From: Candidatus Poribacteria bacterium
GTDB taxonomy: Bacteria > Poribacteria > WGA-4E > DTYX01
Direction: 5' to 3'
Assembly (NCBI GenBank): GCA_012961655.1
Contig: DTYX01000219.1
Span: forward strand, 1-28,708
DNA: 28,708 nt
This document shows positions 1-28,708 of the stretch, in pieces. Positions within the stretch are counted from its first letter, which is position 1. The number at the start of each line of letters is the position of its first letter. The notes beneath the pieces were generated by a model. That model saw only the letters and a list, made by a program, of their open reading frames with translations. It was not told the origin of the DNA and did not search any database. The position numbers and the translations under genes are program-made.

Positions 1-161
1 AATACCATTTCTGGTTGAAAATAAAGCATAATTATGTTATCCTTTATCTCTATAAGTTTTGCCTGGAAACATAGATTGACTTAAACTAGACATTCAACTG
101 TTTGGTCTAAGTTACTTCCCGTTTGCAAGCAAAACAAATATACTCAGAAAGGAAAGAGATT

Positions 162-455
162 ATGAACAACCCTTTCGTCCAAAAAGAGGAAGCGCGACAA
201 ACTCTGGCACAGTGTGATGCTCGAGTCTTTCATTTACATCTGCACGAGAGTTTTAACCTTGAGCAAAAAGCTGACCACCAGCCGCCGCTGCATGAAGAAG
301 GCATCATCGAATGGGGAGAAATATTTGAGGCGCTTAAAGATATCGGATACAAGGGAGAACTTATATTCGAGGATGGGCGTGGAGAAAATCCGGCAGAATG
401 GATACGGATGACCGCTGCCTTTCCGCAGGCATTTGTCCAGCGTTACAGTAGCTAA
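162..455 (+). pseudogene. C-terminal fragment of a sugar phosphate isomerase/epimerase (xylose isomerase-like TIM barrel)
   Basis: 97 aa from ATG 162 (purine-rich RBS gaaaggaaag). Contains HLHLHE...DHQPP...GIIEWGEIFEALKDIGYKGELIFE, typical of the last third of this family. The N-terminal two thirds are absent and the upstream DNA is AT-rich and non-coding. Confidence 0.65.
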
Positions 456-530
456 TGTGCGTATTTTACTAAAGGATATTAAAACATTCAATATTATGAT
501 TCTAAGTGAAAAATTCTCGTCCGGAGATTG

Positions 531-2435
531 ATGATGAAAAAGAAACTACCATTCGGTGAAGAACAACTAAAATCCGAAAATTCTTCCCTCCGTTTTATGC
601 TCGCCGGTCTGTTTTTAGGCGTTGTTTTGATAGTGATAAACTGCTACTGGATAGTCTCATCAGAAAACCGTGTCGTCTGGGAACTAACCGATTTTTCCAT
701 CTTTCCCACCGTTCTCTTTACACTTTTCTCAGTTGCAGGAATCAATCTCCTGTTGAATCGGTTCACGAAAAATGCTTCTCTGAGTCAGACAGAACTTGCG
801 ACCGTTTACATCATGATATCCATCGCAACGGCTCTGGCAGGGCATGATATCATACGCCAGTTGGTTCCGTTGATGGGCAACGCCTTCTGGTACGCGACCC
901 CGGAAAACGAGTGGGAAGATCTTTTTTTCCGCTATATCCCTCGCTGGCTGACTGTAGATGATAAGCGAATCCTGGAGGGCTATTTTGAAGGCGGAACGAC
1001 ATTCTTTCAAGAGAAATACATAAAAGCCTGGTCCGTTCCGATACTCGCCTGGTCTGGCTTTGTAATAGTCGCGCTATTTGTGATGCTCTGCATCAACATT
1101 ATCGTCCGAAGACAGTGGATTGAACATGAGAGATTGAGTTACCCGATTACCGTTTTACCTATAGAGGTCATCAGGAACACATCCGGCCTCTTTTCAAATA
1201 GATTGATGTGGATTGGGTTTTCAGTGGCCTTTGGCATCGAAATAATGGCGGGCATCCATTTCCTTTATCCTGCGGTTCCTTACTTAGATCTCAAGTATGA
1301 ACTCGGCAGGCTGTTCACAGAGAAGCCGTGGAACGCTATCGGATGGCTGCCGATAAATATCTACGCTTTTGCCGTAGGACTTGGATATCTGATGCCGTTG
1401 GATTTATCTCTCTCTTTATGGGTCTTTTACCTGTTTTGGAAAGTGCAACTCGTTTTCTTCAGCATTGTGGGTTGGAAAACGGTGGGCGGCTATCAGGGCG
1501 AACAGCGCGCCGGGGCGTGGATAGGCATCGGTATTCTGGCTCTTTGGACGAGCCGAAAGCACATCAAGCGGGTATTGTTTGGCATCTTTTCAAAACACCC
1601 CATAGACCCATTATCGAAGATGGCTGTCGCTGGTTTCATTATTGGCATGGTAATCATCGTCTTTTTCTGGTCCCATGCGGGATTGGATTATTGGGTGACG
1701 TTGCTGTATTTCGGCATCTACTTTGTTCTCTGCATTGCGATGACTCGAATGAGGGCTGAATTGGGACCGCCGACGCACGAACTCCACAACATACATCCAG
1801 ATAAAATCATGGTCCTGTTTATGGGGTCAAGGAAATTGGGCGCGCTTAATTTGACTAATACCACCCTTCTATCGTGGCTCGCTTATGGCTACCGCTGCCA
1901 TCCCATGCCTCATCAGTTGGAAGGATTTAAGATTGGCTCGTCCTTAAAAATGACTGACAAACGGTTAGTCGTCGCTATGATATTGGCGATGATTGTCGGG
2001 ACGATTACCGCTATCATGGCTCATGTTGTACTCTATCACAAATATCTGTTCGCCCGTTGGGGCATAGGTGATTTTAATCGTTTGCGAAATTGGCTAGCCT
2101 ATCCCGTCAGCACAAATGTGTCGGCGCTAAAGCAGATAGGATTTGGGTTTTTCCTGACGATGCTGCTGATGATACTGAAACGGCGTTTCTTCTGGTGGCC
2201 ATTATATCCGGTGGGATACGCAGTCGGAAGCGGTTGGGCTATCAGTTGGATGTGGTTTTCGATTTTTTTAGGGTGGCTCTCCAAAAGGGTAATCCTTTCC
2301 GGAGGCGGTTTGAAAGCTCATCGAAGCGCCATGCCGCTTCTCTTCGGTTTCATACTGGGACAATTTCTCGCCGGTAGCCTCTGGAGTATCATAGGTATCC
2401 TGCTCACAAAACGAGTCTATACGCTTTTTCCCTAA
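531..2435 (+). CDS. DUF6785/DUF6784-type polytopic membrane protein (OPT-like putative peptide transporter)
   Basis: About 634 aa with many hydrophobic helices. Motifs WIEHERLSYPI, RMRAELGPP, HPMPHQLEGFK and WWPLYPVGY match my recollection of this family. Start is 531 or 534. Confidence 0.75.
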   Translation: MMKKKLPFGEEQLKSENSSLRFMLAGLFLGVVLIVINCYWIVSSENRVVWELTDFSIFPTVLFTLFSVAGINLLLNRFTKNASLSQTELATVYIMISIATALAGHDIIRQLVPLMGNAFWYATPENEWEDLFFRYIPRWLTVDDKRILEGYFEGGTTFFQEKYIKAWSVPILAWSGFVIVALFVMLCINIIVRRQWIEHERLSYPITVLPIEVIRNTSGLFSNRLMWIGFSVAFGIEIMAGIHFLYPAVPYLDLKYELGRLFTEKPWNAIGWLPINIYAFAVGLGYLMPLDLSLSLWVFYLFWKVQLVFFSIVGWKTVGGYQGEQRAGAWIGIGILALWTSRKHIKRVLFGIFSKHPIDPLSKMAVAGFIIGMVIIVFFWSHAGLDYWVTLLYFGIYFVLCIAMTRMRAELGPPTHELHNIHPDKIMVLFMGSRKLGALNLTNTTLLSWLAYGYRCHPMPHQLEGFKIGSSLKMTDKRLVVAMILAMIVGTITAIMAHVVLYHKYLFARWGIGDFNRLRNWLAYPVSTNVSALKQIGFGFFLTMLLMILKRRFFWWPLYPVGYAVGSGWAISWMWFSIFLGWLSKRVILSGGGLKAHRSAMPLLFGFILGQFLAGSLWSIIGILLTKRVYTLFP

Positions 2436-2482
2436 GGATTGTTATTGCTGCTTTGCGTCGTTCAGAATCCCACCGGTGTCGA

Positions 2483-3607
2483 TTACCGTTCTCTTGTCAA
2501 ATCAACAAATTCTCTCACTTTCGCCATCGGAGTTAAGGGAGTTACTGGGCTGCCAAGTGACATCACAAATCGGCCGCTGCGACGGCCAACTTCAAGTTGA
2601 CGTTTGATTTCTGCTACCATGACTTCACGACTGCCGTTTTGTAAAATTCCGATGGCATCGACATTGCCGAACAGACATGCCCGACCAGCGACGATTTTAT
2701 CAACTTTATTAATTTCAATGACAAAGTTCTTTTTGCTCTCTTCTAAAGAGATACAGGTTGGATTCATCTGCACCAAATCTTCTAGTCTATCGCTCACGTC
2801 GCCGCAGAAGTAGTAGATGCTTTTCATCCCAAGTCCGTTGATAAGTTCGATTTGACGTTTGACATAGGGCGCGGCGAAGCGGCGAAAGTGTGCGAGCGAA
2901 ATTAGGTCGGCGGAACTGTAACAGTCCTCAACCCAAACGCCGTCGATGCCGATTCGCGCGTATGCTTTCAGTGTTTCCAGCGATGCGATTGTAATTTTCT
3001 CTATCAAGCGTTCCACCCATTCTGGACGTTCAATCAGATTGGTCATCATCTCGTAAAACCCGAAATATGAATGCAGTCCCCAAAACGGCGCGCCGATGCT
3101 TGAGAAGATAAAATATTCATCGCCGAATTCACGGATGACTGCAGAGGCGTAATCCAGACTGCCATCTTTGATTCTATCCATCGCGGGACAGATATCTATC
3201 ATCTGGTCAATATCCTCCATACTATGGACACGACTTGTCGTAATGGGAGTCTGAGTTCCACCCGGCGGCTCTCGGTGAATTGCCCGCTCTTGTCCCGTCT
3301 CTTTGTCTATGATAAATGGCTGTTTACCGCGCACCTTGACCTCATGCTTTTCGCGCCATTCACGTGAATAGCCGCCGTTCGCGGGAATCCAATCTATTGC
3401 CAGTTTTTCTTGCAAATCTTTCGCCACCTGCAGATTTGTTTCAATATCGCCTGTACGAACCGCCCACCAAGGCGCCTCCGTCACCTCTTCCCAATGGTCG
3501 CGGAGAAAAATCCCCAAGTACGGAATGACGACGGGAAATTCCCTCACTTCAACGCCATCCATAACGGCGAACATCTTTTCTTTGCTTGTCATCTTAATAG
3601 CTCCCAT
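2483..3607 (-). CDS. Uroporphyrinogen decarboxylase-like / MtaA-CmuA superfamily TIM-barrel protein (not HemE)
   Basis: 374 aa with GIDGVWVED, YYFCG, CLFGNVD and a C-terminal GRFVMSLGSPVTPLTP. Lacks the HemE RQAGR motif. Confidence 0.8.
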   Translation of the reverse strand: MGAIKMTSKEKMFAVMDGVEVREFPVVIPYLGIFLRDHWEEVTEAPWWAVRTGDIETNLQVAKDLQEKLAIDWIPANGGYSREWREKHEVKVRGKQPFIIDKETGQERAIHREPPGGTQTPITTSRVHSMEDIDQMIDICPAMDRIKDGSLDYASAVIREFGDEYFIFSSIGAPFWGLHSYFGFYEMMTNLIERPEWVERLIEKITIASLETLKAYARIGIDGVWVEDCYSSADLISLAHFRRFAAPYVKRQIELINGLGMKSIYYFCGDVSDRLEDLVQMNPTCISLEESKKNFVIEINKVDKIVAGRACLFGNVDAIGILQNGSREVMVAEIKRQLEVGRRSGRFVMSLGSPVTPLTPMAKVREFVDLTRER

Positions 3608-3645
3608 GGTTAAAGGTTAAAAGTCAAGTAACGGTTGAATAAAGT

Positions 3646-4899
3646 TCATCTCTCCTGCATAAAGCTTTCAATTTCCTCAACTGTCTTCGGTATTCCATCT
3701 GTGAGGACTTCATTGCCATTTTCTGTCACCAGGACATCATCCTCGATGCGAACTCCGATGTCCCAATATTCAGGTGGAACATCTTCAGTATCTTTTGATA
3801 TGTAGATGCCCGGCTCGACAGTTAAAACCATGCCCGGTTCAAAAATCCTCGCTTCGCCGTCCACTTTGCGTTTGCCGACATCGTGAGAATCCATACCTAA
3901 CCAATGTCCGGTATTGTGCATATAGAATTTCTTGTACTCTTCATCTTCTATCAATTTATCGACCTCGCCGCAGAGCAATCCGAGTTCTACTAAACCCTCG
4001 GTTATCACCTGGACTGCCTTGTTATGAAAATCGTCCAAACTGTTGCCCGGTTTAACGACTTCTATCGCCGCAAGTTGCGCCTCTAAAACAATATTATAAA
4101 TCGATTTCTGTATGTCGGAAAACTTCCCATTTGCCGGAATTGTGCGGGTTACATCGGCATCGTAGTATTGATATTCCGCCGCAGCGTCTATAAGCACAAG
4201 GGTGTTATCCTGTATTTGGCAGTTGTTAGTAGTGTAGTGGAGAATTGTGGCGTTCGCGCCAACGCCGACAATAGTTGGATAAGCAGGGCCGACAGCTCCA
4301 TTTTGGCGGAAGGTATAGCCTATGAGAGCCTCCAGTTCATATTCATACATCCCCGGTTTGACCGCTTTCATCGCTTCACGATGCGCCATTTCGGTAATCG
4401 CTGCCGCTTTGCGCATCAGATTGAGTTCATCCCTGCTTTTGAATAGCCGCATTTCGTGGAGAATCTTGCCAGTATCGATTAGCGTATGTGGGCGATAGCG
4501 TTTTATCAAATTGACAACTTTCTGGTTGAAAACTTCATCTGAGTCCATTCGGTAGTAGATTTTATCTGTACCACTGAGGTATTTGGGCAATTCTTCGTCC
4601 AGCTTATCGATGGGATAAGCTTCATCCGCTCCAAACCGTTGTTTCGCGCCTTCAACGCCGGCGCGCCTGCCAGTCCATCTTTCCCGCTCTTCATCCTTTG
4701 CACGGACGAATAAAACAAATTTATGTTCTTTGTGTTCAGGCGTCAGAAGGCAAACGGCATTCGGCTCATCAAATCCCGTCAGATAGTAAAAATCCTTGTT
4801 CGGCAGATATTTCCTTTCGCCCATTTCCGGCGCGCGGAATATAGCTACGCCACCATCCATCTTTTCCATAAATTGTTTTCGTCTATCTGAATATGTCAT
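3646..4899 (-). CDS. pepP: Xaa-Pro aminopeptidase (M24B)
   Basis: 417 aa with metal-ligand motifs LIDAAAE, DVTRT, HNTGHWLGMDSHD, TVEPGIY and GVRIEDD, plus an N-terminal AMP_N-like region (DFYYLTGF.EP). Confidence 0.93.
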   Translation of the reverse strand: MTYSDRRKQFMEKMDGGVAIFRAPEMGERKYLPNKDFYYLTGFDEPNAVCLLTPEHKEHKFVLFVRAKDEERERWTGRRAGVEGAKQRFGADEAYPIDKLDEELPKYLSGTDKIYYRMDSDEVFNQKVVNLIKRYRPHTLIDTGKILHEMRLFKSRDELNLMRKAAAITEMAHREAMKAVKPGMYEYELEALIGYTFRQNGAVGPAYPTIVGVGANATILHYTTNNCQIQDNTLVLIDAAAEYQYYDADVTRTIPANGKFSDIQKSIYNIVLEAQLAAIEVVKPGNSLDDFHNKAVQVITEGLVELGLLCGEVDKLIEDEEYKKFYMHNTGHWLGMDSHDVGKRKVDGEARIFEPGMVLTVEPGIYISKDTEDVPPEYWDIGVRIEDDVLVTENGNEVLTDGIPKTVEEIESFMQER

Positions 4900-5051
4900 T
4901 TTATTTCCTTATCTAAATGTAAAGTTTAAACTTGTATCGTTTAAACATGGAAATCGGTTGACAAAACACGGTAGTATTAACCTAATTTGCTAGTTAGGAA
5001 AGTAATCCACCCAAAATTCGTCTCATCGTCGGTTGCGAGCTGCCGTATAAC

Positions 5052-5597
5052 TCATTGCAAAATTTCGATGTGGGTATGCGTATCGGCAATACCACATTCA
5101 TCCGGATAGGTATGGTATGTCCGGATCTGAACTCGTTTTGGTTGACAGGAATATTTTAATAAGGTCAAGGGGTTGAACCTCGTTTTACCCACGTGAACTG
5201 GAAACTCATAGAGCATGGCTTCGTTCTCACTATTTAAGAGGAGTTGATGCCGATTCCGATATTCGTCCTCTCCAAGCCACGCGGTGTGAAATTTGACGGT
5301 GTAGTGAACATCTCCCACCTTTATTGTCAAATCGTCGCCGTTCAATGGGATAGAACGTTCCACCAGCGTTGGCGCGTCGATCTTTCTAATCGGCAGACAA
5401 GTTAGACATTCAGTCAGTTGAGCAGAAGCAGTTCTCAGAGAAATAATGTGGCTGCTGCCAATAATCCGGAGGTCAAGTTGATAATTCGGCAGGCGCAAGC
5501 ATTTCTGCTTTAGGATGTGAAATTGGCCTGGAATACTATCCGACTCCAAAAGATAAAACCACAGGTCTGTCATGTTTTGGGATTGATAAGTGAGCAT
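5052..5597 (-). CDS. DUF2617 family protein
   Basis: 181 aa; the IIGSSH, YEFP and RTYHTYP motifs match DUF2617. Confidence 0.7.
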   Translation of the reverse strand: MLTYQSQNMTDLWFYLLESDSIPGQFHILKQKCLRLPNYQLDLRIIGSSHIISLRTASAQLTECLTCLPIRKIDAPTLVERSIPLNGDDLTIKVGDVHYTVKFHTAWLGEDEYRNRHQLLLNSENEAMLYEFPVHVGKTRFNPLTLLKYSCQPKRVQIRTYHTYPDECGIADTHTHIEILQ

Positions 5598-5657
5598 TGT
5601 ATCTTTGACTCTATGAGCTCAACCTCATAATTCACTTCAAATAAGTCTACTCTACAC

Positions 5658-5687
5658 AGTATAGCACACCATCGTTGCCACCTGCAA
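5658..5687 (-). promoter_or_regulatory. Putative sigma70 promoter for the DUF2617 gene
   Basis: Minus strand TTGCAG-N18-TATACT with an extended -10 TG. Confidence 0.45.
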
Positions 5688-5748
5688 GAATTTCTAGCTT
5701 TACCATCACCATCCACATCTGCCACAACGATATTTTGAACCGACGCAG

Positions 5749-5904
5749 GTAGGCCTATCTTCCAAAAGATGGTCTATTGCCCGACCGGGATAAGGAGGAT
5801 TTTAACTACCCATCCTGAAATGAGGTCGAGATTCCGTAAGACGAAGTCGCCTGCCGGAGCCATATCTCGACAGAAAAAACGTCGATTTTGGAAAATCGAC
5901 CTAC
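5749..5904. repeat. Inverted pair of GTAG-tagged REP-like hairpins (REPIN-like)
   Basis: 5749(+): GTAG-GCCTATCTT-CCA-AAAGATGGTC (imperfect). 5881-5904(-): GTAG-GTCGATTTT-CC-AAAATCGAC (perfect 9-bp stem). An internal inverted repeat gtcgagat...atctcgac lies between them. Confidence 0.65.
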
Positions 5905-5937
5905 GTAAGCTATCTTTGTCAAAACAATTTGACAGTG

Positions 5938-8262
5938 TTAACGAAATATAAGTTCGTAGGTTTGCCCAGCTTGAACATCTATAAGTATCGTTTCTGCTTC
6001 GCCATGATGTAGCAGCAGAACATCCCCTCCAGAGCGTATCTCGGCGATTTGCTGTCCGCTTGGTGGTCGCAGTCGGTGTTTGCCCATGATGCTGGCCTTT
6101 AGCACTGCTGAAGTGGCGCGTCCGTCGCGCCAGGTTAAGTCAACTTCCAAACCGCCGCGAGCGCGCAAACCTCGGAAGTGACCATCTGTCCAAGCCTTTG
6201 GCAAAGCTGGCAGAAAATGAATCTCACCAGCCCCTGATTTTCGAGATGGGTTCGCGCAGTAGCTCTGCAAAAGCATTTCAGCGATACCGGCACAGCCGCC
6301 GAAATTCCCATCAATCTGGAATGGCGGATGGTTGTCAAACAGATTGGGAAGCGTCGATTGTCGCAATAAGGCAAGGACATTTTCGTGAGCCTGTTCGCCA
6401 TCTTCCAAGCGCGCGAAGAAATTGATAATCCATGCTCGGCTCCAGCCGGTGTGTCCGCCGCCGTGTGATAGACGATAATCAATCGTCTTACGCACCGCAT
6501 CAGCTAGTTCAGGTGTGCCGCGCAAGGTAATTTGTCGTCCTGGATGCAGACCGAATAGGTGTGACATATGTCGGTGGCCTGGTTCTGGTTCCTCGAATTC
6601 TTCAGGCCATTCCAAAAGGCGACCGTCACTGCCGATTTTCATTGGCGCAAGACGCGACAGCATATATTCCAATTTCTGGCGGAAGTCCTCGTCGATGCCG
6701 AGAATTTTGCTCGTCTCGATGCAATTGGTGAAAAGGTCGTAGATAATCTGATGGTCCATGGTTGCTCCCATGGTCAGACAAGCGACCTGGCCGTCAGTTG
6801 TGCGGAAGCGATTCTCCGGCGAGGTGGACGGTCCGGAAACCAGATAGCCGCTTTTGGGGTGTTCGACGAGATAATCTACAAAGAACTCCGCCGCCTCTTT
6901 CATAATGGGATAGGCGCGCTTTGCCAGGAATTCGCGGTCGCCGCTGAAAACGTAATGTTCCCACAGATGCTGACAACACCACGCCGCGCCAAAGGGCCAC
7001 ATGCCATACACGGGACTGCCGATGGCACTGGTAAAGTGCCAAGCATCAGTTGTATGGTGTGCGGTAAAACCTCGACAGTTATAGGTTTTCTCCGCCGTAA
7101 TCCTGCCTCTGGGACGCAATGCATCGATTAAATCGAAGAACGGTTCGTGACACTCAGCCAGGTTGCATACTTCGGCGGGCCAGTAGTTCATCTGAATATT
7201 GATGTTGATATGATAATCGGCGTTCCAGGGTGGATTGAGACCGTCCGCCCACAATCCTTGCAAGTTAGCGGGCATAGCGCCGGGACGGGAGGAACTAATC
7301 AGCAAATAGCGGCCGAACTGGAAATACTGGGCGATAAGCTGTGGGTCATCACTGCCTTTCTGCAATGCTGCCAAGCGCTCGTCTGTGGGTAGATTGACCG
7401 TGCCGGATTTGCCCAGACGAAGCTCAACCCTTCTGAACAGACGCTGATGTTCAGCCACGTGTGCCCGACGCAGTTCGGCATAGTTCTTTTTTGCAGCGGA
7501 TGTAAGCTGATTCTCACAAACCGCACGCGGGTCTTCACCGCGGTAGTTAGTCGCGGCAACCAACAGCAGCGTAACGGCGTCGGCATTCTCCACCCGCAAT
7601 CCCTTATCAGCTATCATCAACTTTCCGCCTTCGGGAAGAAGTTTGAGTTGAGCGGAAAATTTCACCCCATTGCCGTCGTTTAAATGTCCGTGTATCACAA
7701 TGAGATTGGGTGCGACTGCTTCGATATTAGCGTCTTTTGGACGGGAAAGGCTGGCGTCGAAGGTAATCATGCCCGGTTTATCGCAATCGAGCCTGACAAC
7801 GATGGCTTGATGGACGGCGGTGGAAAACACCTCACGCGTGAAAGTCGCATCGCCGACGCGATAGTCGATTCGTGCAATTGCGCTGTCCAAGTCGAGTTCA
7901 CGACGGTAATCGGACACCTTCGATTGTGGCTCGAAAAACAATTCTAGGTCGCCAAGTGTCTGGTAGGTGTGAATGCCACCTTCGATACGAAGTCCCATAA
8001 TTTTCTCTTCGACCAGCTTCTCAGCTTCGGCGTATTTGCCTTCGAACAGCAATCGCCTCGCTGCTGGAAGATATTTCGCCGCGCCGGGCTTATCCCGCTC
8101 GATCAGTTTGCCGCTCCACAAACTGTCTTCGTTTAGTTGTATTCGTTCGCGTTGGATACCGCCAAATACCATCGCGCCCAAACGACCGTTGCCGATAGGT
8201 AACGCTTCAACCCACTCCTTAGCCGGCTGGCGATACCAGAGTATCATGTCATCGTTGAACAT
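5938..8262 (-). CDS. GH95 alpha-L-fucosidase-family glycoside hydrolase, no signal peptide
   Basis: 774 aa with ALPIGNGRLGAM, QLNEDSLW, QFGRYLLISSSRPG, PANLQGLW, YHININIQMNYW, HRHMSHL and FQIDGNFG. Confidence 0.93.
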   Translation of the reverse strand: MFNDDMILWYRQPAKEWVEALPIGNGRLGAMVFGGIQRERIQLNEDSLWSGKLIERDKPGAAKYLPAARRLLFEGKYAEAEKLVEEKIMGLRIEGGIHTYQTLGDLELFFEPQSKVSDYRRELDLDSAIARIDYRVGDATFTREVFSTAVHQAIVVRLDCDKPGMITFDASLSRPKDANIEAVAPNLIVIHGHLNDGNGVKFSAQLKLLPEGGKLMIADKGLRVENADAVTLLLVAATNYRGEDPRAVCENQLTSAAKKNYAELRRAHVAEHQRLFRRVELRLGKSGTVNLPTDERLAALQKGSDDPQLIAQYFQFGRYLLISSSRPGAMPANLQGLWADGLNPPWNADYHININIQMNYWPAEVCNLAECHEPFFDLIDALRPRGRITAEKTYNCRGFTAHHTTDAWHFTSAIGSPVYGMWPFGAAWCCQHLWEHYVFSGDREFLAKRAYPIMKEAAEFFVDYLVEHPKSGYLVSGPSTSPENRFRTTDGQVACLTMGATMDHQIIYDLFTNCIETSKILGIDEDFRQKLEYMLSRLAPMKIGSDGRLLEWPEEFEEPEPGHRHMSHLFGLHPGRQITLRGTPELADAVRKTIDYRLSHGGGHTGWSRAWIINFFARLEDGEQAHENVLALLRQSTLPNLFDNHPPFQIDGNFGGCAGIAEMLLQSYCANPSRKSGAGEIHFLPALPKAWTDGHFRGLRARGGLEVDLTWRDGRATSAVLKASIMGKHRLRPPSGQQIAEIRSGGDVLLLHHGEAETILIDVQAGQTYELIFR

Positions 8263-8482
8263 TTTTTATCTCCCTTGTCAAATTACAGTTCTCTTGGAAG
8301 GTCTAAAAGCCTATTCACTTCCCCGTTCACTTCGTTCAGGGCATGGTTCGAAGGGATGGAGTAGCGGTGCTTGCGACGCGCACAGGATTGAAATTTTTTA
8401 TTCCATATAACACGATTCGGATGCAAAGACTTTTTATGATTTTTTTCTACCCACCCGAAGATATCGCCATCTTTTTCATCTA

Positions 8483-9472
8483 TCATCTGATTCGCGCTGG
8501 TACTATCAGTTCAGATGCGTCAGCCTGGAGAAAAGTCAGCAATTTTTTATTAAACTCCGCTGGATTTTCGCAATGTGGCGCATGTCGCGCCGCGTCGATT
8601 ATTGCGAGCTTGAGGTCAAAACGCTGTGTCTCATCCGTTGCCGGATATGCAGAAGCTGCCGCTGGGTCATTTTTCCCGAGAATGAGTAGAACGGGGGAGT
8701 TTATTTCATGTATCCTCATCAATGGATTGGCTTTTACAAATGATTTCATACTTTGTGTCGCCGAAGCGACAGTTGGCTTCAACCATATTTCACGCGCTTT
8801 TGGCTCGCGGAGTGAACGCGCCCCTAGAAATCGAACCGCGCGATACCATAATCCCCCGATTACAGATGCGCCCATAAGTTTATGACCGATTCGGTGTCCG
8901 CTCATGGGTAAAGCGACCAGAACCAATTTGTTGACACGTTCGGGATAATTCAAGGTGAATAACATCGCGATGGTACCGCCCATGGAGTGTCCGACGACGA
9001 CAGCGTTGGCAATGCCCAGCACATCAAAAAAATCATGTAGCATATCGACGAAATCCGTCATCCGATAACCGCTTTTGGGGATGTCGGATTCCCCAAAGCC
9101 TTTCAGATCTAAAGCATATATCCGATAATGTAGTAGCAAATCTTTAATGGTATATTTCCAATATTGCCTCGCGCCGGCCCAGCAATGAAGCAATACAACA
9201 ACTTCACCTTCGCCGCCCACTTCGTAAGAAATGTTGCCATGTTGGGAGAGGTATACTTTTTTGACCTCTGTGTTATTGCTTAATTCAGTCGCCAGAGTCT
9301 CTTCCACGGTACTGATGGGAAATACTTTCCGTCTGTTTTTCTCGAAGTTTCTATTCGATTGGAAGATAGATATAGCAATGAAAACAACGATGATTAGAAG
9401 CAATATTAACAAAAAGCGGTATCCGTGAGCTTTGGTTTGTTTGCGTCTTAACTGTATCTGTTTCATAGTCAT
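8483..9472 (-). CDS. Alpha/beta hydrolase with N-terminal membrane anchor
   Basis: 329 aa with a basic N-terminus followed by FLLILLLIIVVFIAISIF. Contains DLKGFGES, the nucleophile elbow GHSMGG, a probable acid in GKNDP and a His in RHAPH. Confidence 0.88.
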   Translation of the reverse strand: MTMKQIQLRRKQTKAHGYRFLLILLLIIVVFIAISIFQSNRNFEKNRRKVFPISTVEETLATELSNNTEVKKVYLSQHGNISYEVGGEGEVVVLLHCWAGARQYWKYTIKDLLLHYRIYALDLKGFGESDIPKSGYRMTDFVDMLHDFFDVLGIANAVVVGHSMGGTIAMLFTLNYPERVNKLVLVALPMSGHRIGHKLMGASVIGGLWYRAVRFLGARSLREPKAREIWLKPTVASATQSMKSFVKANPLMRIHEINSPVLLILGKNDPAAASAYPATDETQRFDLKLAIIDAARHAPHCENPAEFNKKLLTFLQADASELIVPARIR

Positions 9473-9499
9473 TAGCAGTTTTGAAAAAATCGGTTGGAT

Positions 9500-10165
9500 T
9501 TAAGAGATTTTACCGTCTTTCATCTGAATTATTCTATCCGCATCATCTCTCAAGTCCAGGTGATGAGTAACAATGACAATTGTTGTTTGGTGTTCATGTC
9601 TCAGTTGGCGCACCAAATCCATAAGATTTTCGCTCTGGCGGCTGTCGAGATTAGCGGTGGGTTCGTCGGCAAAAATAATCTGAGGTTTATTCGCCAATGC
9701 GCGTGCGAAAGATACGCGCTGTTTCTCGCCGCCTGAGAGCTGGGCGGGTCGATGATGCAAACGTTTCGATAGCCCTACCTGCCCGAGCAATTCCTTGGCG
9801 CGTCCCTCAGCTTTGTCCCCTTTAACGCCCGCTATGTCCAATGCAATCATCACGTTTTCCAGCGCTGTAAGGTAGGGAATTAGATTAAATAGTTGAAAGA
9901 CAAATCCGAGCTTTTCCCGTCGAATGGACGGGAGGTCATCGTTTGCGTAATCGATTTTCCTGCCCTCTATCCACACCTCGCCCTCTGTTGGTGTCAAGAT
10001 GCAACCCAATAAACTGATGAGAGTAGTTTTCCCACAGCCGCTATCGCCCATAATCATCACCAATTCACCCGCTTCGATGGCGATATCCGCGTTGTCCACA
10101 GCGACAACTGCCGCATCTCCTTCACCAAATCGTTTGGTCAAGCCATGTCCTTCTAAAACTGGCAT
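9500..10165 (-). CDS. ABC transporter ATP-binding protein (LolD/MacB-like)
   Basis: 221 aa with Walker A GDSGCGKT, Q-loop GFVFQ, signature LSGGEKQRV, Walker B IFADEPT and H-loop VTH. Confidence 0.92.
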   Translation of the reverse strand: MPVLEGHGLTKRFGEGDAAVVAVDNADIAIEAGELVMIMGDSGCGKTTLISLLGCILTPTEGEVWIEGRKIDYANDDLPSIRREKLGFVFQLFNLIPYLTALENVMIALDIAGVKGDKAEGRAKELLGQVGLSKRLHHRPAQLSGGEKQRVSFARALANKPQIIFADEPTANLDSRQSENLMDLVRQLRHEHQTTIVIVTHHLDLRDDADRIIQMKDGKIS

Positions 10166-10253
10166 AATTTACACCTCGTGATTGTTTTATGACTTTAATA
10201 TCATATTTTCCACTAAACGTCAAGAAGAAGTATGCGAGGCCAGAAATTCGCAC

Positions 10254-10282
10254 TTGACATTTAGGCATAAATATTGTACACT
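10254..10282 (+). promoter_or_regulatory. Sigma70 promoter for the YbjN/CesT-pspA genes
   Basis: TTGACA (10254-10259), 17-bp spacer, TACACT (10277-10282). Confidence 0.7.
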
Positions 10283-10318
10283 TGAAGACATAAAACGGTG
10301 AAAAAAGGGGGGGAATTT

Positions 10319-10699
10319 ATGGCTACAAACCGTGATATTGAAGCCTATTTTAATAAACTAGAATTGGATTATAAAACAGTTGGAGAGGGGATATGGCTCC
10401 TAAATCTTGAGGACCAAGGCATTGACAATCTCGTCATCAACCATGAACCACCGGTAATTGTTTTGCGAATAAAGTTGATGGAGACGCCGCAAAAAAATCG
10501 CGAGCAATTTTTTCAGCGTCTACTGGAATTGAATGGCATAGACCTACTTCACGGCGCCTATGCGTTAGAAGAGGATAACGTGGTTTTGGTGGATTCACTT
10601 CAATCGGAACATCTGGACCTCAATGAGTTGGAAGCTTCGATAGAATCACTGGCTTTTGCCGCGACTCAAAATTATGCGGAATTGTCCAATTATCGCTAA
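10319..10699 (+). CDS. YbjN / CesT-like (T3SS chaperone fold) protein
   Basis: 126 aa and acidic, with a FFQRLLELN...HGAYAL...VVLVD...LDLNELEASI pattern. ATG 10319 follows a G-rich RBS and is preferred over GTG 10298. Confidence 0.75.
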   Translation: MATNRDIEAYFNKLELDYKTVGEGIWLLNLEDQGIDNLVINHEPPVIVLRIKLMETPQKNREQFFQRLLELNGIDLLHGAYALEEDNVVLVDSLQSEHLDLNELEASIESLAFAATQNYAELSNYR

Positions 10700-10761
10700 G
10701 TCTAAAAATCTTTAAACACAGTCCATTTGCATAACGAAATAATAACCTGGAGGTGTCAACC

Positions 10762-11442
10762 ATGGGTGTTTTTGACCGAATCTCATCAATCTTCAAGGCA
10801 AATGTGAATCATCTGCTCAGCAAAGCCGAAGACCCTGAAAAAATGCTTAATCAAATTGTTTTGGAGATGAATGAGCAATTAGCAAAAACCAAGCAACAAG
10901 TGACCGCGGCTATCGCAGATGAGAAGCGCTTGGAGAAACAGTATAAGCATGAGGAATCTCAAGTGCAAGAATGGGAACGTAAAGCGGCATTAGCCGTGCA
11001 GAGGGAAAATGATACGCTTGCCAAAGAAGCTCTGGCACGCCGAAATGAACATCAGAATTTAGCCAATGAATATAAAATTCAGTGGGAGAAACAGAAACAA
11101 GCGGTGGATGAACTCAAAGAGAGCTTGAGAGCATTAGAGCGTAAAATCGAAGAAGCCGCTCGCAAGAAAAATCTACTCATCGCCCGGCAAAAACGTGCCA
11201 AAGCTCAAAAGCAGATTCATGAGACTATGGCAGGCATGAGAGATGGCAGCGCCTTCGAGTCTTTCGAACGTATGGAGGAGAAGGTAACTGACATGGAAGC
11301 CCGCGCTGATGCGGCTGTCGAGATGGCTCAGACAGAAGATGTTAAACTTGAAGATCAGTTTGCTGAATTAGAAAAAGAGGGTAGCATCGATGATGACCTA
11401 GCCGCGCTGAAGGCGAAAGTATCGTCGCAATCACAGGCATAG
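10762..11442 (+). CDS. pspA: PspA/IM30 (ESCRT-III superfamily) protein
   Basis: 226 aa with MGVFDRISSIFKANVN..LSKAEDPEKML, a long coiled coil, and FERMEEKV...EARADA...LEDQFAELE...IDDDLAALKAK. GGAGG lies 9 nt before ATG 10762. Confidence 0.93.
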   Translation: MGVFDRISSIFKANVNHLLSKAEDPEKMLNQIVLEMNEQLAKTKQQVTAAIADEKRLEKQYKHEESQVQEWERKAALAVQRENDTLAKEALARRNEHQNLANEYKIQWEKQKQAVDELKESLRALERKIEEAARKKNLLIARQKRAKAQKQIHETMAGMRDGSAFESFERMEEKVTDMEARADAAVEMAQTEDVKLEDQFAELEKEGSIDDDLAALKAKVSSQSQA

Positions 11443-11449
11443 GCGTAAA

Positions 11450-11501
11450 GGGAAGAGGACAGAGAATAAATGTATTCACGTAGGTTTGTTGTCCTCTTTC
11501 C
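11450..11501 (+). terminator. Long-loop hairpin downstream of pspA
   Basis: Arms gggaagaggaca and tgtcctctttcc with a loop of about 28 nt. There is no clean U-tract. Confidence 0.35.
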
Positions 11502-11629
11502 TGCGTAAAAAGGTAGTAGTGCATCTTCATGACTATTGAGATAATGAATTTCTAAGATATGAATCGTTGGATTGGAGATAATTTGAGAGGATATTCAGTA
11601 GAAAATAACCCCAAAAGAAAGGTGATACA

Positions 11630-12895
11630 TTGTCCACTCAAAATAGTAGCAAATCATACAGACTAAATATTTACCATCTTTCCTTCTGGAGTATTTTTCT
11701 AACATTAGCTTTTATAATCACTTCATGCACTTATCCGGGGCGCGGCAAAGCTCCAGAGATTAGATTGACCATTGAAAATCCTCTTCCAATAAAACGTAAA
11801 GATGTTCCAATTATCTTGAAACTTAGCGACTTGAAAAAAGTGGCGGCTGATTTTTCGCTGAATATGTTCCGGGTTGCCACCGCCGATAATCGAGATATCT
11901 CCAGTCAAGCGGATGATATGAATAGTGATGGCGAAAGGGATGAATTGGTCTTTCTCATCGATTTAGAACCTCAACAAATCAAAGAGATAGTTATCATGTA
12001 CACGCCCCGTGATACGAGTGCCAATCCCCAGTATACCAGTATCACTATCGGTTACACAAAGCGTGTTCAAGCGGGTGTTTTTCCTGAACTGAAGGGGATA
12101 GCTTGGGAATCTGAGTTTATCGCATACCGCTTGCCTTTCAATGAAAGAACCTCCGTGGGTGTATTTTGTAAAGAAACCGAAGGTCTGTCATTTCCCCAAC
12201 TCATATCTGATATATCCGCAGGGCGCCAAACAGCGATGCCAATACAGCCAATTGATAGTTGGTTTGGCTGCGGTGGATTTGCTCTTTGGGATGGCGAGAC
12301 GTTGATTCCATTGGGCGATCAAAGCAATCCATACCCGCGCATAATTGCCAATGGACCTATTCGAGCGGTGGTTCAACTGATTTTCGATAACTGGAAATTT
12401 CGTTCTGATGTATTAAAAGTAACCTCTACCTTTTCAATCTTTGGAGGACAACAGTGGTCGAAACATCACCTAAAAATCGAAGGAAATAGCGCTCCTATCC
12501 AGATTGCGACCGGGCTTCCAAAACCGAAAAATATTAAGGTAACCCAGAATGTAAAAGAGGGGTTTATCTACACTTGGGGCAAACAATCCAACTGGTCTCT
12601 ATCCGATAAACTTGGATTGTCAATAATTTATCCCACCAACTATTTCGATTCTGCCAAAGAAGACATCCCTGTCAAGGGCATCACGAAGCAAATCCTTAAT
12701 CATGCCATCATTTTGAATCCTGATGAAGAGAGTCAATTGCAATACTATTTTATGGCTGCTTGGAACCGCGGGGAAGATGGCGTAAAAACTGAAGCTGATT
12801 TCGCCAATCTGGTGAAATTCACCGCCGCGGAAATTAATGCGCCGCCTATTGTGAAAATCTTACCTAAAGCATTAAAAAGTAGAACTGCTAAATGA
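11630..12895 (+). CDS. DUF4861-family lipoprotein
   Basis: 421 aa with a hydrophobic stretch ending in the lipobox-like ITSC. Motifs SQADDMNSDGERDELVF, IAWESEFIAYR, GCGGFALW and NGPIRAVV. The TTG start after gaaaggtg is uncertain. Confidence 0.7.
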   Translation: MSTQNSSKSYRLNIYHLSFWSIFLTLAFIITSCTYPGRGKAPEIRLTIENPLPIKRKDVPIILKLSDLKKVAADFSLNMFRVATADNRDISSQADDMNSDGERDELVFLIDLEPQQIKEIVIMYTPRDTSANPQYTSITIGYTKRVQAGVFPELKGIAWESEFIAYRLPFNERTSVGVFCKETEGLSFPQLISDISAGRQTAMPIQPIDSWFGCGGFALWDGETLIPLGDQSNPYPRIIANGPIRAVVQLIFDNWKFRSDVLKVTSTFSIFGGQQWSKHHLKIEGNSAPIQIATGLPKPKNIKVTQNVKEGFIYTWGKQSNWSLSDKLGLSIIYPTNYFDSAKEDIPVKGITKQILNHAIILNPDEESQLQYYFMAAWNRGEDGVKTEADFANLVKFTAAEINAPPIVKILPKALKSRTAK

Positions 12896-13617
12896 GTTAC
12901 CAGGAAAGAACATATCGTAAATGGGTTAAGCATGATGATTTGACGGTTGTGCGTGTTTCAGAAGGAGAGACCGATTTGTTGATATCAGGCGATATTGACC
13001 TTAAAAAAGATGCGCTGGCGCCAATAAAACGATACCGTCAAGATATTAGTCAGTACGTCGCGCGGAGCCCCAATTTTCAGACATCACTCTCTCCAATAGA
13101 TGTTGAGGATGATGCGCCTGAAATCGTCAGGCAAATGGCCGCCGCCGCACAAAAAGCTTCAGTTGGGCCGATGGCTGCTGTCGCTGGCGCGATAGCCGAA
13201 TTTGTCGGGAAAGATTTGTTGAAATTCAGCGAGCAGATTATCGTCGAAAACGGCGGCGACATCTTTATTAAAACTTCAGAAAAACGTGTACTCGGTATCT
13301 ACGCCGGCAACTCACCGTTTACAGGTAAAATGGCATTCAGGATAGAGGCTGACCAAACCCCTTTAGGTATCTGCACATCAGCCGGTACAGTTGGACATTC
13401 TCTCAGCTTTGGCAAAGCCGATGCCGTCACTATTTTTTCCAGATCAACATCACTTGCTGATGCCGTTGCTACTGCCACGGGGAATATAGTCTCCGGACCC
13501 GAGGATATCGAAAAGGGCATTGAATTTGCTAAATCCATCGAAGGTGTCGAAGGCGTCGTTATTATCGTCGGCAGTTCATGCGGAGCTTGGGGAGAGGTAA
13601 CGATGGTCAAAGCATAA
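12892..13617 (+). CDS. UPF0280 / COG2122 ApbE-like protein (MA1715 homolog)
   Basis: 241 aa with VGPMAAVAGAIAE, VENGGDI, GICTSAGTVGHSLSFG.ADAV and LADAVATA.GN. Its start overlaps the upstream stop (ATGA). Confidence 0.88.
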   Translation: MSYQERTYRKWVKHDDLTVVRVSEGETDLLISGDIDLKKDALAPIKRYRQDISQYVARSPNFQTSLSPIDVEDDAPEIVRQMAAAAQKASVGPMAAVAGAIAEFVGKDLLKFSEQIIVENGGDIFIKTSEKRVLGIYAGNSPFTGKMAFRIEADQTPLGICTSAGTVGHSLSFGKADAVTIFSRSTSLADAVATATGNIVSGPEDIEKGIEFAKSIEGVEGVVIIVGSSCGAWGEVTMVKA

Positions 13618-13644
13618 TGTCGAAAAGTTATAGGAGAAATATTT

Positions 13645-13701
13645 ATGTTTGAGCTTGAATATTTGACAGATAAGAATGGTCAACTAAAGGCGTTAAGATG
13701 A
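13645..13701 (+). pseudogene. 18-codon gene stub (MFELEYLTDKNGQLKALR)
   Basis: Good RBS (aggaga) and ATG. The peptide resembles the Y.TD..G...AV N-terminus of small antitoxin-like hypothetical proteins but stops at once. Confidence 0.35.
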
Positions 13702-13797
13702 AAGGCTATCCCAATCGTGGCTGCGAATCAAATTTACTTATGATAACGCTAGCACAAACTAAAATTTGCTGAAGCAAGGAAGGAATTAAAGTCAATT

Positions 13798-14205
13798 ATG
13801 GTATCAAACAGAGTCGTACTGCATTTTCCACGCGAGATATCGAACCAACCTATCATTTATCGATTAGTCAAAGAGTATGACTTAATGTTCAACATCCTAC
13901 AAGCAAGAATCGACCCAGATAGAGAGGGATTGCTCATCTTAGAGCTGAGTGGTTCAAGAGAAAACTATGCCGAAGGCATCAAGTATTTGCAAAGTCAGGG
14001 CGTCGGGTTTCAATTGCTCAGTCAGGATATTCGTAGAAATGAGGAGCGATGCGTTCATTGCGGCGCTTGCACGGCAATCTGTCCCACCGGCGCATTATTC
14101 ATGAATAGGGCAGAGATGACAGTGGATTTTGACAGCGCGAAGTGCATCGCCTGTCTGCTCTGCATGCGGATGTGTCCACAACGAGCTATTGAGGTAACTT
14201 TGTAA
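13798..14205 (+). CDS. NIL domain + 2x[4Fe-4S] ferredoxin (MA1822-like)
   Basis: 135 aa. The N-terminus (LHFP...PIIYRLVKEYDLMFNILQARI...GLLILEL.G) is a NIL domain, followed by CVHCGACTAICP and CIACLLCMRMCP. Confidence 0.92.
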   Translation: MVSNRVVLHFPREISNQPIIYRLVKEYDLMFNILQARIDPDREGLLILELSGSRENYAEGIKYLQSQGVGFQLLSQDIRRNEERCVHCGACTAICPTGALFMNRAEMTVDFDSAKCIACLLCMRMCPQRAIEVTL

Positions 14206-14230
14206 AATATCGCATTACTACCTCAGGATA

Positions 14231-14372
14231 GAAATTCTCCATGATAGAATTTTCGTAACCGTAGCGGAAGTCGCAAGACTTCCGGCAAGACGTAGTCGAA
14301 GTCGTAAGACTTCGGACTACAGACGAACTTCAGAATTGTTGCCAATTCTGCTACAAACGTGGGGAATTTTTG
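14231..14372 (-). mobile_element. MITE/REPIN-like composite element, copy 1 (longest, three GTAG hairpins)
   Basis: Ends aaattctcca and tggggaattt match as inverted repeats at 9/10. Cargo: 14261 GTAG-CGGAAGTC-GCAA-GACTTCCG, 14292 GTAGTCGAAGTC-GTAA-GACTTCGGACTAC, and 14331-14354(-) GTAG-CAGAATTG-GCAA-CAATTCTG. The reverse complement aligns with 21795-21897. Confidence 0.75.
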
Positions 14373-14389
14373 ATCCTTTAAAAATCTTA

Positions 14390-14418
14390 TTGACAAAATC
14401 ATTTGTTTTAGATATAAT
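14390..14418 (+). promoter_or_regulatory. Perfect-consensus sigma70 promoter
   Basis: TTGACA (14390-14395), 17-bp spacer, TATAAT (14413-14418). RBS aaggagga precedes ATG 14486. Confidence 0.88.
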
Positions 14419-14485
14419 AATAGTTAAATCTTCGGCATGATAAGTAACATAAAAAAAATCCGAAGATTTAAGGAGGATTAAAATT

Positions 14486-15268
14486 ATGAAAAAATCTGTT
14501 TGTCAATTCGCTTCGCGATGGTCTATGATTAGAAAAGTTATGCGGTTTGTAACATTATTCATACTCTTTAGCTTCGCTTTCTTTAGCGTATCGATTATGA
14601 TAGTTGACGCAGACTCAGGAAGTTTTGAAGCTGAAGATTTTGTTGCAAGGAAAGGCAATGATGATGCCTTACGGATTGAAAGTGATGGTTTTGAAGAGAC
14701 TGATGTCGATGGAAATACCTATACGATTTCAAACGCCTCAGGCGGTGCTTTTATAATCACCCCCAATGGTGTAGATGGTTCTGGAACTTGGATTAAGTAT
14801 GAACTCACCGTCCAAGGCGGTAGTTACTACTGGTGGGCTAGAGCTATTGCTCCATCTGTCTCTGACAATTCTGTATTCTGGGCATTCGATATTAGCGATG
14901 CTGAAGCTGATGCTAATCAAGAAGGCACCGTCACCAACATCTTCGACTTTTTTGAAAAAGAGGAACTCAGAAAATTCTACACTACCGATTGGTTCGTGTA
15001 TCCGCTAACGAGTCGGAATGGGCCATGGCCTGGTAGGGAGCTAGACCAATATCCTGCTGACCTACCGGAGACGATTGATGAGCTAATACCCACACCGACG
15101 GCGACAGTGGAGTTAGCTGCCGGCAAACATACGTTGCATATTATCTATCGTGAGGATGGGACATCTATCGACAAGTTTTACTATTCGACAGAACCCACTC
15201 ACCCCACCCCAGTGCAACGGGCAGGCAAGCTGACTGCAACTTGGGCGCAAATTAAACAGGCCAAATAA
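14486..15268 (+). CDS. Secreted beta-sandwich (CBM6/35-like) protein with C-terminal GKLTATWAQIK motif
   Basis: 260 aa. A basic N-terminus and a hydrophobic segment suggest a signal peptide. FEAEDF at the mature start, YYWWAR and GKHTLHIIYREDGTSIDKF resemble galactose-binding-like folds. The tail is HPTPVQRAGKLTATWAQIKQAK. Confidence 0.7.
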   Translation: MKKSVCQFASRWSMIRKVMRFVTLFILFSFAFFSVSIMIVDADSGSFEAEDFVARKGNDDALRIESDGFEETDVDGNTYTISNASGGAFIITPNGVDGSGTWIKYELTVQGGSYYWWARAIAPSVSDNSVFWAFDISDAEADANQEGTVTNIFDFFEKEELRKFYTTDWFVYPLTSRNGPWPGRELDQYPADLPETIDELIPTPTATVELAAGKHTLHIIYREDGTSIDKFYYSTEPTHPTPVQRAGKLTATWAQIKQAK

Positions 15269-15290
15269 TTCGTTTTTTGTAATAATAGAT

Positions 15291-15327
15291 AAGGATGAGA
15301 GATTGATAGCAAATTTCTCATCCTTTT
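15291..15327 (+). terminator. Probable intrinsic terminator
   Basis: Perfect 10-bp arms aaggatgaga and tctcatcctt, a 15-nt loop and a short T-run, starting about 22 nt after the stop. Confidence 0.5.
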
Positions 15328-15429
15328 CAATTTTAGCCTTCCATTCGATAATTTACATCTTGCCCTATAACAACGATATGCAATAATCCAAAATTCGCAT
15401 CCCCAGAATAGATTCAGGAGGTACAAAAG

Positions 15430-16257
15430 ATGCAATTTAAACGAGAAGAGATACTCAAACGTCTGAAAGATATCGTGGCTTCTGGCCGACCAATTATCGG
15501 TGGCGGCGCGGGGACAGGTATCTCCGCTAAATGCGAGGAGGCTGGTGGTATCGACCTAATCGTTATTTATAACTCAGGGCGTTACCGAATGGCCGGGCGC
15601 GGTTCGCTGGCGGGATTGATGCCTTATGGCGACGCCAATCAAATTGTCGTCGAGATGGCAAGCGAGGTATTGCCAGTCGTCAAAAATACGCCCGTATTAG
15701 CTGGAGTTTGCGGCACCGACCCGTTTCGGCTCATGGATGTATTCCTTAAACAATTGATGGATATTGGATTCTCCGGCGTCCAAAACTTCCCGACGGTTGG
15801 TATTATGGATGGCATATACCGACAGAATCTTGAAGAAACGGGCATGGGCTATGGCTTGGAAGTAGATATGATTCGGAAAGCGCATGAACTTGACATATTC
15901 ACAACGCCTTACGCCTTCAACGAAGAGGAGGCGAAACAGATGGCCCAAGCCGGCGCCGATATCCTCGTCGCTCACATGGGCTTGACGACGAAAGGCACAA
16001 TCGGCGCAACAACAGCTTTGACACTTGAAGAAGCTGCCAAACGAGTGCAAGCCCTTCATGACGCCGCCAAGTCTGTGAATCCCGATATCCTTGTCATCTG
16101 TCACGGAGGACCGATAGCAGAACCTGAGGATGCCAAATATGTCCTCGAACATACTGAAGGAGTTGTCGGATTTTACGGCGCGTCCAGCATGGAACGCCTG
16201 CCGACTGAACGAGCGATAACCGGGCAGATTGAAGCATTTAAACAAATTACCCTGTAA
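15430..16257 (+). CDS. PEP hydrolase-like / TIM-barrel signal transduction protein (Tm-1 C-terminal-like)
   Basis: 275 aa with [68 protein letters not shown] and [12 protein letters not shown]. Confidence 0.92.
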
Positions 16258-16320
16258 ATTTTCATTGAGGGAAAACCTCCTAAGTCTCTGAGATTTAGGA
16301 AACTTGTTAAGGAGATAAAA

Positions 16321-16827
16321 ATGGAACTTATGGACGTAATTCGTCAGAGAAGAAGTATTCGTAGGTATAAATCCGACCCAGTGCCAGAAGATGACATAGA
16401 ATATGTTCTGGAAGCCGCGAGACTTGCGCCGTCGTGGGCTAACAGCCAATGTTGGAAATTCATCGTAATCAAAGATGAGACTGTCAAACAGGAGTTAGCC
16501 AAAGCGGGAAATGGTTGGATAGCGCAAGCGCCAGTCATAATAGCCGCGTGTGCCGACCCCACTAAATCAGGTGTCAAAGGTGACCAGCAGTATTATATGC
16601 TGGACATCGGTATTGCGATGGAACATCTCATTTTGGCGGCAACTGAGCGTGGACTGGGAACATGCTGGATAGGTTGGTTTGAAGAAAAGCCAGCGAAAAA
16701 AGCTCTGGGTGTACCAGAGGAAATCCGACTTGTAGCGACAACGCCACTGGGATATCCAGATGAATCGCCAAAGTCAAGAGGACGAAAAGAACTGGAAGAA
16801 ATTACCAGTTTTGATAAGTATGAGTGA
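16321..16827 (+). CDS. Nitroreductase family protein
   Basis: 168 aa with RRSIRRY, APSWANSQCWKF, LAATERGLGTCWIG and LGYP. Confidence 0.93.
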   Translation: MELMDVIRQRRSIRRYKSDPVPEDDIEYVLEAARLAPSWANSQCWKFIVIKDETVKQELAKAGNGWIAQAPVIIAACADPTKSGVKGDQQYYMLDIGIAMEHLILAATERGLGTCWIGWFEEKPAKKALGVPEEIRLVATTPLGYPDESPKSRGRKELEEITSFDKYE

Positions 16828-16965
16828 GGTTTTGGATTTACTAATCTTCAATACATAAGAGGGGAAGAATTTCTTCTGACAGATGCGCATATCACGTTTA
16901 AATTGGAAGAACTTCGGGGAGCGTATGCCACGAATATGATTCAGAACCACTACATAAAAAGAGTA

Positions 16966-16998
16966 AGAAACCGAGTTTTTCGGAAAAACTCGGTTTCT
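16966..16998. repeat. AGAAACCGAG palindromic repeat, probable bidirectional terminator
   Basis: Perfect 15-bp arms agaaaccgagttttt and aaaaactcggtttct with a 3-nt loop, lying between convergent genes. Confidence 0.8.
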
Positions 16999-17003
16999 AT
17001 ACG

Positions 17004-19184
17004 CTACACAGACATATGTTCTGTTCTCGCGATTACCTCCGCTTGCATATTCGGATTCAGATGCACGAAATAATCCGAATAGCCGGCTACTCTGACAAGT
17101 AGGTCCTGGTAATTCTCGGGATGTGCTTGCGCGTCGCGCAGGACATCAGCGTTGACGACGTTGACCTGTATCTCGAATCCGCCTCGTCTGAGATAAGTCT
17201 CGATAAGATTTCTGAGACCAGCAAGACCTTCGTCTGTGCTGAGAGCGCTCTGCGAGAATTTCACGTTATGCACCAGCCCGCCGATTGCCTTCTTGTGGTT
17301 CCATTTGGTTGTAGAAAGCACCGATGCAGTGGGCCCTGACTTCTCGCGTCCTTGAGCGGCGCCAGCTCCATCAGCGAGTGGAAATCCGGCGTGCCGTCCA
17401 TCGGGCGTGCCTCCGGTCTCAGAGCCGAAACGTTCATGGACAACCCAGCAGAAGAAGCCAGGGACATAGGAGTGTAGGCCTACGGTATTCGATTCTGTGG
17501 TCTCTTGTAGAAAATGCGCCCACTCGACGGCAAGCCGATCAGGTTCTTCGTTATTGTTGCCGTAGCTCGGAATGCGGTTGACGATACGCTGACGGAGCGC
17601 CTCGCGACCTTCGTAATCGGCTTGAAGTATCTCTCGGAATTCACCAATGGAAAGTTCTTTTGAATCGTAGACGAGATGTTTAATCGCCATGAGTCCATCC
17701 ACCAGATTAGCAAGTCCCACAAAGGAGTTCTCAACCCAATTGTATCGAGCGCCGCCGCGGTCAAAATCCAATCCTCTCTCAAGGCAGTCACTAATGAGAC
17801 AACTCGCCAGCGGGAAACACCCTGTTTCTGCTCGACGATGCCAGACGCCGTCGAGATTTTCAGCGGCGACTCGCACAGTTTCAGCCATGCGCTCCTTAAC
17901 GCGGACGTTAAGCTCATAGAAAGTAACAGGTTCAGGTATCGAGCCATCCGCGACGAAGTCCATCACTTCCAAGAGCGCTTTAGGACAGTTGAAGTAGGGC
18001 GCGGTCACCCACATATTTGAAGCGCCGACTACCTTAATCTCAACGCAGGTTGAGTTCATGTAGTTATAGGAGTCGGCTTTGGAAACGCCGTAGTCGCGCA
18101 GAGCTGAGGCGATAAGCTCATCGTTGAAGAAGGCGGGGTCGCCAATGCCGGTGCTAATCATTCGGCAGGCAAAATCGGTAAGCTCTGATGGCGTTCCCTC
18201 ATGCCACGCCAAACCAACGGTGGGGTACACCAGTTGTGTTGCCATACGGGCAGCCAGACAGAGGTAGGTCAATTCGTTTGTTACATCGTTCCCACTCCCG
18301 TCGCGTCCACCGACCATCACAGATTCCGCGGAGCCAGGCCCAAGAATCATGTTCAGTTGGATATAAAGGCAGCAAATCAATTCGAGCGCTTCATCCCGCG
18401 TGATGCGGCCGGCAGCTAGGTCAGCCTCGTAGAACGGGCGCAAAGTCTGGTCCATTCTGCCGGGAGTCGTAAGCCCGTGGTCTTCGCCAAACCAGAGCGC
18501 GATGATGGTAAGGTACATCAACTGTATCGCCTCATGGAAAGTTTCCGGAGGCTCAGTCGAAACGCGGTGGCAGATATCTGCTAGCCCCCGCCAACGCTTC
18601 GCATTGGCTTCATCGGCTATAACAGCAGCGCTCTCGCATTCGTCAGCAACTCGCCTTGCATATTCGGACAATCCCTGTATCGCGATGTCGCAAGCCTGGT
18701 AAAATGTCTTCTGCTCATCTGTTGTAGAGATGTTCATTCTGGATTTGATTTCCTCGCGGATGCCGCCTACCCCAAGCAGAAAGAGCTTCTCGAAATCGGG
18801 ATGGAAATGTCCTGAGTCGCCGCCGGGATAGGGCGGAATCGTCCTTAGAATCCCCTGAACATCCGCTATCTTCTGAGCCTCTACTGGAGTAGGAGGACGA
18901 AGCTCCGGTCGCCCTACTATGCGCTCGCCCTGAGATAGAGAGATAGGCATTCCCCCAAGTCTCGCCGCTGTCCGCCGAGCCCGCCAAATCAGCCAGTCCT
19001 CGTCGTCCGAATGCTCCGACCAGGATTTGGCGTCAATCAACGGCAATGTCGGAATGCCGTGTATACCCGACCTCTGTTGTTCCAATGCAGCATCTCGCAA
19101 TGCCGCAATCTCCGGCTTCAGCATGAGCGACACTACAGCGTTATTAATTGGAAGCTCTATTGTATTATCAACTTTATGTGCCAT
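17004..19184 (-). CDS. Glycyl radical enzyme (PFL-like superfamily), eliminase-type active site, substrate unknown
   Basis: 726 aa with the C-terminal glycyl motif LLVRVAGYSDYF, a single-Cys loop NSTCVEI, GRMDQ, GGRD, GDPAFFND, YGNN and TPDGR. RBS aaggaga. Confidence 0.92.
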   Translation of the reverse strand: MAHKVDNTIELPINNAVVSLMLKPEIAALRDAALEQQRSGIHGIPTLPLIDAKSWSEHSDDEDWLIWRARRTAARLGGMPISLSQGERIVGRPELRPPTPVEAQKIADVQGILRTIPPYPGGDSGHFHPDFEKLFLLGVGGIREEIKSRMNISTTDEQKTFYQACDIAIQGLSEYARRVADECESAAVIADEANAKRWRGLADICHRVSTEPPETFHEAIQLMYLTIIALWFGEDHGLTTPGRMDQTLRPFYEADLAAGRITRDEALELICCLYIQLNMILGPGSAESVMVGGRDGSGNDVTNELTYLCLAARMATQLVYPTVGLAWHEGTPSELTDFACRMISTGIGDPAFFNDELIASALRDYGVSKADSYNYMNSTCVEIKVVGASNMWVTAPYFNCPKALLEVMDFVADGSIPEPVTFYELNVRVKERMAETVRVAAENLDGVWHRRAETGCFPLASCLISDCLERGLDFDRGGARYNWVENSFVGLANLVDGLMAIKHLVYDSKELSIGEFREILQADYEGREALRQRIVNRIPSYGNNNEEPDRLAVEWAHFLQETTESNTVGLHSYVPGFFCWVVHERFGSETGGTPDGRHAGFPLADGAGAAQGREKSGPTASVLSTTKWNHKKAIGGLVHNVKFSQSALSTDEGLAGLRNLIETYLRRGGFEIQVNVVNADVLRDAQAHPENYQDLLVRVAGYSDYFVHLNPNMQAEVIARTEHMSV

Positions 19185-19216
19185 GATGTTTCTCCTTAGC
19201 CATTATGTTTGGGGTT

Positions 19217-19771
19217 TTAGAGATGCAGTAGTTCCTTGATACATAAATTGCGAAACGCGACCTCTTGCGGTGGGCCTGCATGAAGTTGGAGCCCGATTAA
19301 TCCTGTCCTCGCCCCTTTTGGGTCATTTAGTTCGGCTGTTACAACTCCATTCAGGATTAAAATAATGTAATCCTCGACGGCGCAAATTTGGTATTCATTC
19401 CAATCTTCTGGACGAAGAATCGACTCGATAAGTTGTGGTTTATAATGCACCAGATGCCCTCGTAAAGCTTCTTCGTAGAGCGCCCCCCAGCAGCCGTCGC
19501 CGATGTCCGCCTGATATCCCGCCATATGTCCATCTTCACGGACGATACTTCGGAACTGTATGCCACTATTGTAACCGCGTAGGCGCACTTCGCTGGACAT
19601 AATGAAGTTGGCATATTCCTTCTCTGTCCTCAGAAAATCGTTGTAACTCAGATTTTCAGTAGTACGACCGACCAGAACTCCATCTTCAACTTTCCAGAGA
19701 TTGGCGTCGCCAACCCAACCGGTTAAATCTTTGCCATTAAAAAGCGGTGTAAAACCTGATTTAATGTTCAT
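19217..19771 (-). CDS. DUF1080 (3-keto-glycoside hydrolase/hydratase family), cytoplasmic
   Basis: 184 aa from ATG 19771 (RBS aaggaga) with FTPLFNGKDLTGW, NSGIQFRS, GYQADI, WNEYQI, NGV and GLIGLQLH. No signal peptide. Confidence 0.92.
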   Translation of the reverse strand: MNIKSGFTPLFNGKDLTGWVGDANLWKVEDGVLVGRTTENLSYNDFLRTEKEYANFIMSSEVRLRGYNSGIQFRSIVREDGHMAGYQADIGDGCWGALYEEALRGHLVHYKPQLIESILRPEDWNEYQICAVEDYIILILNGVVTAELNDPKGARTGLIGLQLHAGPPQEVAFRNLCIKELLHL

Positions 19772-19967
19772 TTTACTCTCCTTGAATGGTGATTTGGTAT
19801 TATCTAACACATTTCATTCAAAATTTCAAGATTCTATCCCAGTGAATAAAACACGAGTATTCTGTTCTATAATGTGTAATACGTAATTTTTTCTTTTTAC
19901 GCATTACGTACCTATTTCCTATGTGTATCATTAGAAGATGTAGTTTGTTTTTTAAATCTTCAGCTAC

Positions 19968-21170
19968 CTAAATATTCCATCGCTCATCGATTTCACGTTG
20001 AAAAGCATTAAAGCGTCCTGAGATGACATCTTCCATTCGCACCGCTTGTCCACAGGCGTCGGATTCATATACCGCTTCGCAAATAGCTTGCGCTGCGAAA
20101 GCATCCTCACCGCTTATCTCAGGTTTCTCACCCGTCCTTATGGAGTCAAAGAAATTATAGAAAGCTATCGCCGATGGGTTCGTCATACCGTGCGGGAAGA
20201 ACTTCTCTTTCTCCTTAGCGGTTATGGATTCCATGAACTTATTTTCAAGTTCTGACATCGGCGTATATTCGCCGCTTTTGGATAAGACACCTTCATTGTC
20301 GAGGCTTCCTTCGCTGCCGTAATATCTGACTATGTCCAAAGGCTTCCCCGTTGCGGCGTGCGTCCAGGTAAAAGAAGCTAAAAGCCCGCTTTCAAAAGTC
20401 AGAATCGCGAAAGCGGTATCCTCGACATCTGACGGGACGGGGTTTTTCCAGTTTTGCGTGTCGAGGTAACGTGTTGTCTCGAAATTCCTTATCTTTGCGT
20501 ACACTTCAGCGACATCACCGAAGACCATTCGCAGAAAATCTATGTAATGCACCTCGCCGTCGTGCACCCATCCACCTCCGGACATCAATTTCTGATGCCT
20601 CCAGGGCGTTCCGACCACGACTCCAAGGCTGAACCTGGCGTGCTGATAGAAGAAGAATCTCGGCTCCCCGATAAGCCCCGCTCGATTTATCGCCCAATCG
20701 ATAGTTCGGTTCCCGACGCTACGACGCATCGGTTCAGCACAGGCGAGTATCCTATTGTTCTTTTTCACTGCTTGGAGCATCTTCAATCCAGCCTTTATCG
20801 TTATAGCGAACGGCTTTTCGACCACGACGTTTAATCCCTTGTTCAAAGCGTCAATGCTGGGTTGGTGATGCGCGAAATGAGGAGTGGCGACGCTGACGGC
20901 GTCGAGTTCTTCCTTTTCCAACATCTCCTTATAATCTGTATAGGTGACAGGCTTACTCGATTGAAATGAGCCGATTTTTGCCGCGATGTTTTCAGCCCGT
21001 TCCGAATCCAGGTCAGATGCAGCCGCAACTTCGAAAAGACCGGGTACCGTCTCATATATCTCACCGTAGCTTGTTACATGATGTCCGACTATCATCCCAC
21101 ATCCTATAAGACCTAAACGAATAGGGTTCATAAAATTTGGCGCAAGAAACTCCGTCTGTTCGTCTGACAT
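19968..21170 (-). CDS. Gfo/Idh/MocA family NAD(P)-dependent oxidoreductase
   Basis: Up to 400 aa with the Rossmann motif IRLGLIGCG, VATPHFAH, VVVEKP, GGWVHDGEVHYID and EDTAF. The start may be 21170 or 21131. Confidence 0.92.
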   Translation of the reverse strand: MSDEQTEFLAPNFMNPIRLGLIGCGMIVGHHVTSYGEIYETVPGLFEVAAASDLDSERAENIAAKIGSFQSSKPVTYTDYKEMLEKEELDAVSVATPHFAHHQPSIDALNKGLNVVVEKPFAITIKAGLKMLQAVKKNNRILACAEPMRRSVGNRTIDWAINRAGLIGEPRFFFYQHARFSLGVVVGTPWRHQKLMSGGGWVHDGEVHYIDFLRMVFGDVAEVYAKIRNFETTRYLDTQNWKNPVPSDVEDTAFAILTFESGLLASFTWTHAATGKPLDIVRYYGSEGSLDNEGVLSKSGEYTPMSELENKFMESITAKEKEKFFPHGMTNPSAIAFYNFFDSIRTGEKPEISGEDAFAAQAICEAVYESDACGQAVRMEDVISGRFNAFQREIDERWNI

Positions 21171-21274
21171 TCAGAGTCATGCGCCTTGACACCTCCCCTT
21201 GAGTTTTAGAATTTGGGGTTACACGTCAGTCCCGGGTAACCCAAAATAGCGAAAGATAAAGCAAATAAAAGTAT

Positions 21275-21332
21275 CGTGAAACGTGAAAGAATTCTATATT
21301 TACATTTTACGTTTCACATCTCGCGTTTTACA
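21275..21332. repeat. Degenerate heptamer tandem/inverted repeat
   Basis: Two cgtgaaa units, then five inverted-sense units (atttaca, ttttacg, tttcaca, tctcgcg, ttttaca) directly after the VOC stop. Confidence 0.55.
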
Positions 21333-21334
21333 TC

Positions 21335-21706
21335 TTATACCGGCTCCGCGCGCCAAACTATCTGGCACCGATTTCCCTCTGGGTCATTGAAAAATATGAC
21401 TCTGGTCCCCGGAAAAGGGCTTACTTCAGCTTCCAGCGGTACGCCGTTTGCCTTCAGTTTTTCCATGGTTTTATCGAAATCATCGGTTTTGAAAGCTAAA
21501 TGAAAAACCGAGCCGGTGTCGATTGTTGGAGCAGGTTCACTACGTGGAATAATCTCGATGCACACGCCATCCGCATCCTTCACGAAAAAAACTGGAGGCG
21601 TGGCATCGCTTTCGTAGGCTACATCCATATCGAAGTTTTTACAATACCAATCTTTTAATGCTACGGTATCATTTGCAAATATGGCAACATGCTCAATTGT
21701 AGTCAT
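21335..21706 (-). CDS. VOC / glyoxalase family protein
   Basis: 123 aa with EHVAI, WY...F, IEI, HLAF, and FFNDPEGN..QI. Confidence 0.92.
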   Translation of the reverse strand: MTTIEHVAIFANDTVALKDWYCKNFDMDVAYESDATPPVFFVKDADGVCIEIIPRSEPAPTIDTGSVFHLAFKTDDFDKTMEKLKANGVPLEAEVSPFPGTRVIFFNDPEGNRCQIVWRAEPV

Positions 21707-21748
21707 AACTACCTCCCAAGTATGCTGTGTTTATAATTCGACGGGAAT

Positions 21749-21777
21749 ATTGTAGCATTGGAAGCAAATATTGTCAA
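21749..21777 (-). promoter_or_regulatory. Sigma70 promoter for the VOC gene and possibly the downstream run
   Basis: Minus strand TTGACA-N17-TACAAT with an extended -10 TG. Confidence 0.8.
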
Positions 21778-21794
21778 TGAACTTAGAAACCGAG

Positions 21795-21897
21795 CATAAA
21801 TTCCCCACGCGAAAAAGTAGCAGAATTGGCAACAATTCTGAAACTCGTCTGTAGTCCGAAGTCTTGCGACTACGAAAATTCTATCATGGGGGATTTG
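21795..21897 (+). mobile_element. MITE/REPIN-like composite element, copy 2, flanked by 11-bp direct repeats
   Basis: Runs cataaattccccacg...GTAG-CAGAATTG-GCAA-CAATTCTG...gtagtccgaagtcttgcgactac...catgggggatttg. TAGAAACCGAG occurs at both 21784-21794 and 21898-21908. Confidence 0.75.
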
Positions 21898-21898
21898 T

Positions 21899-21932
21899 AG
21901 AAACCGAGTTTTGCAAAAAAAACTTGGTTTCT
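21899..21932. repeat. AGAAACCGAG palindromic repeat
   Basis: 14-bp arms agaaaccgagtttt and aaaacttggtttct with one G-U pair. Confidence 0.75.
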
Positions 21933-22013
21933 GAACTGTGATAAGATAAAATATCTACTAAAACCGATTTATTGAATATCGATTTCTGATTCTTTTTCTG
22001 ACAGGAGATTAAA

Positions 22014-22727
22014 ATGTATGGTTGGAAAGGAAAAATTGGACTGCTTGTGCCGTCGGTCAATACTGTTGTTGAGCCGGAAACAAATCGAATGGCTCCCGAA
22101 GGCATCAACATTTATGCAACTCGTATGAGAAATGCGACGGTCGATGTAGAAAATACGAGGGATATGCTCAGTCATCTGAATCGTGCGGCTGATGAGTTGG
22201 CGAGCGCCAAAATGGATGTTATCGCATTTGCTTGCACGGCAGGTAGCTTCTTTGAAGGAACTTCAGGAGAACAAGAACTCAAAACGACTATCGAACGCAT
22301 TGCAAGCGCGCCTGCCGTTACGACTTCAGGCGCAGTAGTGAAAGCGCTGCGATTACTGCATCTTAACAAAATAGTCGTTGCCACGCCTTACCCGGATGAT
22401 ATGAATAATCTGGAACGCAAATTTTTGGTGGCAAATGGTTTTGACGCGCTTGACATCAAGGGGCTTGGCATAGTTGATGCTTGGTCTATTGGCGCGGTAA
22501 CACCTGAAGAGACCTACGATTTTGCCAGAAAAGTTTTCAGTGCTGATGCTGACGGCATGTTCATCAGTTGTACCAATCTGCGCACAATCGAAGTTATTGA
22601 GCGTCTGGAAAAAGAGACGGGCAAACCTGTAGTTACCAGCAACCAGGCGACATTTTGGGCATGTCTGAGAGCGATAAGATACACGGAAACGATACAAGGT
22701 TATGGAAAGTTATTTGAGAATAAATAG
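22014..22727 (+). CDS. Asp/Glu racemase superfamily protein, maleate cis-trans isomerase / arylmalonate decarboxylase-like
   Basis: 237 aa with GLLVPSVNTVVEPE, two catalytic-type Cys motifs (FACTAGS and ISCTNL), TPY and KPVVTSNQA. Confidence 0.87.
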   Translation: MYGWKGKIGLLVPSVNTVVEPETNRMAPEGINIYATRMRNATVDVENTRDMLSHLNRAADELASAKMDVIAFACTAGSFFEGTSGEQELKTTIERIASAPAVTTSGAVVKALRLLHLNKIVVATPYPDDMNNLERKFLVANGFDALDIKGLGIVDAWSIGAVTPEETYDFARKVFSADADGMFISCTNLRTIEVIERLEKETGKPVVTSNQATFWACLRAIRYTETIQGYGKLFENK

Positions 22728-22755
22728 AAACCGAGTTTTTCAGAAACTCGGTTTC
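22727..22755. repeat. AGAAACCGAG palindromic repeat, probable bidirectional terminator
   Basis: 12-bp arms gaaaccgagttt and aaactcggtttc. It begins at the TAG stop and lies between convergent genes. Confidence 0.78.
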
Positions 22756-22802
22756 GGATTCTTTAGAACGCTCCCATGGATGATACGATAGCTTCCGAAA
22801 AT

Positions 22803-23474
22803 TTATTCAGAAATCTTCATCGCCCAGAGTATTCCCTCAAGCAGATGTTTCTGCAGCCATTCCTCATGCCAAAGCTCCTTTGGATGACCGAATGCTGTGT
22901 AGAAGACACGTCCTTCGCCGTAGTTATGACACCAGGCGAGGGCATAGTCGTTATCCTCACGATTGCCCTTGCTGAGGTCAACTGAGTTGTTGTCGAGCCT
23001 TATCAGAACATGAGTTTTATCGCGAGACCAATCCCTGTGGACGTATATCTCATCGAAGACCTTAAATGAGGCTGGGAGATGCCGAGTAGACGGGTGATTT
23101 CCATCCTCGACTATGGCGACTACCTCTTGCGTCCATGGATGTCCGTTGAAATAACCGCCTATCATCTCCCCGTATTCAGGAAATTTGTAGAAAGTATCAG
23201 TGGCGTTGTGGACACCGATGAACGCTTTACCTGATTTAACAAAGTCTAAAATCGACTGCTTCTGTTCGTCGGACATCGGTAGTTCACCCGTCGTCGCAAA
23301 AAGCAGGGCATCGTAATTTTTCAGGTTTTCAGCGTTTATCAATGAACAATCCTGAGTGGCAGTCGCCTCAAACTGACCCGATTTTCTCCCTATTTCCATC
23401 ACGGTTTCTTCCGCATTCGGAAGATAATCATGTACGAACCCAGCCGAGTGGGTTAGCATCAATAACTTTTTCAT
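22803..23474 (-). CDS. ThuA-like domain protein (class I glutamine amidotransferase-like fold)
   Basis: 223 aa with THSAGFVH, FIGVHNATDT, IGGYFNGHPW, HPSTRHLP, DEIY, AWC..YGEGRVFYTAFGH and HLLEGILWA. Confidence 0.9.
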   Translation of the reverse strand: MKKLLMLTHSAGFVHDYLPNAEETVMEIGRKSGQFEATATQDCSLINAENLKNYDALLFATTGELPMSDEQKQSILDFVKSGKAFIGVHNATDTFYKFPEYGEMIGGYFNGHPWTQEVVAIVEDGNHPSTRHLPASFKVFDEIYVHRDWSRDKTHVLIRLDNNSVDLSKGNREDNDYALAWCHNYGEGRVFYTAFGHPKELWHEEWLQKHLLEGILWAMKISE

Positions 23475-23510
23475 ATTTCCCTCCCAAAAACAGATTTGTT
23501 TAGCTTATTG

Positions 23511-23539
23511 AGTATAACAGATTAAAAGACATAAGTCAA
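23511..23539 (-). promoter_or_regulatory. Sigma70 promoter for the ThuA gene
   Basis: Minus strand TTGACT-N17-TATACT with an extended -10 TG. Confidence 0.8.
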
Positions 23540-23544
23540 CGACA

Positions 23545-23658
23545 CAGAATTCCCCAAGCGAAGAAGTAGTGAGATGTAGCCGAATTTTCCAAAATTCGGG
23601 CAGTCGAATCTCCTAAGTCTTGCGACTTCGTCTACAAAAATCTCTCATAGAGGATTTG
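23545..23658 (+). mobile_element. MITE/REPIN-like composite element, copy 3 (diverged, different cargo)
   Basis: Ends cagaattccccaagcgaagaagtag and ctacaaaaatctctcatagaggatttg align with copy 2. Cargo: 23576(+) GTAG-CCGAATTTT-CC-AAAATTCGG and 23612-23635(-) GTAG-AC-GAAGTC-GCAA-GACTT. Confidence 0.65.
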
Positions 23659-23660
23659 TA

Positions 23661-24842
23661 TCAACAACGACGAGAAAGAACAGCTACTGTTTCGATGTGA
23701 TATGTCTGTGGAAACATATCGTAGGCGCGGATAGGTCGTTCGAGTTTATACTCATCGGAGAGTCTCATCAAGTCGTTAAGCTGCGTGACTGGGTTACACG
23801 ACATATAAACTATCCTCTTAGGAGCGATTCGTTTGATGCGCCTGATTATCTTTTTTGACATCCCTGCGCGCGGCGGGTCGATGACTATCACATCGAAATG
23901 GTGTTTTCCTTTCAAAAACTCGGCGACGTCTTCTGCAAAGAAAAGCGCGTTTTCGAGGCCGTTTAGCCTTGCGTTTTCCCTGGCCGCTTCGACAGATGAG
24001 TTCACCAACTCGACACCCGTTATGTGTTTACAAGCATCGCTTATATAAATCGAGATTGTCCCCGCCCCACAGTACAGGTCAAGCGCTTTGCCATGGGCAT
24101 TTTCCTTTATATCGTCATAAGCCCGCCGGATGAGGAGGGGATTGCTTTGGAAAAAGGTGTCGGGTTTTATGATGAACTGGTATTCTCTTAATCTTTCGAT
24201 GATATATGGGGCGCCGAGGTATTTCACCGTATCGCCATACGAATGATTGCTTAATTTCTCATGTTTGAGCCAGTAGACGCTTGCGGCTTTTTCCAGGGTA
24301 TCATCCATAAGCTGCAAAAGCCTCTCCTGTTGCAGAACTGATGGAGGATTTGCGGTGGTGAATATGACCATCAAATCATCGGTGAACTTCGCCTCACGGA
24401 AAACCACGTATCTCAGAAAACCCTCATGTTCAAGGAAGTCGTAGTCCCGTATCTCCAGTTCTCTGATTCGCTTTTTGATGAACATGAAAAGTTCCACAGC
24501 TCGTTGAGAAATCAGATGGCACTCATTTAAGTCTATAACTTCTGTGTAATCTCCGCGCCTTCGCAGTCCTATGCGTGAGAACGCGCAGGTGTAATCCATT
24601 CTGTGCCGATAATAAAACGGTTGAGGCGAAGGATGAATCTGAGGTTCCAGGTCGAACTGGTCATCGAACAATTCGCTCAAAAATCTGAATTTCATGTCGA
24701 GTTGGTCTTCGTAACTGATATTCTGAAAGGAACATCCCCCGCACTCGCTGAAATGAGCGCATCTCGGATTAACCTTCTGATAATCATCTCTCAGCTTATT
24801 GAAGAAACTACGGATACTTTTGGTTGTTCGAAATTTTTCCAT
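23661..24842 (-). CDS. rlmD: 23S rRNA (uracil-5)-methyltransferase, RlmD/TrmA family, no TRAM domain
   Basis: 393 aa from ATG 24842 (RBS gagg) with CAHFSECGGCSFQ, YYRHRM, FFQSN, DLYCGAGTI, DPPRAG, YMSCNP and DMFPQTYHIE. Confidence 0.85.
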   Translation of the reverse strand: MEKFRTTKSIRSFFNKLRDDYQKVNPRCAHFSECGGCSFQNISYEDQLDMKFRFLSELFDDQFDLEPQIHPSPQPFYYRHRMDYTCAFSRIGLRRRGDYTEVIDLNECHLISQRAVELFMFIKKRIRELEIRDYDFLEHEGFLRYVVFREAKFTDDLMVIFTTANPPSVLQQERLLQLMDDTLEKAASVYWLKHEKLSNHSYGDTVKYLGAPYIIERLREYQFIIKPDTFFQSNPLLIRRAYDDIKENAHGKALDLYCGAGTISIYISDACKHITGVELVNSSVEAARENARLNGLENALFFAEDVAEFLKGKHHFDVIVIDPPRAGMSKKIIRRIKRIAPKRIVYMSCNPVTQLNDLMRLSDEYKLERPIRAYDMFPQTYHIETVAVLSRRC

Positions 24843-24864
24843 CAAACGCCTCTGTGAACAAAGA

Positions 24865-25509
24865 TTATATACTATAAATCTCCGCTGGTCCAAAAGTATT
24901 TGGAAAATAAGGACGCAGAAATTTTCGTACCTCCCAGCAAAGATTGCATTTCTGAGGGTATCCCCGCCTGGGTTCAAAACCGCGTTCCTTAGCCAATTCA
25001 AGGTAGGCATACGGACCGCGTTCGCATACCATCCTTATCAGTTCATTGTCCGTATGAAATCCTCGCTTCATCCATTCGAGCAGCGGCTTCTCTTTGAGAT
25101 TCCCAATGATGATGCCGCAACAAGTTTGGATATTTGCATACGGGTCAATGTGAATCTCCCACATCTGGTGTGGGTCAAACTCGGTCCGGCAACTTCCATC
25201 TTCTGAACTGCCGCGCCATAGTCCATCGCCCGCCAACTCTTCTATCGGACGGTCGGGATAGAAACGCGCCAGCGTCTCCCCCGCCCTGCCGATTAAACGA
25301 GGTGAATGTCTTTGACTGTATTCCGCCAGCCGCGACTCATCACGCCCGATTCGGCGGAGTTCGGAAAGTTCTTCCAACGACAAATCCCCGGCGGCGACAT
25401 TCTCACAGCCAAAAATTTCGACCGCCCATTTGAACGCTCGCAACTGGCGGAGAAACTCAACGCCATCCTTCAGAATAACGCATACATCTGGTTGCTTTTC
25501 GGATGTCAT
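24865..25509 (-). pseudogene. Probable C-terminal fragment of a radical SAM protein (SPASM/twitch-like Cys-rich tail)
   Basis: 214 aa with HIDPYANIQTCCGIIIGN and KCNLCWEVR...FP..FGP..IY. There is no CxxxCxxC, and an in-frame TAA lies just upstream of the ATG. Confidence 0.55.
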
Positions 25510-25576
25510 ATTCTCTCTTCCCTTTCTGACATCAAACTTTTAGCCCAATCGCTTTTTAACGAAGTGGTCGCTTCGC

Positions 25577-26575
25577 TCATTCTATCCAACTGATAACCCT
25601 TCGATTGCAACAACATTCCAAATCATCATCCGTAATCTGTGGGTCTGTTCCCATTTTTTGACGATACGCGGAAAATGCTAAACAGATTCCTAAGTGGTTA
25701 AGAGCAGTCTTTGGCGATGTAGTATTATGGCTGATTTTCCGCAGGTGCGCCTCAGAAATCGGCGTTTCCGATTGGATTCGAATGGTATTCAGATATGATT
25801 TCAAAAGCTGGTATACTCGTTCCTGCGAGAGCGGTTCTCTGATGGGAATTGTCTTGATTTTTTCCGCTAAATCATTATCTAATCGCCTGAATTCTGACGG
25901 CGCGGGATTGCCCGCCACGCCAATTTGTCGGTAATCCTCAAGGGAAAGATTACAGACTGTCTCAAAGAACGATTGATAGTTTTCGATGGATAGGTCGCCG
26001 ATAAGTTCCAGCCGGGTGAAATACCGCCGTATCACGGGATGAATGTCCTTGGGAGCGGACTTTAGGAATTTTGAAAAGATGAGAGCCCAGCGATGCCTCT
26101 GCCCATCATCTCGCAAAACCGGTTCGAAATCCAATCTCAGATATGTGATAAGCGCCGGAATGCGCCAGTCATCAGTATCCAGCATCGCTCGCTGAAAGCC
26201 GTGTTCTTTGAAAAAGTGGAGCGTGGCAAGGCTGAGCAGATAACCGAGCCGATGTCCCTGATGTTCCGGCATCACTCCCACCATGTGAACATATCCTGTC
26301 CTTGTTTCATCGGGCGAGGCTTTCCACGAACAAGCGGTAGCCACAGGCTTCCCCTGGTATGTCGCGAAGAACAAGCCCTCTGGAGTGAACACCGGGCGTT
26401 CGGTGATTTCCCGACGAACATCCCCTACTGTCCTTTGTCCACCGAAGCTGGAATCGATAATCGCGCCCCAGTGAATTTCATCGCACGGCTGATAGTGGCG
26501 AATCTCGTATCCCTCCGGCGGTTTCACCGGCGGCAAATTTTCTAAATTCGGTCTCATCATGCGTAATTGAGCCAT
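25577..26575 (-). CDS. GNAT acetyltransferase fused to a C-terminal domain resembling the second half of an AAA+/ExeA-like ATPase
   Basis: Residues ~1-170 are a GNAT (GYVHMVGVMPEHQGHRLGY, LDTDDWRIPALITYLRLDF). Residues ~175-332 show a degenerate Walker-B/sensor/lid-like pattern. Confidence 0.75.
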   Translation of the reverse strand: MAQLRMMRPNLENLPPVKPPEGYEIRHYQPCDEIHWGAIIDSSFGGQRTVGDVRREITERPVFTPEGLFFATYQGKPVATACSWKASPDETRTGYVHMVGVMPEHQGHRLGYLLSLATLHFFKEHGFQRAMLDTDDWRIPALITYLRLDFEPVLRDDGQRHRWALIFSKFLKSAPKDIHPVIRRYFTRLELIGDLSIENYQSFFETVCNLSLEDYRQIGVAGNPAPSEFRRLDNDLAEKIKTIPIREPLSQERVYQLLKSYLNTIRIQSETPISEAHLRKISHNTTSPKTALNHLGICLAFSAYRQKMGTDPQITDDDLECCCNRRVISWIE

Positions 26576-26635
26576 TGTATCTCCTCTAAATCTAAGTTTT
26601 CCAGCTCTTTCTACTATTCATGATTTGACAAGACA

Positions 26636-28486
26636 CTACTCTTTCACCTCTAAAACCTTCTTTACAATACATCCAGCGTTTATCCCATAAAGTTCCATCA
26701 ATTCCTCCGGTTTTCCGGACCTTGGGAGTTCTTTGACCGCCATCTTATGCACCGAAACCCCATCTTTTGCTACTGCGTTCAGCACTGCGTCGCCTAATCC
26801 GCCGTCGTAGTAGTGGTCTTCCACGCAGATAATTGTGTTATTCGTCTCTGAGGCGGATTTTCTAAGCGTTTCCGCGTCAATCGGCTTGACCGAATAGGCG
26901 TCGATGACTCGGATATGAACGCCCTCTTTTTTTAGAGTTTCGTAAGCCTTCAGAGCTTCATGAACGGTAACTCCCGCCGCCACCACTGTGACTTTATCAT
27001 TATCGCTGGAACGCAAAACTTTGCATCCGCCAATTTTGAATTCTTCGTCATTTGGGTAGAGCACCGGCGTTTTCGGTCTGGAAGTTCTGATATACGCTAT
27101 GCCTTTGTGTTGGGCGACTTCCGCAACGAGTCTTTCCGCTGAGACAGCGTCGGATGGATATACAACGACGGAATTCGGGATACTCCGCATCATAGCAAGG
27201 TCCTCCAGTCCCATTTGCGATGGTCCGTCCTGTCCGATGGATATGCCGCAGTGAGAGCCGACGTATTTGATATTGGCAACCGATATAGCGGACATTCTGA
27301 TGTGGTCGAAAGCTCTGGTCAAGAAAGCGGCAAAGGTTGAAACGAATGGAATTTTCCCGCGACTTGACAATCCGACAGCGGCACCGACCATATTCTGTTC
27401 GGCGATAAAACACTCGAAATATCTATCAGGATGCGCTTCCATGAATTCTTGGGCGTAGGTCGAATTTTTAGTGTCTCCGTCCAATGAAACAACTAACGGA
27501 TTCACCTCTCCTAGTTTCGCCAGTCCTGTTCCGAAACCGTTTCTAGTGGCGACTTCCTCACCTATTTGGTAATTCGGCGGGGCCATTTCGGATGCGGCAG
27601 CGACATCTATATTCACCTCACGTTTTGGCGGAGATTCTATCTTGAATTCATAGTCAAATTCAGGTTTATCCAACTCTTTTAGAGCTGCTTCGACATCCTC
27701 TGCGGGTATAGGTTTGCCATGCCACCCATCCTTATTCTCGAAAAGCGATACGCCCTTCCCCTTCAGCGTTTTAGCGACAATCATCGTCGGCTTGCCAGAA
27801 GTCCTTTTCGCCTCATCCAACGCAGCTAAGATTTCTCTCATATTGTGTCCATCGATGACAATCGTATGCCATCCGAACGCCTCAAAGCGTCTCCGATAAG
27901 ATTCAGTATCAAACTCATACATCGTGTGTTGACTCTGTCCCATGCTATTCACATCAACGATTCCGACCAGATTATCCAGGTTGTAATGCGCCGACAAAGC
28001 GGCGGCTTCCCAGACAGAGCCCTCGGCGCTCTCGCCGTCGCCCATTAGAACATAGACCCGGTAATCTAATTTATCTAGATATTTTCCATTGAGCGCCATA
28101 CCCACACCGATGGACAAACCTTGGCCGAGTGAACCGCTGGCGACATCCGCCCACTTGAAACGCGGCGTCGGATGTCCCTCTAATTCGCTGTCAATCTCAC
28201 GCAAGGTATCCAATTTTTCAATAGGTATCGCTCCTACTTCAGCGTAAGCGGCATAGAGCAACGGCGCGGCATGCCCTTTGGATAAAACAAATCTATCGTT
28301 ATTCGGATTGGAATGGTCATGCGGGTCATATCGCATGGCATGAAAAAATAACGCTGACACAATATCAGCCGCGGATAAACAGGTGGTTGGATGTCCTGAG
28401 CTTGCTTTAGTTGTCGTCCGAATCGAATGGATTCTGAGTTTATCCGCCTTATCTTGTAATCCTGCAATTAATTTGTCTGTACTCAT
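26636..28486 (-). CDS. tkt: Transketolase (short ~616 aa type)
   Basis: GHPTTCLS, SKGHAAP, GHPTP, SGSLGQG, the ThDP motif GDGESAEG...N, WHGKP, IAEQNM, GQDGPSQM and EDHY..GGLG. Confidence 0.93.
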   Translation of the reverse strand: MSTDKLIAGLQDKADKLRIHSIRTTTKASSGHPTTCLSAADIVSALFFHAMRYDPHDHSNPNNDRFVLSKGHAAPLLYAAYAEVGAIPIEKLDTLREIDSELEGHPTPRFKWADVASGSLGQGLSIGVGMALNGKYLDKLDYRVYVLMGDGESAEGSVWEAAALSAHYNLDNLVGIVDVNSMGQSQHTMYEFDTESYRRRFEAFGWHTIVIDGHNMREILAALDEAKRTSGKPTMIVAKTLKGKGVSLFENKDGWHGKPIPAEDVEAALKELDKPEFDYEFKIESPPKREVNIDVAAASEMAPPNYQIGEEVATRNGFGTGLAKLGEVNPLVVSLDGDTKNSTYAQEFMEAHPDRYFECFIAEQNMVGAAVGLSSRGKIPFVSTFAAFLTRAFDHIRMSAISVANIKYVGSHCGISIGQDGPSQMGLEDLAMMRSIPNSVVVYPSDAVSAERLVAEVAQHKGIAYIRTSRPKTPVLYPNDEEFKIGGCKVLRSSDNDKVTVVAAGVTVHEALKAYETLKKEGVHIRVIDAYSVKPIDAETLRKSASETNNTIICVEDHYYDGGLGDAVLNAVAKDGVSVHKMAVKELPRSGKPEELMELYGINAGCIVKKVLEVKE

Positions 28487-28584
28487 CTGTAGCCTCCTAT
28501 ATAGCCGCCGATTTCCAGACCGCGCTGATTTTACTATCTCAAATCAGCGTACTTTGAATCAACGGCTATACATAAAGTATAGCA

Positions 28585-28613
28585 ATTATAATTCCTTTAG
28601 AACTTACTGTCAA
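28585..28613 (-). promoter_or_regulatory. Perfect-consensus sigma70 promoter for tkt
   Basis: Minus strand TTGACA (28613-28608), 17-bp spacer, TATAAT (28590-28585). Confidence 0.88.
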
Positions 28614-28708
28614 TAAGTTTTACAATGTACTATTGTTCTGTGAAATAAATCGTGATTGGTTCTAAGTTCGGCAATTCATTGCCGTTTTTTGACGCGCAAT
28701 CAATTGCG

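Follow-up and report, generated by a model that had tools for sequence, protein, structure and literature searches.

Glycyl radical enzymes (GREs) perform chemically difficult anaerobic reactions and, to our knowledge, each GRE clade to which a function was newly assigned has, to date, opened up a pathway not seen before, as with choline, hydroxyproline, isethionate and anhydro-sugars. All GRE eliminases and isomerases carry a Cys-x-Glu pair, and in glycerol dehydratase (GD) His164 is proposed to protonate the hydroxyl that leaves (PMC13450708). Here, we describe a GRE gene on a 28,708-nucleotide stretch of DNA from a Candidatus Poribacteria bacterium (contig DTYX01000219.1; hereafter the window). 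The top sequence matches of its product (E about 1e-92) are GD of C. butyricum (1r8w) and propanediol dehydratase (PD; R. inulinivorans 5i2a/5i2g, and 9rco), which form the same ten-stranded barrel (TM 0.85-0.87) and have in common with the query the RVAGYS motif, Cys-Val-Glu and a His that aligns with His164/His166. The logic of radical 1,2-elimination is likely the same as in GD and PD. However, the query is about 26% identical to these enzymes and about 60-110 residues shorter, it carries Ser-Thr rather than Gly before the Cys, it has other residues at the substrate-binding positions and lacks one pocket loop, and its gene adjoins no activase, microcompartment or diol-pathway genes.

Two other described systems are similarly close. 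CutC (5fau, 5a0u, 9f3w) shows equal fold similarity (TM 0.86-0.87), a similar sequence score and the same C-V-E loop, but the query has His where CutC has Asp216, at the position equivalent to GD His164, and it lacks a cut-type microcompartment context. YbiW and PflD (8id7, 8id0, 8yjo) are C-O lyases of 1,5-anhydroglucitol-6-P and 1,5-anhydromannitol-6-P that share C-x-E and G-H with the query; identity to the E. coli enzymes is 30% for YbiW and 32% for PflD, and the query has no nearby PTS or sugar-phosphate genes. YbiW and PflD set a precedent for sugar substrates and for paralog pairs acting on epimers (PMC13450708). That review, from 2026, contains no compact or S-T-C type enzyme among its GREs, and a literature search on GREs in Poribacteria returned nothing relevant.

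An intact gene for a compact glycyl radical enzyme

The open reading frame predicted at 17004-19184 is real and encodes 726 aa; it is read from 19184 to 17004 on the minus strand, the plus-strand frame of the interval being interrupted by many stops. The gene is intact and preceded by a ribosome-binding site. Its features are as follows.

17004..19184, minus strand: 726-aa glycyl radical enzyme gene (P0001) of the compact S-T-C-V-E clade (ORF, translation, Pfam, AF2, Foldseek)
17076..17093, minus strand: RVAGYS glycyl radical motif, residues 698-703 (translation check)
18039..18053, minus strand: Cys loop S378-T379-C380-V381-E382 (translation)
18807..18818, minus strand: DSGH, residues D123-S124-G125-H126 (translation, alignment)
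19191..19197, minus strand: Shine-Dalgarno-like AAGGAGA, 6 nt 5' of the ATG at 19184 (sequence read)

Translation bore out the motifs on which the original prediction had been built, namely an intact RVAGYS, a DSGH and an STCVE loop with one Cys followed by V-E, unlike the Cys-Cys of pyruvate formate-lyase (PFL). The radical is predicted to form on G701 (codon 17082-17084), with C380 as the predicted thiyl radical Cys and E382 as the predicted general-base Glu. The compact length, which had also been pointed out, is likewise genuine (726 aa versus 765-850 aa in solved eliminases) and arises from shortening at the N-terminus and in internal loops, as exemplified by a 12-13 residue deletion that the alignment places directly before the strand ending in VGG.

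Pfam matches to PFL-like (PF02901, E 5e-108) and Gly_radical (PF01228, E 5e-30) place the family assignment far beyond chance. The AF2 model (pLDDT 86, pTM 0.90; confidence drops to 64-73 across residues 370-400, the Cys loop region) retrieved about 50 GRE chains with Foldseek at TM 0.84-0.87, including every solved eliminase and the GRE isomerases. PF02901, the model and Foldseek agree on a ten-stranded barrel, with the catalytic Cys placed on the finger loop by alignment, and PF01228 together with RVAGYS marks a C-terminal glycyl radical domain with its R-V-x-G motif. Judged by the Pfam matches and the modelled fold, the protein is a genuine GRE.

Catalytic residues, substrate pocket and proposed reaction

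The residues G701, C380, E382 and H126 align with GD G763, C433, E435 and H164 and are invariant in 42 orthologs at 64-88% identity, as are R698, A700, Y702 and S703 around the radical site, the whole stretch N377-K384 and D123. RVAGYS of the query is aligned with RVAGYS of GD, PD, CutC and HypD, and H126 with the G-H of GD, PD and PflD (alignments to 1r8w, 5i2a and 8id0). The Cys loop thus carries the Cys-x-Glu signature as C380-V381-E382, and a His stands at the GD His164 position, as in C-O-cleaving members. This invariant combination of Cys-x-Glu and His fits a C-O-cleaving eliminase or isomerase that acts on a hydroxylated substrate.

The original prediction had described the active site as polyol-eliminase-like, which holds for the catalytic residues and fails for the residues that bind glycerol or propanediol, all of which are replaced. 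Mapping by sequence alignment alone, we found that the GD substrate-binding residues H281, S282, Y339, D447 and Y640 correspond to G237/L238, A286, T394 and F578 in the query, each invariant or nearly so in the family. The predicted pocket would combine aromatic F578 and W580 with small A286, G237, L238 and T394. Positions that this mapping assigns to anion-binding sites are free of Arg in the query. An Arg/Gln/Arg triad defines the sulfonate lyases and is reported absent from other GREs (PMC13450708); the query has G122, H126 and F578 at these positions, as mapped through GD. Together with the glycan-degrading lifestyle of the hosts, the pocket residues and the missing Arg suggest that the substrate is probably a neutral, carbohydrate-derived molecule. 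Of the sugar or polyol proposed originally, the hydroxylated nature agrees with the catalytic set; the identity as a sugar or polyol is a suggestion for which the orthologs offer no conserved gene neighbourhood.

Based on these findings, our preferred reading, to which we assign a probability of roughly 0.6, is that P0001 is a functional GRE of a clade nested in the PFL2/eliminase part of the superfamily, activated in trans, and that it acts on a substrate other than glycerol, 1,2-propanediol, hydroxyproline, choline, a sulfonate or an anhydro-hexitol phosphate. As to reaction type, we infer cleavage of a C-O bond, either by 1,2-elimination, as in a dehydratase, or by ring-opening isomerisation. 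In the proposed mechanism, G701 would lose a hydrogen atom to a radical-SAM activase whose gene lies outside the window, and the resulting glycyl radical would generate a thiyl radical on C380, which would abstract hydrogen from the substrate at a carbinol carbon. E382 would deprotonate the hydroxyl on that carbon while H126 would protonate the vicinal oxygen leaving group, either a hydroxyl or an ether oxygen. The C-O bond would then break, and the product radical would regain hydrogen from C380.

Activase and gene neighbourhood

A TIGR02494 profile search of the genome contigs detected no activase in the window and two above the cut-off elsewhere in the genome, on contigs C641 and C321, so that an activase is available to the enzyme. 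The C641 activase is orthologous to activases located directly beside GRE orthologs in three other organisms, with identities of 74%, 68% and 67%, and C641:71-985 is the best candidate and likely the cognate activase, as judged from these sequence identities. Contig C692 ends just after a GRE paralog and C641 starts with the activase; we found no overlap between the two. Host genomes contain 7-16 GRE paralogs and few activases, and several orthologs adjoin a second GRE paralog, with one activase common to both.

Upstream of the GRE, three further genes lie on the same strand and may form an operon with it.

16966..16998, minus strand: 33-nt palindrome resembling a terminator, with a T-run after it, 6 nt past the GRE stop (consensus scan, 15-bp stem)
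19217..19810, minus strand: DUF1080 / 3-keto-disaccharide hydrolase family gene (Pfam PF06439, E 4e-36)
19968..21170, minus strand: GFO/IDH/MocA oxidoreductase, possible operon member (Pfam)
21335..21706, minus strand: VOC/glyoxalase-fold protein, first of a possible four-gene operon (Pfam PF00903)
21749..21777, minus strand: sigma-70-like promoter match upstream of VOC, TTGACA, 17-nt spacer and TACAAT with TG (consensus scan, 11/12)

The DUF1080 gene is directly upstream of the GRE and ends 32 nt from its start, and the two are therefore probably co-transcribed. The promoter match is only suggestive, as promoter-like sites are no more frequent in the region than in shuffles, and the terminator-like palindrome is also a repeated element found at 39 places in the MAG at <=4 mismatches. 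In the source metagenome, a depth spike and loose ends were seen at this palindrome. The single metatranscriptome from that study has no RNA contig on 16900-21900, which does not by itself show the gene to be silent.

This arrangement raises the alternative that the GRE completes a keto-glycoside pathway encoded locally. The VOC, GFO/IDH/MocA and DUF1080 proteins (the latter of the 3-keto-glycoside hydrolase/hydratase family), with a ThuA gene close by, would carry out the C3 oxidation of a glycoside and the further conversion of the keto-sugar, leaving the GRE to dehydrate or ring-open the resulting sugar. The four genes on one strand with short gaps, the promoter-like site 5' and the hairpin 3' would suit such a role, as would the ThuA gene 3.6 kb upstream; ThuA and DUF1080 each have only about 2 loci in the genome (tblastn with the window's own proteins). 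Moreover, a 71%-identical ortholog adjoins a divergent GFO+ThuA pair plus SDR and GMC oxidoreductases, and a xylose-isomerase-like TIM barrel is found directly beside the GRE in four Anaerolineae loci. The published keto-glycoside pathway includes a xylose-isomerase-like lyase; such a lyase is, however, absent from the local operon.

The neighbourhoods of the orthologs argue further against this alternative. From 79 related loci we retained the 67 at >=52% identity, which with the window gave 68 loci, and clustered the ±6 neighbouring ORFs. No conserved neighbour emerged across these loci, no family occurring in more than 10 of the 68. DUF1080 and ThuA stand beside the GRE only in this window, and the VOC-GFO-DUF1080-GRE operon is unique to this genome; it is missing from the nearest relatives at 88%, 83%, 82% and 78-79% identity, the first three of which have entirely different neighbours (unrelated ones at 88% and 83%). 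We consider the keto-glycoside role unlikely for these reasons.

Three recurrent families were examined as partners and rejected. URO-D occurs at 10/68 loci, yet with 36-74 copies per genome about 13% is expected by chance. GFO/IDH/MocA, with about 52 paralogous loci in the genome, is near the GRE in 6/68, at or below chance, and DUF6785, a neighbour of the GRE in several relatives, is present here at about 58 loci. Each of the three reaches about 50 copies per genome, and their frequency near the GRE is therefore that expected by chance. In Anaerolineae, a URO-D-like protein of 421 aa was seen near the GRE. Carbohydrate-active neighbours recur without being conserved, including GH95/GH29 fucosidases, GH2, GFO, xylose-isomerase-like TIM barrels, ThuA and SDRs.

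Extending the preferred reading of a C-O-cleaving eliminase or isomerase to the clade as a whole, we tentatively propose that the compact S/x-T-C GREs constitute a battery of radical sugar-processing enzymes, with 7-16 paralogs per anaerobic glycan degrader served by 1-2 shared activases and each performing an O2-free C-O cleavage (dehydration, deoxygenation, or the opening of a ring or ether) on a substrate of its own, an unphosphorylated monosaccharide or keto-sugar. This is a possibility that we hold well below the preferred reading itself. If true, the query's sub-clade would define a new GRE reaction or substrate class, and anaerobic carbohydrate catabolism in uncultured phyla would gain a new layer; on present evidence, the protein is one more GRE without an assigned role, which will not surprise specialists.

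Relation to characterised GRE families

P0001 is a member of no characterised GRE family. NCBIfam equivalog models score it at about 250-330 bits against cut-offs of 1000-1150, a shortfall of about 700 bits, and its best identity to solved (PDB) and E. coli GREs is 24-32%. The trans-4-hydroxy-L-proline dehydratase model (HypD, NF043068) gives 326.5 against 1100 bits, and the PflD-type model (NF007437), which covers the YbiW/PflD isomerases, gives 320 against 1109.

Cleavage of a C-N or C-S bond, or of a sulfate ester, in an amine, sulfonate or sulfated sugar, by analogy with CutC or IslA/IseG/HpsG, is improbable. These lyases share C-x-E with the query, T394 follows the Cys loop at a position where the CutC residue, too, is small and polar, sulfatases and FGE-domain proteins are each near 6/68 orthologs, and an MttB-family gene is near one. 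However, sulfatases are very numerous in such genomes, so that 6/68 is unlikely to be meaningful, and G122, H126 and F578 occupy the mapped triad positions. The invariant His where CutC has Asp points the same way, as do the equivalog scores, which are 297 bits for CutC (TIGR04394, cut-off 1050) and 322 and 314 bits for NF048011 and NF048009 (sulfonate C-S lyases and DHPS dehydratase: IslA, IseG, HpsG, HpfG; cut-off 1000).

More improbable still is that the protein has a function known before, as a diverged dehydratase of glycerol or 1,2-propanediol. By sequence and by fold it matches 1r8w, 5i2a and 9rco best, it has the catalytic Cys, Glu and His in common with these enzymes, and fucosidases are nearby in two contexts, fucose breakdown being a source of propanediol. 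Nevertheless, identity in the fold alignments is only 24-27%, the score is level with those of CutC, HypD and PflD and thus reveals no preferential kinship, and the subfamily model TIGR01774 (glycerol/1,2-propanediol dehydratase, PFL2-3) gives 407.8 bits against a cut-off of 678.2. In addition to the replaced pocket residues and the deleted loop, the window lacks genes for a microcompartment shell and for 1,3-propanediol or propanol dehydrogenase. Finally, PFL activity, to which only source annotations of homologs ('formate C-acetyltransferase', 'PFL family protein') point, can be dismissed, given the lack of a Cys-Cys pair, a TIGR01255 score of 96.6 bits against 994, PFL structures that match only the C-terminal third, and a tree in which E. 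coli PflB is a long outgroup branch.

That tree was rooted with PflB and included E. coli YbiW, PflD and PflB as labelled references, its representative clusters bearing no informative names. The query falls within a 55-row compact clade (support 97) that leaves YbiW and PflD outside and far away; its closer clades of 7 and 20 rows have support of 100 and 99, respectively. Members of the clade are about 680-740 aa long and carry S/x-T-C in place of G-C ahead of the catalytic Cys. The original prediction had named tight clustering with a characterised GRE as the outcome that would speak against it; equivalog shortfalls, low identity and the separate, well-supported clade all agree that the protein clusters with none, and the prediction therefore persists on this point. 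Its claim of a new GRE subclass is correct as far as the enzymes are uncharacterised, but hundreds of members are already in databases as 'PFL family protein'. The clade is a large, widespread and uncharacterised short branch of a known family.

Orthologs at 52-85% identity occupy 79 MAG loci in at least 10 phyla, and the clade is found only in uncultured bacteria. Identity kept at this level across many phyla indicates, on comparison of the protein sequences, strong purifying selection. The clade is strongly conserved, shorter than all studied GREs and altered in its Cys loop. Assigning its substrate would show to what use radical chemistry is put by anaerobes that degrade glycans in habitats such as vents and sediments, and would add a compact scaffold for biocatalysis.

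The Cys loop usually reads GCVE, as had been stated at the outset and as holds for GD, PD, CutC and HypD; in E. coli it is GCVE in PflD and GCIE in YbiW. With Ser-Thr instead of Gly ahead of the catalytic Cys, the loop could have a different geometry and chemistry. Gly before the Cys is absent in 50 of the 133 nearest representative clusters, and exact S-T-C occurs in 30 of 140 aligned rows. The query's own sub-clade is recognisable by the signatures GGD-x-GH-F-H, E-D-H-G, S-T-C-V-E-I-K and F-C-W-x-x-H.

Family assignment of a compact glycyl radical enzyme

The glycyl radical enzyme (GRE) is encoded by a 726-aa open reading frame on the minus strand (17004-19184), where the plus-strand frame is riddled with stops. 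All three motifs named in the original prediction were present in the frame, with their codons checked by translation, and a ribosome-binding site was read from the sequence.

Motifs and start signal of the GRE gene
17076-17093 (-), RVAGYS, residues 698-703
18039-18053 (-), Cys loop STCVE, residues 378-382
18807-18818 (-), DSGH, residues 123-126
6 nt 5' of the ATG (-), ribosome-binding site AAGGAGA

Pfam detected PFL-like (E 5e-108, residues 123-565) and Gly_radical (E 5e-30). The compact length noted originally was borne out: every solved eliminase is longer, by 40-120 residues, and a 12-13 residue deletion, seen in the alignment immediately ahead of the VGG-ending barrel strand, is part of this shortening.

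We found that every NCBIfam equivalog scored far below its cut-off, and even the broad PFL2-3 subfamily model fell short (408 vs 678).

NCBIfam equivalog scores of the GRE, with cut-offs
HypD, 326 (1100)
HpsG, 322 (1000)
PflD-type, 320 (1109)
HpfG, 314 (1000)
CutC, 297 (1050)
Indoleacetate decarboxylase, 266 (1100)
HPA decarboxylase, 249 (1150)
PFL, 97 (994)

A PDB search returned 1,2-propanediol dehydratase, CutC, glycerol dehydratase (GD), PflD, HypD and YbiW with similar scores (E 1e-93 to 1e-81). Likewise, a confident AlphaFold2 model built with 42 orthologs as input (pLDDT 86, pTM 0.90) fitted all eliminases and isomerases equally (TM 0.84-0.87, 24-27% identity), and BLASTP identity to PflD and YbiW of E. 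coli was 32% and 30%. With all models failing and no preferential kinship in structure searches or fold, the enzyme is outside every characterised family, as its earlier description as unclassified had it.

Against a library of 1.84 billion representatives clustered at 50% identity, the GRE gave 1957 matches at E<1e-30, the nearest being almost all 680-740 aa long. Of the 133 nearest representative clusters, 50 do not have the usual Gly in the two positions preceding the catalytic Cys, and their median length is 722 aa vs 779 aa for the G-C type; the exact S-T-C occurs in 30 of 140 aligned rows. Because both trees (FastTree, 140 rows; IQ-TREE 'quick', 75 rows, rooted on E. coli PflB) were quick ones without bootstraps, only well-supported nodes were used. 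In both, the GRE falls in a 7-row clade (support 100) nested in a 20-25-row clade (support 99). At the next level, IQ-TREE recovered a 34-row clade of compact GREs without Gly before the Cys (support 99), itself part of a 55-row compact clade (support 97). The latter contains all full-length GRE paralogs of the same genome, whereas E. coli YbiW and PflD lie outside it among the long G-C forms. At least one of the nearest representatives carries Ala in place of the radical Gly (R-A-A-Y), and another has an unusual Gly-loop end (rows P0251 and P0154); such rows may be aminoacyl-radical-enzyme variants like those reported in PMC11528403.

Catalytic residues and substrate pocket

Residues were mapped on printed alignments to GD (PDB 1r8w), and conservation was taken from a 42-sequence family alignment. 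GD G763, C433, E435 and H164 correspond to G701, C380, E382 and H126, all invariant in the 42 sequences. According to a 2026 review (PMC13450708), C-x-E is kept by all GRE eliminases and isomerases, and in GD Glu435 takes the proton from the C1-OH and His164 donates one to the leaving hydroxyl. Because this set is retained, the catalytic machinery fits a C-O-cleaving eliminase or isomerase, with a pocket that appears rebuilt. Indeed, GD H281/S282 are replaced by G237/L238, Y339 by A286 (adjoining the loop deletion), D447 by T394, Y640 by F578 and S642, the position of HypD T645, by W580. The original prediction of a polyol-eliminase-like active site thus holds for the catalytic residues but not for the GD pocket positions. 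Further residues invariant in the sub-clade are D123, H128, E234, H236, S378, T379, K384, W392, Y397, C579, H583 and R613. The Arg/Gln/Arg triad of C-S lyases (PMC13450708) is reported absent from other GREs. Judged from the aligned residues, two aromatic and several small side chains, with no Arg at the mapped anion sites, suggest that the substrate is neutral and probably larger.

Gene neighbourhood and candidate activase

A row of four same-strand genes ends with the GRE gene. A sigma-70-like site (11/12 consensus matches) lies upstream of the row, and 6 nt past the GRE stop codon there is a hairpin with a 15-bp stem and T-run.

Features of the window around the GRE gene
21706-21335 (-), VOC/glyoxalase, first of four
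21170-19968 (-), GFO/IDH/MocA, second of four
19810-19217 (-), DUF1080/3-keto-disaccharide hydrolase family, third, just before the GRE
16966-16998, perfect palindrome of 33 nt, terminator-like, in the gap between the GRE gene and the convergent nitroreductase gene
528-2435 (+), DUF6785+DUF6784 protein, 635 aa
2483-3607 (-), URO-D family protein
24865-25509 (-) and 14486-15268 (+), ORFs of 214 and 260 aa without Pfam match, also genes in the ENA contig copy

The palindrome is a dispersed repeat, found at 39 places in the MAG at ≤4 mismatches and with a depth spike in the source metagenome (284 vs about 10), where its flanks are many and different. The element looks REP-like and may double as a bidirectional terminator. 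Farther off in the window lie genes for ThuA, an arylmalonate-decarboxylase-like protein and a GH95 fucosidase.

The four-gene arrangement was not kept at orthologs of 88%, 83%, 82%, 79% and 78% identity, which have unrelated neighbours. At 68 ortholog loci drawn from different species, URO-D was the most frequent family within ±6 genes (10 loci), followed by a second GRE paralog and 2-hydroxyacid dehydrogenase (7 each), and GFO, SDR, sulfatase and large FGE-domain proteins (6 each); DUF1080 and ThuA occurred near the GRE in the window only. A keto-glycoside operon, in which the VOC, GFO and DUF1080 proteins would oxidise a glycoside and process the keto-sugar and the GRE would act on the resulting sugar, is a possibility for this genome alone. 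The recurring families were dropped as functional partners because they are hugely expanded: the chance of a member lying within ±7 kb is about 13%, and the observed frequency agrees. The genome has 51 URO-D matches (36-74 in four relatives), about 52 GFO loci and, in its 5.56 Mb, about 58 DUF6785 loci of 28-46% identity. URO-D copy number is well beyond the needs of haem synthesis in these glycan degraders, and DUF6785 is a massive paralog expansion whose copies in relatives are often neighbours of GRE, ABC/FtsX and glycan genes.

Three weaker, lineage-restricted links share a carbohydrate theme without pointing to a specific sugar. In four Anaerolineae loci (L072, L079, L080, L083), a xylose-isomerase-like TIM barrel and a 421-aa protein that matches URO-D only faintly (E 0.001) flank the GRE in permuted order; these genomes being related, the module may be shared simply by inheritance. 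A 73% ortholog is flanked by GH95 and GH29 fucosidases and a UxuA-like protein, and a 71% ortholog adjoins GFO+ThuA, SDR and GMC oxidoreductases.

No activase lies within the window, and one is near the GRE in only 3 of the 68 loci. Elsewhere in the genome, contigs C641 and C321 each encode a GRE activase that scores above the TIGR02494 cut-off. The GRE ortholog of three other organisms has an activase directly beside it. The C641 protein, with C-x3-C-x2-C at residue 24, shares 74%, 68% and 67% identity with these three activases and the C321 protein only about 41%, so that C641 probably encodes the cognate activase, which would act in trans. The MAG is 79% complete, and its 11 GREs against two detected activases make it probable that paralogs share an activase. 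Beside the ortholog in several relatives lies a GGCTE-type paralog, an arrangement reminiscent of YbiW/PflD and HpyG/HpzG, which are epimer-specific pairs.

Paralogs and distribution

The genome, from a hydrothermal vent metagenome, has 11 Gly_radical matches, ten of them paralogs or fragments on contigs C692 (two), C573, C635, C526, C45, C381, C1058, C172 and C990. Mutual identity is only 25-44%, and the Cys loops read STCVE, GGCTE, GGCIE, NGCSQ, IGCYE, IGCNE, DGCSE, GGCME and DGCWE. The NGCSQ loop lacks the Glu, and Gly-loop variants include RVGGYS, RVTGWS, RVWGYS and RMGGWC.

The GRE shares ≥64% identity with more than 120 clusters formed at 90% identity, which are named, if at all, only 'PFL family protein' or 'formate C-acetyltransferase'; the nearest named homolog (90%) is labelled Candidatus Poribacteria. 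All 79 ortholog loci (one genome per species scanned) are in MAGs, with record titles covering Poribacteria, Planctomycetota (Brocadiia, Phycisphaerae, Planctomycetaceae), Armatimonadota, Lentisphaerae/Victivallales, Kiritimatiellota, Verrucomicrobiia, Chloroflexi/Anaerolineae, Spirochaetia, Gemmatimonadetes, Omnitrophota, Sumerlaeia and Myxococcales. Among 176 species of its own phylum, 8 have the ortholog and 16 any GRE, with none in the two most species-rich genera (40 and 65 species). Seven of the eight holders have 7-16 Gly_radical matches each and the remaining one has 3, which suggests an anaerobic, GRE-rich lifestyle limited to few lineages.

The GRE gene has the window's maximum G+C (53.6%; GC3 56.5%), whereas the genome averages 45.2%. 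Lateral transfer would be compatible with this base composition and the patchy distribution taken together; the high G+C may reflect either lateral acquisition or amino-acid composition. The GH95 gene (5938-8262) has the second-highest G+C in the window, 52.8%.
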